Source of the DNA: a virus
Length of the DNA: 46,043 nucleotides
Reading direction: 5' to 3' (one strand)
Virus record (IMG/VR): IMGVR_UViG_3300025669_000006
How positions within the stretch are numbered: the stretch's first letter is position 1; every line of letters starts with the position of its first letter. The position numbers were made by a program, and so were the translations under genes. Positions 1 to 46,043 of this stretch are shown one piece after another. A model generated the notes under the pieces. It did not search any database. It was not told the origin of the DNA and saw only the letters and a list, made by a program, of their open reading frames with translations.

Positions 1-127
1 CTAACCTTAGAACCAATCACCTTAGTGGCTGCGAGTCCAGCGTCAAGTGTGACATAGGAACCTCCGCCATCGTTGCCCGTGTTCACTATCGCAAACTCTT
101 CGCTTACCCTGGTAGCTGCATTGTCTA
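1..127. repeat. Terminal redundancy, left copy (identical to 45917-46043); signature of a circularly closed contig
   Basis: Read directly: 1-127 (ctaaccttagaaccaatcac...gctgcattgtcta) recurs base for base at 45917-46043. Unique sequence is 45916 bp. An ORF is continuous across the join. Confidence 0.95.
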
Positions 128-620
128 CGCGAACGTAGTAGTTCGCTTTCCATTCTGCGTCAAGGTCAATGCGTGCGTCATCATCGTTTTCGTCTACGAC
201 ATAAATCTTCGTCGTAGTGTTTGCATATTGTGCTTTGGTGAAACAGCTATTGATAGTTGCTTCCGCACACTCAATAGCTTGTGCGCCGGATAAGGCAATC
301 TCGGCAGACGCTTTGTATATGATATCGAACTGGCAATCAGTAGGATATGCGCCGCCGCTGTCTATGACTCCCGAGCCTGCGATATGGGAGTTGAGCACGA
401 AGCCGTAGGAACCTGTGCTCCTAGACATGCGCATGGTGCCGTCGTTCGCTGCGCCGAAAATGATCCCGCTTGCACCACCAGTCAGGTCTAAGTCCCAAAC
501 GAAATCCTTGCCCGAGGGAACAGTGATCGTATCACCGTCCACCGGAACGCCATTGTCCCACGTTCCCGCGCTTGATGCGAGGTCTGTGCCGTTTGTGGCT
601 ATGACGTTAGTTGTCGCCAT
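1..620 (-). CDS. Beta-helix/tail-fibre-like protein, N-terminal segment of the junction-spanning gene (continues at 45916 down to 44884; joined product about 550 aa)
   Basis: My own translation of the minus strand gives ATG at 620 (MATTNVIATNGTDLASSAGTWDNGVPVDGDTITVPSGKDF...). It is open to base 1. It is in frame, through the 127-bp overlap, with the listed ORF 44884..46002, whose listed M is an internal GTG. It overlaps the stop of 607..930 by 14 nt. Confidence 0.7.
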   Translation of the reverse strand, partial: MATTNVIATNGTDLASSAGTWDNGVPVDGDTITVPSGKDFVWDLDLTGGASGIIFGAANDGTMRMSRSTGSYGFVLNSHIAGSGVIDSGGAYPTDCQFDIIYKASAEIALSGAQAIECAEATINSCFTKAQYANTTTKIYVVDENDDDARIDLDAEWKANYYVRVDNAATRVSEEFAIVNTGNDGGGSYVTLDAGLAATKVIGSKV

Positions 621-930
621 CGTCTACTCCGAGAAATTCATATGTCTTGCTGTCAGGATGACAGGTGCTTACCATGCTTAGTTGCGTTTTTCCAAACGTC
701 ACCTTGACGCCTTTTGGTACACTATATACGCCTTCTGTAGGCTTGCTTACGTGCTGGTCCTTGTCGAGCACTCTAGGTTCCGCTGATCCCGGCTCTTTGT
801 CGTACGTGATTGTCACGACGCCATTTCGTTCCCGAACAGAGACACCACCGACTACCAGGTTATCGCCAGGCTTTACCTCGTAGATTGACTGGACAATGCC
901 AATTGCTTCTGGGTCTGTGATTTCTGCCAT
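607..930 (-). CDS. Hypothetical small protein (107 aa), structural module
   Basis: ORF track. Operon-style 14-nt overlap with the downstream fibre gene start. No motif recognised. Confidence 0.55.
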   Translation of the reverse strand: MAEITDPEAIGIVQSIYEVKPGDNLVVGGVSVRERNGVVTITYDKEPGSAEPRVLDKDQHVSKPTEGVYSVPKGVKVTFGKTQLSMVSTCHPDSKTYEFLGVDDGDN

Positions 931-983
931 TTTATATCCTCGCGTTTGCCGTCTCGCCTTTGGTTTGCTCGTGCGTTGTCATT

Positions 984-1463
984 TCAGCGAGCATACTCGC
1001 TGAGCGCTTCCTCTCCCAGTTTCGGATATTCGCTGTCGGGTCTAATTACGCTGGTCACGGTCGCCGCTACGCCTCCGGGATCGAGTCCTGCATCGTCGCT
1101 TGCCACGTCTCGGCGCAGCCGCTGAATCTCACTCAGGGCGCTCTCCATCGACTTGCGTGCGTGCTCGTTCAGGTGCGACAGACTAAGGCTCGTTCCCGCC
1201 TCTGCCAAGGTGAACATGACGTTCGACACGTTTGTCACGCTTCGCCACAGAATGTATCGGATACAGGCTTTCATGAGCTGTGTGCGCTTGACCCCACTCA
1301 CGCTCGAAACCAACTCTACTCCGTACTCTGCCGTTGCATCGTTCACAATCTCATTATAGGAGCCCGCGCCAACAGTCCATCCGAGCATAGGGGCGAAATT
1401 CCCAAGCTCATTATGAGCGTAGATCCGCGCCTCTGATTCGGTGATTGATGTGGCGGCTGCCAT
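984..1463 (-). CDS. Hypothetical protein (159 aa), head/neck module by position
   Basis: ORF track. Packed 3 nt after the stop of 1467..2036. No motif recognised. Confidence 0.6.
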   Translation of the reverse strand: MAAATSITESEARIYAHNELGNFAPMLGWTVGAGSYNEIVNDATAEYGVELVSSVSGVKRTQLMKACIRYILWRSVTNVSNVMFTLAEAGTSLSLSHLNEHARKSMESALSEIQRLRRDVASDDAGLDPGGVAATVTSVIRPDSEYPKLGEEALSEYAR

Positions 1464-1466
1464 GGC

Positions 1467-2036
1467 TTAGCCTTCTTCTGGTTCGGGTGGCGCTACCCGG
1501 CTGTCGGCCTGTTCTGTGGACTGGTCGTCTTCGGTCGCTTCGTCGGCCTGGTCGATTTCTTCTTTTGGCTGTTTCGCCGCGGCAAACAACTCCGCGCGCC
1601 GCTTGTTTGCAGCGACGTGGGCTTCTGCTTGGCGTCGTAGCTCTTCGCCCTCCGGCGGCCTCGTCCCTACTGTGCCGCAAGCTACCCGTATTGCGCGCGC
1701 CGCCTGCTCTAAAGCGGTAGCGGGGGCGTCCGCATCTCGCCGTTTCTTATCCTTCTCGATGCGCGATGTCTCCCGACGAGCGGCCCTTTGCGCCTTCGCC
1801 TCCTTAGTCTTCTCGGCTTTCTCGATTTCAGGATCCGTGCGAACCTTCATGCGAGCGAGAATGTTTGGGAGCGCGCTGGCCGCTGCCTCTGCCTTGAATA
1901 GCCGCCTTGTCTCGGCATCGCTCACGGCGTGAGGGGTGGACATTTCTATGCCTGCTTTGTCGCATAGCGCTTTGACACCACTGTAGATCGCTTCCATAGC
2001 CGTGTTCTTCCGGCCTTCCATATCGTGCTTCCGCAT
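1467..2036 (-). CDS. Hypothetical highly charged protein (189 aa)
   Basis: GGAGGAA lies 5 nt upstream of ATG 2036. Long K/E/R/A-rich stretch (EKAEKTKEAKAQRAARRETSRIEKDKKRRD). Confidence 0.6.
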   Translation of the reverse strand: MRKHDMEGRKNTAMEAIYSGVKALCDKAGIEMSTPHAVSDAETRRLFKAEAAASALPNILARMKVRTDPEIEKAEKTKEAKAQRAARRETSRIEKDKKRRDADAPATALEQAARAIRVACGTVGTRPPEGEELRRQAEAHVAANKRRAELFAAAKQPKEEIDQADEATEDDQSTEQADSRVAPPEPEEG

Positions 2037-2072
2037 AGGGTTCCTCCGTGCGTTATGCTGGTGTTGCAGCTT

Positions 2073-2876
2073 CTAATTGTCCGTGTTGTAATCGCGAAGC
2101 CAAGTGGTGCCTGTCCAGGTGACTTGCAAAACGTCAGTTCCGCCAAGCACTACGTCAGCGCCACCAAGATCTGTAGTAGCTCCGTCCTTCACCGTGATAG
2201 CGTTCGAGTCCATATTGATGATCTTGAGGAGTTGGCCCGTCACCGTGCCATCGGCGATAGCTTTCGAGGCCGAAGTCGAAACAGAACCGGCTGCGTCAAT
2301 CAGAACGAGCGTCTGATCGCTGTGAGGGATCGTAAGTCCTGCCGTGATAGTGGCAGTTGTTCCGGGAGCAAAGGCAATCGCAGCGTTAACTGACAGCGCG
2401 GTTGTGTTTGCGGATGGTCTATCCAGACTTCCACCCAGCTCGATGTTCCCGCTTATAGCCGCGTCGCCATCGGTCAATGTGAGGTCGCCATCCGTCAGCG
2501 TCAAGTCTCCAAGCGTCAAGTCCGCGTCGCCATCGGTCAGGGTGAGGTTGCCGTCGGTGAGCGTCAAGTCTCCAAGCGTCAATACCCAGTCGCCAGAAGA
2601 GGCGGTTAGATCCGCACCAATCGTGACATCACCCACGAGTTCCGTTGTCTTTTCAACTTTGAGGTATTGCGGCTGTACGAGCTGGAACCGGCTGCGGTGC
2701 AGGTTCTGTGCTTGGACGGTTGGTGTCGGTGCGAGCACGCCGGCAGCGAGAGAGAATGCGAACGCGATGATGCACAGGCTGCTGAGTGCAGCCGCGTATT
2801 TCTTGTATGTTCCCACGATTCTAATCCTTCTGTGTTTTGGTTTGTCGGCAAGAGAGCCGGAGCCCTGGGAGGTCAT
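2073..2876 (-). CDS. Signal-anchored or secreted repeat protein (LTLTDG-type repeats) with a C-terminal module shared with the 888-aa protein at 29200..31866
   Basis: Signal-peptide-like N-terminus: KKY, then AAALSSLCIIAFAFSLAAGVLA, then PTPTVQA-Q. Alternative GTG start at 2816, preceded by AAGGA 8 nt upstream. Two tandem 21-aa units. The last ~110 aa align with the C-terminus of 29200..31866. Confidence 0.7.
   Translation of the reverse strand: MTSQGSGSLADKPKHRRIRIVGTYKKYAAALSSLCIIAFAFSLAAGVLAPTPTVQAQNLHRSRFQLVQPQYLKVEKTTELVGDVTIGADLTASSGDWVLTLGDLTLTDGNLTLTDGDADLTLGDLTLTDGDLTLTDGDAAISGNIELGGSLDRPSANTTALSVNAAIAFAPGTTATITAGLTIPHSDQTLVLIDAAGSVSTSASKAIADGTVTGQLLKIINMDSNAITVKDGATTDLGGADVVLGGTDVLQVTWTGTTWLRDYNTDN
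2461..2586 (-). repeat. Tandem 63-bp duplication (2 copies) inside CDS 2073..2876
   Basis: 2461-2523 and 2524-2586 are near-identical (gcgtcgccatcggtca..gtgaggt.gcc.tc.gt.agcgtcaagtctccaagcgtcaa). They encode LTLGDLTLTDG(N/D)LTLTDGDA(D/A). Confidence 0.85.
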
Positions 2877-2932
2877 TCCAAGACCCCGGTCTCTCTGTAC
2901 TTCGGCCCGCTTGCACAGACCGAAGGGAACCG

Positions 2933-4036
2933 CTAGTTACCAATCGGAGCAGTATATCCAGTGGGCACAAGGTACGTCCCCGCGCTGCCAAGTCCGCCTG
3001 CATCGCCGATACGGTACACCAAAGCGCCGACACGGTTGTTGGCGGCAAACCCGACAATCCGCTCCCATGTCGATTCCTGCAATGGGTACAAGGTGTTCTG
3101 GGACACAAGCTGGAAGCCACGAAGCTCGGGAGTCTCAGACTCACGCATCCACAAGGGCGGCGTGCCTGCTGGGCTGGGTGCCACGGCGATCATGTACCCG
3201 GCTGGCAATGCCCTCCAGTGCACGATCCATCCGCCGTCCGCGTGGTAGCCCAGGATCTCGCCGGGGACCGGGAATCCGAGCACGCCTACAAGCTTATCAG
3301 CGCTGTCGCCGGCCTGGATGTTCGGGTCTTCCGGCAAATGGAACGCGGCGAGCGCTTGGGTTGTCGCGACCAGGCTTGTGGATATGAACGTAACGACGGT
3401 CCCGTTTACGTTCTCAGGGTGTTCTAGGAGCTCCTCCTTGATGATTGGGTACGGGTCTGTCCCATCTGCGATGGCGGCGGCTTGTGCAAGCTGGTGTGTG
3501 TCGTCTGAGCCCGTTAGGGCTGCACCTCTCGCCTGATACAGCGTGCCGTCCCCGTTTGCAAGCGGCTCAATTGTCAGCGTGCCATATTTGGGATCGGGAT
3601 ACGCCCAGGACACGAGGCTGAACAGGGCCGACCACACTAGATTGCGCTGCCAGTAGGCATCCGCGATCATGGCGGCATATGTTTCGTCCGCCACCATTTT
3701 GACGGTCATTGCGGCGGCGGCCATTCGGGTCAAGCCGTTGCCCGTTTGTGCGTGCTGCAAGTGCGCCGCGACAGTGTACGAAGTGATTCCTTTTGAGGGA
3801 AGCGCCCGCGAAAACTCATCAGCGGGCAGCATGTTACGAAGCACATTCGACTGGAACTTCATCTGGTGTTCTGTGGTTTGCGTCGTGAAGACGCTCAGCA
3901 TCTCTGCGGACTCTTTGTTCCAGTCCTCAAGCGACTTGAGAACCGCTTCTGCTACGATTTCCGGTCCCGCCGCAGTGACTGTGCGGTCCATTATGTCGTC
4001 CAGGTCTAGGAACCCTGACGGTACGAGTGTTGCCAT
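2933..4036 (-). CDS. Major capsid protein (candidate, 367 aa)
   Basis: Position: third gene after the late promoter, behind scaffold and decoration-like genes. Typical size. AAGGAGA RBS. No diagnostic motif could be checked without a search. Confidence 0.6.
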   Translation of the reverse strand: MATLVPSGFLDLDDIMDRTVTAAGPEIVAEAVLKSLEDWNKESAEMLSVFTTQTTEHQMKFQSNVLRNMLPADEFSRALPSKGITSYTVAAHLQHAQTGNGLTRMAAAAMTVKMVADETYAAMIADAYWQRNLVWSALFSLVSWAYPDPKYGTLTIEPLANGDGTLYQARGAALTGSDDTHQLAQAAAIADGTDPYPIIKEELLEHPENVNGTVVTFISTSLVATTQALAAFHLPEDPNIQAGDSADKLVGVLGFPVPGEILGYHADGGWIVHWRALPAGYMIAVAPSPAGTPPLWMRESETPELRGFQLVSQNTLYPLQESTWERIVGFAANNRVGALVYRIGDAGGLGSAGTYLVPTGYTAPIGN

Positions 4037-4079
4037 GATCGTGATCTCCTTGTTGAAGGCATGCGCCTTGCGTTGTGGC

Positions 4080-4805
4080 TTAGATGCCTATCATCAAGAT
4101 TTTGTCTGGGGTTTGGCCCTTCGAAACGTCATGCTTCGCAAGGACGTGTCCGACGACTTTCAGAGTGACGCCTTCGGTGGTCGCAACAATTCCGATGGTC
4201 GGGGAACTTCCGCCCGTCATGGAATTTGTGGCCAACGTGATCAGCGGCAACGCTTTGCCCTGGAGAGAGGCACCGAACGTGATCACAAACGGGCCTTCTG
4301 AGCCGCCAGAGCCTGATACGTTTCCGGCGCCGATATTGGAAAGCAATCCGAGTGCCGTGGCCACCTGTGCGCCCGTGGCGTCGTAGGCGATCTCTGCCGT
4401 TTCTTGGCCGTCGAGTCCGAGTGTGAATGTACCGCCAGTGGGAGACCCTGATTCTGTGAGCGTTTGAACTTCGGATACTCCGGCTTGCGCGGATGCAAGT
4501 TTGCCAGGAGTCGAACTCAGGAAGACAGGATCGCCGAAGTCGAGAGCCGTCAGGTCGAAGCCTGATATTCGACCTTGAAGCACCGCTGTACTACCCATTC
4601 GGATAACAGCGTCCTTGATGACAATGCCGAAGGGCCTGTCAAGAGCCGCTACGTTGGCGTCGGACAGGACGTGCGCCCCCGCCGCTGCGCTGAGGGTTAC
4701 TACATCCCCCGATGAAAGAGCAACCCCAGCCGGGTTGGTCATCCCCACAAAATTAAGGTCAAGGACCGCAACGTCCTTGCCGCTCTCTAGTGCCAAGTCG
4801 GCCAT
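4080..4805 (-). CDS. Head decoration/auxiliary capsid protein candidate carrying an inserted ~90-aa module also present in the major tail protein
   Basis: Lies between scaffold and capsid genes. GAAGGAGA RBS. The internal segment VSEVQTLTESGSPTGGTFTLGLDGQETAEIAYDATGAQVATALGLLSNIGAGNVSGSGGSEGPFVITF aligns with 41576..42427. Confidence 0.5.
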   Translation of the reverse strand: MADLALESGKDVAVLDLNFVGMTNPAGVALSSGDVVTLSAAAGAHVLSDANVAALDRPFGIVIKDAVIRMGSTAVLQGRISGFDLTALDFGDPVFLSSTPGKLASAQAGVSEVQTLTESGSPTGGTFTLGLDGQETAEIAYDATGAQVATALGLLSNIGAGNVSGSGGSEGPFVITFGASLQGKALPLITLATNSMTGGSSPTIGIVATTEGVTLKVVGHVLAKHDVSKGQTPDKILMIGI

Positions 4806-4858
4806 AACAGGATCTCCTTCGTTGTGCGAGGAGTTCCGTCATGGCCCGCAATAGCAGA

Positions 4859-5467
4859 CTAGAAGGCACCACTCGCAATTTTCTTTGTAACTTCTTTGGC
4901 TTCTGCCGTAGTATCAGTCCCGCCTCCCGCTCCGCCACGCGGTGTAGGCTTAACCCCTACCGCCACAGTCTTCTTGTGCGCCGTCCCGTGCTCCGTGACC
5001 CACTCGCTGCGCTTCGCGACGGGCAGGCCCATTACTAGGGCCTTCACGCTTTCCTCAAGTTCAAGCTCTTCGACCCGCGCGTTCACAAGACCTTCGAGAG
5101 CAACCTTGCTTGCGTCGCGTTCGGTGGCAAGCTCTTCGACCCGTGCGTTTGCCGTTTGCAATTCCGCGTCCTGGGCTGCGAGCTTTGTGCCGCGCTCCTC
5201 AGCGAGCGTCTTGTGCTCGTTGTCTTCTGCGAGCTTCTTATCGCGATCAGCCTCTTTGGCCTTCTCTGCCGCCTCTTCAAGTTTTGTCTGTTGGCGCGCC
5301 AGCCGGTCCTTGATGGTGTCTTCCACCCTCTTGTCGGCTTCTGCCTTGGCGTCCTTCTTGATCACCTCGACCTCCTCGGCTGTCCAAGAGGTCTTCTCTT
5401 CCCTGGCGGGTGTCCCTTTGTCTTCAGGAGTCCCGCCGTCGTCGATTTTCTTCGGTTCTTTAGCCAT
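4859..5467 (-). CDS. Scaffolding protein (candidate, 202 aa)
   Basis: Charged coiled-coil-like sequence (KLEEAAEKAKEADRDKKLAEDNEHKTLAEERGTKLAAQDAELQTANARVEELATERD). Lies just upstream of the capsid genes and is the first gene after promoter 5545-5572. Confidence 0.65.
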   Translation of the reverse strand: MAKEPKKIDDGGTPEDKGTPAREEKTSWTAEEVEVIKKDAKAEADKRVEDTIKDRLARQQTKLEEAAEKAKEADRDKKLAEDNEHKTLAEERGTKLAAQDAELQTANARVEELATERDASKVALEGLVNARVEELELEESVKALVMGLPVAKRSEWVTEHGTAHKKTVAVGVKPTPRGGAGGGTDTTAEAKEVTKKIASGAF

Positions 5468-5544
5468 CGTTGCCTCGTTCTTCTGTTGACGTGCCAGAAT
5501 GATCCCCGCGATTAGCCGCTCGCGTAACGTTCCGTCTGCCCGAA

Positions 5545-5572
5545 ATCATACACTTATTTTTCAGAATGTCAA
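5545..5572 (-). promoter_or_regulatory. Sigma70-like promoter for the scaffold-decoration-capsid genes
   Basis: Minus strand reads TTGACA (5572-5567), a 16-nt spacer, then TATGAT (5550-5545). An AT-rich tract (aataaatatata) lies just upstream. It sits in the only AT-rich gap of the head module. Confidence 0.6.
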
Positions 5573-5590
5573 GAAAGAATAAATATATAC

Positions 5591-5989
5591 CTATTTGGTG
5601 AGGTCTTTCCCTGAAAGATCGCGAACTGAATTTGATAGAATTATGTGAGCAAATTCCTTTGCGGCTTGCAGTGCGCCTGGATCTGTAAAGGCGCGCTCTA
5701 TGATCAACGCAACAGTTTCCTGTGCTGGATCCGCTAAGCTAAGCGCCGTGGCAGGGGCACGAAGATACCTCATCGCAAATTGCTCGATTTGCAGCTTTGC
5801 ATCCTTCAGATGTACGCGCTGGACGCCAGGGCAGTGTATCCGCTGTTCTCTACAAGTTGCGGATGTCTTGTATGACTTTTTGCCACTGCATCGACTAAGA
5901 AACATTCTTATGGACAGCTTCCATTCGCCGTACAATGCTGTATTCCGTCCCGTCTTAGGGTCTTTTGTCCATACCAAGTCTGCTCCCAT
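5591..5989 (-). CDS. Hypothetical protein (132 aa)
   Basis: Internal ATG at 5989 chosen: AAGGAGGAG lies upstream and TGATG overlaps the MuF-like stop. The longer 151-aa version in the track would overlap MuF. Confidence 0.55.
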   Translation of the reverse strand: MGADLVWTKDPKTGRNTALYGEWKLSIRMFLSRCSGKKSYKTSATCREQRIHCPGVQRVHLKDAKLQIEQFAMRYLRAPATALSLADPAQETVALIIERAFTDPGALQAAKEFAHIILSNSVRDLSGKDLTK

Positions 5990-7014
5990 CACTCCTCCTT
6001 TTTCTCCAAATCTTTCAGCGGTGTTCGTTGTACTTGCTCGCCCCACTCTTTGCTCTGTGACACGGTGGCCAAGTCCTCTATCTCAAAGGACTCGTCCTTC
6101 CACGAATCGTATACTTCGGGGCCTAGCATTTCCTTCTGCGTGGCTTCGTCTTGTTCTTTGAACCAATCAACTCCGCTCTGCCATTCCGGCTCCAAGCCTC
6201 CGACGATAGGGACCATGGAGCAACGTCCATTTGGATGATCGCCCATCTGCCGTTCGACCGGGTATATCTTGCCATCCAGCGCGATGCAGGCCATGCATGT
6301 CCTGGTATCTTTCGTGGCCATCCGTTTGTATTCTGTCACCACACCTGAGTCTTCATACGTGGCGCGTGTGGCTTCTCTGTACGCCCTGAGCGTTTCCGTC
6401 CGCGCAATGCGCAACGCGTTCCCGAGTGGGATCTCAGTTACTGCGCTGAGGCGCTTTGCTATCTCCTTCGGGCTTAGGCCGCGCAACAACCCGCTCTCCA
6501 ACACGTCCTCGATCTTCTCAAACATGTCGGGATATTCGCGAAGCATCAATTCGCGGAGCGGGGATCCATCCGCTGCGAATCCGGCTCTGAGCGCTTCCAC
6601 TGCCTCGAGGTCACTGAGTGTCGAAAAGGCCAAAGTGTCGCCAGTTGCGTTCAGATACGCAAGGTCTACGACGCTCCCACCCTCCGCAAGGCCGAGAGTC
6701 CCATAGGCCTCTTGGAGCGATCCGACCTTGATGTTCGTATAGTCCGCGAATGCGAGCGATTGCTCTTCGACCTGTGCGAGTGTTCGCTTGTACGAATCCA
6801 GCTTGTGGACTTTGCCGATGGGGACTTTCTCGCCCGCCTTGGCCAGCTCCGCCACTTCCGCAGAAAGTTCCTCGATGTCTTTCGTGAGTCCTTTGGACAT
6901 CCGCGCCCACGCTTCCGCCATCTCCTCCATATGCCGAAGCTCTTCGCGCAAGAGCGCCGCGCGGTATTCCCTGACCACTTGCTCGATGTCTCCGGTTGTC
7001 GTGTCAGTCGCCAT
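5989..7014 (-). CDS. Minor head protein, phage Mu F / SPP1 gp7 family
   Basis: Motifs LRIARTETLRAY, TRTCMACIALDGKIY and GDHPNGRCSMVP, typical of the Mu F-like head morphogenesis family. Start set at ATG 7014 (AAGGGGA upstream). Track ORF extends to 7035. Confidence 0.85.
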   Translation of the reverse strand: MATDTTTGDIEQVVREYRAALLREELRHMEEMAEAWARMSKGLTKDIEELSAEVAELAKAGEKVPIGKVHKLDSYKRTLAQVEEQSLAFADYTNIKVGSLQEAYGTLGLAEGGSVVDLAYLNATGDTLAFSTLSDLEAVEALRAGFAADGSPLRELMLREYPDMFEKIEDVLESGLLRGLSPKEIAKRLSAVTEIPLGNALRIARTETLRAYREATRATYEDSGVVTEYKRMATKDTRTCMACIALDGKIYPVERQMGDHPNGRCSMVPIVGGLEPEWQSGVDWFKEQDEATQKEMLGPEVYDSWKDESFEIEDLATVSQSKEWGEQVQRTPLKDLEKKEE

Positions 7015-7534
7015 GTGAATCCCCTTTCGCGCCATGAATCATGCAGCCGACGATCGCTACAGCGTTTATCCAGCCAGCTTTGTCGGGTCGGCATCCGGAC
7101 TGTGGCACGGCGACACGGTACCACAGCTCGTGCCGCTTTCCGAGATTCTTGATCCGGCTCTCTCGGACTATGATGTCGCCAGGAATTTGAAGATGAATCA
7201 TCCGCGATCCTATTTCGGCCCTGGCCTTGCCTAGCTTCTTTCGGGCCACGGAACGCGGCACCTCGAACCACGGCATGACAGGAATCGTGTCGCGGTCCTT
7301 GGCGCTCACTATCTTGTATCGGCGCCCGTTGCGCAGCGTCTCAGGTTCGACGTTGCCGCACTCCCTACACGGATCGCCGCAAGGTGTCATCGCGCAACAC
7401 TGAGAGCAGACCGTTTGCGGCTTTAGGGTCTCGACTGGCGGAGTGGGGGCCTGCGGTGTCGGCCAGAGCACACGCTCTCGCAGTTCCGTCATATCTTCGT
7501 CTGTCAGGCTTCCATCTTTTCTGTCACTGCTCAC
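7004..7534 (-). CDS. Hypothetical Cys-rich (zinc-ribbon-like) protein (176 aa)
   Basis: GTG start in a GTGA overlap with the upstream stop. Cys cluster CSQCCAMTPCGDPCRECG. Function unknown. Confidence 0.5.
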   Translation of the reverse strand: MSSDRKDGSLTDEDMTELRERVLWPTPQAPTPPVETLKPQTVCSQCCAMTPCGDPCRECGNVEPETLRNGRRYKIVSAKDRDTIPVMPWFEVPRSVARKKLGKARAEIGSRMIHLQIPGDIIVRESRIKNLGKRHELWYRVAVPQSGCRPDKAGWINAVAIVGCMIHGAKGDSHGD

Positions 7535-7896
7535 GGCTTCGCCCCTTCCTGCGCCTTAAGTATCGCTTCGGCGAAGGTGTCACCCTTGCCAATCTCTTGT
7601 CTCCGGATTACTGGGTGTGGCTCTTCAAGAAGTTTGTAAATTGCGAACCCGTAGACGTATTTCTCCCACTCCCACCCGCGCTCCTCGCAGAACAGCTCGC
7701 TGTCGTTCTTGCCCTCGAAGTTGCCAATGGTTTTTATGATCCAATCCCACGCGGCGAATTCCTCTCGGAATGAATTGAGCCTCTCGTCATTGTGGCGGAC
7801 AACATAAATACTTTCTCCGTGGAATTTACTTTTTGGCTCATGTGCTACCGTCCACCCGAGCGCCCTAGCGATCTGTATGTTGATTGATTCCATCAT
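7531..7896 (-). CDS. Hypothetical protein, possibly phage ABA-sandwich-domain-like (121 aa)
   Basis: Start at ATG 7896: AGGAGGGG lies 4 nt upstream and ATGA overlaps the MTase stop. The N-terminal IARALGW and C-terminal GDTFAEAILKA resemble that family (recognised from memory, weak). Confidence 0.5.
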   Translation of the reverse strand: MMESINIQIARALGWTVAHEPKSKFHGESIYVVRHNDERLNSFREEFAAWDWIIKTIGNFEGKNDSELFCEERGWEWEKYVYGFAIYKLLEEPHPVIRRQEIGKGDTFAEAILKAQEGAKP

Positions 7897-8411
7897 GTTG
7901 CCCCTCCTGTCAGGCCTCCATCTTTCATGAATGTGACCCAATGAGTATTCTGTTGCTTCCCGCTTCTGTGTCCAAATAATGGCAGCCCTGGAGTCAATGC
8001 CAGAATCTTTGATAGTGGTATCTGGACAGAACTCCACTTGAATATCAAAGTCCCTTCTGGTCGCAGGACTCGAAAGCACTCGCTAAATCCCAATCGCAAA
8101 GCTGCTCTCCAATTCTTTTGGAGCACACCATATTTCTTTGCCATCCACCCAGAAGATCCTGCCCGTTCCAAGTGAGGAGGATCGAACACCACAAGCGCGA
8201 AGCTTTCGTCTGCAAACGGCAAGTCTGTGAAACTGGCGACGCAATTGGGCTGTACTACTAGCCTTCTGCTGCCTGCCCTTCTAGTTGCATCTTTCAGTAT
8301 GTGGGTTTCTTGGCGATTGTCCAAGAAGATAGTTCGATTATCTGTCTTGTCGAACCAAAACATTCTTCCGCCGCATGCCACGTCTAGGATTGGGATTGAA
8401 CTCGCGATCAT
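7893..8411 (-). CDS. Small SAM-dependent DNA methyltransferase (amino-MTase type, DPPH motif), 172 aa
   Basis: Motif I ILDVACGGRMFWFD and motif IV VVFDPPH. Start at ATG 8411 in an ATGA overlap with the upstream stop. The longer 228-aa track version has an implausible R/W-rich N-terminus. Confidence 0.7.
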   Translation of the reverse strand: MIASSIPILDVACGGRMFWFDKTDNRTIFLDNRQETHILKDATRRAGSRRLVVQPNCVASFTDLPFADESFALVVFDPPHLERAGSSGWMAKKYGVLQKNWRAALRLGFSECFRVLRPEGTLIFKWSSVQIPLSKILALTPGLPLFGHRSGKQQNTHWVTFMKDGGLTGGAT

Positions 8412-9205
8412 GGCTTTGCCTCTGGCATGACTGGCTCCATCCAACATACAGGCACGACTGCTTCTCCGTTGTCCAAGTGCCATCCTCCACCCGAATGTGA
8501 ATGCTTGCGCGCGATGTCGTGATAGGGGCCACCACCTCTGTCGATAACAACCCATAGACGCTCGCCCGGTGGAGCCCATGACAGGCTATAGTTCCACGGC
8601 GAATTGTCGTATGCCTCAGTCTTGAACTGTGTCGATGCCTTGATTTCGTCCCGCACGGCTCGCAGCGCCCGTGCCGCTGCCCGTGTCGCTGCATCCATCG
8701 AGCCCGTATCTTCTTCGATAGAATCTATGTGCCGGTCCAAGATCTTAGCGGAGTCCTGGGCCTCCTGAGGGGCTTGCGACTCACTCTCTGAGCATCTGAG
8801 GCTTATCTGTCTTGCGACGCTTTCGGCGGTACGGTCTCCCCAATATTTCCACCGTTCATCTAACCCAGCCCACGCCTCGTGGTTGCGCTCTTTGAGTGGA
8901 TCAAGAAAAGCGTCCACAACAAACTCGCACATGTCTGCAATGAGCGAATGCCCCAGCTCGTGCGCAATTGTGACGCTCTGTTCTGCCTCTGGCAGTGTGA
9001 AGAAAGCGGTATGGACTCGGACTCTAACTTCCATCAAATGTGGGCTACAGAAGATGCTCGCCTGCCCGCTATCACCGTCTCTTGGGCCTTCGATGTGCGC
9101 GATTGCAACCCACCAAGGAAACAGACTCTTGTTCTCCTCGATGAGCTGGCGCACCCGCGCCTCTGCCTCTTGGTTCTTGAATCCAGAATAGTAAAACTTG
9201 ATCAT
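8408..9205 (-). CDS. HExxH zinc-metallopeptidase-like protein with a DUF551-like C-terminal tail (265 aa)
   Basis: TIAHELGHSL (HExxH). The C-terminal end VCWMEPVMPEAKP resembles DUF551 ends (memory, weak). Conserved leader gcttgtctcctgttgcttg lies in front of the ATG. Confidence 0.55.
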   Translation of the reverse strand: MIKFYYSGFKNQEAEARVRQLIEENKSLFPWWVAIAHIEGPRDGDSGQASIFCSPHLMEVRVRVHTAFFTLPEAEQSVTIAHELGHSLIADMCEFVVDAFLDPLKERNHEAWAGLDERWKYWGDRTAESVARQISLRCSESESQAPQEAQDSAKILDRHIDSIEEDTGSMDAATRAAARALRAVRDEIKASTQFKTEAYDNSPWNYSLSWAPPGERLWVVIDRGGGPYHDIARKHSHSGGGWHLDNGEAVVPVCWMEPVMPEAKP

Positions 9206-9229
9206 GCGCTTGTCTCCTGTTGCTTGTCT

Positions 9230-10783
9230 TTATGGCGCGGTAGGCACGCCCTCTTGTGCTTGCCTGCTACGCGCCTCTTTCAGTAGCTGGCCTTCTAACG
9301 TGACGCCTTGGCGCTTGGCGTTCGCTATCTGTGTCTGAATTTCATCAATGTCCGCGTCGCTGTAGCCCTCTTCTTGTAGCACACGGGCCAACGGAAGTCC
9401 AACTTCTATCTTGTCGATCATGATCTTGGCCTTCTCGGCGGCCTGCTCGATACGCTCCGTCTCGGTGAGTGGCAGCACGTCACGGGCCTCGAAGGTGTGC
9501 TCGAACTCCGTGCCTATGTCTGATTTGTTGAACCCATCCAACCCAAGCTCCTGCCCCATTGTGAGCGCTACGAGATCGGCCTGTGCGAGCGCGGCTTCCG
9601 CGTTCTTGCGTGCCTCAAGGATCCGGGCGATGGCCGGCGCATACATCATTCGGAGCGTCGCTGTGGCTATGTTGCTGGTCTGGATTGCTGTCTCCATCCC
9701 AAGCTCTGGCAGGTTCTTGATGTTCTCTGCGACCTGAGCGTCAACCATGGCAAGGATTTGGGAGTAGGGAAGAGAGGGGACAAGGCATTTCAAGTCACCG
9801 GGCACAGAGATAACGGTTTCACCGGACAAATCTACTTCGTCTTCGGAGTTCGTCGGAAGAGAAGCTGGTGCCAACACACGCCCCGCTGAGTCCGTAGCGT
9901 TCCCCCCAACGATCCCCCACGTAGGCTTGCCGTGTCGGAACGCAAGCGCGTGCATCGAAGTCGCCATCAGGCTCGCTTCGTCGATTCCTGGTATCGCGGC
10001 CCAGAACGCGCACGCACCTCTGTGTAGTGGTGCGCCGATATCTCTGAATTTTGCATGTGCGATGGGCAGAACCCCATTCGTACCCAGCTCCGCAAGGGTT
10101 AGTGTCTTGTCTGGATTTGGGAGAGTGCTTGCCTTGTCCCCAACATTTCCTGTCCTGCGATCCCACCTCTTGACGCCTTCCATGCTCCAGATCTCGGTGT
10201 GGATGAAGGCCGACTCGGTGTCCGTCTTTGGGGTCTCGACATCTATTCTAAGCCCAGTCAATTCCCCGCGTAGATCCTCTGTCAGCTCTGTGACGGTCTC
10301 CGGGTCTAGCACCTGAAAGTAGAGTCTGTTTGGCGTCGCGCCTTTCACTGCATTCGGATCCGAGTTGTCAGCCACGACCTTGATGAACATGTCGCCGCTG
10401 ATTGAATAGCTCCTGATCATCCACGACTTGATCGCCTCGAATCGAGATACTTTCCAGACCTGTGCTAATGCCTTGTCCAGCGCGTCCGACAGCTTCTCTG
10501 CATCCTCAGCAAGCCAAACGGGAACGAGCGCGTCTTGTACGGTCCCCGGCCAGACGTACGCAACGTACACCTCTGCGAGTCTAGCGACAGGGCTGCGTAG
10601 TTGTCGCGTCAAGTCGGCCAACACATCCGAGGATGGCGTTAGAAGCCCTCGGCTGTAGGCGTAACCATTCAGTGCTTGTGTGACAGCGCGTTCACCCAAG
10701 TGCTGGATGTTCGTGCTGACCCCGCGAAGCGCTGCATACAGAAAAGACCCGATGCGGGCTGGCCAGCGTGTGAGAGTGGACAT
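9230..10783 (-). CDS. Portal protein (517 aa)
   Basis: Immediately downstream of TerL. ATG 10783 lies 1 nt after the TerL stop, with GGAGA upstream. Size is typical. The track version starts at 10849, inside TerL. Confidence 0.75.
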   Translation of the reverse strand: MSTLTRWPARIGSFLYAALRGVSTNIQHLGERAVTQALNGYAYSRGLLTPSSDVLADLTRQLRSPVARLAEVYVAYVWPGTVQDALVPVWLAEDAEKLSDALDKALAQVWKVSRFEAIKSWMIRSYSISGDMFIKVVADNSDPNAVKGATPNRLYFQVLDPETVTELTEDLRGELTGLRIDVETPKTDTESAFIHTEIWSMEGVKRWDRRTGNVGDKASTLPNPDKTLTLAELGTNGVLPIAHAKFRDIGAPLHRGACAFWAAIPGIDEASLMATSMHALAFRHGKPTWGIVGGNATDSAGRVLAPASLPTNSEDEVDLSGETVISVPGDLKCLVPSLPYSQILAMVDAQVAENIKNLPELGMETAIQTSNIATATLRMMYAPAIARILEARKNAEAALAQADLVALTMGQELGLDGFNKSDIGTEFEHTFEARDVLPLTETERIEQAAEKAKIMIDKIEVGLPLARVLQEEGYSDADIDEIQTQIANAKRQGVTLEGQLLKEARSRQAQEGVPTAP

Positions 10784-10784
10784 G

Positions 10785-12320
10785 TTATCTGTCTCCGGTT
10801 GCAATCCTGGCGTCAACGCCTGCCTGAAGCCATAGGACTGCGCGGTCAATCAACTGCGTGAATGCATCGACTTGATCGTCTCGTGGCGCCGCCGGAAAAG
10901 AGAACAGCTCCTCCAGAAATGGCGCAAGCCACGGAACCGCCATCCCCGGCCATGGTAACATAACGCTTCCGTTTTCGCACCAATAACTTGAGGCATTCGC
11001 CCTTTCTTCCTTCGAGCCTTGCGGTGTGACCCCGTCCAGGAGCGCCACAAGGCTTGCGTCCAGCTTTCGCTCCAGTGTCTGAAACAGGCTCTTTCCGCTG
11101 GCCTTCATCTCAATCGAAATCTGTTTCAGCTTGCCGTCCGCGTTGTGATCTGCGATGCAGCGTGTAGCCCACTTTACTAGATCTGGGAATGCGAAATGAC
11201 CGCGTTGCACGTCCGTGATTCTGACTCGGTAGTCTGGCAAGATGTCTCCGACAACAAGCGATGAAAACGACGCGGACTCGTCCTCGCCGTATGCGGTATC
11301 GAAGCTCATCCACCGGCCCACGGACTGGTTGCGGATAACTGGTATGTCATACGGCGCAAATAGATTAGACTCGGAAGCCCACCATTTTTTCATGAAGACG
11401 TTGCCGCCTGCGCTTGTGGGGCGGCCCTGGTGTTGTGAATTCCATGCGCGCTCTCCAATCACTTTTCTGATTCGGTTGAGTGCCTTTTCGTCGTACCGTT
11501 CGGGGTTAAGAGCCGCGCCCACCTCACGCCCCAGCTGGTCGTTGGGCAACGCAAGTGACGCAAGATTGATTTCGAGCCACTTGTCCCCGGTTTCGTTTTG
11601 CAGGACACGACCTGCGAGATCGTCTTCATTCCAACGAGTCATGGTTAATATCATTGCGGCTTGTGGCTCAAGGCGAGTATAAAGTTCCTCTCGAAACCCA
11701 GTCCATATGGACGAGCGGAACGCCGCCGACTCCGCCTCGTGTCGCGATCTAATCGGATCGTCGATGCAGTATAGGTTTGCTCCGTGCCCTACGACGCCCG
11801 CCCTGATTCCTGCTGCCTGATAGCTTGACCCGTTTGCTAGACCCCAGAGCGCGATCTTTCCTTTTCCCGGCGCCAGGGTTGTGATCGACCTGGCTATAAC
11901 TCTGGACGAATTTGAGAACTCATTGACTAAGCTCTGGCTATGTCCCGTGACAATGGCTCTGAGCCCAGGCTCCTTGTCCATCCTGTACACGGGATAGCGA
12001 ATCGTCACAAGCTCAGATTTTCCGCTACGAGGAGGGAGACTAAAGACGATCCGGTCGATGAGTCCCACGGTCACCAAGTCTAAGACGTGCGTAACGAGCC
12101 GCGTCCACTTCCACGTCCAGCACATGTGCGGCGATACGCGTGGGAGCCACGTACCAAAGCTCTCTTCCCCGCACAGCGCGAATGCCTGCGTCAGGTTGCC
12201 TTTGAGCGTCGAAGCCTGGAGAATTGACTGGGCAAGCTGTTCAAGCTTCGCCGGATCCTTCTTCATCAGCCCCAGCATGTCCGGCTCTAAGGCTCCTAAT
12301 AGCTCGTCGTAAGCGGACAA
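10785..12320 (-). CDS. terL: Terminase large subunit
   Basis: Walker-A-like LPPRSGKSE, Walker-B-like NLYCIDDP, TRWNEDDLAG, and the nuclease-domain end PAAPRDDQVDAFTQL, typical of Terminase_6-type TerL. Confidence 0.9.
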   Translation of the reverse strand: MSAYDELLGALEPDMLGLMKKDPAKLEQLAQSILQASTLKGNLTQAFALCGEESFGTWLPRVSPHMCWTWKWTRLVTHVLDLVTVGLIDRIVFSLPPRSGKSELVTIRYPVYRMDKEPGLRAIVTGHSQSLVNEFSNSSRVIARSITTLAPGKGKIALWGLANGSSYQAAGIRAGVVGHGANLYCIDDPIRSRHEAESAAFRSSIWTGFREELYTRLEPQAAMILTMTRWNEDDLAGRVLQNETGDKWLEINLASLALPNDQLGREVGAALNPERYDEKALNRIRKVIGERAWNSQHQGRPTSAGGNVFMKKWWASESNLFAPYDIPVIRNQSVGRWMSFDTAYGEDESASFSSLVVGDILPDYRVRITDVQRGHFAFPDLVKWATRCIADHNADGKLKQISIEMKASGKSLFQTLERKLDASLVALLDGVTPQGSKEERANASSYWCENGSVMLPWPGMAVPWLAPFLEELFSFPAAPRDDQVDAFTQLIDRAVLWLQAGVDARIATGDR

Positions 12321-12723
12321 TAGCAGACTCCTGTTCGATGTTCACATCCACCCCACCGGACATGCTCATACTGATCTTCATGTCTGGGCCTTTCTGGTGT
12401 CCCAACATGGTTGACTGTTGGCGGATGACAACAGACAACGCCTGGGCGCTGGCCGCGTTGCCCTTCATGACTTTAGGCATCAACGCGTCAATGGCCACCC
12501 CGAGCCGATCCACGTTGTCATAGTACCACTGCTCCCCCTCGGACAATACTCGCTGTTTGATGAACTCTCGGATAGCCTTCACGTCGTCGCCGATAGTGGA
12601 CTTGGGTACGCTCAGGGCTTTCGATATACTCCGGACTGAGCCTCCAGCCCGAAGAAGCGTGAGTACATTTTCTCGTCGCTCTTCGATCTCAAGCGTCTTT
12701 GATGCTGCTGTTGGTCTTGCCAT
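12241..12723 (-). CDS. terS: Terminase small subunit candidate (HTH protein, 160 aa)
   Basis: N-terminal HTH (LLRAGGSVRSISKALSVPKSTIGDDV). Directly upstream of, and overlapping, TerL. Confidence 0.6.
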   Translation of the reverse strand: MARPTAASKTLEIEERRENVLTLLRAGGSVRSISKALSVPKSTIGDDVKAIREFIKQRVLSEGEQWYYDNVDRLGVAIDALMPKVMKGNAASAQALSVVIRQQSTMLGHQKGPDMKISMSMSGGVDVNIEQESAIVRLRRAIRSLRAGHAGADEEGSGEA

Positions 12724-12889
12724 GGTCTATGCCTGCTTTTTTTAGGATGGGTGTGAGGCCAGCATCTGTGGCGCGTTGCGCTTCTGGATGCATCCTCCAG
12801 TTAGCTGGCGACGGTATAAGCGTGGATGCTTTCACGTTGCGCAGCTCTTTGACTCTGTTTCGGATTGGTACTCGCTTCTTCTTTGCCAT
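12689..12889 (-). CDS. Short ParB-N-terminal-like ORF (66 aa), possibly a remnant
   Basis: VKASTLIPSPANWRMHPEAQ resembles the start of ParB/Srx-fold domains, but the ORF stops before the GxxR core. GGAGGA RBS. Confidence 0.4.
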   Translation of the reverse strand: MAKKKRVPIRNRVKELRNVKASTLIPSPANWRMHPEAQRATDAGLTPILKKAGIDHGKTNSSIKDA

Positions 12890-12890
12890 G

Positions 12891-13025
12891 TCAGATCCTC
12901 CGCGTCATGGTATCATCTTTCGTCGAATTGCGATACGTACTCCATCGGCGGTAGCCCCACAAGCGCCTGCGCTTCAGCAAGGTCTTTGCGTGTTTGTAGT
13001 GGTCTTTTACTTGCTTCCAGCCCAT
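12891..13025 (-). CDS. Very small basic ORF (44 aa), below the track cut-off
   Basis: My translation: MGWKQVKDHYKHAKTLLKRRRLWGYRRWSTYRNSTKDDTMTRRI. GAGGAGGAG RBS. Its stop lies 1 nt before the next ATG. Confidence 0.3.
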   Translation of the reverse strand: MGWKQVKDHYKHAKTLLKRRRLWGYRRWSTYRNSTKDDTMTRRI

Positions 13026-13100
13026 TTCTCACTCCTCCTCATGTTTTCACACCCAGCGGCGCGTACTCGGCAGCCGCGCCCTTAGTTTCGTAGACTACTC

Positions 13101-13943
13101 TCACGGCAGACTCCCTTCCACGTCGCAGTTGTGCGGCTGGTCCTTTGGGTGCATCATTTCGCACCCTGGACACTGCACCCAGTCCTTTGTGCATGCAGCG
13201 CAGTAGTAGTTCCCAGTTTCCATATTTTCGATGTACTCGTCGGAAGCAGTGTCTACCCACGCATCACAGCTTGAGCAGTGCTCATAACACATCGAGTTGC
13301 CTATAAGCTCATCCCGTTGATCCACCTCGCCCCGTAACTCTTCCACTTCCCCCTTTGCCTCTGCGAGTTGCCTACCTCTGTTGAAACTCTCTGTCGCGGC
13401 TTGGTTGAACCTGTCCTGGAACTGTATAGCGTTTCGTTCCCACATATCACGGTCAGCGCGGAGAAAGGCGCTTGATGCTTTCGCCTTCTTGAACTGCGCA
13501 TCTGCCCTGTTCATCTCGCCTAAGGCTTCCTGCAATGTGTGTTTATGATCCACCTCTTCGCTTGCAAGTGCCCTCTTCGCTGTCGCCACCTCATCCCGTA
13601 ACTCTTCCACTTCCCCTTTTGCCTCTGCGAGTTGGGCGCGGAGTTTGTCACGTTCCTCAGACCCTTCACTAAGTCCTCTCGCTAGTGCTTCCGTGATCGT
13701 CTCGCCCCCACCATCTCCATCACCATCGAAAATTGTGTTCTCGCAGAATTCACTTGCCAGCGCGGTACGAATGTACCGCGCCTCGGCGAGTTTGTTGAGT
13801 GGGTGCTGGCCGCACCAATTGGATGACCCCTTTCCCGTCCCGGTAGGATCTCGTCTGCATACCCTACACCCATTTCCCTTCACCAAAAACCACGGACACG
13901 TCTCACACGTCGCGGCCTTGTCTCGCATGTTTAGCTCTTTCAT
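13101..13943 (-). CDS. Cys-cluster / coiled-coil protein (280 aa), unknown function
   Basis: N-terminal CETCPWF...CRVC...WCGQH and C-terminal CYEHCSSC...CAAC...CPGC clusters flank a coiled coil with a duplicated QLAEAKGEVEELR(D/G)EV. ATGA coupling to the upstream gene. Confidence 0.6.
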   Translation of the reverse strand: MKELNMRDKAATCETCPWFLVKGNGCRVCRRDPTGTGKGSSNWCGQHPLNKLAEARYIRTALASEFCENTIFDGDGDGGGETITEALARGLSEGSEERDKLRAQLAEAKGEVEELRDEVATAKRALASEEVDHKHTLQEALGEMNRADAQFKKAKASSAFLRADRDMWERNAIQFQDRFNQAATESFNRGRQLAEAKGEVEELRGEVDQRDELIGNSMCYEHCSSCDAWVDTASDEYIENMETGNYYCAACTKDWVQCPGCEMMHPKDQPHNCDVEGSLP

Positions 13944-14275
13944 AACCTTAATCCTCCACGTTTTGCCGCCGCTATGACCTTAGATGCAACATACCGGCTT
14001 GGCGCTTTCAGTGGACCAAGCCCCTTGACCCGTGACTCTGCTGGCCGCATATTCTCCTCCACGCAGGTCTGCGCGTAATCCAGCGCGACCGCCTCGTCCC
14101 GCGTATCCCGGTTGGCCATATAGATCGTATAGACCTCGTCTGGGGCTCGGTGCATCACATCCACAAACCAGCGGCGGCCCGCGTCGTCCGGGTCTACCCG
14201 CGCCTCGATGTTGCCGTCGGTCTCCGATCTCACCTCGCCGCGCCAGGCGTTCGAGTGTGGTGTGGTGTCATTCAT
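13940..14275 (-). CDS. Hypothetical protein (111 aa)
   Basis: ATG 14275 overlaps the frame-A MTase stop within AAATGAATGA. Confidence 0.55.
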   Translation of the reverse strand: MNDTTPHSNAWRGEVRSETDGNIEARVDPDDAGRRWFVDVMHRAPDEVYTIYMANRDTRDEAVALDYAQTCVEENMRPAESRVKGLGPLKAPSRYVASKVIAAAKRGGLRL

Positions 14276-15407
14276 TTGGTGGCCTCTCTGTTTCGTGCTT
14301 CAGCACGTGCAATAAAACAGCATGCTGCTTTTGCCGCCACGATTGGGTGTACTCCGTTGCCACAGCCTCGAAGGCGGTCCACCCGATAGGCCAGCCCATC
14401 AGCCACTCGACGAAATTCGGGTTCAGCATCCGCGCCAGCTTCGGCTGCCATTCGGGTAAGCTCAGCAGCAGACGGTAGAGAAGGGGCAACCCATGCGTTA
14501 CGGCTAAGGACTTCGGCCCATGCACCTTTATCTCTTGGACCTGGTGGGAAAGGTCCGAGTCCTTCCGCTTGCCCGCGCTCAGCTTGTAGCCGTCTGCGCT
14601 CATCGGGGTGGGCCAGTGCTTCGCTTGGGACTCCAGCCCCACCGTCCGCTTGCCCGTTGCCGTCGCACCCTTTGCTGCTACCACTTCCGCTGACACACTG
14701 CGACCGCCGTTCGGCCAGTTCGGGGTCATCCACTGTGCCGCCTCCCCCGCCAGTGTCTTGCCGTGTCCGTTCCCGTGGCTCGGTGCGTTCCTCGTGGTCC
14801 TGTTCTCGTTGGCGCTGGCTCGGGGGGTTGGCCAAGTGCTCGCCGCACTCTGTAGTCCTGGTGTGTGCCTGTCCGCCTGTGATGGTCCGTCCGCCTTCGC
14901 ACAGTGCGCCGTCGCGGTAGGCAAGGATGAACAGTCGCTTGCGGAGGTGAGGCGCACCCACTTCAGCCGCGCTAAACAGTCCTGCTTCAACCCGGTAACC
15001 CATTCCTCGTAAGTCGGCTCTGACCTCTTCAAAGCCCAGTCTAATGTGGTTTGCGACGTTCTCGAAGAAACAGAGTCCTGGCTGTACCTCTGACACAATG
15101 CGTCGAACGTCGGGCCACAGGTGTCTCGGATCATCTGCGCCGCGTCGGCGACCGGCGACACTGAAGGGCTGGCATGGGTAGCCGCCAGAGACGATATCCA
15201 CCAAGCCGCGCCACGGTCTGCCGTCGAAGGTTTTGATATCGTCCCAGATAGGCGCGCTATCCATGGCCGAATCTTCCATCCGCGCCACGAGAGCAGCCGC
15301 TGCGTAGGCTTCCCGCTCGACGTAACCCACAGTTCGATATCCGTCCCCGAGGGCGAGGCTGATCCCGAGTTCGAGCCCGCCAATTCCTGCACATAAAGCC
15401 AAGCCAT
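14268..15407 (-). CDS. Co-extensive +1-frame ORF (frame B, 379 codons) inside the C5-MTase gene; candidate overprinted gene or recoding partner
   Basis: Open for 1140 nt, one nucleotide out of phase with frame A. Carries TWPTPRAS, HWPTPMSADG and LNPNFVEWLMGWPIGWT, motifs I associate (from memory) with phage methyltransferase-type proteins. See finding. Confidence 0.35.
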   Translation of the reverse strand: MAWLYVQELAGSNSGSASPSGTDIELWVTSSGKPTQRLLSWRGWKIRPWIARLSGTISKPSTADRGAAWWISSLAATHASPSVSPVADAAQMIRDTCGPTFDALCQRYSQDSVSSRTSQTTLDWALKRSEPTYEEWVTGLKQDCLARLKWVRLTSASDCSSLPTATAHCAKADGPSQADRHTPGLQSAASTWPTPRASANENRTTRNAPSHGNGHGKTLAGEAAQWMTPNWPNGGRSVSAEVVAAKGATATGKRTVGLESQAKHWPTPMSADGYKLSAGKRKDSDLSHQVQEIKVHGPKSLAVTHGLPLLYRLLLSLPEWQPKLARMLNPNFVEWLMGWPIGWTAFEAVATEYTQSWRQKQHAVLLHVLKHETERPPNE

Positions 15408-15411
15408 TCAT
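14272..15411 (-). CDS. dcm: DNA (cytosine-5)-methyltransferase (frame A)
   Basis: Motif I LCAGIGG, motif IV GGYPCQPFSVAG, motif VI FFENV, motif VIII GAPHLRKRLFILA, then FPPGP...W and RVDRLRGCGNGVHPIVA (motif X). Confidence 0.85.
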   Translation of the reverse strand: MNGLALCAGIGGLELGISLALGDGYRTVGYVEREAYAAAALVARMEDSAMDSAPIWDDIKTFDGRPWRGLVDIVSGGYPCQPFSVAGRRRGADDPRHLWPDVRRIVSEVQPGLCFFENVANHIRLGFEEVRADLRGMGYRVEAGLFSAAEVGAPHLRKRLFILAYRDGALCEGGRTITGGQAHTRTTECGEHLANPPSQRQREQDHEERTEPRERTRQDTGGGGGTVDDPELAERRSQCVSGSGSSKGCDGNGQADGGAGVPSEALAHPDERRRLQAERGQAEGLGPFPPGPRDKGAWAEVLSRNAWVAPSLPSAAELTRMAAEAGADAEPEFRRVADGLAYRVDRLRGCGNGVHPIVAAKAACCFIARAEARNREATK

Positions 15412-15469
15412 TTATTCTCCTTAATATTGACCCGTTTCACGTTGTGGGCTGTCAGTTTCAAGACCTGCA

Positions 15470-16246
15470 TTATTTGTCTCTCCTCTTTGGTAGACTTCTG
15501 TTGGACAACCACCACTCCCACATCTCTTCCCAAGAGTCGAAGCGCATTTTCATACTCCAATCGTCAGGGCGAGAGCTCCACAACCTGCGGAATGCACTAG
15601 CCCATGCGCGTTTATGTCCCGGCCACCGCACAAACTGTGCGTCGCGTCCGGCCTTTCGGGCCTGAGGGCATCCTATACATCCCAGGCGATCAAAGCCCTC
15701 GTCGTAGAGAGAGCAATATGGAGCGCTGTTGTCGCGGATAAACTCCCACACCCCCACCTGTGTCCAATGGAAGATGGGGTTGAGCACCAGTCCTCCACTT
15801 TTCCAGTGTGCCGACACCTCATCCCAGTCGCGTGCTCTGCGCCCCGATTCCTCGGCGCGGATCCCCATGAGCATTGACCGGCCATCTCGCGGATAACTGT
15901 GTTCTTTGAGTGCGGCACAGCACCAGCGCTGCTTGCGTGTAGGAAATCCCCTCTTAGGAAAGCTCTCGAAGAAGGACCGCTTCGGGCGCACAAACTCCAC
16001 ATCTGGGTGGTGCTGGCGGATAAACCTTGTCAACTCTGGTGGGTCTATACCTGTGGCGTTGTAATGCCAGTCTGCCTTGATTCCGCCCATGTCTGCCAAC
16101 GCCTTGATCACAACGGAGTCCTTGCCTCCCGAAAAACAGCCGTAGTAACCATCCTCAGGTTCGTACTCACGAAGCAGTGCGATAGCCTTCTCGACCTTCA
16201 TATTGTCTACCCTTTCCGTAGTGTCCGGCTCTTGCGTCCGGCTCAT
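15470..16246 (-). CDS. PAPS-reductase/PP-loop ATPase family protein (DndC/IbrA-like phage type)
   Basis: PP-loop CFSGGKDSVV, plus RWCC..LK and the C-terminal CIGCP cluster typical of phage PAPS-reductase-like proteins. Alternative start at ATG 16201. Confidence 0.8.
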   Translation of the reverse strand: MSRTQEPDTTERVDNMKVEKAIALLREYEPEDGYYGCFSGGKDSVVIKALADMGGIKADWHYNATGIDPPELTRFIRQHHPDVEFVRPKRSFFESFPKRGFPTRKQRWCCAALKEHSYPRDGRSMLMGIRAEESGRRARDWDEVSAHWKSGGLVLNPIFHWTQVGVWEFIRDNSAPYCSLYDEGFDRLGCIGCPQARKAGRDAQFVRWPGHKRAWASAFRRLWSSRPDDWSMKMRFDSWEEMWEWWLSNRSLPKRRDK

Positions 16247-16395
16247 GACCTATTCACTCAAACAGCCATAAGTTCTTTGGTGACACGGGCTTGCGCCAAA
16301 CCCGAAAAAATCGCAAAAGAGGTACTATTTTTCCGGCGCACTTCCCTCCCGAACCGGACGGATCGCGGGGTGTCCGGACGGAAAAGCCGTAGTCT

Positions 16396-16812
16396 TCAAG
16401 CATACGCCATTCCCTTCTCTTGCTGGCCCAACACGCGCCGCGTTATGACCAGCTCTCTGTATTCTGGTTTGTGTTCTTGCGCCGACCCGTCCAAGTGCCG
16501 ACATTCCCCGAAATTCCAATACCCAGGAGTCCCGAGTTTCGCATGAATCCCAAAACGCAACGGGCTGCCGATGGCTCCCAATTGGTCGTCTATGATCTTG
16601 CTTGCGGCGTTTATGAGATACCCGGGCTCGTCGAATTCCCACCACTTATCCTGATCGCAACGTAGCGCCTCTTCTGGAATCGCGTCCCAAATAAGCGCCG
16701 CCGGTTCTTTCATTCCCCATGTATATTCCAGCTCCTGAAGTGTGTCGATCAGTTGGTATGGGGTCTGTGTTGCGCCTGATATTTGACCTTGCAGGATGTC
16801 CTTCATTTTCAT
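16396..16812 (-). CDS. Hypothetical protein (138 aa)
   Basis: Start at ATG 16812 in an ATGA overlap with the upstream stop. The track's longer 196-aa N-terminus is R/G-rich and overlaps the neighbouring gene. Confidence 0.55.
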   Translation of the reverse strand: MKMKDILQGQISGATQTPYQLIDTLQELEYTWGMKEPAALIWDAIPEEALRCDQDKWWEFDEPGYLINAASKIIDDQLGAIGSPLRFGIHAKLGTPGYWNFGECRHLDGSAQEHKPEYRELVITRRVLGQQEKGMAYA

Positions 16813-17084
16813 GACCGGCCCTCTTCTTTGAACGCCTCGAACAGATCGGCCTGCCCTTCCTTCGCGCAAGCCACCCATGATGTCGAAGTCCGCAGTGAAA
16901 CTCTGCATACTTTGCGCGGACCAAACGCCGCGACCCCTTCCGCGAATAGAGAATACAGATACTGTGTTGCTTGGTACTTGTCGCAATCTCCGCCGATCTT
17001 GTCGGATATCTCGGCAGCCGTCAGAGGCTCCGCGCCTTTTCTAAGCATATCCAGAACCAATTGCTTCGTCTTGTCGCTTGCCAT
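16809..17084 (-). CDS. Small winged-helix DNA-binding protein candidate (91 aa)
   Basis: KQLVLDMLRKGAEPLTAAEISDKIG looks like a wHTH (MarR/Lrp style). Conserved leader precedes the ATG. Confidence 0.5.
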   Translation of the reverse strand: MASDKTKQLVLDMLRKGAEPLTAAEISDKIGGDCDKYQATQYLYSLFAEGVAAFGPRKVCRVSLRTSTSWVACAKEGQADLFEAFKEEGRS

Positions 17085-17198
17085 GTGCTTGTCTCCTTGT
17101 GGTTGGGTGCGGAGGTGTCCCGGATCGCCTTCGCGGCTGTGGGGTGTTCGGCGCGAAAAGGGTACGCCGTCCGGGATTCAGCCGTGGAACCCAAAGTC

Positions 17199-17462
17199 TT
17201 AGCGCTTGCGCGGGGGCTTAGCCTTCGGCGCGGTGCGCTTCTTCGCCGGCTTGGCTTTCGCCTTCGGAACGGGCCTCTGCTTACTCATGACTTTGGCCAG
17301 CGCCTTCTGCCTGCGCACTCCTTCGGCTTGCGCGGCTTTACTTCGTTTCTTGTCCGACCCTATCTGTTCCGCATCCTCCAGCGTCCGGAGGTCTGACTCT
17401 GCCTGGTACTGAGCTTCTGTTTTTGGCGTCACTTTGCGATCCTTTCGTTTCTTCGTTTTCAA
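17199..17462 (-). CDS. Highly basic small protein (87 aa)
   Basis: K/R/P/A-rich tail PVPKAKAKPAKKRTAPKAKPPRKR. Possible nucleic-acid binder. Confidence 0.5.
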   Translation of the reverse strand: MKTKKRKDRKVTPKTEAQYQAESDLRTLEDAEQIGSDKKRSKAAQAEGVRRQKALAKVMSKQRPVPKAKAKPAKKRTAPKAKPPRKR

Positions 17463-17531
17463 CCCACCTCATCTGCGCTCGTGTCCCGAGCCTTTGCTTG
17501 CTCTCTTTTGGCATGCGTATTCTACTGCATC

Positions 17532-19034
17532 CTAGTCGAAAATCAAACTCAAAAATTCGGGCGGGCTCAAGGTGTCTTGGGGATTGGCTCGGTCAGCTTC
17601 GATCCACACATGCACTTCTTCCATCTCTTCGGGGCTTAATGTTTCCAAATCCTTGAGCATGTCTGCTTCTTCGTGCGTGTTGAGCCACGACTGTAGATCA
17701 AGCCTATCGACGGTGTGTAGCGAAGTCAAGAGGCCCTCTGCGGTGTGCATAACGTCTTCGACCGGCGCCTCGGCAGCGGCGCCGTCCTCAGGCCCCTCGA
17801 CCGCGCCTTTAGTGGCTTCCGCTTCGTTGCACTTCTTGTCCAGTAGCGCAATGAAGGCCGGATCTTTCATCCATGCGGCCATGGTGTCTGAGTCCACGTC
17901 CAGATTACGGCCAATAGAATCAATGTCCAACACTTTGTCGAAGGCCGACATTTCGACCGCCGCTATCTGTAGGCTTGTGAGTCCTGCCTCCTCACTGTCC
18001 TCTGCCAGAAACGAAGGATCGTCTATGTCTTGCACTTCGCCCTGACGCTCCTCATGCAGGAGCTGACGCTGCTCTACGATCCGGTGTGTGTCCAAGCGCA
18101 CGACGCTGCGCATGTTGTCTGCGTATTGCGTAACCTCTAGGCACCTGACAAGTCGCTCATTCTTTCCGCAATCCGCGTAACGCGTGGCCGCGATAAGCTC
18201 GGTTTTCTTTTTCTCAATCTCGGCACCGAGTTCCTTTGCAATTGTCTTTTTCTCATACTCAAGCGCGTCCACTTCCTTCAAAATTCGGACAACGTCGTGA
18301 AGCGCATCCAGTTCTTCGGCCTCGGTGAGCGGTACAGGGAGGGTGCGCTCTTCGTACAGCACGCGGTCTCCGGCCTTGAGTTCAATTGCCGGCGACGGGC
18401 TTGTGGTTATCTCGCCGTCTCGCATGTCGAACGGCTCCTCCGGCTCCGTGTCGGTGCTCTGCTCTTGTTCTTCGGGCGCCTGCGCAGGCGCCTCGCTATC
18501 GCGGGCTGCGTCGATGTCGTTGTCTTCGATCAGCCCTTTCAGTTCGTCCGAGACCTGCCACAATCCCCGTGCGCCTTTCCATTCAGGCGCAGCTTTCAGT
18601 GGGTGCGGCGCACCCAGCCGCAAGTGCTTCATTCCTGCCACATCCCATGGCGAGCAATGGGATGCATCCGTGGCGATCAGCTCGGTATAGCCAAGGACAC
18701 AGCCTGCATACTTGTGGCTGGCCGTCGTGAGCCATGCGCGTTTTGCTGCAAGGGCGGCGTCGCCCTCTGCCTTTGTGGCTGTCTCAAAGTAGGCCGCATC
18801 CTCTTCCCACCTGTTGAGAATTTCTTCAATGTCGGCATCAAGCCAACCCTTCGCTGGCAGCGTCTTAGACGCGTGGATCACGAGCGGACCGGTGTAGTCG
18901 CCAAGCGACCGCGTGCGGTTCTCCGCGCTTTTAAACAGTCGGGGGGTGTCACTCGGATCAAGATCGATAATCGCAAGCGCCCAAGGCATCTTAACCGTGA
19001 TGCCTCTCCATTCGTTCGTCTCTTCGTTCGTCAT
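17532..19034 (-). CDS. ASCH (PUA-like) domain fusion protein (500 aa)
   Basis: N-terminus ITVKMPWALAII...KSAENRTRSLGDYTGPLVIHASK matches the ASCH pattern (PWA..I...EnR....G.l.IHa). It is followed by an acidic linker and an unassigned helical C-terminal half. Confidence 0.6.
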   Translation of the reverse strand: MTNEETNEWRGITVKMPWALAIIDLDPSDTPRLFKSAENRTRSLGDYTGPLVIHASKTLPAKGWLDADIEEILNRWEEDAAYFETATKAEGDAALAAKRAWLTTASHKYAGCVLGYTELIATDASHCSPWDVAGMKHLRLGAPHPLKAAPEWKGARGLWQVSDELKGLIEDNDIDAARDSEAPAQAPEEQEQSTDTEPEEPFDMRDGEITTSPSPAIELKAGDRVLYEERTLPVPLTEAEELDALHDVVRILKEVDALEYEKKTIAKELGAEIEKKKTELIAATRYADCGKNERLVRCLEVTQYADNMRSVVRLDTHRIVEQRQLLHEERQGEVQDIDDPSFLAEDSEEAGLTSLQIAAVEMSAFDKVLDIDSIGRNLDVDSDTMAAWMKDPAFIALLDKKCNEAEATKGAVEGPEDGAAAEAPVEDVMHTAEGLLTSLHTVDRLDLQSWLNTHEEADMLKDLETLSPEEMEEVHVWIEADRANPQDTLSPPEFLSLIFD

Positions 19035-19051
19035 AGTCGTTCCTTCCGTTG

Positions 19052-19447
19052 TTATTTCATTGCGTCTTGTTCAAGTGGCATGACGTTCACTGCGCGTATT
19101 GCCAGTAGCTGAGCTGGATTCTTTGCAGTCATGCCTTCGAAGCGATGGTCTATGTTCTCCAAAGTCCCGATCACGACGACCGGATCTCCTTTCTTGATGT
19201 TGGCCTCGACGAACTCCGCAACACGTCCATGCGCCGTCACCCGCATGTAGGTTGACTTCTGTCGCTGTTCGCCCTGTGCCGTCTTGTACGTCGAGTTCAC
19301 CGCGATCCTCAAATTCGCCACAGCCTGCCCTGCCGCAGTCATGGCCATGTCCGGATCCCTCACAAGGCGCGCTGCCACCCTGGCCTCATTCAGACGCGGC
19401 ATTCTCAGAATGCGATCACTTGGCGGCGGTAGTCTTCCGTCGTCCAT
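19052..19447 (-). CDS. ssb: Single-stranded DNA-binding protein
   Basis: OB-fold SSB pattern: LNEARVAARLVRDPDMAMTAAGQAVANLRIAVN...YMRVTAHGRVAEFVEANIKKGDPVVVIGTL. TAATG coupling to the ATPase gene. Alternative start at ATG 19402. Confidence 0.75.
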   Translation of the reverse strand: MDDGRLPPPSDRILRMPRLNEARVAARLVRDPDMAMTAAGQAVANLRIAVNSTYKTAQGEQRQKSTYMRVTAHGRVAEFVEANIKKGDPVVVIGTLENIDHRFEGMTAKNPAQLLAIRAVNVMPLEQDAMK

Positions 19448-20916
19448 TACTTGCGGCCCTTCTTTGCTTGCTTCGAAGCAATGATTGTCTGTGGTTCAAC
19501 ATGCTTGCCGTCGATTGCCACTACAGCCCCGTCCTGCATAACGATCCCGACATCCCCGGATTCGTCCACAATCTCCAGAACAAGCTGCAAGTCCGCAGCG
19601 TAGGCCATGTCTTGAATGGCTAGGAGAGATTCGGAGTCCAGTAGGTTGGCGCGTTGAATCCACATGGCTTTGAACGCGTGGTTCTTCGCGATCAGAATCG
19701 GCACGGTGAGCAAGATCTTCTCCGAGTCTGAGCACTCGGAGAACGGCGATCCGTTGTACCTACAGAACCCCGCATCGAAGTCGAACTCCAGCGCATCGGG
19801 AAGCTCTGAGTCCGCGACTATCACAGCCCTCTGTTTCTTGATGTCCTCCAGATCTTGCGTGCATATCTCGGATTCGTTGCCCTTCCTTTGGGCCTCATCG
19901 AGCATCGCTTCGCGTCGCGCATGATTCGCAGCGCGTTCGTTTGTTGCTTCCGCGCTCTTGATGTCCCCGCGCAATCCGCGCGCCTTCTCTTTGAGATCGC
20001 CTCGCACGTCCTCTCCCAAGACATAGCTCTGTATTTCCTTGACCTCTTTCGTGAGGGATTCGTTCTGTTCGAGGAGTGCCGCAATCTTGTCATTGTGATC
20101 TTTAATCTGTTTCCTGTGATAGCCGATTGAAAGGGTCTTCTGCTCGATGGCATCGCTCGCGACACGCGCGTCTTCTTCGGCCTGGTCTGATTGTGCAATC
20201 TTTTCCTCCATCTCCTCCATGACACGCAGCGTGTCGGCCACGTCTATCCGCGATGGTACATCGCCGGTCTCTTGCGGTAGTTCGCTGATCGCCCCGTCCA
20301 GTTTCTTCTTCTCCACGTTGATCGCGGTCCGCTTTGCGAACGTCATGTCGTACGCTTGCTCCAGCGCCTTGATTTCATCACTGCGCCCCGTCAGGCTCAA
20401 CAGCTCCTCCATGACCTTGGCGTCGGCCATCGTAACAATACGCGTCGGGTCAAATGCCGACCGCGTGCTCAGCGCATCAAGCACGTCCTGTGGTCTCTTG
20501 TAGGCAGTGTTCCCATCCACGGATCGGACTGTAAGCTCATGGCTTGTCTTGGTCATCACACGTCGAACAATCAGATCATCATCGCTTGGCTGATCTGGAT
20601 CTCCGAGCCGACCCTCCAAGACTGTTTGCTCGGTCCCTCGCTTACACGGGCTCTCTTTGGTTTGGTTGTAGCCCCGCGCGCCAGAAATCAAGAACCACAT
20701 CGCGTTTCCGAGGCTCGTTTTTCCTTCCTTGTTCTTGCCACAGATTTGCACTAGGTTGCGGTCCAGATGAATATCGACAGTGTTGATCTTCATGAAATTA
20801 CTGACATGAAGCTCCGTAACCCTGAGCCCCGATTCTCCGGCTTCAGGCACGTCGGCCTGAGCCTTCTGCGCGGCTTGCGCCGCCGCTTCCTTGAGTATGT
20901 CTTTCGTTGTTGTCAT
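19447..20916 (-). CDS. SMC/SbcC/RecF-like AAA ATPase (recombination-associated), 489 aa
   Basis: LHVSNFMKI...ICGKNKEGKTSLGNAM (Walker A), a long coiled-coil middle, and C-terminal LQLVLEIVDESG (Walker B-like). Start at ATG 20916, preceded by the conserved leader. Confidence 0.75.
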   Translation of the reverse strand: MTTTKDILKEAAAQAAQKAQADVPEAGESGLRVTELHVSNFMKINTVDIHLDRNLVQICGKNKEGKTSLGNAMWFLISGARGYNQTKESPCKRGTEQTVLEGRLGDPDQPSDDDLIVRRVMTKTSHELTVRSVDGNTAYKRPQDVLDALSTRSAFDPTRIVTMADAKVMEELLSLTGRSDEIKALEQAYDMTFAKRTAINVEKKKLDGAISELPQETGDVPSRIDVADTLRVMEEMEEKIAQSDQAEEDARVASDAIEQKTLSIGYHRKQIKDHNDKIAALLEQNESLTKEVKEIQSYVLGEDVRGDLKEKARGLRGDIKSAEATNERAANHARREAMLDEAQRKGNESEICTQDLEDIKKQRAVIVADSELPDALEFDFDAGFCRYNGSPFSECSDSEKILLTVPILIAKNHAFKAMWIQRANLLDSESLLAIQDMAYAADLQLVLEIVDESGDVGIVMQDGAVVAIDGKHVEPQTIIASKQAKKGRK

Positions 20917-20935
20917 TTGCTTGTCCCTTGTTCGT

Positions 20936-21262
20936 TCAGTCACCCAATACAGAGCCAGCAGCGACATTGCGCCGCCGGCAAACGATAAACCATTCCTTAA
21001 GCCGTGGCTCGTCTCTCATAATCAATCTGGCATACAGCGGGCAGTAAACATTTGGCATGTGGCACTGTGCGCCGCGCAGCACGCGCACTAGCTCGTATGG
21101 CAGCCGCACTCCGCACTTCAATACACCGCGGTCCTTGAGTCTCAGCGCCTCTTTCACAATGCCTGCGTAGACCTCCGGATGCGCTGCGTGAAACGCGAAG
21201 AATTTGCGCTCAAGCGGGTCTGTGGAGTCTTTGTCCATGCCGGGAAGGTGTGCTTGTCCCAT
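20936..21262 (-). CDS. Hypothetical protein (108 aa)
   Basis: First gene after promoter 21286-21312. The start region AUGGGACAAGCAC is complementary to the candidate sRNA loop. Confidence 0.55.
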   Translation of the reverse strand: MGQAHLPGMDKDSTDPLERKFFAFHAAHPEVYAGIVKEALRLKDRGVLKCGVRLPYELVRVLRGAQCHMPNVYCPLYARLIMRDEPRLKEWFIVCRRRNVAAGSVLGD

Positions 21263-21285
21263 TTGCTTGCCCTTTCATTTTCGAC

Positions 21286-21312
21286 ACTATACCATTCGTC
21301 TTGAATTGTCAA
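21286..21312 (-). promoter_or_regulatory. Sigma70-like promoter with extended -10
   Basis: Minus strand reads TTGACA (21312-21307), a 15-nt spacer, then TGgTATAGT (21294-21286). It lies 24 nt upstream of ATG 21262. Confidence 0.55.
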
Positions 21313-21315
21313 GTG

Positions 21316-21729
21316 CTACTTTGCGCGTTCCGCCGCAACCCTGAGATCCGAAGGCGGGCCGCCTGGCAACCCGGCCAGAAGATCGCAGAAAGCCTCCTCC
21401 GTGCTCATCCGCGCCGGAACATGTCCATGCTTATCCATCCCAAGGGTGTGGTCTAAATTCCTTCTAATCGCCTGGTCTGAAACGGCATCCAATCTGCCAC
21501 GAAACCAAGCCAACGAAAGCGTTGACTCCATCGTGTATGAACTCGGAAGTTTTGAACCATTCCAAAGGGATTTGTACCCTTGCCAATACTCCGAATACTT
21601 CGGTCTGCCACACTTCAGCTGCATCGCTATTGAAGCCTTTAGCGCGCAGAAGATAGCGCTGCAAAGAATCCCGAGCGCGACGCCCACGCCCATCTGATTC
21701 GCCTCTATGAACTCCTTCAAATACTCCAT
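21316..21729 (-). CDS. Membrane protein, hypothetical (137 aa)
   Basis: N-terminal TM segment MGVGVALGILCSAIFCALKASIA. GGAG RBS. Confidence 0.55.
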   Translation of the reverse strand: MEYLKEFIEANQMGVGVALGILCSAIFCALKASIAMQLKCGRPKYSEYWQGYKSLWNGSKLPSSYTMESTLSLAWFRGRLDAVSDQAIRRNLDHTLGMDKHGHVPARMSTEEAFCDLLAGLPGGPPSDLRVAAERAK

Positions 21730-21752
21730 TCTGTGCTCCTTTATTTTGTCGC

Positions 21753-21781
21753 TTGACGCTTGATACTTGCAATGCTATGAT
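21753..21781 (+). promoter_or_regulatory. Sigma70-like promoter on the plus strand (the only convincing plus-strand signal in the genome)
   Basis: TTGACG (21753-21758), a 17-nt spacer, then TATGAT (21776-21781). Confidence 0.6.
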
Positions 21782-21787
21782 CTTGAT

Positions 21788-21870
21788 TCGCCCTTAGTTC
21801 GTGCTTGTCCTGAGGGCTTTTCGAATCGCCGCCATCTGGTCTCCCCGACCATGGCGGCGATTCTCTTTTT
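21788..21870 (+). ncRNA. Candidate ~83-nt small RNA (promoter to intrinsic terminator), two hairpins
   Basis: Hairpin 1: 21790-21797 pairs with 21810-21817 (8 bp, one G-U), with a 12-nt loop uucgugcuuguc. Hairpin 2 is the terminator. No ORF. Bounded by promoter 21753-21781 and the U-tract. Confidence 0.5.
21823..21870 (+). terminator. Rho-independent terminator (plus strand only)
   Basis: Perfect 13-bp stem: gaatcgccgccat (21823-21835) with atggcggcgattc (21851-21863). It is followed by tcttttt. On the minus strand the hairpin is followed by gaaaag, so there is no U-tract in that direction. Confidence 0.7.
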
Positions 21871-21889
21871 GCCCTCTTAGTTCCGGATT

Positions 21890-21926
21890 CTCTACTATAG
21901 ATCTAATTAGATCTATCGTAGTAGAG
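21890..21926. repeat. Large palindrome (candidate operator or origin element)
   Basis: Perfect 18-bp palindrome tagatctaattagatcta (21898-21915), flanked by ctctacta and tagtagag arms with a 3-nt bulge. Contains two GATC / AGATCT sites. Confidence 0.85.
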
Positions 21927-21938
21927 AGGTGCAAAATC

Positions 21939-22071
21939 AGTGGATAACCGATCTAAGTGTCGTGTCTTCAACTGTTTAGGCCTGTTGATAACTTGTGGAT
22001 AGAATGTTTAGAACGTCTCAATGCAAATTTCAGCTTCGAGTTATCAACAAGTTTTCCACCGGTTATCAACA
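21939..22071. promoter_or_regulatory. Cluster of five DnaA-box-like 9-mers (candidate replication origin or DnaA-responsive region)
   Basis: Each box matches TTATCCACA at 8 of 9 positions. 21939-21947 (rc TTATCCACT). 21983-21991 (rc TTATCAACA). 21994-22002 (rc CTATCCACA). 22041-22049 (TTATCAACA). 22063-22071 (TTATCAACA). Confidence 0.5.
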
Positions 22072-22605
22072 CCCTGTTTTCTTACTCCCTGCCGTTCCTG
22101 GAGGCCGTAATAGCGCCTCCAAGGCGGCATGCATTTCATCTGTCGTAATAGGCCCCTGTGTCTTTGTGGGGTGGGGCTCGGGCGCACTGTCAAGCGTTGC
22201 CACGCGCTGCATCGTGGCACGAAGCTGGTCGTCCATTCGGGCGCGCAGCGGCTCTTGCGTTGCGCATGACGCCTCCAGTCGCCGCATCCTATCTGCCATC
22301 ACTTCAACGCCTATCGTGTTGCGTCCAACCTGCTCACATAGCACAGTTACCGTCGAAGAAGCCACGCAACGCGATAGTTCTAGTTTCCGAATCCTGGCGT
22401 CGATGTCTTTACTTAGCTTATCGGCATTGCTCTCTAGGGAGTTGATTCTAACGAAGATTGACTTGATCTGGGAGGTATGGAGCCGCTGTATCTTTTCGCT
22501 TAGTGTGTATGCCAGTATCAAGCCATCGATCCTGGCGTCGATGTCTTTCCACCCGATCCACTTCTTTGCTCGGTTCCAAATTGACTTCTTGTTTTTCTTC
22601 ATCAT
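22066..22605 (-). CDS. Coiled-coil protein, hypothetical (179 aa)
   Basis: Start at ATG 22605, just after the upstream stop. Internal duplicated KDIDARI(D/R) encoded by a ~20-bp direct repeat at about 22391-22412 and 22528-22550. Confidence 0.55.
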   Translation of the reverse strand: MMKKNKKSIWNRAKKWIGWKDIDARIDGLILAYTLSEKIQRLHTSQIKSIFVRINSLESNADKLSKDIDARIRKLELSRCVASSTVTVLCEQVGRNTIGVEVMADRMRRLEASCATQEPLRARMDDQLRATMQRVATLDSAPEPHPTKTQGPITTDEMHAALEALLRPPGTAGSKKTGC

Positions 22606-22606
22606 G

Positions 22607-22918
22607 CTACCTGTGCCCCTTTCTTTGGCCTGACGCCTTGTGGGTGAGATTTGCCAACACCCACTCTTCTCCGACATCTTCACCTAAAGGGTAAATCTTC
22701 AGGAGGGTGGCGCGCTCAAGCTCCCGGAGCGCGGCCCGGGTGGCAGATGGTCCGTCAAGAGACGCGTCCACAATATCCTTGATGCTTGTGTTTCCTTGCA
22801 GCGAAAGTCCCAGCAGGGTCATGTATAAACCCTTCGCCTTCATACTCAAGGACGGATCTGTCATTGCCTCCAGGCGCGCTCCAATACGTTGCTGCGTCGT
22901 TTTTATCTGTATCTTCAT
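22607..22918 (-). CDS. Winged-helix DNA-binding protein (HTH_36 / replisome-organizer-N-like), 103 aa
   Basis: LSMKAKGLYMTLLGLS......SIKDIVDAS.DGPSATRAALRELERATLL fits the pattern ls..AKglY..L.....s...i......s...v..al.eLe..gli. Confidence 0.5.
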   Translation of the reverse strand: MKIQIKTTQQRIGARLEAMTDPSLSMKAKGLYMTLLGLSLQGNTSIKDIVDASLDGPSATRAALRELERATLLKIYPLGEDVGEEWVLANLTHKASGQRKGHR

Positions 22919-23442
22919 ATTGTCTTCCTCCGTTTGACTCTCCGTTCAATTGCCAGAGCAATCCGCTTTATGCGGATCGCCACATGGTCTCTATTCTGAT
23001 CGCTCCACCTACGTCTGAAAATATGGTCTACCGTCCTTAGGTCGTTTTTCCAAATGATATTTTCAAGCGCATCGATTGTTCCTTTGCCGAGATTGTCCGA
23101 GTCCGCGTTCATCGGGTATGGGTGCAGAGATGATTTGCGTGCGTAGTAGAAAACAACCTCGACCTCCCAGTAGTCAAGCCATGGACCAGGCCCGCAACCC
23201 AGCTCTCGAAGCCGCAGGATGGCTTCCTGGGCCACGAACTCCTTGAACTCCTTGCACTTATCCGTGTCGTGTCGCCCACCCTGCGCTGAATTGTCGGCGC
23301 GGGCCTGTGGCACTCCGGACGTCCTAACGTCTATCGTAAATTCCGATGGCGTGATCGTGTCGAGCCGCGCAGCAGGCTTAAGCGTCTTTGCACGTGAGGT
23401 GCGTAGCGCAGCCCTCGGTTTCTGGCCTCTCGGGTAGCTCAT
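22915..23442 (-). CDS. rusA: RusA-like Holliday-junction resolvase
   Basis: ADSDNLGKGTIDALENIIWKNDLRTV matches the RusA core D.DN..K...Da l......DD..v. ATGA-type coupling on both sides. Confidence 0.7.
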   Translation of the reverse strand: MSYPRGQKPRAALRTSRAKTLKPAARLDTITPSEFTIDVRTSGVPQARADNSAQGGRHDTDKCKEFKEFVAQEAILRLRELGCGPGPWLDYWEVEVVFYYARKSSLHPYPMNADSDNLGKGTIDALENIIWKNDLRTVDHIFRRRWSDQNRDHVAIRIKRIALAIERRVKRRKTI

Positions 23443-24509
23443 GAGGACATAAGCCTTTCCGACACGTCTCCAATGAACTCCATGAACCCTTCCTCGAATT
23501 CGGCTCCGCTACACTTCCAGAGCCGCTGCGATGTCACGCGCTGAAACGCACCCATGATATTCACCTCTTCCAGTCCGACTGCCAGCGCGATCCGATGCAA
23601 TACCATGAAGCATTGGGCTCTATACTCTTCCGTGCCGGCCATGCGCGCAAGCTGAGAATTTGGGCAGGTTGAGCCGTCCGGGGCGTCTTCCGGTTTACCG
23701 CCAAGCGTCTCCCGGAATTCCGTTATCATTTCCAGCATGTCCGTCTTGACTACGGCCCGCCAACGGGTCTCCCGGAACTCAGGCATTCTGGATCCCTGTA
23801 GTCCCTGCGTGGCGCGTTCTATTATTGCGCTTAGATCTTTGTCCATCTCGCCGAACTCCATGTGTACAGGCTCTGCCTCCGGCTCCATGCGTTGTCGCCC
23901 GTTCAGTGGCACATCTTGAGTTGGTGTGGCGCTAGGTGTGGTGCCTGCGGCCTCCTGCGGACGTTTGTGGGCCGGTATGCCTTCGGTTTTATGCCGCTCC
24001 GGGTCTTCGCCCGTCGCCAAGCACATGACTCCATGGCGAAGCAACTCCTTAAACGCGTATGTCTCCGCCATCCCGATGGACTTGTCTCCGCGATCCAGTC
24101 CATGCCCGAAAGCCACACATTCAATGAAATCTTCCGGTTTGTCGATATTGACGAAGCGACCTTGTGTCTTGACTACTGTATACACGAGCGCTGAATCCGG
24201 CTTCTTTGGGTTGGCGATGTGTTCCGACTCTGCGCCCAGAACCGAAGCGACGAAGATAACGCCTTCCCTGAGTAGTGCAGGCCGCACAGCCAATATAATG
24301 TCTTCTTCCGACGCGTATTTGTAGCTGTAACCTTGTTGCTCCTTTAGTACGTGCGTGACAGTGCCCATAGCAGCGGCAACGCGCTGATATACGTTGCGAT
24401 CATCCGCTGGCGCGGTGCGTGACTTCGGCTTAGGCGCTTGCTTCGCAGGAGCGCCCCCTGATGCTTTCGTGCGCCGAACCGGCGCTTTGCTTGGATCGAT
24501 CTTTGCCAT
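23439..24509 (-). CDS. erf: ERF-family single-strand annealing protein
   Basis: YSYKYASEEDIILAVRPALLREGV and GLDRGDKSIGMAETYAFKELL are typical ERF motifs. The C-terminal half is variable. Confidence 0.75.
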   Translation of the reverse strand: MAKIDPSKAPVRRTKASGGAPAKQAPKPKSRTAPADDRNVYQRVAAAMGTVTHVLKEQQGYSYKYASEEDIILAVRPALLREGVIFVASVLGAESEHIANPKKPDSALVYTVVKTQGRFVNIDKPEDFIECVAFGHGLDRGDKSIGMAETYAFKELLRHGVMCLATGEDPERHKTEGIPAHKRPQEAAGTTPSATPTQDVPLNGRQRMEPEAEPVHMEFGEMDKDLSAIIERATQGLQGSRMPEFRETRWRAVVKTDMLEMITEFRETLGGKPEDAPDGSTCPNSQLARMAGTEEYRAQCFMVLHRIALAVGLEEVNIMGAFQRVTSQRLWKCSGAEFEEGFMEFIGDVSERLMSS

Positions 24510-24577
24510 TTTGCTTGTCTCCTTGTTGCTTGCCTCTTTCGTCTATCGACGCCCTGTCTATGTGAGATGATTGGGGT

Positions 24578-24754
24578 TAGCTAATGCAATATTCCCAAAC
24601 GATGAACTTGCCGCTTGCTGTACGTGCCCTGCGGAGGGCTTTGCCTGCCTTAAAAAGTGGGAGCCAATCTGTGTACTTTCCGCCGTTGTTTACGTGCTCG
24701 CTCGGAGTCACCCACGTTGTCCCGTCCAATTTGTCGCCTAGTGTTCTTTGCATG
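24578..24754 (-). CDS. Small ORF (58 aa), below the track cut-off
   Basis: My translation: MQRTLGDKLDGTTWVTPSEHVNNGGKYTDWLPLFKAGKALRRARTASGKFIVWEYCIS. GGGAGAGAG upstream. It fills an otherwise empty 285-nt gap. Confidence 0.35.
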
Positions 24755-24772
24755 TCTCTCTCCCTGTTGCAC

Positions 24773-24788
24773 AGGGCCGAAGCCCTGC
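24773..24788 (-). other. Stable UUCG-tetraloop hairpin between two genes
   Basis: Minus strand reads CAGGGC-UUCG-GCCCUG, with no U-tract. Likely an mRNA structure or stability element, not a terminator. Confidence 0.4.
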
Positions 24789-24795
24789 GTTGTGT

Positions 24796-25182
24796 TTAGA
24801 ATTCGCGGTTACTGAGGCAAAGCCGCACATCGCCCAAGTCAACTACGAGCACATCCTGGCGTTGCTGCCCGACGGCCCGTTGCACGTTCGCGAAACGAAC
24901 CGCGCTGAAACCGTTGCATTTGGTTACGTCCGCATCGATTGTTCCCTCGGTCCAATCGGTGATGCGGGCCTGACGAATCGAATCGAGCGAGTCATGTGTG
25001 ATTGATACATGTGAGTCGAAGTCCGCTTCGCCCGCATCGTCGAGGTCATAAGTTTGGAGCAAGCATCCGGCTTGTAAAAGTGTGGTCCAGCAGTCGGCTG
25101 GAAGTGACTCGATTGCGGCTGCACTTGAGTCTGATACGTACATCAAGCACTCTGTGTCCATCGCGCTGATATTGATTTTCAT
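24796..25182 (-). CDS. Acidic early protein (128 aa), first gene after early promoter 2
   Basis: By my count about 21 D/E versus 9 K/R (for example YDLDDAGEADFD, TDWTEGTIDAD). Conserved leader precedes the ATG. Confidence 0.6.
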   Translation of the reverse strand: MKINISAMDTECLMYVSDSSAAAIESLPADCWTTLLQAGCLLQTYDLDDAGEADFDSHVSITHDSLDSIRQARITDWTEGTIDADVTKCNGFSAVRFANVQRAVGQQRQDVLVVDLGDVRLCLSNREF

Positions 25183-25275
25183 TTGCTTGTCTCCTTGGTT
25201 GCTTGCCTTGTTTCAAATCTAATAGAATCATACGCGAAAATCGAACAGAAGTCAAGCGATTTTCAAACATAATTT
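25183..25275 (-). repeat. Promoter-plus-leader cassette, copy 2 (about 90% identical to 27810-27901)
   Basis: Read directly. The shared string runs from the UP-like tract through -35, spacer, -10 and 5-prime UTR (attagatttgaaacaaggcaagcaac.aaggagacaagca) to the ATG. Confidence 0.9.
25227..25255 (-). promoter_or_regulatory. Early sigma70-like promoter 2
   Basis: Minus strand reads TTGACT (25255-25250), a 17-nt spacer, then TATGAT (25232-25227). AT-rich aaattatgtttgaaaatcgc lies upstream. Confidence 0.7.
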
Positions 25276-25534
25276 ATCCCGACATGATGGCTAAAACCTC
25301 TATCCTTCGCCTGTCAGGATACGTGTAGATCGCCACCGGCTTCCCGTCTTCGCAATGATCCCATGTCTCTACGCCGCCCCGGTCTTCGGTCTGGAAGTCA
25401 CACCACTCCTCGTACTGCGCCGCCTCGCCTGGAACGTCGGCGACACGGAAGACGCATTCGCACGAGATGGTGTCTGGATCTTTGAGGTCGTAGTAGGACA
25501 GTGCCAGGTACTCTCGCAGCGCTTGCTCGCTCAT
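25274..25534 (-). CDS. Hypothetical protein (86 aa)
   Basis: Start at ATG 25534 in an ATGA overlap with the Dam-like stop. The track's longer version overlaps Dam. Confidence 0.5.
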   Translation of the reverse strand: MSEQALREYLALSYYDLKDPDTISCECVFRVADVPGEAAQYEEWCDFQTEDRGGVETWDHCEDGKPVAIYTYPDRRRIEVLAIMSG

Positions 25535-26154
25535 ATAACAACCCCCTCTTTCCACTTCCACAGCCGCGTGACGGCTGGTGCGTCCCAGTCCTTCTTTGGC
25601 CCGTAGTGGTATGAGCAGCCTTCTCTGTTGTTTCCGGTCTGCTTGATGCCGTGCGCATTCCAATATTCTAGCAGCTCCGTGGGCGGGATGTACTCTGGCC
25701 GGGGTCTCATCTTCCGATGTTCCGATGCGTTGATGTACGCGTATTCATACCACTCCTGCGAAGCCCCCACGAGCCCTAGCACCACGACGGTAGTGCCGAG
25801 TTCTCTGGCGGTCCGCGCTGCGCGAATGTGCCACGGCATAGGATCTGAGAAGCCTGGATTGCAGAAGCAATTCAAAGGCGGGCCTATGGCACTTCCTGCC
25901 ATGCCGTTCGCTGGAATGTCGTTCCCCCACACATCTAGATCCAGCGCGTTGGTTGCCAACCGAGATCCTGGGCCGTAGAAGTAGGGACATTTCTTGTTGG
26001 TTGCGTTCGCCGAAACGTCGAGTCCGAAGTGAACCTCATTGTCGAGCTGGCGGAAGATTTCGGGCGGCGTCTCCCACTCTTGGCGCAACGCCTTGGTTGA
26101 ATACACGATCCCGTCGAGCATGAATTCGTCCGGGTTGGGCTTCGTGTTACTCAT
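25531..26154 (-). CDS. dam: Phage Dam-type DNA N6-adenine methyltransferase with a variant catalytic motif (NPGF)
   Basis: QEWETPPEIFRQLDNEVHFGLDVSANATNKKCPYF matches the phage N6A-MTase family start (W.TP..lf..l...f.f.lD.aa...N). The catalytic tetrad reads CNPGFS instead of NPPY/F. Confidence 0.7.
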   Translation of the reverse strand: MSNTKPNPDEFMLDGIVYSTKALRQEWETPPEIFRQLDNEVHFGLDVSANATNKKCPYFYGPGSRLATNALDLDVWGNDIPANGMAGSAIGPPLNCFCNPGFSDPMPWHIRAARTARELGTTVVVLGLVGASQEWYEYAYINASEHRKMRPRPEYIPPTELLEYWNAHGIKQTGNNREGCSYHYGPKKDWDAPAVTRLWKWKEGVVI

Positions 26155-26477
26155 TGTCTGCGTCCTTCGTTTGGGCGGAAGGCTCTTTCGTCCGGGTTGA
26201 TCATCGAGGGCGATTCTGGCGTCCGCTGCGCGTCTAGATTTCTGAGCAATTCATCGTGTCGATACTGACACATTCCTATCGAATTCGCAAAAGGGGAGGG
26301 TGTGTCTGGGATAGGGCTGGAAGACCAGAGGGAATTCAAAAACCCTCCCCAAATCATTCCACCCGCAAAGAACAATGCACAGATCAGACATACAAACCCG
26401 GCTGAAACCTTGACCTTCTTCATCTTTTCGATTCCTTCTTCTATTTTGGTTCGTTGTGTTCGCGTGACGCCACTCAT
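26151..26477 (-). CDS. Small membrane protein (108 aa or shorter)
   Basis: TM segment VSAGFVCLICALFFAGGMIWGGF. A likely internal start is MKKVKV. Confidence 0.5.
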   Translation of the reverse strand: MSGVTRTQRTKIEEGIEKMKKVKVSAGFVCLICALFFAGGMIWGGFLNSLWSSSPIPDTPSPFANSIGMCQYRHDELLRNLDAQRTPESPSMINPDERAFRPNEGRRQ

Positions 26478-26488
26478 GAATTTCTCTT

Positions 26489-26860
26489 TTATGCGTCCTC
26501 CTCCAGGCCGCCCGGGAGAAGCGCCTTGACAAGAAACTGATCAACCATTTCGCCCTCCATTGCGCCCTTCCAAAAAAGAGGAATGCGTAGGTTCTTTGCT
26601 TCCCGAATGCGATGCCTCAGCATGACCCCTTCTTCGAGCAGCGTTTCCGCGCGCTCTCCAGGGATCGTGTGCAGAGTCTTTCTACATCCTGGCTTGTCTG
26701 CGAAGGGGGCCGACTTATCGACGACCGCGTGCGTGAACAGAAGCGATGTTTGTATTCGTCCTTCCGTTGTCGTCTCCACCTCTATAACGATTCTGGTCTC
26801 TCTTTTTTCATCGCCCTGTATGCTGATGCACAGCTCTCTTCGGTACAGCTTTTTCGCCAT
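26489..26860 (-). CDS. Hypothetical protein (123 aa)
   Basis: Start at ATG 26860, preceded by the conserved leader (ggcaagcaaaaaggagacaagcacc). Confidence 0.55.
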   Translation of the reverse strand: MAKKLYRRELCISIQGDEKRETRIVIEVETTTEGRIQTSLLFTHAVVDKSAPFADKPGCRKTLHTIPGERAETLLEEGVMLRHRIREAKNLRIPLFWKGAMEGEMVDQFLVKALLPGGLEEDA

Positions 26861-26895
26861 GGTGCTTGTCTCCTTTTTGCTTGCCCTCACCTCGC

Positions 26896-27042
26896 CTAAC
26901 ACATGCCCCAAAGCAGCAGAAGTCCGATTCCGAACACACAGGCTAGGATCGCGATCTGCCCGAGCCCGATCAGTGTTTCTGCGACTGCGTTCACCACATC
27001 AAGCGCGCCTGGGCTGCTTTTATGCTTCTGCTCCATGTCCAT
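26896..27042 (-). CDS. Tiny membrane protein (46-48 aa), below the track cut-off
   Basis: My translation: M(DM)EQKHKSSPGALDVVNAVAETLIGLGQIAILACVFGIGLLLLWGMC. GAGGAG lies 7 nt before the second ATG (27036). Confidence 0.35.
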   Translation of the reverse strand: MDMEQKHKSSPGALDVVNAVAETLIGLGQIAILACVFGIGLLLLWGMC

Positions 27043-27086
27043 GCTCCTCTTTGCTTCGGTTGGTTTTTCGTTTCTCGCGACTCAAT

Positions 27087-27809
27087 TTACCATTGGCGCC
27101 CTCCTGCGGTTGCCACGGCACTTAGCGCCTCCTTCCACTGTGCCAAGAAGTCTAGCGCGTGATCGTCCATTCCCTCAATTTCATCCTCGCTCAACGCGGC
27201 CCACTCGGAAAGCGCATGAAGCTCGCACCCGATTTCCATGTGATCATCTAAAATCATGACCGGCCATCGGAGGCCGTACACGAATATGGGCTGGCGCTCC
27301 ATTGTGGCGTCGCCATACGTAGCGCCCGTGAGGACGGCGCCCGTGAGGTCGGCGCCCGTGAGGACTGCGCCCGTGAGGTCGGCGTCCCTGAGGTCGGCGT
27401 GCGTGAGGACTGCGCCCGTGAGGACTGCGCCCGTGAGGTCGGCGCCCGTGAGGTCGGCGTCCCTGAGGACGGTGTGCGTGAGGACTGCGCCCCTAAGGAC
27501 TGCGCCTCTGAGGACTGCGCCCGCGAGGTCGGTGCGCGTGAGGACTGCGTCCCTGAGGACTGCGCCCGCGAGGACTGCGTCCCTGAGGTCGGCGCCCGTG
27601 AGGTCGGCGTGCGTGAGGTCGGCGTCCCTGAGGTCGGCGTGCGTGAGGACGGCGCCCCTGAGGTCGGCGCCCGTGAGGTCGGCGTGCGTGAGGTCGGCGT
27701 CCCTGAGGACTGCGCGTGCCTTACCAGCCTCTTCGACTACTTCTCGCACTGTGTTTGCTGTTTCTGATGAGAATAAAACGCCTCCATCTAGCTTCCTGAT
27801 CTCTTTCAT
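27087..27809 (-). CDS. Pentapeptide-repeat protein (about 26 consecutive A(D/V)LXX units) with a globular C-terminal domain; first gene of early operon 1
   Basis: AVLRD ADLTH ADLTG ADLRG AVLTH ... is continuous for ~135 aa. Start at ATG 27809, preceded by the conserved leader. The track ORF extends to 27869, into the promoter. Confidence 0.9.
   Translation of the reverse strand: MKEIRKLDGGVLFSSETANTVREVVEEAGKARAVLRDADLTHADLTGADLRGAVLTHADLRDADLTHADLTGADLRDAVLAGAVLRDAVLTRTDLAGAVLRGAVLRGAVLTHTVLRDADLTGADLTGAVLTGAVLTHADLRDADLTGAVLTGADLTGAVLTGATYGDATMERQPIFVYGLRWPVMILDDHMEIGCELHALSEWAALSEDEIEGMDDHALDFLAQWKEALSAVATAGGRQW
27309..27713 (-). repeat. 15-bp-periodic coding repeat (pentapeptide repeat region)
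   Basis: Units such as gtgaggtcggcgccc and gtgaggactgcgccc are reiterated about 27 times. Confidence 0.9.
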
Positions 27810-27901
27810 GCTTGTCTCCTTTGTTGCTTGCCTTGTTTCAAATCTAATGCAAGTATACTCGATAATCAAACAGAAGTCAAGCGATTTTCAAACATAATTT
27901 T
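27810..27901 (-). repeat. Promoter-plus-leader cassette, copy 1 (about 90% identical to 25183-25275)
   Basis: See copy 2. Confidence 0.9.
27852..27880 (-). promoter_or_regulatory. Early sigma70-like promoter 1
   Basis: Minus strand reads TTGACT (27880-27875), a 17-nt spacer, then TATACT (27857-27852). It has the same UP-like tract as promoter 2. Confidence 0.7.
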
Positions 27902-27919
27902 GACCCATTTCGCACGAAG

Positions 27920-27952
27920 AAGGCCGGGCGTCTTGTGTCACCGCCCGGCCTT
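27920..27952. other. GC-rich 11-bp hairpin without a U-tract, between the late terminator and early promoter 1
   Basis: aaggccgggcg (27920-27930), an 11-nt loop, then cgcccggcctt (27942-27952). Confidence 0.6.
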
Positions 27953-27986
27953 AGATTGCATACCCGCTGTTGACCGGGCTTGCTTC

Positions 27987-28029
27987 GGGAAAAAAGGGTG
28001 CCGCGCCTGGGTGAGGCGCCAGGCGCGGC
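27987..28029 (-). terminator. Rho-independent terminator closing the late (structural/lysis) operon
   Basis: Minus strand reads GCCGCGCCTGG, an 8-nt loop, CCAGGCGCGGC, then acccTTTTTTccc. It lies 44 nt after the stop of 28073..28405. Confidence 0.75.
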
Positions 28030-28072
28030 GTGGCTGGTGAGGCCACTATTGCCGATGGGGGGACGGCAAGGG

Positions 28073-28405
28073 CTATGGTATAGGCGCTATCGTGGCGGTG
28101 TACGCCTTCAGCGCCTCTAGCAGCGTCTTGAATAGTAGATTGACGGTTTCGAGCGCATCGGTGCTGTCTGAGTTCAGGCTGTCCCCGCCCACGGTCCACT
28201 TGCCGGGGCCTTCACCTGTCCATTCGTAGGACGCGGACGACGTAGCCAGCTCCCGTTTTGCAAAGAGCACGAACTCGCTCATTGTCATGGTGGCGGGGTT
28301 TATGCCTTCCGCCGCTTCGTCCGTGAACCTGTACTCGTAGGTTGCGCAGCCTGTGAGCGCTTGTAAGAGCGCCAAGGCCAATATGCCTGTGAGTATCCTA
28401 TTCAT
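28073..28405 (-). CDS. Lipoprotein (110 aa), last gene of the late operon (o-spanin-like or exclusion lipoprotein)
   Basis: MNRILTGILALALLQALTG|C has a lipobox LTGC. ATG 28405 is in an ATGA overlap with the upstream stop. Confidence 0.65.
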   Translation of the reverse strand: MNRILTGILALALLQALTGCATYEYRFTDEAAEGINPATMTMSEFVLFAKRELATSSASYEWTGEGPGKWTVGGDSLNSDSTDALETVNLLFKTLLEALKAYTATIAPIP

Positions 28406-28797
28406 GGCCGTTTGCTCCTCTTTGGTACCGCAGCCTTCGCTCTGGCGCCCTTTTCTTCCGTTTCTGCGGCTTGCCCTTTCGCACCATCGGCGATTGAGCC
28501 CAGGCTCTTGATGGATTCGGCTTTCAGTACGGTCCGCGACTTCATGTATCCAAGTCGCACCATAACGCTCTGGGTTGCGCCCACGACTATCAGGACTATG
28601 CCCAGAATCACACCCACGGGCGATTCCTCGGGCAATGCTCCAATGGCCGACGGAAGCACCATTGCGAGCGTTCCGAGCGCTGAGCAAATGCCCGCGATTA
28701 TGTCGGCACGCCCTACTTGCTTATATTCCGTGGTTTCCGCCCCGGGCGTAACGCCAGGCGCGACTTCCGGCTTCACCTGTATGTCTCCGCTCTCCAT
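28402..28797 (-). CDS. Holin-like two-TM protein (131 aa)
   Basis: TM1 IIAGICSALGTLAMVLPSAIGAL and TM2 VGVILGIVLIVVGATQSVMV, followed by a charged K/R/E tail. Call rests on position in the lysis-like cassette. Confidence 0.45.
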   Translation of the reverse strand: MESGDIQVKPEVAPGVTPGAETTEYKQVGRADIIAGICSALGTLAMVLPSAIGALPEESPVGVILGIVLIVVGATQSVMVRLGYMKSRTVLKAESIKSLGSIADGAKGQAAETEEKGARAKAAVPKRSKRP

Positions 28798-28830
28798 ACT
28801 TCCTCCTTTGTTCCACGTGGAACATCCTCG

Positions 28831-29166
28831 TTAGAATCCCACAAATACCTTCAATCCGAGGATAGCGGCCAAGGCAGTGAACAGCCCCATCACCGCGCTG
28901 GACGCGACCTTCGTCGCTACGCCGACATAGACTTTTCGCTTGTCATCAATTTCCTCAAGCCGCTGCTCATAATCGAATGCCTTGGATCGCAAGACCATTG
29001 CCGTTCCGGCAGAGTTCGCGAAGTTTGCGCGCACCATGCACGGGTGCGCCCCGCAATCGGGGTGACCCTTCGCCTCTCCCAGTTCGTTGGCTGTTTCGTC
29101 GATGCGATCCGCGCTATGGTTACAACTATCGCGCATCTGCTTCAGTGCGCTCTGTCCTTCAGGCAT
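28831..29166 (-). CDS. C-terminally anchored membrane protein (111 aa), lysis cassette by position
   Basis: C-terminal TM VASSAVMGLFTALAAILGLKVFVGF. The N-terminal part is soluble. Confidence 0.45.
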   Translation of the reverse strand: MPEGQSALKQMRDSCNHSADRIDETANELGEAKGHPDCGAHPCMVRANFANSAGTAMVLRSKAFDYEQRLEEIDDKRKVYVGVATKVASSAVMGLFTALAAILGLKVFVGF

Positions 29167-29199
29167 GCTTATCTCCGAGTATTGGGTTCTTGTCGTTGC

Positions 29200-31866
29200 C
29201 TAATTATCCTGGTAGCCAACCCGTAGCCAGAGCGTCCCCGCCCACACAAGATCAAGCACATCTAACTCACCCAGCACAATGTCCGCGCCGCCCAGGTCCG
29301 TGCCTGCCGCATCCTTCACGGTAATCGTGTATGTGTCTATGTTGATCAATCGAAGTTCTTGCCCCAGGGTCGTACCCGCGACAATCGCCGTAGCCGCGCT
29401 AGTGCTGACGTTTGTTGCCGCATCGATCACCACAAGCCCGCTGCCTCCGTGCGCGATAGTAGCGCCCGCGGTTACGGTGTCTGTGCCGGCATCGAGAACC
29501 ACCGCGCCCGTCACTGTGAGGCTGGTTGCTATGCTCAGGGCGTTCACAACGTAATCATCAGTAGAATCAATCGTGTCATTGTCTACGGTGGCGTCCTGGA
29601 TTTTGGCCCCGTCTATCAAGCCTGCCGCGCTAGTCAGCGTGTGTGCTCCGCTTCCTGCGATGAATGCGCCCGCCGTGGCCACGATGTCTCCTAGGGTCGC
29701 TACGATGTCTCCGGCGTCCGCGATGACGCCGCCTGTGGTCGCCACGAGGCCCGTCCCACCCGTGACTGTCTCGACGGCAGAGACAAGCCCTTGGGCGACG
29801 ACATCGTCGCCAGCCAGCATGTCATCGAAGGCAGAGACATCACCCGCCGCCGAAGCCACGTTGCCGGCGGCTGCTACGACCCCAGTTCCGCCCGTAACGG
29901 TTTCGACTGCCGACACCAGGCCGCCCGCAACAACGTCATCACCGGCGATCACGTCGTCAGAAGCGCTGATATCGTCTTGGGCAAAAACGTCACCTTCGAC
30001 TGAGAGCACAGACCCTCCGTAGGTGTTGGAATTTGTGATCGTGACCGTAGTATCGATGTAGATATCCCACTCTTGAACCCGTGCATTGTCCGTCTCTTCC
30101 GCGATCCAGACCTTGTTCCCGGCAAATGCAAAGCCGTCAGGGTCAATCAGATATCCGTCGCCTGATCCAGGCGCTGTGTTGTGACTGCCGATGGCCAGGC
30201 CAGTGTCAAGATCAAACACGTATAGGTAGCCGCTGGGCTTTAGTGCAAAGAGATACCCGTCAAAGACCTCGACATCCTCGTAGTAATCCGCACTCGGCCC
30301 AATTGCGGTGCCAGTGCTAGCCATTGTGCTAGTGTAGAAAACAAAAATCTTGTCGATGACAACGCTATCGTTTTCGCTCGCAACATATCCCAACACGCCG
30401 TCTATGTAAATCCCTGTCGGCTGTGGGTTTGACCAAGTAGGACCACTTAGCTTGTTGAGGCCGACTTCTGACACGTACACGCCCGCCGTGGTGAGTTTCT
30501 GAATTCTGTAATTTCCGAAGTCACAAACCCACAGATTGCCGTCTGCCTCAACCAGCCGCGCAACGCCATCGAACTCCCCGTCCCCAGTTCCGTTGGTTCC
30601 GAAGGATCGGATCGCCGTGCCGGTCGTCGAGAAGACGTACACGATGTCGTTGTCGAAGTCCGAGACGTAGACCTCGGGCGTCGCCGAAACGTGGATGTAG
30701 TACTGTGTACCCGCGCCCGTGATTGTCCAGTTGCGCACGTCTGCGCCGTCGAGGTCCAACACCTCCACCTTGTGCGTTGCGTTCACCGTCGTATAGAGCT
30801 CTGACCCGTAGTAGTCGATGTCGAAGCAATCATCGGTCCATTTTGAGTCATAGGCAAAATCCGGGATGCTTGTTGCGTCGATGGCAAAACTGCCCTCAAC
30901 CACAATGTTTCCACCCACCAAGAAGCTGTCCATCCCAAGCGTGCCGCTCACCTCACCTGTTCCGAGATCCACCGCGTTTGACGTGGATCCTGTCCCGACG
31001 AAGATAGAGGCCGTCAGCGTGTTGGATACCTGCGCATCTGTCAGCCCGGTGCCTACCATGACCGCAGGGAGTGTCCCGGTGGTGTCCACAGTCAAGTCGA
31101 TTGTGTCCTCGACCGCCAGCGTGCCCAGACCAAGGGACGTTCTTCCGGTACCCGCTACCAGTCCTGTTGCTCCGCCGTCCCACTTGAGCCTGTCGGTGTA
31201 GGCCGTGTCCCAGTTTGTGGAGTCCTCGACGGCGCTCTTCGAGAGCGTGCCGTCCGACAGGTCCGTTAGATAAGCGTTGAGCTGTTGGACATCAAGCGCT
31301 GTGCGCGCCGCGCTTGCCGTGGCTGCGCCTGTGCCGCCTTCGTTGATAGCCCATGGATTCGCAGTGTTGATCCAATCGGCTGCAATGGTTTCCCCTTCAT
31401 TCAGGAATCCGACGTTCGCGCCATTCTCAAGAGCCGCCGCCGCCGTGTTGTCCACTGGCTCCATCTTAGTCGTGCTGGAGTTGTACTGAACGAAGTCATC
31501 TGCCGCAACTCCCGCCAGATCGATCACCCCCGTACCGCCAACCCCAAGGTCGGACTGAAGCGCAACCAGGCTGGCCGTGCTTACGGTGTCCCCGTTGCCG
31601 CATTCAAGGCTCGTGTTTATGACTGAGGTGTTTGACTCGACCACGTTCGATGTCTCGAAGTAACCGTACTTGTCGATGTATCCGCCGCCATCTGCGTCAG
31701 CGATGCCACCCCCGAAGTTCGCTTCCTCAATCCATTCCGGGTTTGTTGGCGCGGCATACGCCGTCCGAAGCTCTGCTACGAAGCCCGCGCCGACTACAAG
31801 CGCGACGACTATCAGAATCCCGATCAATGCCTCTGCGAATATGTCTCTCTTCGGGGTCAAAAACAT
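29200..31866 (-). CDS. Large signal-anchored fibre-like protein with NHL-repeat beta-propeller region (888 aa)
   Basis: N-terminus ALIGILIVVALVVGAGFVA...AYA-AP. Fibre motif NEGGTGAATASAARTALDV. NHL-type unit GTNGTGDGEFDGVARLVEADGNLWVCDFGNYRIQKLT. 44-aa internal duplication AGDDVVA(G/Q)GLVSAVETVTGGTG. C-terminal module shared with 2073..2876. Confidence 0.75.
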   Translation of the reverse strand: MFLTPKRDIFAEALIGILIVVALVVGAGFVAELRTAYAAPTNPEWIEEANFGGGIADADGGGYIDKYGYFETSNVVESNTSVINTSLECGNGDTVSTASLVALQSDLGVGGTGVIDLAGVAADDFVQYNSSTTKMEPVDNTAAAALENGANVGFLNEGETIAADWINTANPWAINEGGTGAATASAARTALDVQQLNAYLTDLSDGTLSKSAVEDSTNWDTAYTDRLKWDGGATGLVAGTGRTSLGLGTLAVEDTIDLTVDTTGTLPAVMVGTGLTDAQVSNTLTASIFVGTGSTSNAVDLGTGEVSGTLGMDSFLVGGNIVVEGSFAIDATSIPDFAYDSKWTDDCFDIDYYGSELYTTVNATHKVEVLDLDGADVRNWTITGAGTQYYIHVSATPEVYVSDFDNDIVYVFSTTGTAIRSFGTNGTGDGEFDGVARLVEADGNLWVCDFGNYRIQKLTTAGVYVSEVGLNKLSGPTWSNPQPTGIYIDGVLGYVASENDSVVIDKIFVFYTSTMASTGTAIGPSADYYEDVEVFDGYLFALKPSGYLYVFDLDTGLAIGSHNTAPGSGDGYLIDPDGFAFAGNKVWIAEETDNARVQEWDIYIDTTVTITNSNTYGGSVLSVEGDVFAQDDISASDDVIAGDDVVAGGLVSAVETVTGGTGVVAAAGNVASAAGDVSAFDDMLAGDDVVAQGLVSAVETVTGGTGLVATTGGVIADAGDIVATLGDIVATAGAFIAGSGAHTLTSAAGLIDGAKIQDATVDNDTIDSTDDYVVNALSIATSLTVTGAVVLDAGTDTVTAGATIAHGGSGLVVIDAATNVSTSAATAIVAGTTLGQELRLINIDTYTITVKDAAGTDLGGADIVLGELDVLDLVWAGTLWLRVGYQDN

Positions 31867-31868
31867 GT

Positions 31869-32435
31869 CTATTCCCTTTCGGATTGTGTGTGTACCAGCG
31901 ACCTGATCGCTTCTATGTACCTGTCAGTAGTTCCAGCGCCTTTGGCGGTATTGTAAAATTGTTTCCAGTAAATTGCACGATCTTTCTCGGCAGCGGGCAC
32001 AGGGTCTGGGAATCGCATGTAATGAAGCCGCGCAAACAGACACGCCAGCCGGTCGCTTACGGCCACGGCTTGCAGGTGGTAGAGGCGGCTCGACCGCGCA
32101 AGCATCGAATCCAATAGCCAAGGCATTTGGCCTTCACCGCCCGGCCCGAGCAGCCACGCTTCACAGCGCCTATGCAGATCTTCACGTCTCCCCAAGTACT
32201 TCAGTGAGTCGTGAATGCTTCCGGCTTCGAGCTGCCACAGAGACCATCCGCCACCCGTGTTCGTCCAACTAAACCCGATCTGTCTGCGATGGATGAAGGC
32301 GGACTCTACTGCCGCTGTGCCCACCAGGAGCGCGGCCACGCGTCGAGCATATTCGTCCGAGGGCGGGGTCTTGCCGTAGACGCTCGCAGCACAGTCCATC
32401 GCGATTCCCTGAATCCTGAAGCATTGCTCTGTCAT
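31869..32435 (-). CDS. Lysozyme-like / lytic-transglycosylase-like protein (endolysin or virion lysin candidate, 188 aa)
   Basis: GTAAVESAF...GGGWSLWQLE resembles the SLT pattern ES...G(L/M)(M/W)Q. Call rests on position next to the holin-like genes. Confidence 0.45.
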   Translation of the reverse strand: MTEQCFRIQGIAMDCAASVYGKTPPSDEYARRVAALLVGTAAVESAFIHRRQIGFSWTNTGGGWSLWQLEAGSIHDSLKYLGRREDLHRRCEAWLLGPGGEGQMPWLLDSMLARSSRLYHLQAVAVSDRLACLFARLHYMRFPDPVPAAEKDRAIYWKQFYNTAKGAGTTDRYIEAIRSLVHTQSERE

Positions 32436-32444
32436 GGTGTGCTC

Positions 32445-33836
32445 CTATTGGTCCGAAAACGTTGCAGCCATGTCTATAACCGCATGCAAAACCGAAGGCG
32501 CACGCATTCGCCATCGCCCAAAACCACCAAGATAGAAGTCGTGAAACCAATAGGGTTCTATTAGATCTGGGTATGGGTATGGCTGTGGTATCACAACTGG
32601 AGAAAATGGCCCCGTATACTTAAACGGGTACCTTTCAAGAAATGTGCCTGACTCAGACAACCAAGAGGTCAGATGCAATGAAACCGTGATTGTCGTGATC
32701 TCTTGCGGGTGACTAAAGTCGATAGACTCCACCGTCTCTGGAGTATCATCCCCGGCGGGCAACACAATGTACTTTTTTGTTTCGTAGCTCTCGTAACCTT
32801 CAGGCAAATTGCCAAGATGGTCTCTGGTCGGTCCGTGTGTCATTTCCAGATTTACTGGCAGTCGCAAGTTCTGTGTCTGCTTTTCAGTGCTTCCAATCAG
32901 GCTGACTACCTCCCCTCCCAAAGAAACCGCCGCCACATCGAACAACACAGAGCTGCTTTCAATCTTCTGAACATCCCATTCGTATACGATTGGGAACACC
33001 GTTCTCTCTGTCTCGTGCCTCAAAAATGATGGGGATGTCCCCCCTTCGGGGAACGCTCCGAATAGGCTGATGCCCACATAGGAATCCACCTCACAGCGCC
33101 CTGGTGTCTCTTCTAGCGTTAGGCTTTTTCGATCAAATGCCTCCCATGCCTTCATGTCGAAGGATCCGTCCGTGTCGAGGCGGAGTTCATTTCCTTGCGG
33201 CGGGTCATCAAGCACGATCCATTCCGGAAATGGGGTTGGAAAAGGAAAGTGGATCGGGAATGGGCCTTCATTGGACTGGTTGAAATCATCAAGCGCCGGG
33301 TATGTGATGAACTCCCTATTGCGCGGTTGGACGTGTCCTGGGATGTCAACGAATCTATACCGCAGCAGATTCAGAATGTCACGCGCTACAACCCATGGCC
33401 TGTAGTCCTGCCATGACCGCGTATTGTTGTAGAAGTAATTGATGTCGATGTCTTCGCCCCACCTGGCGTAAACAGCCGACACGTCTACTGGGATGCGTTC
33501 GGTTGTGGCAGACGGATCGGTGAATCTTGGTATCAGCTGTCCTATTGCGACCCCCAGTCTGCCGAGGTTCCTTCGCAGCGCATACGAGATGGGATCGTGA
33601 TACGTGAAAGGACCGACGAGCGGAAAGCCGGCCATGTCTCCCTCGGTTGGATAATACTTTTCGCCCGTCTCGTCTGCATTTATAAGCCACAGTGTCTGAG
33701 GGCTTCCGTTAATAAGCTCTTCCCGTTCGTTGACGGCTCTAGCCAAAGCCACAAATATCGACATCAGGTCTTCATCTTCTGGCTGAAGGCGATTCATCCG
33801 CACTTCACTCCAGTTTCCAGCAAACGGCCACGGCAT
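32445..33836 (-). CDS. Tail-tip/baseplate-associated hypothetical protein (463 aa)
   Basis: Follows the Tal-like gene with a 2-nt gap. No motif recognised. Confidence 0.5.
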   Translation of the reverse strand: MPWPFAGNWSEVRMNRLQPEDEDLMSIFVALARAVNEREELINGSPQTLWLINADETGEKYYPTEGDMAGFPLVGPFTYHDPISYALRRNLGRLGVAIGQLIPRFTDPSATTERIPVDVSAVYARWGEDIDINYFYNNTRSWQDYRPWVVARDILNLLRYRFVDIPGHVQPRNREFITYPALDDFNQSNEGPFPIHFPFPTPFPEWIVLDDPPQGNELRLDTDGSFDMKAWEAFDRKSLTLEETPGRCEVDSYVGISLFGAFPEGGTSPSFLRHETERTVFPIVYEWDVQKIESSSVLFDVAAVSLGGEVVSLIGSTEKQTQNLRLPVNLEMTHGPTRDHLGNLPEGYESYETKKYIVLPAGDDTPETVESIDFSHPQEITTITVSLHLTSWLSESGTFLERYPFKYTGPFSPVVIPQPYPYPDLIEPYWFHDFYLGGFGRWRMRAPSVLHAVIDMAATFSDQ

Positions 33837-33838
33837 CT

Positions 33839-35644
33839 CTACGGCTCCTCTGGTGGAACGTAATCATCGAAAGGAGGCCAGTTAGTCATGCACACGACAT
33901 CCCCGTCGGTTGTAACAAAGTAAGCCCTGTCATCGTGCGTTGTGCAGAACTGGCCGGGCTCTATTGGGCCATCAATGCCAAACACAAGCGCTGACTTGTT
34001 AGAGGCTCTGCGTCGCGGCATGCCGCGGGGCGAAGAGTCGCCACGGGCATACTTGTTAAACGATTCCGTGCCGGGAGAGCCGTCCATTGATACCCGCTGA
34101 ACATTGACCGACGGCAGAGGAATTTCGTCTAGATCTGCGATTGCTTGTTGAAGCGCGGCGACTGCTTGTTGAAGCGCAAGTATGTCGGCAGCGATACCAT
34201 CAAGATTCCCATAATCTAATGCCGACTCCATGGCTCCCACGAGCGCGGCGTAGAGCGGATCGGCTATGTTTTCCAACGTATCGATCACGTCTTGCGTGCC
34301 GCCGGACTCACCTACGAACGCGTGCCCGTGGTCCCATCGTGCCGCAAAGTTCGTATCCCCATCGGAGCCCACGCTTGCGGAAACGGTCGGGTCTACCGGA
34401 GTGGGCAGGAACGCATCGTCTACCGGTGCCACAGGCGCGCCTCCGCCAGGCTGCGCCTGCGTAATTACGGTGTCAGCCATCCACTCGACCAGGCTCATCT
34501 CCAGATCGCCGAACTCCACCTCTACAATGTCCGGATCCAGGAGAGTGCGTGTCACCCGTACGATGTCGAAGCTCGCAGACCCGCCCGCTACCTCTGGATG
34601 CACGATGCGTGCCGAAGCCCCCACGACGATAGCATAGGCGCTCGAATACTCGTATTGTGCGAGCTGGCTTCGGTCTTGGACTACGCCCGCGAAACTCTGT
34701 CCCCCGTTCTGGCGTTTCGCTATCGTTTGCGCGCTGACATCCAACACGGCCTCTGAGCTTCGAAGGCTATCTATGGTCTCAGACCAATGGCAGGTCCCAT
34801 GCTTCGTGATGCTTGCGGGCCCGCCCTCAACCCAATCATCGTAGCCGAGCAGATCGCCAGTTGCGTAGCGTGTTGTTCTTTGATATTTCAGGCTGCCGCG
34901 TGTCGCGACGCGGTTGCGCACGTCGGAGTAGTCGTCCATCAAATGCAGCTCTAGGAGATTTGCATCCTTCGTGTATTCGACGCTCTTCGGCATTCCGAAG
35001 GCTGCGTCTTCCCAGTAGAACTGACCGCGCCCGTTGATTCGGAAGGCACCGCCTACCATGCCGAAAAGCCGCATCAATACGCCAAGCCCGTTGTCTTCCG
35101 TTGTGACTGAGATGGGTCGTTTAAGTAAGCGGATTGTGTTGGAAATCCTGCCGACCTTCAGGATTGGAGAGTTTACATTCGCCCAGCCGAGTATGGTGTC
35201 GATGTATGTCCGAATTGTAGTGGTGGCAGGGAACTCTACGTCTGACTCGGGATGCGTTTTGCTTAGTGCGCTGAGCAACGACAGACATCCCAGCGTTACG
35301 AATTCGCCGCCATCTGCGTCCGAGTCGTAGGCCCGCTGCCAAATCAGAAAGCTCTGATATAGAGAGCCGTCGCGGGAGTAGACCTGGATCGCGTATGGCC
35401 GGTCCAAATACTCGCGATACGTGTCGCCGTACGATACTTTGAGCTGCAACTCCCATGCACCGTTCTGCGTTTCGGTCAACACGGCCTCGACTACTTCGGT
35501 GAGCTGCCCGATGATCCGAAGGTCGCCCGTGCAAACGTAGATGCTCCATGCCTCTCGGTTGCCGAGCTGCTCAGGTGTGAGGAATTCACCGCCGCCCGGC
35601 ATTTGCCCGAGCGTCAGTGTCCCAAGTGTGCCCCCGATTGCCAT
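33839..35644 (-). CDS. Tal-like tail protein (prophage tail endopeptidase-type N-terminus), 601 aa
   Basis: The N-terminal pattern (I..L....A.LTETQNGAWELQLKVSY) and its size and position in the distal-tail block fit siphovirus Tal proteins. Confidence 0.55.
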   Translation of the reverse strand: MAIGGTLGTLTLGQMPGGGEFLTPEQLGNREAWSIYVCTGDLRIIGQLTEVVEAVLTETQNGAWELQLKVSYGDTYREYLDRPYAIQVYSRDGSLYQSFLIWQRAYDSDADGGEFVTLGCLSLLSALSKTHPESDVEFPATTTIRTYIDTILGWANVNSPILKVGRISNTIRLLKRPISVTTEDNGLGVLMRLFGMVGGAFRINGRGQFYWEDAAFGMPKSVEYTKDANLLELHLMDDYSDVRNRVATRGSLKYQRTTRYATGDLLGYDDWVEGGPASITKHGTCHWSETIDSLRSSEAVLDVSAQTIAKRQNGGQSFAGVVQDRSQLAQYEYSSAYAIVVGASARIVHPEVAGGSASFDIVRVTRTLLDPDIVEVEFGDLEMSLVEWMADTVITQAQPGGGAPVAPVDDAFLPTPVDPTVSASVGSDGDTNFAARWDHGHAFVGESGGTQDVIDTLENIADPLYAALVGAMESALDYGNLDGIAADILALQQAVAALQQAIADLDEIPLPSVNVQRVSMDGSPGTESFNKYARGDSSPRGMPRRRASNKSALVFGIDGPIEPGQFCTTHDDRAYFVTTDGDVVCMTNWPPFDDYVPPEEP

Positions 35645-36399
35645 TATCTGCGCACCCTCAAGTCAGTTATGTCCGCGTCCGTTATGGCCGATGTGGCTGC
35701 CAGCGTCAAGACACTTGCCAGCGCGATGCCTCCCGAACTCACGGCTGGGGTCGCCGGGGTTCCGGACTCTACGCCTGTCACTACGTTCACGCGGTCCAGA
35801 AGCCCGCCAGAGCCTCGCAGTAGCTCGATCACGTCTATGCGCTGCGTGGTCGCCGGGGCGACAATCACGGCGCTTGTGGCTTCCTCCAGGAGTCCCGCAA
35901 CACGCCCGTCAATCCAGGCGTGGCCCGGCTGAATCAAGACTGTCATGGCCTGGGGCGCGGATTCGCTCACAAGTAGCTCGCTCGGTGCTCCGTCCGAGTC
36001 GTAGCGCGGTATATGATCCACGGATCCGTCCGTCATCTTGAGCAGCATCGCCTCGATGTTTAGAACGTGCTGCTTGAGCGCGTTTGCCTCGAAGGCGCCG
36101 TAAGCGAACACCAGAAGCTCCCCAGCGGCGATGGCGCGGGCTGTCGCTGTCCGAACGAAAGTCAGTGTGTCCACCGTCACGTCCGTTATCAGAACCTCGT
36201 CAGAGCCCTGCCATACCTCGAAGGTTATCCTGTCAGCCGATGCGGCGTTGACCGCCCGGGCGCTCAGCCATCTGCCCGCTGGGATTGTCGGGATTTCAAG
36301 ACCCTCAGCGGCTTCGACCGTGCCTGTTGTGGCCACGGCCGTGATCGGAGCTGCAATGTTTAGAATCAGATAGTCAATGGCGGGCGCTGAGAGTTCCAT
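35644..36399 (-). CDS. Tail-associated hypothetical protein (251 aa)
   Basis: Inserted between the Dit-like and Tal-like genes. Its start is coupled to the neighbours. Confidence 0.5.
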   Translation of the reverse strand: MELSAPAIDYLILNIAAPITAVATTGTVEAAEGLEIPTIPAGRWLSARAVNAASADRITFEVWQGSDEVLITDVTVDTLTFVRTATARAIAAGELLVFAYGAFEANALKQHVLNIEAMLLKMTDGSVDHIPRYDSDGAPSELLVSESAPQAMTVLIQPGHAWIDGRVAGLLEEATSAVIVAPATTQRIDVIELLRGSGGLLDRVNVVTGVESGTPATPAVSSGGIALASVLTLAATSAITDADITDLRVRR

Positions 36400-36402
36400 A
36401 AT

Positions 36403-37188
36403 CTATACCTTGTGCCGTTCGTTGAATGTTACGTCAAGCGTTCCGGCGACGTTCGTAACCCTTATGCTGTTCGTGACTCGGGGGAGCAAATATGGGAAGG
36501 TTTCGGCAGTGTACCCGATCACTGGCGTATAGGTTATTCCGTCGGCGCTCCGAGACACCTGGCGTGCCGCCACGTCGATCTTGAGGTAGTCGCCATTTGT
36601 GAGCGTCGAAGTCAGCGTGAGGCTTGTGCCGGCTGTCACGTTTTCTAACTTCACAAGTCCCGTGACCGTCGTCGCGTGAATGATGTATATGGGCTCGGCC
36701 CGCCACGTCCCGACAGCAAGGTATGTGGGATGCGTGATATTGAGAGTGTGGGGCGAAGCTGCAATTATGGACGTTGGGATCGTGGTGAGCGTGTTGCGCA
36801 TCGCGAATGGGCTGGGGGCCAACCAGCCCATAGGGATCGTCTCTCCGGTGTCCCCCATTCCGATCAGCTCTGAATTCAAGACATCAACTGGGACGACATT
36901 CCAAAACCTGTCCGGCCATGGGTCGAGCTTCAGTGGTTGTGCCAGTTCGTAGTCGAGCAGATACTTGAGAGCGTCGAGCGCCGCCAGCACGTCAGCTCTC
37001 ACGCTGCGCTGAATAGCAAATTCTATCTGGATATTTGCCTCGCCCGCTGTGCCTGCCCCTATCGCGGCGCCTGGGGTAACACCCTTTGGCTGTACCGATC
37101 TGCGCAAGGAGCCCGCCAGAGACGCGCTCATGAGGCTACAATAGTAGGGATCCGCCGTGAGGTCTATTCCTGCATATTCAAAAGCCAT
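36403..37188 (-). CDS. Distal tail protein (Dit-like), 261 aa
   Basis: Starts 1 nt after the TMP stop. Size and the LKLDPWPDRFWNVVP-type segment fit siphovirus Dit. Confidence 0.55.
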   Translation of the reverse strand: MAFEYAGIDLTADPYYCSLMSASLAGSLRRSVQPKGVTPGAAIGAGTAGEANIQIEFAIQRSVRADVLAALDALKYLLDYELAQPLKLDPWPDRFWNVVPVDVLNSELIGMGDTGETIPMGWLAPSPFAMRNTLTTIPTSIIAASPHTLNITHPTYLAVGTWRAEPIYIIHATTVTGLVKLENVTAGTSLTLTSTLTNGDYLKIDVAARQVSRSADGITYTPVIGYTAETFPYLLPRVTNSIRVTNVAGTLDVTFNERHKV

Positions 37189-40100
37189 TTAGCTACCCAC
37201 CCTTGCCGCCTCAAGTCGTACCACTCTACCGAACTCACGGCCCAGCTTCTTGATGTCCGCCTCTTCCCTAACCGTCATAGATCCGTGGAAATGGAACTCT
37301 TGGGCTGCATCCTGGGCGCGGTTTTCCAGGCGTGACCTTTCGCGTGACCCGCCGCTTCGGGTCGCAGAGAATCCGGATCCTGCGCCCTGGAGTATCGGCG
37401 CGGCTGCCGCAACGATTGCGTTACGCCCTTCCGCCATAGCTGCCTGTGGTCTCGGCAGGATGGCTCCCGTGGCGGACATTCCGTAATTGATGTTTTCCGC
37501 GATCCGCCCGCGTGCCTCGACGGCCACTCGCCCTATGGCCTCCCAATTGTTGCGCCACCCAGGCATCCACTTTGCAAAGCCTTGCTCTACTTGCTGTATG
37601 AGCGAAGGGCTGCCCGTCTGTGACGGGTCGGTTGCGTATTGCATGGCCTGGCGAAATGCTTCCGCCTCACGCTTCAGGTCTGCGAAGAATGCCTCATACT
37701 CGCCTTTCTGCATGCCCAGGCCGTTGGCTGTGGCTATGGCCTGCTTCTCGAAATTATCGATCATCGCGTCTGTGTCATCATTCATCAATCCAAGCTTGAA
37801 ATCAGAAACGGCCTGTGCCTGTTTCTTTGCGTCTGCCCCTTCGACTTCCGCAGCCTTGACAAATTTCTCAAGCTGCGCGTCCTTCTCCGCGCCCAACAGC
37901 TCTGTGAGCTTCTTTTCGTGATCGACTATTTTCTCCGTCCCCTTCCTGTACCGAGACGCCTTATTCCGCGCCAGCCATTGCTCATGTGTGAGGACTTCGG
38001 TGCCATGCGCTTTCAGAGAGCTGAGGCTTGTTGATCTGTTTGTGGCCCACAAGTCGTCGCTATCCCGAATCTGAGCTTCTAGGCTCTGCGTTTGGGCGTC
38101 CGCGAACCACAACTGTGTTTCCTGAATTTCCGCAAGCCGTAGCTCTTCTTTGTACGCAGCCGCATCCTTTGCGTCCATGCCCGTAGCGATCCGATATTGT
38201 TCGCGGGCGAAAAACTCCTCCTCACCTGCATCACGCTCCGCCTGAAGCTGCTGCAATCGGCGAAGTGTAGAAACTGACGCGTCAAGCCCCTCCTCAAGCA
38301 ATACGTTCTTGAGCCGCGCTATCTCACGTTCTTTATGTTCCGCCCACTCAAACTGATCGGAGCGCTCTTTGAACCAGTCTGTTGTGTACGTGCGCTCTTT
38401 CTCCACGGCCTCTGCCTTTGCAACGGCGACAACCTCGATACCTTCCAGTTCTCGGATCTTCGCTTCCCGTTCCGTCTCTCCCAGAAGGCTTATGTCAAAG
38501 ATCTGCTGAGCGGTGATTCCAGATAGCGCCACGGCCCGCGCCTGTGCGTTGTCCATGCCCAGCGTCAGGCGCGCCTCTGAAGCCGCGATCAACTGCTCTC
38601 GCGTGAGTGCCGCGGCTATGTCGGCTTTGATGGCACCTTCCTTTGTGGCCTGGACTTGCCGGTTGATGTAGTCCGTGCGCTGCGCCAGATCCATCTCTTT
38701 CATGGCTTCGTTGCTCAGCACTATGCCTTTCTCTCGCAGCTTGGTGATGTACTTGTTTTGCATCTCGAAGGAATCGGCAAGGACTTCTGCACTGCGCTTA
38801 TGGGCTTTGTTGGTCTCGTAAATTGCCTTCGCGCTTTGATACAGCTCGTATGTGGTGAAGCCGATAACTGAGGCCGCAATAGTGAACGCGCCAGCGGCGG
38901 CCATCGCTCCAGCAACGGTCACGCCGGCAAGCATTGCGCCGACGCCTGTTGCAGCGACGCCTGTTGCTGTGGTGGTTGCTGTGAGCGCGGCAAAACTTGT
39001 GCCTGTTGCGGCTACGGCGGTTGTCGTGGCAGCAGCGGCGGCAGTAGTGGTTGCGGCGGCGGTTGTGGCGGCGGCGCCCACAGCCGTCCAGCCTGTGGCC
39101 AGGCCGACAAGCCACCCCACAACCTTCAAACCCGCTAGGCCTTTCCAGACGGCGAAAAGAGTACTAGACGTTTTCAGTATGAGCCCGAGCGGCAAGGCCA
39201 ACAACATGAGCCCCACAGCGATCTTCGTGATGGCTCCCCCGACCGGGGTCTTCACAAACCACCCAAATAGATTCACTATGGGCCTGAGCCATTCGATTGT
39301 GGTCTTTAGAATAGGCAGGAGCAATGCGCCCATGTCGATGGCCAGGCGTCGGATCGTTGCTTGCATCTGGTCGTATGCCAGCTTCGGGTTTTCCTTCTTG
39401 AACTTCTCCCACTCAACCATCATGTCGGCCTGTGCTGTCCCCATTCCTTCGACCGCCTGCTTGAACTTGGCGGCTCCGCCTTCGCTGGCCTGCGAAAGCA
39501 TTATATTGAGACCCTCGACCGATCCGAACATGGCCGCCATCATGGTTAGTTGATCTTCACTTACGCTTTCGAGCCCTTTGTAAGTGTCCTTCAGGCCGGA
39601 GAGCTCTTTCTTGAATTCCTTTGTCCCGCCCTCAGCTTCCTCCATCGCCGCGATCTGCTCTTTCATCTTGTCACGCTGCTCTACGAGTGCTGGGCCTTGC
39701 TCTTGGATCTTCTCAGTTAGCTCCGCGACGAACCCACCCAGTCCTTTCGCCTTTAGCCCGCTGGCGGAGAAATCAAACCCCATGGCCTTCGACAACGCCG
39801 TCGCTTCCTTCGTCGGCTTCAGGATGGACGTAATGGCAGCCTTGAGTCCGGAGATGGCCTCACTCGTCTTGATGCCCTGACTTGTGGAGGTGGCGATGGA
39901 GGCAAATAGCTCCTCCATGGAGATACCGGCTTGAGATGCGATTGGGGCCACGCGGCCCATCACAGATCCAAGCTCACCGATTGTGGTCTTGCCCAGCTTA
40001 ACAGCCTTCGTGGCCAGCCCCATTATGTTGCTGAACTTCTCTTGATCGTTGGCCCCTGCCACCGCAGCGCGCCCGTATGCATTCAGTAGACTTGTTCCAA

Positions 40101-40536
40101 GATCCAGAGCGTCCCCGGTCTTGCCGACACCGACCGCTGCCGCAATTGCGCTCTCTTCAAGGATTCCCAGCGCGTCGGCTTCTGATATGCCGGCAGAGAG
40201 CGCCTGATACATATCGTTCGTAGCTTGGACAGCATCTTGCCCCATGGCCTCGGAATAGTCGAGCACTCCTTCCGTGAGTGCCTCCATATTCTCGACGCCT
40301 AGCGTGCCAATGTTGCGCATGCCTGCATCAAAAGTGATGTTCGCTTTTATCACAAGACCGACCGCCGCCGCCGTTGCGGCCCCCACGGCAAGCATGCCTG
40401 TGCTGATCGTGCTCGATACGTTGCCAAAGGACTTCTTAGCGCTGGACTGAATGTCGCGGAATTCGCCCTTGACTTTGCTTATGCCCTTCGACGAATACAG
40501 GAGCCTCAGTTTCGCCAGGTCTGTTTCTGCTGCCAT
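37189..40536 (-). CDS. Tail tape measure protein (1115 aa)
   Basis: N-terminal TP901-type TMP core (TIGELGSVMGRVAPIASQAGISMEELFASIATSTSQGIKTSEAISGLKAAITSILKP). Central Ala/Thr/Gly hydrophobic block. Long coiled-coil C-terminal half. Preceded by the G/GT pair. Confidence 0.85.
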   Translation of the reverse strand: MAAETDLAKLRLLYSSKGISKVKGEFRDIQSSAKKSFGNVSSTISTGMLAVGAATAAAVGLVIKANITFDAGMRNIGTLGVENMEALTEGVLDYSEAMGQDAVQATNDMYQALSAGISEADALGILEESAIAAAVGVGKTGDALDLGTSLLNAYGRAAVAGANDQEKFSNIMGLATKAVKLGKTTIGELGSVMGRVAPIASQAGISMEELFASIATSTSQGIKTSEAISGLKAAITSILKPTKEATALSKAMGFDFSASGLKAKGLGGFVAELTEKIQEQGPALVEQRDKMKEQIAAMEEAEGGTKEFKKELSGLKDTYKGLESVSEDQLTMMAAMFGSVEGLNIMLSQASEGGAAKFKQAVEGMGTAQADMMVEWEKFKKENPKLAYDQMQATIRRLAIDMGALLLPILKTTIEWLRPIVNLFGWFVKTPVGGAITKIAVGLMLLALPLGLILKTSSTLFAVWKGLAGLKVVGWLVGLATGWTAVGAAATTAAATTTAAAAATTTAVAATGTSFAALTATTTATGVAATGVGAMLAGVTVAGAMAAAGAFTIAASVIGFTTYELYQSAKAIYETNKAHKRSAEVLADSFEMQNKYITKLREKGIVLSNEAMKEMDLAQRTDYINRQVQATKEGAIKADIAAALTREQLIAASEARLTLGMDNAQARAVALSGITAQQIFDISLLGETEREAKIRELEGIEVVAVAKAEAVEKERTYTTDWFKERSDQFEWAEHKEREIARLKNVLLEEGLDASVSTLRRLQQLQAERDAGEEEFFAREQYRIATGMDAKDAAAYKEELRLAEIQETQLWFADAQTQSLEAQIRDSDDLWATNRSTSLSSLKAHGTEVLTHEQWLARNKASRYRKGTEKIVDHEKKLTELLGAEKDAQLEKFVKAAEVEGADAKKQAQAVSDFKLGLMNDDTDAMIDNFEKQAIATANGLGMQKGEYEAFFADLKREAEAFRQAMQYATDPSQTGSPSLIQQVEQGFAKWMPGWRNNWEAIGRVAVEARGRIAENINYGMSATGAILPRPQAAMAEGRNAIVAAAAPILQGAGSGFSATRSGGSRERSRLENRAQDAAQEFHFHGSMTVREEADIKKLGREFGRVVRLEAARVGS

Positions 40537-40548
40537 TGTCGCTCCTGT

Positions 40549-41564
40549 CTACACTGGCCCGCTGCGTCCGCCACGGCCCATGATTGCGCCGACGGGCATA
40601 ACGCGTGCCTTCCCAAGTATCCGCCTATTCGCCGCCTGCATGCGCTCCCTCGCCATCGCATCTAAGACCATCCACACTTGTTCCCATCGCAGCTCGGCGG
40701 GAACCGCGAATGCCTTGACACCAACAGCCTCGCCGACGGTTCGGAAGATTCCTAGGAGCGCTAAGCCTTCGCCGCGTTTTGGACTGCGCCCGCCATCTCG
40801 GCTTGTGCGCCCAGGAACTTTGCGGCGATGGCGTTTTCTTCGGCTAAAGGGTTAGAGAACATCCTGAGCCGCGTAAAGGCGTGAATCATCTGGTTGTCCG
40901 TAGTGGATACCTTCAGAGCTTCTGTCTGCTCTTCGGTGAATTTGTCCGGGAAGAAAGCAAGGACCGTTTCAAACACCTTGTCAAGATACGCTCTGCGCTT
41001 CGTCTGCCAGTCCTTGCGGGCTTCCTTGAATGTTTCGTGCGCGGTGTCTGCGTCCCGCTGCGTTATAGGCCGCTCCGTGTCTGCCGCGAAGCGACGCACC
41101 AAAAGAAGCAGCGCTTCATCCGTTGTGTCTGGGTTTTGGAGTGCGGCGCGCAAATCATCGTCCACGAAAGCAGGGATACTCCCGTGCGTGGGGGTCGCGC
41201 CTTCAGCTCTCAGCGCCTTGCTTTCAAGCGACAATTCGGCGAGGGCTTCGTCCGCCGTTTGTGCCGCCTGCCTCTTGATGCGTGCCAGCTCACCGCGTAG
41301 TGACTGGTACAGCGCGGAGGCGCGCTGCATCGTCTCCATGCTCTCGTTGAGAGGGTCTTGGAGGTCTACCACTTCCTCTGCCTTTCGCATCCACTCGTCC
41401 GCGCTGGCAATGGTAAGGAGAGGCGCCTCGTGGCGCGTGCCTTCGGCGTCGGTGAATAGATGAACTTTTCGATTCATCATTACGTCTTCGTCCGTTCGCT
41501 CGAAAACCTTCAATTCTGACGTTTCCATAATAGGTTCCCTTCGGTTGTGTTTCGGGCCTCTCAA
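40549..41564 (-). CDS. Tail assembly chaperone GT, produced by -1 programmed ribosomal frameshift at 40851-40845
   Basis: The -1 frame opens exactly at the heptamer (a TAA lies immediately upstream in that frame). It runs 98 codons (SRRKRH...GIFRTVGEAVGVKAFAVPAELRWEQVWMVLDAMARERMQAANRRILGK...) to TAG 40551-40549, 12 nt before the TMP ATG. This fills the otherwise empty 225-nt gap. Confidence 0.6.
40761..41564 (-). CDS. Tail assembly chaperone G (unusually long, 255-267 aa)
   Basis: Position between the major tail protein and TMP. The slippery site lies near its 3-prime end. A likely start is ATG 41528 (METSELKVF). Confidence 0.6.
   Translation of the reverse strand: MRGPKHNRREPIMETSELKVFERTDEDVMMNRKVHLFTDAEGTRHEAPLLTIASADEWMRKAEEVVDLQDPLNESMETMQRASALYQSLRGELARIKRQAAQTADEALAELSLESKALRAEGATPTHGSIPAFVDDDLRAALQNPDTTDEALLLLVRRFAADTERPITQRDADTAHETFKEARKDWQTKRRAYLDKVFETVLAFFPDKFTEEQTEALKVSTTDNQMIHAFTRLRMFSNPLAEENAIAAKFLGAQAEMAGAVQNAAKA
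40845..40851 (-). promoter_or_regulatory. Slippery heptanucleotide C CCU UUA (X XXY YYZ) for the G/GT -1 frameshift
   Basis: Minus strand reads AAC CCT TTA GCC in the G frame. Plus strand taaaggg at 40845-40851. Confidence 0.6.
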
Positions 41565-41575
41565 TTCGTGTAAGG

Positions 41576-42427
41576 CTACGCGCCCCAGAAGTGACGCTTC
41601 GCCACAAAGTGGACACCGCCCACAATTACATCGAACGTGTCGAAGATGATCTCCGGCTCAACGATGTCGGTGTTGATGTACATCTCCTCGGATTCGATAT
41701 TCGGGGAGACTTTCATGACCTCTAGGATGCCGACATCCGTCTCGATGGCCAGCGCCACATACGATGCCTCCACTCCCCGCGCCCGCAATGTTTGTACGTG
41801 CGCTGTTAGATCGAAATGGGGCTGCATGAAAGCAAGGTCATCCTCGCCCGTGTCGTAGAACGACATGACAAGGTTCTGGAGGGCTGCATGCAGGATGTGA
41901 CGTTCGCGGGGGCGTGCGTCGCCGATCCCCATGATGTCGCGAACCGCGCCGCCCATTGCGGCCTTGACTCCCTTTTCCAGGTCTATGCCCGGCACGTCCG
42001 TCCAGGTGGCGCCGCCCGCCGTGCCCGGTGTCGTTTCTACCGGGACGGCGGTACCAGCGCCGCCCGTAAGTGACGCAGGATCCGTGGTCATGATCGCGAT
42101 GTTTTGGTAGCCGAGATCGCGAATGAACGTGCATACGAACGGGCCACCCGCTGCGCCTGTGACACTGATATTGCCTTCGCCGATGCTGGACAGCGCTTCG
42201 AGCGCCGCCTCGACGGTTTCGCCGAGTGCGTCAAATGCGATGGCTGCGCTGGTCGCTCCGCCGAAGGTGGCGGTGAAGGTTCCGCCTGTGGCGTCCACCG
42301 TGACGGTCTGAATTTCATTTACAGGGGTTACAGACGCAGGCCATGTCTGGGGGGCGCTTGCCGCGATTGATGGCAAGGCGGCGTTCACCGCTGCGTATTT
42401 GACTGCTACTACATTGCTGATGGCCAT
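41576..42427 (-). CDS. Major tail (tube) protein candidate with an N-terminal ~90-aa display module (283 aa)
   Basis: Immediately upstream of G/GT and TMP. The module VNEIQTVTVDATGGTFTATFGGATSAAIAFDALGETVEAALEALSSIGEGNISVTGAAGGPFVCTF is homologous to the insert in 4080..4805. Confidence 0.6.
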   Translation of the reverse strand: MAISNVVAVKYAAVNAALPSIAASAPQTWPASVTPVNEIQTVTVDATGGTFTATFGGATSAAIAFDALGETVEAALEALSSIGEGNISVTGAAGGPFVCTFIRDLGYQNIAIMTTDPASLTGGAGTAVPVETTPGTAGGATWTDVPGIDLEKGVKAAMGGAVRDIMGIGDARPRERHILHAALQNLVMSFYDTGEDDLAFMQPHFDLTAHVQTLRARGVEASYVALAIETDVGILEVMKVSPNIESEEMYINTDIVEPEIIFDTFDVIVGGVHFVAKRHFWGA

Positions 42428-42436
42428 TTTCTTCTC

Positions 42437-42883
42437 CTAATCGGGGGGGTTGATTACTGCGTCTGAGTACAGCAGTACAAAGGGCCTGACGCCTGACGGC
42501 GTCTTGATAAGGCTCCCGCTATTCACACCAGGCGTTGCGCCCAATAATGCGCCCGACGCCACTCGTTCGTTTGTTGCGATTCTAAGTTGTCTGCGTGCCG
42601 CAAGCGAGACCGATACGGCATCGCCTTCATCATCCGAGCCACCATAGCACCTAAGCTGCGCCCGGACTTTTGATACCGATGATCCGCCTAAAGACATGTC
42701 CGAGTCGATGACAATCACTACGGCGGCGGCGGCATGGTCGTAGCCTGTCGGAAGATCCGTTGTGTATACCCTCGCGCCAACGAGCGGGTATAGAAGCGAT
42801 GCAACGGATACGTTCGTGGTTTCGAGTTGCAGGAACTCTGAGAGGACAAGCGCGGCATCTGCTTCTATTCCTAGATCTCTCAT
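42437..42883 (-). CDS. Tail terminator / tail completion protein (DUF3168-like), 148 aa
   Basis: Start at ATG 42883 in an ATGA overlap. LVGARVYTTDLPTGYDHAAAAVVIVI fits the pattern ..rvy....P.......p.ivv. Position is just before the major tail protein. Confidence 0.5.
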   Translation of the reverse strand: MRDLGIEADAALVLSEFLQLETTNVSVASLLYPLVGARVYTTDLPTGYDHAAAAVVIVIDSDMSLGGSSVSKVRAQLRCYGGSDDEGDAVSVSLAARRQLRIATNERVASGALLGATPGVNSGSLIKTPSGVRPFVLLYSDAVINPPD

Positions 42884-43257
42884 CTGAAAATCCCGCGTGC
42901 GTGAGTGACGGCGATCCCGCGCACCTTCTGGGCTACTGTCATGGCAGCCGGAAACAGAAACGGGCGGATCGCCTCTTGCCATTGAGCGTACGTGGCGGAT
43001 GATACGACTGCCGCATCAAACCCTATAGGAAGCCTTGAGCCGTCCAGTATTGCACGGGTCGCGCCGAGCATATCGCCGGTCACCACCTGACCGCGATTGT
43101 CCCCGTCTTTATGCTGGAACGGAGTGTTGATGTTGACTTTTGCCTGGGCTTCTGTGGCCAAAGCTACCTCTCGTAGTGTGTGGCTTGAATGTTTGGCCAG
43201 CTTGATCAGAACAGCATCTCCGTCCCAGTCAATCTTGAAGTTCTTGTTCTCTGCCAT
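42880..43257 (-). CDS. HK97 gp10-like neck/tail-completion protein (125 aa)
   Basis: Size, position and the VVTGDMLGATRAIL segment (dTG.L..si pattern). Confidence 0.55.
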   Translation of the reverse strand: MAENKNFKIDWDGDAVLIKLAKHSSHTLREVALATEAQAKVNINTPFQHKDGDNRGQVVTGDMLGATRAILDGSRLPIGFDAAVVSSATYAQWQEAIRPFLFPAAMTVAQKVRGIAVTHARGIFR

Positions 43258-43745
43258 TACGCCTGCCCCGTGACCAGAATGACCGGGCCCATCATAGACG
43301 CAAGCCGCTGCACAATAGGCCCGATAAACGTGTAGAGCCTCGGGCTTTCCAGGGCGATCCCTCCTGTGTGCGTCAACTCAATCCGATCATGCTGGTCAAT
43401 TGTGGCTTCAATGTTGAAAGGCAACGAAAATCTTCCGGCCCCTTCCGCAGCTTCCTCGGCTCCGCCGCTCTCTGAGGAGCTGAGCCCCGCGAAGTTGCAG
43501 CGCGTCGTGTACTCGAAAGAGGGATGGAGTCCGTCATAATCCCCATACTCGTTTTTGACAGGTCGCCCGCCTCCCGTGACATCGTTCGGAACCACAAGCC
43601 GCTTGACGGTAGCCTGGTCGAAAAACGCACCGGTCCGAGCAAGCCTGATCGCGGTTGTCATCGAAGCAGGGATCGCGCTAGGAAGCAAGGGGGATGGAGC
43701 TTCCGGCAATTCAAACTCTGTGAATGGAATCCCTATGACAGACAT
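43257..43745 (-). CDS. Head-closure / head-tail adaptor candidate (162 aa)
   Basis: Start at ATG 43745 in a TAATG overlap with the upstream stop. Call rests on position in the neck block. Confidence 0.45.
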   Translation of the reverse strand: MSVIGIPFTEFELPEAPSPLLPSAIPASMTTAIRLARTGAFFDQATVKRLVVPNDVTGGGRPVKNEYGDYDGLHPSFEYTTRCNFAGLSSSESGGAEEAAEGAGRFSLPFNIEATIDQHDRIELTHTGGIALESPRLYTFIGPIVQRLASMMGPVILVTGQA

Positions 43746-44881
43746 TAGGACACCTCTATATCCTTGGTGCTTGTGCCATATGCGTCGTTTTTGTAAAAAT
43801 GGATCGTGTAGGTGATACCTGAGTTCAGATACATCGGATATGCCCATTCACCCAAAGAATTAGTGGTGGCCTGACCGCGAACAACACGCCCGCCAGCGTC
43901 ATATTCACTCTTCACGTATGCGCGTACATCAGCACCGTCAATCCCGTTCCCTCCTCCATCCAAATATTTCAAATCGCCACCACCAACGGCATCATTATCA
44001 TGGTCTACCGCTACATCACCAGAGCCTGCACCACCCACGCCATCAAGCTGATCACTGAGCGTTTCAAGTGTGTCGCCGCCCGCGCCTTCTTTCGCGGTCT
44101 GCTCTCCGAACGATGCCGCAGCCACATGGTCGGCTATGGCCTCATCCCACACCGCGTCAGCAACGTCTGCGGCACTTGGAGCCGCGCCACTGGTCAGCGT
44201 CCGCGTGACAGCGGCCCAGACTGCTGTAGCGGTGTCTGCAACTAACGTCCCGAAACTGGTCAAGGTTCGAGCGCCCACGGACCATACGTCCGCCGCCGCG
44301 TGCGTCGAAAATCCCACCGCCGTAGCCCATGCTCCTTGATTGGTTTGCAGCTCGTTGGTGTCTACGAGAATCGCGTCTACGTTTGTATCCACCGTAGTCA
44401 GTGCGCCAGCCTGTGCTGCTGTCTTGGCTGCGTCATACGCGCCAGTCAACGTCATGGCGTCACCAGGGACAGCCGCAGTTCCCGCAGCATCCGGGACTAC
44501 AACATTGAAGCCCGTGGCCTTCGATGCCGCTCTGCTTGCAGCGTCCGTCACCACCTCAGCAGTCACCGAAGCGGCTACGCGCTGCTCTGGTTCTGTGTAT
44601 GCAATGACAGGTCGAATGGTGATGTCTGCCGTGGAGCTTGCCGCCTGCAGCACCACCAAGTCCGCGTTCGTCTCGGCCTGAAGCATGTCGAATATGTAAA
44701 TGCCTGGTGCATCTGTCGCGTCTAGTTCTGTGGGATTCGCGTCATTAGTGGCCGCTGTGGCTGCGCCGTCCTTGCTAATCTGCGCTGTGATTTGTGCGGC
44801 GTCGCCCGTCTTCGGATCACCAGAGGCGTCAACGGCAAATACCGCAATCTTCTGCGCGCCTTTGTTTTTGTAGATTGCCAT
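43745..44881 (-). CDS. Ala/Thr/Asp-rich virion fibre-like structural protein (378 aa)
   Basis: Follows the beta-helix protein by 2 nt. N-terminus IAVFAVDASGDPKTGDAAQITAQISKDGAATAATNDANPTELDATDAPGIYIFDMLQAETNADLVVL is typical of phage fibre or decoration N-domains (memory, weak). Confidence 0.5.
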   Translation of the reverse strand: MAIYKNKGAQKIAVFAVDASGDPKTGDAAQITAQISKDGAATAATNDANPTELDATDAPGIYIFDMLQAETNADLVVLQAASSTADITIRPVIAYTEPEQRVAASVTAEVVTDAASRAASKATGFNVVVPDAAGTAAVPGDAMTLTGAYDAAKTAAQAGALTTVDTNVDAILVDTNELQTNQGAWATAVGFSTHAAADVWSVGARTLTSFGTLVADTATAVWAAVTRTLTSGAAPSAADVADAVWDEAIADHVAAASFGEQTAKEGAGGDTLETLSDQLDGVGGAGSGDVAVDHDNDAVGGGDLKYLDGGGNGIDGADVRAYVKSEYDAGGRVVRGQATTNSLGEWAYPMYLNSGITYTIHFYKNDAYGTSTKDIEVS

Positions 44882-44883
44882 TG

Positions 44884-46043
44884 CTATGCTCCTATCGTCT
44901 GCGGTTCTGGCAGGTCTATCCCACCGCCAGAGAGCGTGCCGGTCTTCTCTCCATCGTAGTCAATCCACGTCACGCCGCTCTCTACCTCATCCAGTTCAAG
45001 TCCGACGGCCACGCCGCTCTCTGTTACCTCCGCCAGTGTGCCGCTGCTATACATGGCGGATACTCGCATGATTACGTATACTGTAGCGCCTGTTGTGTTC
45101 GCCCACGAGACGCTAAGATTCTGTTCGTTGGTGTTGCCTATGAAGTCGTCCGAGTCAAGTACAGCACCTCCGTAGTGCATGAGTAACTGTAGCCCAGCCG
45201 TCATGCTCGCATCACTCATTGTGCCGACTAGCGTAGCAAGTACGGTTGTGCCTGTCGGGACTGAATAGATAATTTGTCGGTATGCCGGAAATGCTGCATC
45301 TTCGCATGTGTGCGTAAAATTACCTGAGCCAGTAGCACGGGCCGTCTCGCCCCCTGCGGTTCTTGCGGATAGCGCGCCAGCTACACCGCCGTCGTTGGCC
45401 ACTTCGTTATATGTATGGCCTGTATATGCACTGGTACACTCTCGCCATTTTATGCCTGTGCCGAAGGTTAGACCAGTGGCCAGAACTTGCCTAACTCGGC
45501 GAAAATGATATGAATTGCCCCCGAAGGCTCCGCCCCCTATCGTGTTGGCGTCGCACTGGTACAGGCCGACGGAGCAGCCGCTCGGCGAGCATGTGGTGAT
45601 TGCGTTCGCGTGGCAGCCGTACAGGCCGCGGGGGCAGCCGCTCGGCGAGCATGTGGTGATTGTATTCGCGTCGCAGGCGTACAGGCCGCTGGTGCAGCCG
45701 CTCGGCGAGCATGTGGTGATTGTATTCGCGTCGCAATAGATCAGGCCGCTGGAGCAGCCGCTCGGCGAGCATGTGGTGATTGTATTCGCGACGCAGGCGC
45801 ACAGGCCGCGGTCAAAATTGCGAACGCCTAAGCTGAGCACGCTGCCTGTAACGCTGTGAAGCCCATACGTGCCAGAGTCCGTCACTCCGGTCAGCATGAT
45901 ATTGCGCGACACCAAACTAACCTTAGAACCAATCACCTTAGTGGCTGCGAGTCCAGCGTCAAGTGTGACATAGGAACCTCCGCCATCGTTGCCCGTGTTC
46001 ACTATCGCAAACTCTTCGCTTACCCTGGTAGCTGCATTGTCTA
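44884..46043 (-). CDS. Beta-helix/tail-fibre-like protein, C-terminal segment of the junction-spanning gene (45917-46043 duplicates 1-127)
   Basis: The ORF stays open upstream of the listed GTG (46002) to the window edge and continues at 127..620. It contains 4.5 Cys-rich 20-aa repeats. Confidence 0.7.
   Translation of the reverse strand, partial: DNAATRVSEEFAIVNTGNDGGGSYVTLDAGLAATKVIGSKVSLVSRNIMLTGVTDSGTYGLHSVTGSVLSLGVRNFDRGLCACVANTITTCSPSGCSSGLIYCDANTITTCSPSGCTSGLYACDANTITTCSPSGCPRGLYGCHANAITTCSPSGCSVGLYQCDANTIGGGAFGGNSYHFRRVRQVLATGLTFGTGIKWRECTSAYTGHTYNEVANDGGVAGALSARTAGGETARATGSGNFTHTCEDAAFPAYRQIIYSVPTGTTVLATLVGTMSDASMTAGLQLLMHYGGAVLDSDDFIGNTNEQNLSVSWANTTGATVYVIMRVSAMYSSGTLAEVTESGVAVGLELDEVESGVTWIDYDGEKTGTLSGGGIDLPEPQTIGA
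45541..45810 (-). repeat. Tandem 60-bp coding repeat, 4.5 copies
   Basis: Units 45541-45600, 45601-45660, 45661-45720 and 45721-45780, plus a half unit. They share ...gcagccgctcggcgagcatgtggtgattgtattcgcg... and encode C(D/H)AN(T/A)ITTCSPSGCxxGL(Y/I)x. Confidence 0.95.
45917..46043. repeat. Terminal redundancy, right copy (identical to 1-127)
   Basis: Same as the left copy. A 127-bp length is typical of an assembler k-mer overlap (inference). Confidence 0.95.

Follow-up and report, generated by a model that had tools for sequence, protein, structure and literature searches.

Two co-extensive reading frames in a phage cytosine-5 methyltransferase gene and a probable two-polypeptide enzyme

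The locus and its two reading frames

The window analysed here is the whole stretch of 46,043 nucleotides that makes up the IMG/VR virus record IMGVR_UViG_3300025669_000006. One of its loci carries two same-strand open reading frames, A (alpha) and B (beta), which are of equal length and occupy the same DNA almost to the nucleotide (Table 1). An earlier note, made from the sequence alone, had reported the starts and stops of both ORFs and quoted motifs from each; the coordinates are borne out, and all of the motifs lie at the expected places. The two ATG codons are 4 nt apart within ATGAATGG and the two TGA stops are likewise 4 nt apart within AAATGAATGA, a stop spacing that in most relatives is 13-16 nt. 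The ORF that follows (13940..14275) opens with an ATG at 14275-14273 that shares bases with the alpha stop in an ATGA. The single AAGGAG site could, as read from the sequence, suffice for the alpha and the beta start. The ATGnATG double start is present in 132 of 150 homologous loci; in 16 of the 150 alpha begins with GTG or TTG and the beta ATG is retained. Many relatives instead have starts coupled to the stop codon of the gene upstream.

Table 1. Coordinates of the two ORFs, their segments and their start and stop signals in the window
Feature	Coordinates	Strand	Description
ORF A (alpha)	14272..15411	(-)	379 codons + TGA; candidate large-domain chain of a C5 cytosine methyltransferase
Alpha N part, A residues 1-168	14908..15411	(-)	motifs I, IV, VI, VIII
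Alpha spacer, A residues ~169-333	14413..14907	(-)	beta variable region read in the -1 frame
Alpha C part, A residues 334-379	14275..14412	(-)	RRVADGLAY, RVDRLRGCGNGVHP (putative motif X), C-terminal helix
ORF B (beta)	14268..15407	(-)	379 codons + TGA; +1 frame of A
Beta leader, B residues 1-189	14841..15407	(-)	must stay open; weakly constrained as protein
Beta variable, TRD-like region, B residues 190-327	14427..14840	(-)	TWPTPRAS, WMTPNWPNGG, HWPTPMSADG repeats
Beta motif-IX-like box LNPNFVEWLMGWPIGWT, B residues 328-344	14376..14426	(-)	overlaps alpha RRVADGLAYRVD
Double start ATGaATG	15405..15411	(-)	alpha ATG 15411-15409, beta ATG 15407-15405
Stop cluster AAATGAATGA	14268..14277	(-)	alpha TGA 14274-14272, beta TGA 14270-14268
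Shine-Dalgarno-like AAGGAG	15417..15422	(-)	5 nt 5' of alpha ATG, 9 nt 5' of beta ATG

From the N to the C terminus, frame A consists of motifs I (LCAGIGG), IV (GGYPCQPFS), VI (FFENV) and VIII (APHLRKRLF), a spacer, and a putative motif X. Its homologues are named 'DNA cytosine methyltransferase' at NCBI, and it matches phrog_363 (E about 2e-58; 2.2e-58); NCBIfam gives a sub-threshold dcm match for A and none for B. The complete series of C5 methyltransferase motifs with which A had been credited is not there: A has neither the variable region nor motif IX, and the PF00145 match (E=3.9e-30) covers residues 2-171 only, equivalent to positions 2-167 of the 324 in the profile. A does hold all four of the motifs (I, IV, VI and VIII) that a single-chain C5 enzyme needs in one chain, and it is without the target-recognition domain (TRD) and motif IX that such an enzyme needs between VIII and X, as indicated by the end of the Pfam match, by model confidence (pLDDT below 40) and by the selection on this stretch described below. 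An AF2 model of A has a confident Rossmann-type domain (residues 1-170, mean pLDDT ~80, with a dip to ~50 at 31-50) and a C-terminal helix after motif X (residues 351-379, pLDDT 76-93), and spacer residues 173-285 (pLDDT 32-39) are predicted to be disordered. Foldseek matches the model to 1dct and HhaI structures (E ~1e-11), with just ~172 columns aligned against M.HaeIII and M.HhaI. The C part is 62-81% identical across lineages; Pfam searches with the motif X fragment and with an artificial A/B/A chimera gave no match past PF00145 positions 2-169.

Frame B runs from a leader through a WPTP-repeat variable region and a motif-IX-like box to a tail. The profile search of both translations that the earlier note had suggested was productive for A (PF00145); for B, neither the full frame nor its C-terminal 80 residues matched Pfam, a search of PDB sequences with the beta family profile gave noise only (for example MS2 coat protein and eIF3c), and an AF2 model of beta alone (mean pLDDT 55) was too poor for a fold search. 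B does match phrog_1008 (E=1.9e-19). Much of the apparent conservation of the leader is the +1 shadow of alpha motifs, GGYPCQ being read as AATHAS in B, in agreement with the earlier observation that motif pairs of the two frames are translations of the same DNA. At least ~100 residues of leader are kept in every lineage, and in the co-extensive lineages a search upstream of the variable region gave no conserved internal start or Shine-Dalgarno site. Identity of the variable region between lineages is just 23-50%, and that of the box is 70-94% between the window and phi1026b and ABMM1. The box sequence RMLNPNFVEWLMGWPIGWT resembles the motif IX pattern R.L.P.E.a.lqGfPd.f.

Open frames and selection along the gene

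The GC content is 56% for the window and 61% for the gene. When the synonymous codons of frame A were shuffled 20,000 times, the +1 frame acquired a mean of 6.6 stops; the observed number is 1, a value as low was obtained in 2 of the 20,000 shuffles, and no shuffle had 0. This permutation check, like the comparison of homologues below, had been proposed in the earlier note and came out in favour of a frame that is kept open. The third frame of the same gene has 18 stops. Frame A contains 25 NTG and 6 NTA codons, close to the 24 and 6 counted before; the accompanying claim that none is followed by a base creating a +1 stop has one exception, the start ATG, and the stop so made sits just before the ATG of B. 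Elsewhere in the window, open runs in same-strand alternative frames (inside ORFs of at least 250 codons) are indeed shorter than here, although they reach 224 codons and not the 200 or so given previously.

Across homologous loci the +1 frame is seldom broken: of 162 loci whose beta sequences are 35-45% identical to that of the window, about 155 have neither frame interrupted anywhere along its length. This is also seen in phage genes of 47-57% GC, in which the second frame is open while the third is full of stops; in an Acinetobacter phage gene of 50% GC both frames are open though the third has 28 stops. In 15 representatives, shuffling predicts 30.7 stops in the beta leader and 26.6 in the alpha spacer, and none is observed in either. 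GC3 by frame, which is frame-A-like at the N terminus and frame-B-like in the 3' third, is suggestive, not decisive. On the basis of the shuffles, the openness across homologous loci and the low-GC phage genes, compositional coincidence, one of the three readings offered in the earlier note, is rejected.

Selection was estimated by an overlap-aware dN/dS analysis of 61 independent pairs of relatives from a Rhodobacterales prophage cluster that is ~40% identical to the window in beta. Over the stretch of motifs I-VIII, ωA is 0.15 (0.14-0.16) and ωB is 0.60 (0.54-0.65); over the variable region the values are 1.25 (1.14-1.38) and 0.11 (0.10-0.12), respectively. The transition of constraint from A to B is sharp and falls at the first WPTP. 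The motif-IX-like box of B and the pre-X box of A that it overlaps, about 16 codons, form the sole stretch under strong constraint in both frames (ωA 0.04, ωB 0.05), and in the motif X tail ωA is 0.01-0.09. The third frame, used as a control, has ω of 1.0-1.4, with 1.41 over the beta-leader stretch. Purifying selection therefore alternates from A to B and back to A along the gene, and the middle of alpha is, in these relatives, neutral as a protein.

Homologues and known split methyltransferases

A total of 170 homologous loci were retrieved (L001-L171 minus one duplicate), and in all 170 the B-type ORF is the +1-frame reading of a C5 methyltransferase gene; the earlier note had asked whether frame-B matches occur at other loci. 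Its statement that 'hypothetical proteins' like B recur in databases proved correct: beta has 615 sequence homologues, and among protein-cluster representatives 43,000 match the beta frame, 5,512 of them at E<=1e-30. Among the best 120 of the 615 homologues, few are from NCBI, none bears a functional name, and none has a Pfam domain; in some database records beta is mislabelled as the methyltransferase itself or joined to ParB. An in-frame fusion of alpha and beta was sought as PF00145 in the same best 120 homologues (0 found) and among eight unusually long beta matches (no Pfam domain), and no single-chain ancestor was found among the beta homologues examined. One sub-clade (L070, L149 and L168) has 4-16 stops in the alpha spacer, with the N and C parts of alpha intact. 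This fits a spacer that is a connector only, and motif X could be translated there by internal initiation or by a -1 shift from beta.

Nested +1-frame beta ORFs with their own Shine-Dalgarno site and start are found in phages K1ind2, SW3, yong1 and Diva. Phrog_1008 matches Diva gp50, K1ind2 ORF28 and the +1 ORF of ABMM1 (E 1e-73 to 5e-28), and hhalign of the beta family profile gives a probability of 99.5% for Diva gp50 and 97.7% for K1ind2 ORF28. The pairs gp49/gp50 of Paenibacillus phage Diva (the 'g49 internal gene') and ORF29/ORF28 of E. coli phage K1ind2 ('Mte8-like') thus have the same +1 relation and belong to the same beta family (PHROG 363 and PHROG 1008), sharing LLPTP/WPTP repeats and an NP.F.EW.MG.P.GW box. 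In these phages the beta start, with a Shine-Dalgarno site of its own, lies 29-70 codons into alpha, and beta ends ~15-55 codons before alpha, whereas ATGnATG and complete overlap are the arrangement in the window and in its relatives (Rhodobacterales, Burkholderia, Acidovorax and Acinetobacter).

The closest characterised system, compared here by its published description, is M.EcoHK31I of E. coli HK31 (Lee, Kam & Shaw 1995), described as a natural heterodimeric C5 methyltransferase whose beta lies in another frame inside alpha; alpha is reported to carry motifs I-VIII as well as X, beta to carry motif IX, both chains are needed for activity, beta's N-terminal part is dispensable in part, and alpha, not beta, is where the predicted TRD is placed (PMC2836561, PMC3404938). 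The present locus is similar in that the alpha gene has a second frame from which another polypeptide could be read, and in that motifs I-VIII lie in alpha. The beta box resembles motif IX by pattern. The locus differs in that the M.EcoHK31I beta is a shorter nested ORF, whereas here beta is co-extensive with alpha (start +4 nt, stop +4 nt); in that constrained sequence between VIII and IX/X is found in frame B only; and in that the middle of alpha is a neutral, disordered spacer.

In M.AquI of Agmenellum quadruplicatum, as described, two mutually complementing polypeptides, alpha and beta, constitute the C5 methyltransferase, a division over two chains like the one proposed here. Its ORFs, in the account of Karreman and de Waard from 1990, reportedly overlap only briefly, unlike those of the window, which overlap over their entire length. 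Nor does the linear split of the M.AquI type, with IX and X in beta, apply to a locus where X is in frame A and the IX-like box in B. In programmed-frameshift genes, such as prfB (+1), and dnaX and the phage tail chaperone genes G/GT (-1), the slippery or stop site is conserved, and the second frame is open only downstream of it. They resemble the present locus in that two frames of one locus feed a product set, but here there is no conserved shift site and neither frame is interrupted between its start and its stop. In the literature on dual coding of phage C5 methyltransferases, only the work on M.EcoHK31I and M.AquI was found, and a paper on 48 Paenibacillus phages contains no discussion of the 'internal gene'.

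The proposed two-polypeptide enzyme and its rivals

We consider it likely that this is a dual-coding gene whose two products form a DNA (cytosine-5) methyltransferase of two polypeptides. Ribosomes using the common Shine-Dalgarno site would initiate at either of the two ATGs. Alpha would be the 'large domain', with the catalytic and AdoMet-binding motifs I-VIII, a ~165-residue, largely disordered spacer whose sequence would be unimportant, and motif X; beta would consist of a ~190-residue leader followed by the 'small domain', that is, the WPTP-repeat variable region and the motif-IX-like box; and the two would assemble non-covalently into an active enzyme, as experiments have demonstrated for M.EcoHK31I. 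Spacer and leader would remain free of stops because only through each of them could ribosomes get to the functional segment that follows in the frame concerned. Since A is without a target-recognition region and motif IX, B would supply both. By pattern, selection and the M.EcoHK31I precedent the box resembles motif IX, and on pattern, selection and analogy the variable region is presumed to be the TRD. We infer that beta is translated, that it associates with alpha and that both are needed for methylation. Independent initiation is suggested by the conservation of the beta ATG and, in other lineages, by nested beta ORFs that have a Shine-Dalgarno site and a start of their own, and the conserved starts indirectly support the view that both polypeptides are made and needed. 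Several observations count against the two-chain reading: the constrained segments follow one another as A, B, A, which is the canonical order of a single-chain enzyme and the one that a frameshifted chimera would give; the sub-clade with stops in the alpha spacer has to obtain motif X in some other way; the leader is retained in every lineage; Pfam and PDB sequence searches do not recognise the presumed TRD and motif IX of beta; and the predicted TRD of M.EcoHK31I is placed in alpha.

Of the further readings offered in the earlier note, that of a genuine second product is supported, yet the product is not the independent overprinted protein envisaged there; the evidence supports a beta that would carry the part of the enzyme absent from A. 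It is unlikely that B is an overprinted protein unrelated to methylation (for example in anti-defence or regulation) and that A alone is the methyltransferase. B does have a huge family and is without Pfam or PDB relatives, as such a protein might be, but A has no constrained or foldable variable region and no motif IX; the top conservation of B is in the motif-IX-like box R.LNP.F.EWLMGWP.GWT, which occupies the position of motif IX in single-chain enzymes, directly before motif X of A; the characterised beta of M.EcoHK31I has the role of motif IX; and B-type ORFs are confined to C5 methyltransferase genes, among both the retrieved loci and the longer matches checked.

Frameshifting could combine the frames in several ways. 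In one of them, which we regard as rather improbable, alpha itself is accompanied by products of the alpha-N/beta type, arising by one +1 shift or by initiation in B, so that several isoforms would share in the activity. Any shift would then give a long product, since the frames are open everywhere, and the sharp switch of constraint at the first WPTP agrees with this; the absence of a shift signal speaks against it, as do the retained ATG of beta and, in other lineages, nested beta ORFs with start signals of their own.

Quite improbable is a single-chain enzyme produced by two programmed frameshifts, from A by +1 into B after motif VIII and by -1 back into A for motif X. The programmed A/B chimeras suggested earlier would fit the order of the constrained segments, but they leave the openness of both frames over their full length unexplained, and the cis signals are absent. 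No slippery site or homopolymer is conserved at either frame junction (the window itself has only C6 and G5 runs), the IX/X junction lacks an X_XXY_YYZ heptamer, and between motif VIII and the first WPTP lie anywhere from 0 to 66 codons, where no slippery or stop-stimulated site is conserved. The first ~190 codons of B and the ~165 middle codons of A would not need to be open, nor the beta ATG and the co-terminating stops to be conserved, and all of these are kept; moreover, a shift after GWT would leave just ~8 residues from motif IX to GNG by comparison with M.HhaI, and we know of no precedent for two efficient shifts in one gene. The sub-clade of L070, L149 and L168, which keeps the frame-A motif X segment despite stops in the spacer, is compatible with a shift from B to A. 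Very improbable, finally, is the variant in which residues 1-~170 of A, ~190-344 of B and ~345-379 of A are joined by a +1 and then a -1 frameshift and the open frames act as a fail-safe; the open frames would in that case also give alpha-only and beta-only products, and the three loci would represent a lineage that depends on the shift alone.

Almost nothing is left of the reading of frame B as a non-coding shadow that base composition or codon bias keeps free of stops, which is already refuted: the 61% GC of the gene and the stretches of B that are literal frame-translations of conserved A motifs would favour it, but the comparative data contradict it, through the rarity of equally stop-poor shuffles, the openness across loci that include phage genes with a stop-filled third frame, the low ωB where ωA is at least 1, and the conserved beta ATG.

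If both chains of the two-polypeptide enzyme are made, the overlap is 1.14 kb, or 100% of both ORFs, with an unusually clean selective signature in which the two frames take turns carrying function; to our knowledge, few same-strand gene overlaps in a dsDNA phage are longer. The ATGnATG double start would then be a simple route to two subunits from one ribosome-binding event. Because the beta homologues listed carry no functional names and beta is misannotated in some records, the part that sets the specificity of a very common methyltransferase of phages and prophages would currently be overlooked, and predicting methylation motifs, anti-restriction function or TRD swapping would demand that both frames be read. 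Here the layout takes in the whole gene and is very widespread; the principle has been known since M.EcoHK31I (1995), and specialists in restriction-modification will therefore be less surprised.

As a minor observation on the double start, swapping ATGAATGG for ATGAACGG (codon 2 AAT to AAC) removes the beta ATG and leaves the alpha protein unchanged, and the position of the alpha ATG lies outside the beta ORF.

Two open frames over one gene

The window carries two same-strand ORFs, A (alpha) and B (beta), whose ATGs are spaced 4 nt apart within ATGAATGG and whose TGA stops are spaced 4 nt apart within AAATGAATGA (Table). Coordinates, starts and stops thus bear out the pair described in an earlier note, and each motif quoted there was found in its place by direct check of the translations. 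The GC content of the window (56%; 61% in the methyltransferase gene) is too low to account for both open frames, and the third frame of the gene contains 18 stops. The chance test that the earlier note had proposed, with synonymous codons of A shuffled 20,000 times, gave a mean of 6.6 +1-frame stops versus 1 observed (the TGA directly ahead of the ATG of B), and so low a count was nearly never reached (2/20,000). In the other long ORFs of the window, open runs in an alternative frame of the same strand extend to 224 codons at most.

Table. Positions of the two ORFs and other window features (window coordinates), and selection estimates by segment (codons, L007 numbering)
Feature	Position	Strand	Details
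ORF A	15411..14272	-	379 codons
ORF B	15407..14268	-	379 codons; +1 frame of A
PAPS-reductase-domain gene	15470-16246	-	PF01507 E=9e-24; phrog_424
Open run	2326-3387	+	353 codons; codon-position GC 0.56/0.65/0.58
ORFs opposite the open run	2073-2936; 2933-4087	-	
Motifs I-VIII	8-185		ωA 0.15 (0.14-0.16); ωB 0.60 (0.54-0.65)
WPTP-repeat region	191-320		ωA 1.25 (1.14-1.38); ωB 0.11 (0.10-0.12)
Short stretch	321-350		ωA 0.73; ωB 0.63
Dual-constrained box	351-366		ωA 0.04; ωB 0.05
Tail			ωA 0.09; ωB 0.46

We fetched 160 loci with frame-B relatives, mostly alphaproteobacterial prophages (Rhodobacterales and others), with IMG/VR contigs in addition. Both frames are open over the entire gene in about 155 of 162 loci; the ATGnATG start pair occurs in 132 of 150, and 16 further loci keep the beta ATG with an alpha GTG or TTG. 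The paired stops are mostly 13-16 nt apart, and the stop of the upstream gene frequently adjoins the double start. The architecture is shared by L170 and L171, which belong to the clade of the window, and by phages as distant as Burkholderia phi1026b, Acidovorax Alfacinha3 and Acinetobacter phage ABMM1, the last in a gene of 50% GC whose frames count 1, 2 and 28 stops. When synonymous codons were shuffled in 15 representatives (<85% identity to each other), 30.7 stops were expected in the B leader (residues 1-189) and 26.6 in the A middle, or alpha spacer (residues ~169-333), with 0 observed in either; the stop depletion that the earlier note had suggested seeking in homologues is present. Lone stops in frame A of L103 (~3635) and frame B of L135 (~3700), in genes otherwise intact, may reflect errors in sequencing or a recent loss of function.

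Probable division of the methyltransferase between the frames

Taken alone, A is a C5 cytosine methyltransferase in part only. PF00145 covers residues 2-171 (profile positions 2-167 of 324), TIGR00675 scores under its cut-off, and PDB sequence matches to M.HhaI and M.HaeIII end at residue 167. AlphaFold2, given 50 homologues, models residues 1-172 and 351-379 with confidence and predicts residues 173-285 to be disordered (pLDDT 32-39), and Foldseek aligns about 172 columns with M.HaeIII and M.HhaI. By this partial coverage, A carries motifs I, IV, VI and VIII and a motif-X-like GNGVHP, and a recognisable variable region and motif IX are absent from it in Pfam, PDB sequences, AlphaFold2 and Foldseek alike. 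For B, no relatives were found in Pfam, NCBIfam or the PDB, and modelling it alone gave a poor structure; 615 homologues (E<=1e-3) cover 90-100% of its length, a profile from 47 of them retrieves 5,512 cluster representatives at E<=1e-30, rising to 43,000 at the looser E<=1e-3, and B itself matches PHROG 1008, labelled 'DNA methyltransferase'.

Overlap-aware, OLGenie-like dN/dS (dNN/dSN for frame A, dNN/dNS for frame B) was estimated from 61 phylogenetically independent pairs of relatives at 82-95% nucleotide identity, from outside the sparse clade of the window itself. The segment values indicate that function switches from A to B and back to A along the gene; the third-frame control gave ω of 1.0-1.4. 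Strong constraint in both frames is confined to about 16 codons, read as FVE.LMGWP.GWT in B and ADGLAHRVDRLR in A. Identity across lineages agrees with this pattern: the motif-IX-like box of B (residues 328-344) keeps 70-94% identity across the lineages from the window out to phi1026b and ABMM1, the TRD-like variable region of B (residues 190-327) only 23-50%, as expected for a specificity domain, and the A middle 18-29%. Apparent conservation of the B leader is largely that of A motifs read in the +1 frame: G(G/F)(Y/F)PCQ gives AATHAS and RAKTS, and motif VIII gives SAR.TSASG.SS. A leader of at least ~100 residues is kept in every lineage; its ω of 0.60 versus about 1.4 in the control points to some weak function, which may lie in binding to alpha.

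Two chains or frameshifting

In C5 methyltransferases, the large domain consists of motifs I-VIII together with X, and the small domain of the variable region together with motif IX. The constrained segments follow this canonical order (I-VIII, variable region and IX, X), by which frame A corresponds to the large domain with a spacer in the small domain's usual place, and frame B to the small domain preceded by a leader. We favour, as probable, the reading that alpha and beta supply the parts of the enzyme as two separate polypeptides. It would account for the retention of both starts, of two frames open over their full length and of two stops that nearly coincide, and for a spacer and leader that stay stop-free despite sequence drift. 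The overprinted gene proposed in the earlier note would then be essentially right, the second frame being genuine, but B, judged from its sequence, appears to complete A rather than to be an unrelated protein.

That note also raised a frameshift chimera. Double programmed frameshifting, which even together with mixed models we consider unlikely, would join the segments; it agrees with their order and nothing else, save that a sub-clade (L070, L149, L168 and L169) keeps it alive. There frame A has 4-16 stops in the spacer only (L070 ~3540-4150, L149 ~3440-4290, L168 ~2020-2480), the alpha N part, motif-X segment and all of frame B being intact, so that motif X must have another source: either an internal start at the common ATG (MGN(A/T)D) after the last spacer stop in L070, L149 and L168, which agrees with the spacer as a mere connector, or a -1 shift from beta. 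Against frameshifting, the stretch between motif VIII and the WPTP repeats is anywhere from 0 to 66 codons long and no shift site was found conserved there, no slippery heptamer was found at the IX/X junction, and the conserved openness would not be needed. Compositional coincidence fails against the shuffles, the third-frame stops and the conservation in homologues: the two-frame finding is real.

Precedents, annotation and surroundings

In M.EcoHK31I, beta (motif IX) is encoded within alpha (motifs I-VIII and X) in a different frame and both are needed; alpha-silent removal of beta starts abolishes in vivo activity, N-terminal truncation of beta past ~42 residues weakens association, which a weak leader role here would match, and the predicted TRD was put in alpha (PMC2836561, PMC3404938), whereas here the constrained variable region lies in beta. 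Nested +1-frame beta ORFs of the same family as B, with their own SD and start, occur in phages K1ind2 (GGAG, 6 nt, ATG), SW3 (AAGGAG, 8 nt, ATG), yong1 (AGGTG, 6 nt, TTG) and Diva, the Diva ORF bearing the annotation 'g49 internal gene' and the K1ind2 ORF 'Mte8-like'; these lie inside alpha, whereas beta of the window shares the double start. Already known, then, are the overprinting of one C5 methyltransferase subunit within the gene of the other (1995) and the beta family as PHROG 1008. Different here are the overlap, complete between the ATGnATG start pair and the twin stops, the interleaved constraint with neutral pass-through segments, the very large, poorly annotated family, and the putative assignment of the variable region to beta. 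A literature search found no paper on the family-wide two-frame architecture, though one may exist. The overlap is well supported and matters for annotation and for specificity prediction; the 1995 precedent tempers surprise, and the two chains are predicted products.

Alpha homologues bear the NCBI name 'DNA cytosine methyltransferase', and the best 120 of 615 beta homologues are nameless or 'hypothetical protein'. In the Alfacinha3 locus L001 (1493-2659 versus 1456-2643), the gp46 'cytosine-specific methyltransferase' CDS is the frame-B ORF, and the frame with PF00145 motifs is left without annotation. In the phi1026b locus L002 (1490-3610), frame B reads stop-free into the ParB-like gene directly following (2789-3610), forming a 706-codon beta-ParB ORF; several related Burkholderia phage records call this stretch 'chromosome partitioning protein'. 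Relatives often have the dual-coded gene directly before a ParB_N-N6_N4_Mtase fusion (L168 2746-3972) or, as in phi1026b, a ParB-like gene.

The gene context is that of a phage, with SSB and other replication genes farther upstream and the large terminase downstream; the PAPS-reductase-like gene, 58 nt upstream, may be part of a DNA-modification module. The next two window ORFs (13940-14275, 13101-13943) have no family match. The ATG of a 111-codon downstream ORF (14273-14275, minus strand) overlaps the alpha stop as ATGA, so that a start codon and two stop codons, each in a frame of its own, share 10 bases. In L171 (525-545), a close relative of the window, an SD (AAGGAG) lies 2 nt from the alpha ATG and 6 nt from a beta GTG; such spacing may set the alpha:beta initiation ratio differently among phages. 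Elsewhere in the window, the plus-strand open run, with its atypical codon-position GC, is probably an antisense shadow ORF.

Follow-up and report, generated by a model that had tools for sequence, protein, structure and literature searches.

A candidate small antisense RNA in an uncultured freshwater phage, with a hairpin loop complementary to a motif at the phage's own gene starts

Why would a phage with all of its protein genes on one strand carry a promoter and a terminator on the other? The question arises at positions 21753-21870 of a 46,043-nucleotide stretch of DNA from an uncultured freshwater phage (IMG/VR record IMGVR_UViG_3300025669_000006; "the window" is this whole stretch). A first-pass annotation had interpreted the locus as the gene of a small trans-acting RNA, the loop of which pairs with the leaders of many phage mRNAs, and had named as an alternative a cis-acting antisense or primer RNA at an adjacent origin-like region.

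Results

A candidate RNA gene opposite to the protein genes

The locus has the layout of a gene for an RNA of ~83 nt on the + strand, opposite to all protein genes of the phage. Its elements are:

21753-21758, + strand: -35 hexamer TTGACG, unchanged across all relatives
21773-21781, + strand: extended -10 TGcTATGAT (hexamer TATGAT at 21776-21781), with TG-n-TATGAT kept in both lineages
21788-21870, + strand: predicted ~83-nt RNA, its 5' end placed from promoter spacing (21786-21789) and its 3' end from the U tract
21790-21817, + strand: 5' hairpin of 8 bp including one U-G, GCCCUUAG / CUGAGGGC, with a 12-nt loop
21798-21809, + strand: loop UUCGUGCUUGUC, complementary to GGACAAGCACGAA; the seed, with the following (C), extends to 21810
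21823-21870, + strand: intrinsic terminator, a perfect 13-bp stem with a 4-5-bp upper stem, then UCUUUUU

The promoter lies where it had been placed, with TTGACG, a 17-nt spacer and TATGAT over 21753-21781. It matches the consensus at 10/12 positions, and the upstream TG makes it an extended -10 promoter. A consensus scan of the whole window returns four sites that match at 10/12 positions or better, of which this is the sole one on the + strand; the counts from the consensus promoter and terminator scans are not above shuffled expectation. The context TCGCTTGAC around the -35 is common to two early - strand promoters. A GATC overlaps the 3' end of the -10. Dam/GATC control of the promoter was set aside because GATC is neither depleted in the genome (249 observed versus 168 expected) nor enriched in the spacer.

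At the other end, the two 13-nt arms of the terminator (21823-21835 and 21851-21863) pair perfectly and are followed by TCTTTTT at 21864-21870. This T run is present on the + strand only and absent after the stem on the - strand, in agreement with the earlier view that the element terminates in the plus direction alone. The 5' hairpin with its 12-nt loop was likewise found at 21790-21817 as annotated. The 85-nt fold has a predicted energy of -44.9 kcal/mol (z = -7.9), and 0/200 shuffles are equally stable. Apart from a weak 2-bp inner stack, the loop is unpaired in both the minimum-energy and the centroid folds. Rfam searches returned no match at the gathering score across the whole window, and none at E values up to 10 over 21650-22100, save one chance miRNA match. 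To judge from its sequence, 21753-21870 is very probably a real small RNA gene, one that has no Rfam match.

Conservation of the RNA in a sister lineage

A metagenome scan and protein searches recovered one sister lineage, with gene DNA 67-80% identical to that of the window. The GenBank phage collection gave no DNA match, and the terminase is at most 34% identical to that of any cultured phage, so that assignment to a host or family is not supported. IMG/VR yielded no relatives when searched with two flanking proteins, by protein alignment, or with two loop-containing 20-mers. One IMG/VR match to the leader pattern was rejected, being a 67% GC contig (L020) with the pattern inside a gene, as was a contig with a 29% identical ATPase (L019), which is from an unrelated phage that lacks the motif. 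GTDB genomes contain no match by 20-mer or protein alignment, and hence no prophage copy.

Between the two lineages the RNA region is 79.8% identical; the spacer as a whole reaches 70% and the genes 67-80%. The sister lineage keeps the -35, the TG, the -10 and their spacing, while the promoter spacer sequence varies. The loop has 0 changes over its 12 nt and is unchanged in 7/7 distinct relatives' sequences. None of the 26 stem pairs is broken, save for one gap-placement artefact, and the variable pairs (7/7) all stay paired. Double-sided changes number two by RNAalifold, or four in the ungapped register of hairpin 1, with three one-sided changes to or from G-U. Three of the eight pairs of hairpin 1 differ (GC -> UG, CG -> AU and UG -> CG), none of them broken, and the terminator carries two compensatory UA -> CG changes and two one-sided changes to G-U. 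These compensatory changes amount to few independent events, because every collection searched holds two lineages. Thus the check for covariation of the hairpins in relatives, which had been proposed, found that all stem substitutions keep pairing, across two lineages only. The orphan + strand unit that had been proposed is retained in the sister lineage, with promoter hexamers, TG, spacing, loop and both hairpins.

The pairs themselves favour the + strand. The G-U pairs are valid only in a + strand RNA and become A-C mismatches on the - strand. The + strand folds to -45.4 kcal/mol in the sister lineage versus -38.4 for the - strand, and to -44.9 versus -41.6 in the window. A structured - strand RNA, 3-7 kcal/mol less stable, was therefore rejected. 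The sister lineage has only a short U tract (CAUUUUG). Small open reading frames in or across the RNA were also dismissed: a 48-aa frame on the + strand and a 46-aa frame on the - strand are not conserved, and gene callers list a frame of 81 or 101 aa in some sister contigs but not in others. The two lineages differ at the locus by three single-base indels, which rules out a conserved frame.

The sister RNA carries a second copy of GUGCUUGU(C/U), 5 nt past the first. By reading the sequences, the spacing of these two copies agrees with that of the leader elements that flank the Shine-Dalgarno sequence at phage gene starts (see below). Read on the - strand, the sister locus is GACAAGCAC-CTCAG-GACAAGCAC, a unit that resembles a two-element leader.

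A start-site motif complementary to the loop

The complement of the loop, GACAAGCA, is the commonest 8-mer in the start-codon regions of the window (7/57), where it occurs on the coding strand only. In + strand letters, the 8-mer TGCTTGTC has nine copies on the + strand and 0 on the - strand, with ~0.7 expected per strand, and all copies outside the RNA fall at start regions. The longer forms are GTGCTTGTCC at 21250, GTGCTTGTC at 17085 and 26862, and TGCTTGTCC at 20918; TGCTTGTC itself is at 24512, 25184, 27809 and 9221. The sites listed in the first-pass annotation were thus found, with one coordinate corrected (27809 for 27811) and one copy added that had been missed (9221). The start sites that carry the motif, and their promoters where assigned, are:

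27880-27852, - strand: promoter of the first early gene
27809-27848, - strand: 5' UTR/leader of the first early gene, ATTAGATTTGAAACAAGGCAAGCAACAAAGGAGACAAGC-ATG, with GACAAGCA at 27809-27816 and the upstream element at 27824-27832
26862-26885, - strand: leader of a 123-aa gene (start 26860), GGGCAAGCAAAAAGGAGACAAGCAC-cATG, with a 9-nt loop match
25255-25227, - strand: promoter of a 128-aa gene
25184-25223, - strand: leader of the 128-aa gene (start 25182), the second cassette copy, with the motif at 25184-25191
24512-24534, - strand: leader of the Erf gene (start 24509), GGCAAGCAACAAGGAGACAAGCA-aaATG
21250-21271, - strand: start of a 108-aa gene (ATG 21262), GGGCAAGCAA-ATG-GGACAAGCAC, with a 10-nt match in codons 2-4
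20918-20926, - strand: motif GGACAAGCA of the AAA/SMC-like ATPase gene, one base upstream of ATG 20916
17085-17093, - strand: motif GACAAGCAC of a 91-aa gene (start 17084), directly before the ATG
9208-9228, - strand: leader of a 265-aa gene (start 9205), GACAAGCAACAGGAGACAAGCG-cATG

In 11 of the 57 start regions, 8 nt or more in a row can form Watson-Crick pairs with the loop. Counted in the same way, 2000 shuffled loops average 0.94 such regions and never exceed 10. Seven or eight of these 11 sites abut the start codon. The motif fills the gap from the Shine-Dalgarno sequence, the end of which it overlaps, to the AUG. This position had been claimed in general and holds at most sites, but the copy at 21250 follows the ATG and that at 9221 lies 23 nt upstream of its start. 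Five of the motif starts also have a second element, GGCAAGCAA, ahead of the Shine-Dalgarno sequence (five copies on the coding strand, 0 on the other). The candidate targets are spread over ~19 kb and are mostly first cistrons, in the early and replication region.

Two of the leaders, at 27809 and 25184, belong to a 92-nt promoter-leader cassette that is duplicated with 91% identity. A simple alternative for the A/C-rich leader would be a strong ribosome-binding cassette that several genes came to share through duplication. At the 265-aa gene, the exact 8-mer is the upstream copy, at a distance of 23 nt, and the one next to the ATG, GACAAGCG, has one mismatch. The ATPase probably starts at ATG 20916, the start to which the motif at 20918 points, and has 489 aa, rather than the listed 506 aa; the sister ATPase is called as 489 aa, with the leader AAAGGACAAGCAC-ATG. 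The other sister orthologs read GACAAGCACG-ATG for Erf, with a 10-nt match, GGACAAGCAC-ATG-GTACAAGCAC for the 108-aa gene and GGACAAGCAC-ATG for the 91-aa gene. In general the motif is kept at orthologous sister starts while the flanks diverge, and the matches there extend to 10-11 nt. The leader motif proposed from the window alone is therefore strand-specific, the top 8-mer of the start regions, and conserved at orthologous starts of the sister lineage. Since loop and motif are both unchanged across the two lineages, covariation between them is unobtainable.

An early mRNA leader on one side, an origin-like region on the other

The promoter of the RNA overlaps the leader of the next protein gene:

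21730-21787, - strand: Shine-Dalgarno sequence and 5' UTR of a 137-aa gene (ATG 21729)

The Shine-Dalgarno sequence of this gene is 11-16 nt from the -35 of the RNA. The consensus scan found no - strand promoter of at least 9/12 and no terminator between 22066 and 21729, so the mRNA of the 137-aa gene must presumably be read through from upstream and cross the RNA gene. The RNA would then be cis-antisense to that mRNA. Beyond the 137-aa gene lie the 108-aa gene, the SMC-like ATPase and SSB.

On its other side, the terminator ends ~20 bp before an AT-rich palindrome of 30-38 bp (21889-21927). Five DnaA-box matches fall within 133 bp (21939-22071), ~70 bp past the terminator, as many as chance would give (~5) over the full 46 kb. 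The RNA locus is flanked by genes for replication and recombination, and the block of palindrome and DnaA boxes is conserved in the sister lineage. No plasmid-maintenance or lysogeny genes were detected in this tailed phage. Given the overlap expected with the mRNA of the 137-aa gene, the cis-antisense or primer alternative of the first-pass annotation is at least as well grounded as the trans regulon that it preferred.

Predicted interaction energies

When co-folding charges for the opening of hairpin 1, ten start regions of the window reach -6 kcal/mol or lower. Loop-shuffled controls average 6.4 such regions, with a maximum of 19, so the energies in this window are not better than those of shuffled loops. 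In the sister lineage, loop-only duplexes are bimodal: six start regions lie at -17.7 to -19.4 kcal/mol and the other 13 at -7.4 to -14.5. The sister RNA is predicted to form a duplex of -34.1 kcal/mol with the first early 5' UTR. A duplex-energy measure using a 16-nt seed region was dropped because its background was too high: a loop rich in U and C will pair with the purine-rich ribosome-binding sites whatever its exact sequence. Nine to ten base pairs from a 12-nt loop would require strain or opening of the stem.

The comparison with shuffled loops, which had been named as a check, is thus equivocal overall: the co-fold energies of the window do not exceed the controls, while the loop-only duplexes of the sister lineage split cleanly. 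As for the trans-acting regulon itself, the matches between loop and motif are conserved, but the co-fold energies are no better than for shuffled loops.

Discussion

What might the RNA do?

The locus is well supported, from comparison of the two lineages, as a new phage antisense RNA. We lean towards an antisense repressor that acts both in cis and in trans through the 12-nt loop of its 5' hairpin, and would give this reading a little less than an even chance. Host sigma-70 RNA polymerase would transcribe the RNA from the strong extended -10 promoter, against the protein genes, and would stop at the intrinsic terminator just before the DnaA-box and palindrome region. In cis, the product would be complementary over its whole length to the early mRNA crossing the spacer toward the genes for the 137-aa and 108-aa proteins, the SMC-like ATPase and SSB. 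The complementary hairpin of that mRNA would show GACAAGCACGAA in its loop, suited to loop-loop kissing, and the outcome may be duplex formation, cleavage or transcriptional interference. In trans, the loop would pair over 8-10 nt with (G)GACAAGCA(C), or over 10-11 nt in the sister lineage; pairing at the seven or eight start sites would keep the 30S subunit from binding, and a group of early genes would be shut off as the RNA accumulates. Production of the RNA, pairing in vivo and the repressive direction are, like the read-through of the mRNA, parts that we infer.

An anti-leader role is plausible. In its full form, as a riboregulator by which one sRNA would shut off a phage gene set at translation initiation via a start-associated motif, the proposal is possible rather than probable. 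Such an RNA would expose a single seed in this phage; its sister-lineage counterpart would expose two, at the spacing of the leader elements.

A simpler account would confine the RNA to its own locus. It would act in cis only, as a plasmid countertranscript or OOP of lambda does, and would tune the 137-aa gene and the replication genes downstream through duplex formation, cleavage by RNase III or interference from convergent transcription. The gene layout would force the overlap, given the spacer in which neither a - strand promoter nor a terminator was found, and the 5' stem-loop with terminator, the strong constitutive promoter and the origin-side position all fit known cis-antisense RNAs. 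The leader match would then be a relic of a leader cassette read in reverse: on its - strand the locus resembles such a cassette, so the match could be inherited and not selected, and in this window the energies of the trans targets do not differ significantly from those of the controls. However, a purely cis RNA has no need of a loop that stays fixed while 3/8 of its stem pairs change, nor of a second anti-leader copy at the distance that separates the leader elements, and the motif is independently conserved at orthologous starts. We consider cis action alone rather unlikely. A pronounced step less likely is transcription in the service of the origin, with the RNA as a primer or R-loop former, or with transcription activating or insulating the origin, instead of gene regulation. 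The terminator lies near the palindrome and the DnaA-box cluster, the block is conserved with replication and recombination genes on its flanks, and promoter-dependent origins are well known (T7, T4, ColE1). Yet the strong terminator would free the RNA before the AT-rich element, nearly all of the RNA is held in two stable hairpins, which is unfavourable for an R-loop, and transcription heads toward the origin, placing positive supercoils ahead of the polymerase. For OOP RNA, too, a primer role was put forward at one time and later disproved, and an origin role leaves the unchanged loop and its match to the start-site motif unexplained.

The RNA might also not exist as a stable + strand product, a prospect that we rate as improbable as the origin role. 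The conserved features would then act in DNA or on the - strand, as origin elements, protein-binding palindromes, or an mRNA hairpin that offers the motif to an RNA-binding factor or nuclease, and the leader motif would serve to enhance translation or to bind a protein. This would accommodate scan counts that do not exceed shuffled expectation, conservation that covers the whole spacer and not the RNA alone, and the location of the - strand motif in a hairpin loop of the read-through mRNA; for the start-associated sequence of Cluster K mycobacteriophages, too, the partner was left open as protein or RNA. Against it stand the cost of 3-7 kcal/mol of the A-C mismatches that replace G-U pairs on the - strand, the T run confined to the + strand, the retention of -35, TG, -10 and spacing around a variable promoter spacer, and compensatory changes in both hairpins, as fits RNA pairing.

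What matters here is that a start-site motif and a candidate RNA partner occur in the same genome and have both been kept in a second lineage. The anti-leader question is consequently directly testable by reporters even without the host (loop segment GUGCUUGUC, with GUGGAAGUC as an example mutant form). Known phage small RNAs target one overlapping phage gene (OOP, sar, c4, aQ) or host mRNAs (PreS, VpdS, DicF). Neither a 2025 review of phage sRNAs nor our literature search gave a phage sRNA aimed at a motif repeated across the phage's own starts. If the anti-leader reading is right, the RNA would be a counterpart, in RNA, of T4 RegA, and the first partner identified for a motif of the start-associated-sequence type, a question in mycobacteriophages since 2011. 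Should the cis role alone hold, the locus would still represent a new family of phage antisense RNAs, located at an origin-like region in a phage group that lacks cultured relatives.

Comparison with known systems

The closest parallels among phage RNAs are OOP of lambda and sar of P22, small cis-antisense RNAs, of which OOP is not a primer despite an early proposal. The RNA described here shares with them a length of ~70-80 nt, its own sigma-70 promoter and intrinsic terminator, an orientation against the main early operon and a position near replication genes and an origin, and it is likewise expected to pair with the overlapping early mRNA. It differs in having no sequence or Rfam relationship to them, in its location, which is a non-coding spacer where theirs is the end of a coding region or one ribosome-binding site, and in being the only one with a loop that matches a motif repeated at many starts.

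Plasmid countertranscripts such as R1 CopA, ColE2 RNAI and pMV158 RNAII are antisense RNAs encoded in the rep mRNA leader. They are short and constitutively expressed, as is predicted for the RNA here, and likewise have a 5' stem-loop for kissing and a terminator hairpin, and act in a replication-mRNA leader next to the origin. By reading the sequence, the loop here holds YUNR-type tetranucleotides (UUCG and CUUG). In contrast to the plasmid systems, the RNA belongs to a tailed phage, the genes downstream include no recognised Rep initiator, and no role in copy number is evident.

Loops complementary to repeated sites near the ribosome-binding site are known from c4 of P1 and P7 and from the CI RNA of P4. 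Those RNAs are processed from the target transcript and serve one operon, whereas the RNA here has its own promoter on the opposite strand, with targets on the other strand spread over ~19 kb. The promoter-early stem-loops (PeSLs) of T4-type phages are reportedly mobile regulatory cassettes. Repeated promoter-leader cassettes before early genes are a point in common, although the leaders here have no stem-loop; we know of no antisense partner for PeSLs. In T4, the proteins RegA (a repressor) and RegB (an endonuclease) shut off early translation via start-region motifs. The joint silencing of many early mRNAs proposed here would be similar, with a base-pairing RNA as the effector.

Most akin to the motif itself is the start-associated sequence (SAS) of Cluster K mycobacteriophages, a 13-bp consensus, GGGATAGGAGCCC, 3-7 bp upstream of starts. 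Both are short, asymmetric motifs in one orientation near the starts of a subset of mostly non-structural genes, both are kept across subgroups despite differing flanks, and both frequently have a second element upstream. The start motif here does not match the consensus GGGATAGGAGCCC, so the likeness is one of position and strand bias only: the SAS spans the Shine-Dalgarno sequence, whereas here GACAAGCA(C) follows it and GGCAAGCAA precedes it. The host groups differ as well. The partner of the SAS was left as "either RNA or protein"; the phage described here itself encodes a candidate RNA partner.

A predicted small RNA gene on the plus strand

The promoter, hairpins and terminator described in the first-pass annotation are all present on the plus strand of the window, and the claim that the terminator works only in the plus direction is borne out by the minus strand, which reads CGAAAAGCCC past the stem, so that only rightward transcription would be terminated. 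Consensus promoter matches of at least 10/12 occur at four sites genome-wide, and that of the RNA gene is the sole one on the plus strand. From ~21788 the sequence forms two hairpins, and the predicted ~83-nt RNA (21788-21870) folds at -44.9 kcal/mol (z = -7.9; 0 of 200 shuffles as stable). It has no family match in Rfam.

Elements of the RNA gene and the other promoters
21753-21758, plus: -35 element TTGACG, followed by a 17-nt spacer
21776-21781, plus: -10 element TATGAT, with TG ahead of it
21790-21817, plus: hairpin 1, 8 bp, loop UUCGUGCUUGUC
21823-21835 / 21851-21863, plus: terminator hairpin, perfect 13-bp stem with 4-5 further pairs atop
21864-21870, plus: UCUUUUU
27880, 25255 and 5572, minus: other promoters matching at least 10/12, in front of genes

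Relatives were sought by protein searches, a metagenome scan, and scans of IMG/VR and GTDB. Apart from the window's own lineage, L1 (the window, L001, L002 and L007), these recovered a single one, the sister lineage L2, with loci L003-L006 and L008-L018. DNA identity between the two is 67-80% in genes, 70% across the whole spacer and 79.8% in the predicted RNA. The -35, TG, -10 and their spacing are kept, whereas the promoter spacer sequence varies. The 12-nt loop is identical in all seven distinct sequences, and every stem substitution preserves pairing (hairpin 1: GC to UG, CG to AU, UG to CG; terminator: two UA to CG, AU to GU, GC to GU). RNAalifold gives 26 pairs, of which two, both in the terminator, are changed on both sides; the double-sided changes in hairpin 1, also two, hinge on the position of one gap. 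Because G-U pairs become A-C mismatches in minus-strand RNA, the plus strand folds better (-45.4 vs -38.4 kcal/mol in L2, -44.9 vs -41.6 in L1). A conserved ORF across the element is ruled out by three single-base indels between the lineages. We consider it likely that a small plus-strand RNA gene exists, and its RNA is very probably made, judging from two lineages only and thus from few independent events.

Early genes and their leader motif

The window (ENA ERZ27315536, contig k141_564873), assembled from freshwater metagenome data, belongs to an uncultured phage of 56% G+C, whose terminase shares no more than 34% identity with that of any cultured phage. An exact 127-bp terminal repeat (bases 1-127 and 45917-46043; unit length 45,916 bp) reflects either circular assembly overlap or terminal redundancy. 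Recognisable genes are all on the minus strand.

Layout of the genome
46-29 kb, minus: tape measure and tail genes
28029-28000, minus: strong intrinsic terminator (11 bp, 10/11 G-C, then TTTTTT)
27.9 kb to ~14 kb, minus: early and replication region
below ~14 kb, minus: terminase, head morphogenesis and major head genes

The terminator at 28000-28029 sits between the tail-gene block and the early promoter at 27880, and marks the late/early transcription boundary. The early and replication region encodes a pentapeptide-repeat protein, Dam-like methylases, Erf, RusA, a helix-turn-helix protein, an SMC-like ATPase, SSB and a PAPS-reductase-like protein; neither integrase nor repressor was found in the subset of ORFs whose proteins were scanned. 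Some L2 genomes carry a 228-253-aa opposite-strand gene in this region (L010 5772-6458; L012 5697-6458), so the one-strand rule is not absolute in the phage group. The first early gene (27087-27809, minus) encodes a 240-aa protein with ~25-35 tandem 15-nt (pentapeptide) repeats, which may have a DNA-mimic or anti-defence role; L2 contigs have Pentapeptide Pfam matches in a nearby, non-orthologous early gene. At 14268-16246 (minus) the PAPS-reductase-like protein (phrog_424) adjoins a 379-aa DNA methyltransferase-like protein, and together with the Dam-like methylase at 25531-26154 these may form a DNA-modification module. A 337-aa ORF (44884-45897) contains, at 45539-45838, four 60-nt tandem repeats with 70-87% identity.

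Across the whole window, TGCTTGTC has nine copies on the plus strand and none on the minus strand; one is the RNA loop and the other eight are in start regions of minus-strand genes. A typical leader has the form GGCAAGCAA(C)-N-AAGGAGACAAGCA(C)-N(0-3)-ATG, and its upstream half, GGCAAGCAA, has five copies on the coding strand and none on the other. In 57 compiled start regions the commonest 8-mer is GACAAGCA, which outranks every 8-mer containing a Shine-Dalgarno sequence.

Leader motif at gene starts
27809, 26860, 25182 and 24509 (Erf), minus: full leader
17084 and 20916, minus: proximal half only
21262, minus: leader variant, GGGCAAGCAA-ATG-GGACAAGCAC
9205, minus: leader with one mismatch in the start-side copy

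The motif is real and strand-specific. L2 keeps it at orthologous starts despite differing flanks (Erf, GAGAAGGAGACAAGCACG-ATG; 108-aa, ATPase and 95-aa genes, AAAGGACAAGCAC-ATG). Leader-bearing starts mostly have a gap before them, where ribosomes must initiate afresh. A 92-nt cassette of promoter plus 5' UTR, which takes in two of the leaders, is duplicated with 91% identity ahead of two different early genes (25184-25275 and 27809-27900). For the SMC/AAA_23-like ATPase (19447-20967, minus), given as 506 aa by both the listing and the gene call, the true start is probably the ATG at 20916 (489 aa), where the leader motif stands and which agrees with the 489-aa call in L2. This start does away with the overlap onto the 108-aa gene.

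Complementarity in cis and at start sites

The 137-aa gene starts at 21729, with its Shine-Dalgarno sequence 11-16 nt from the -35 of the RNA gene. Since a consensus scan from 22066 to 21729 found no minus-strand promoter of at least 9/12 and no terminator, its mRNA would have to arise upstream and cross the RNA gene, and so would that of the genes beyond it (108-aa, ATPase and SSB). The RNA would thus be convergent with this mRNA and fully complementary to a stretch of about 83 nt.

The loop complement, GGACAAGCACGAA, spans the union of leader variants. Watson-Crick matches of at least 8 contiguous nt link the loop to 11 of the 57 start regions (2000 loop shuffles: mean 0.94, maximum 10). When the opening of hairpin 1 is charged in a co-fold test on the window, 10 start regions reach -6 kcal/mol or lower, against a shuffled-loop mean of 6.4 and maximum of 19; pyrimidine-rich loops in general find purine-rich ribosome-binding sites. 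For the putative trans-acting regulator first proposed, the complementarity is far beyond chance and may be functional, but interaction energies relative to shuffled loops are equivocal.

In L2, loop-only duplexes reach -17.7 to -19.4 kcal/mol at six start regions and -14.5 or weaker at all others, and the predicted duplex of the RNA with the first early 5' UTR reaches -34.1 kcal/mol. The L2 RNA has a second GUGCUUGU(C/U) copy 5 nt past the first, as GUGCUUGUC or GUGCUUGUU in the hairpin 1 3' arm and linker (L003-L018; e.g. L009 8430-8520, minus strand of the locus); the window's equivalent, GGGCUUUUC, is degenerate. By our reading, this spacing would mirror that of the paired leader elements on either side of the Shine-Dalgarno sequence. 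The minus strand of the RNA locus itself resembles a leader unit (GACAAGCAC-CTCAG-GACAAGCAC in L2, CAGGACAAGCACGAAC in L1), so the loop/leader match may stem from descent. The lineages differ in neither loop nor motif, hence there is no co-evolution signal to read.

An origin-like block and the competing readings

Directly past the RNA terminator, a block conserved in L2 (21880-22075) looks like a replication origin. With up to one mismatch allowed, TTATCCACA matches ten sites in the genome, five of them in inverted arrays at 21939-22071 (DnaA-box matches, 133 bp), and a near-perfect palindrome of 30-38 bp at 21889-21927 has two GATC sites. A tailed phage seemingly recruiting host DnaA is unusual in itself. 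ATTAGATYT has five copies vs 0.29 expected, which suggests a common operator for a putative DNA-binding regulator, tying the early promoters to the origin-side palindrome.

Copies of ATTAGATYT
21899-21914: the two palindrome arms
25215-25223 and 27840-27848: +1 region of the two early promoters
32560-32568: fifth copy

An antisense regulatory function of some kind is probable for the predicted RNA. Its best single explanation, which we advance tentatively, combines antisense action in cis and in trans. The main rival, an antisense RNA acting in cis only, would draw on the convergent layout and leave the loop/leader match to descent; we find it doubtful. As the neighbourhood looks like an origin, the transcript could instead be a replication primer or activator, an unlikely role given that a strong terminator stands ahead of the AT-rich element, the RNA is fully folded and the loop is left unexplained. 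That no stable RNA is made is likewise improbable: the promoter elements and stem pairing are kept in L2, and the plus strand folds better than the minus strand in both lineages.

Comparison with known systems

The finding, well anchored in sequence and comparison, would join two phenomena so far separate. The predicted convergent, complementary layout has the geometry of lambda OOP and P22 sar, and also that of plasmid countertranscripts, which are located in rep-mRNA leaders beside origins. The RNA element would work like phage and plasmid antisense RNAs, yet falls in no described family; unlike c4 and CI RNAs, it is not processed from its target transcript. Start-associated sequences in Cluster K mycobacteriophages are similar to the leader motif by position, strand bias and conservation but not by sequence, and those who reported them did not decide between an RNA and a protein as the partner. 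Neither a 2025 review on small RNAs in phages nor literature text searches yielded an RNA targeting a motif repeated at many of its own phage's start sites. The duplicated 92-nt cassette is similar to the mobile regulatory cassettes of T4-type phages. RegA and RegB of T4 are proteins, and the proposed outcome here parallels theirs, a joint shut-off of early translation via a start-region motif.
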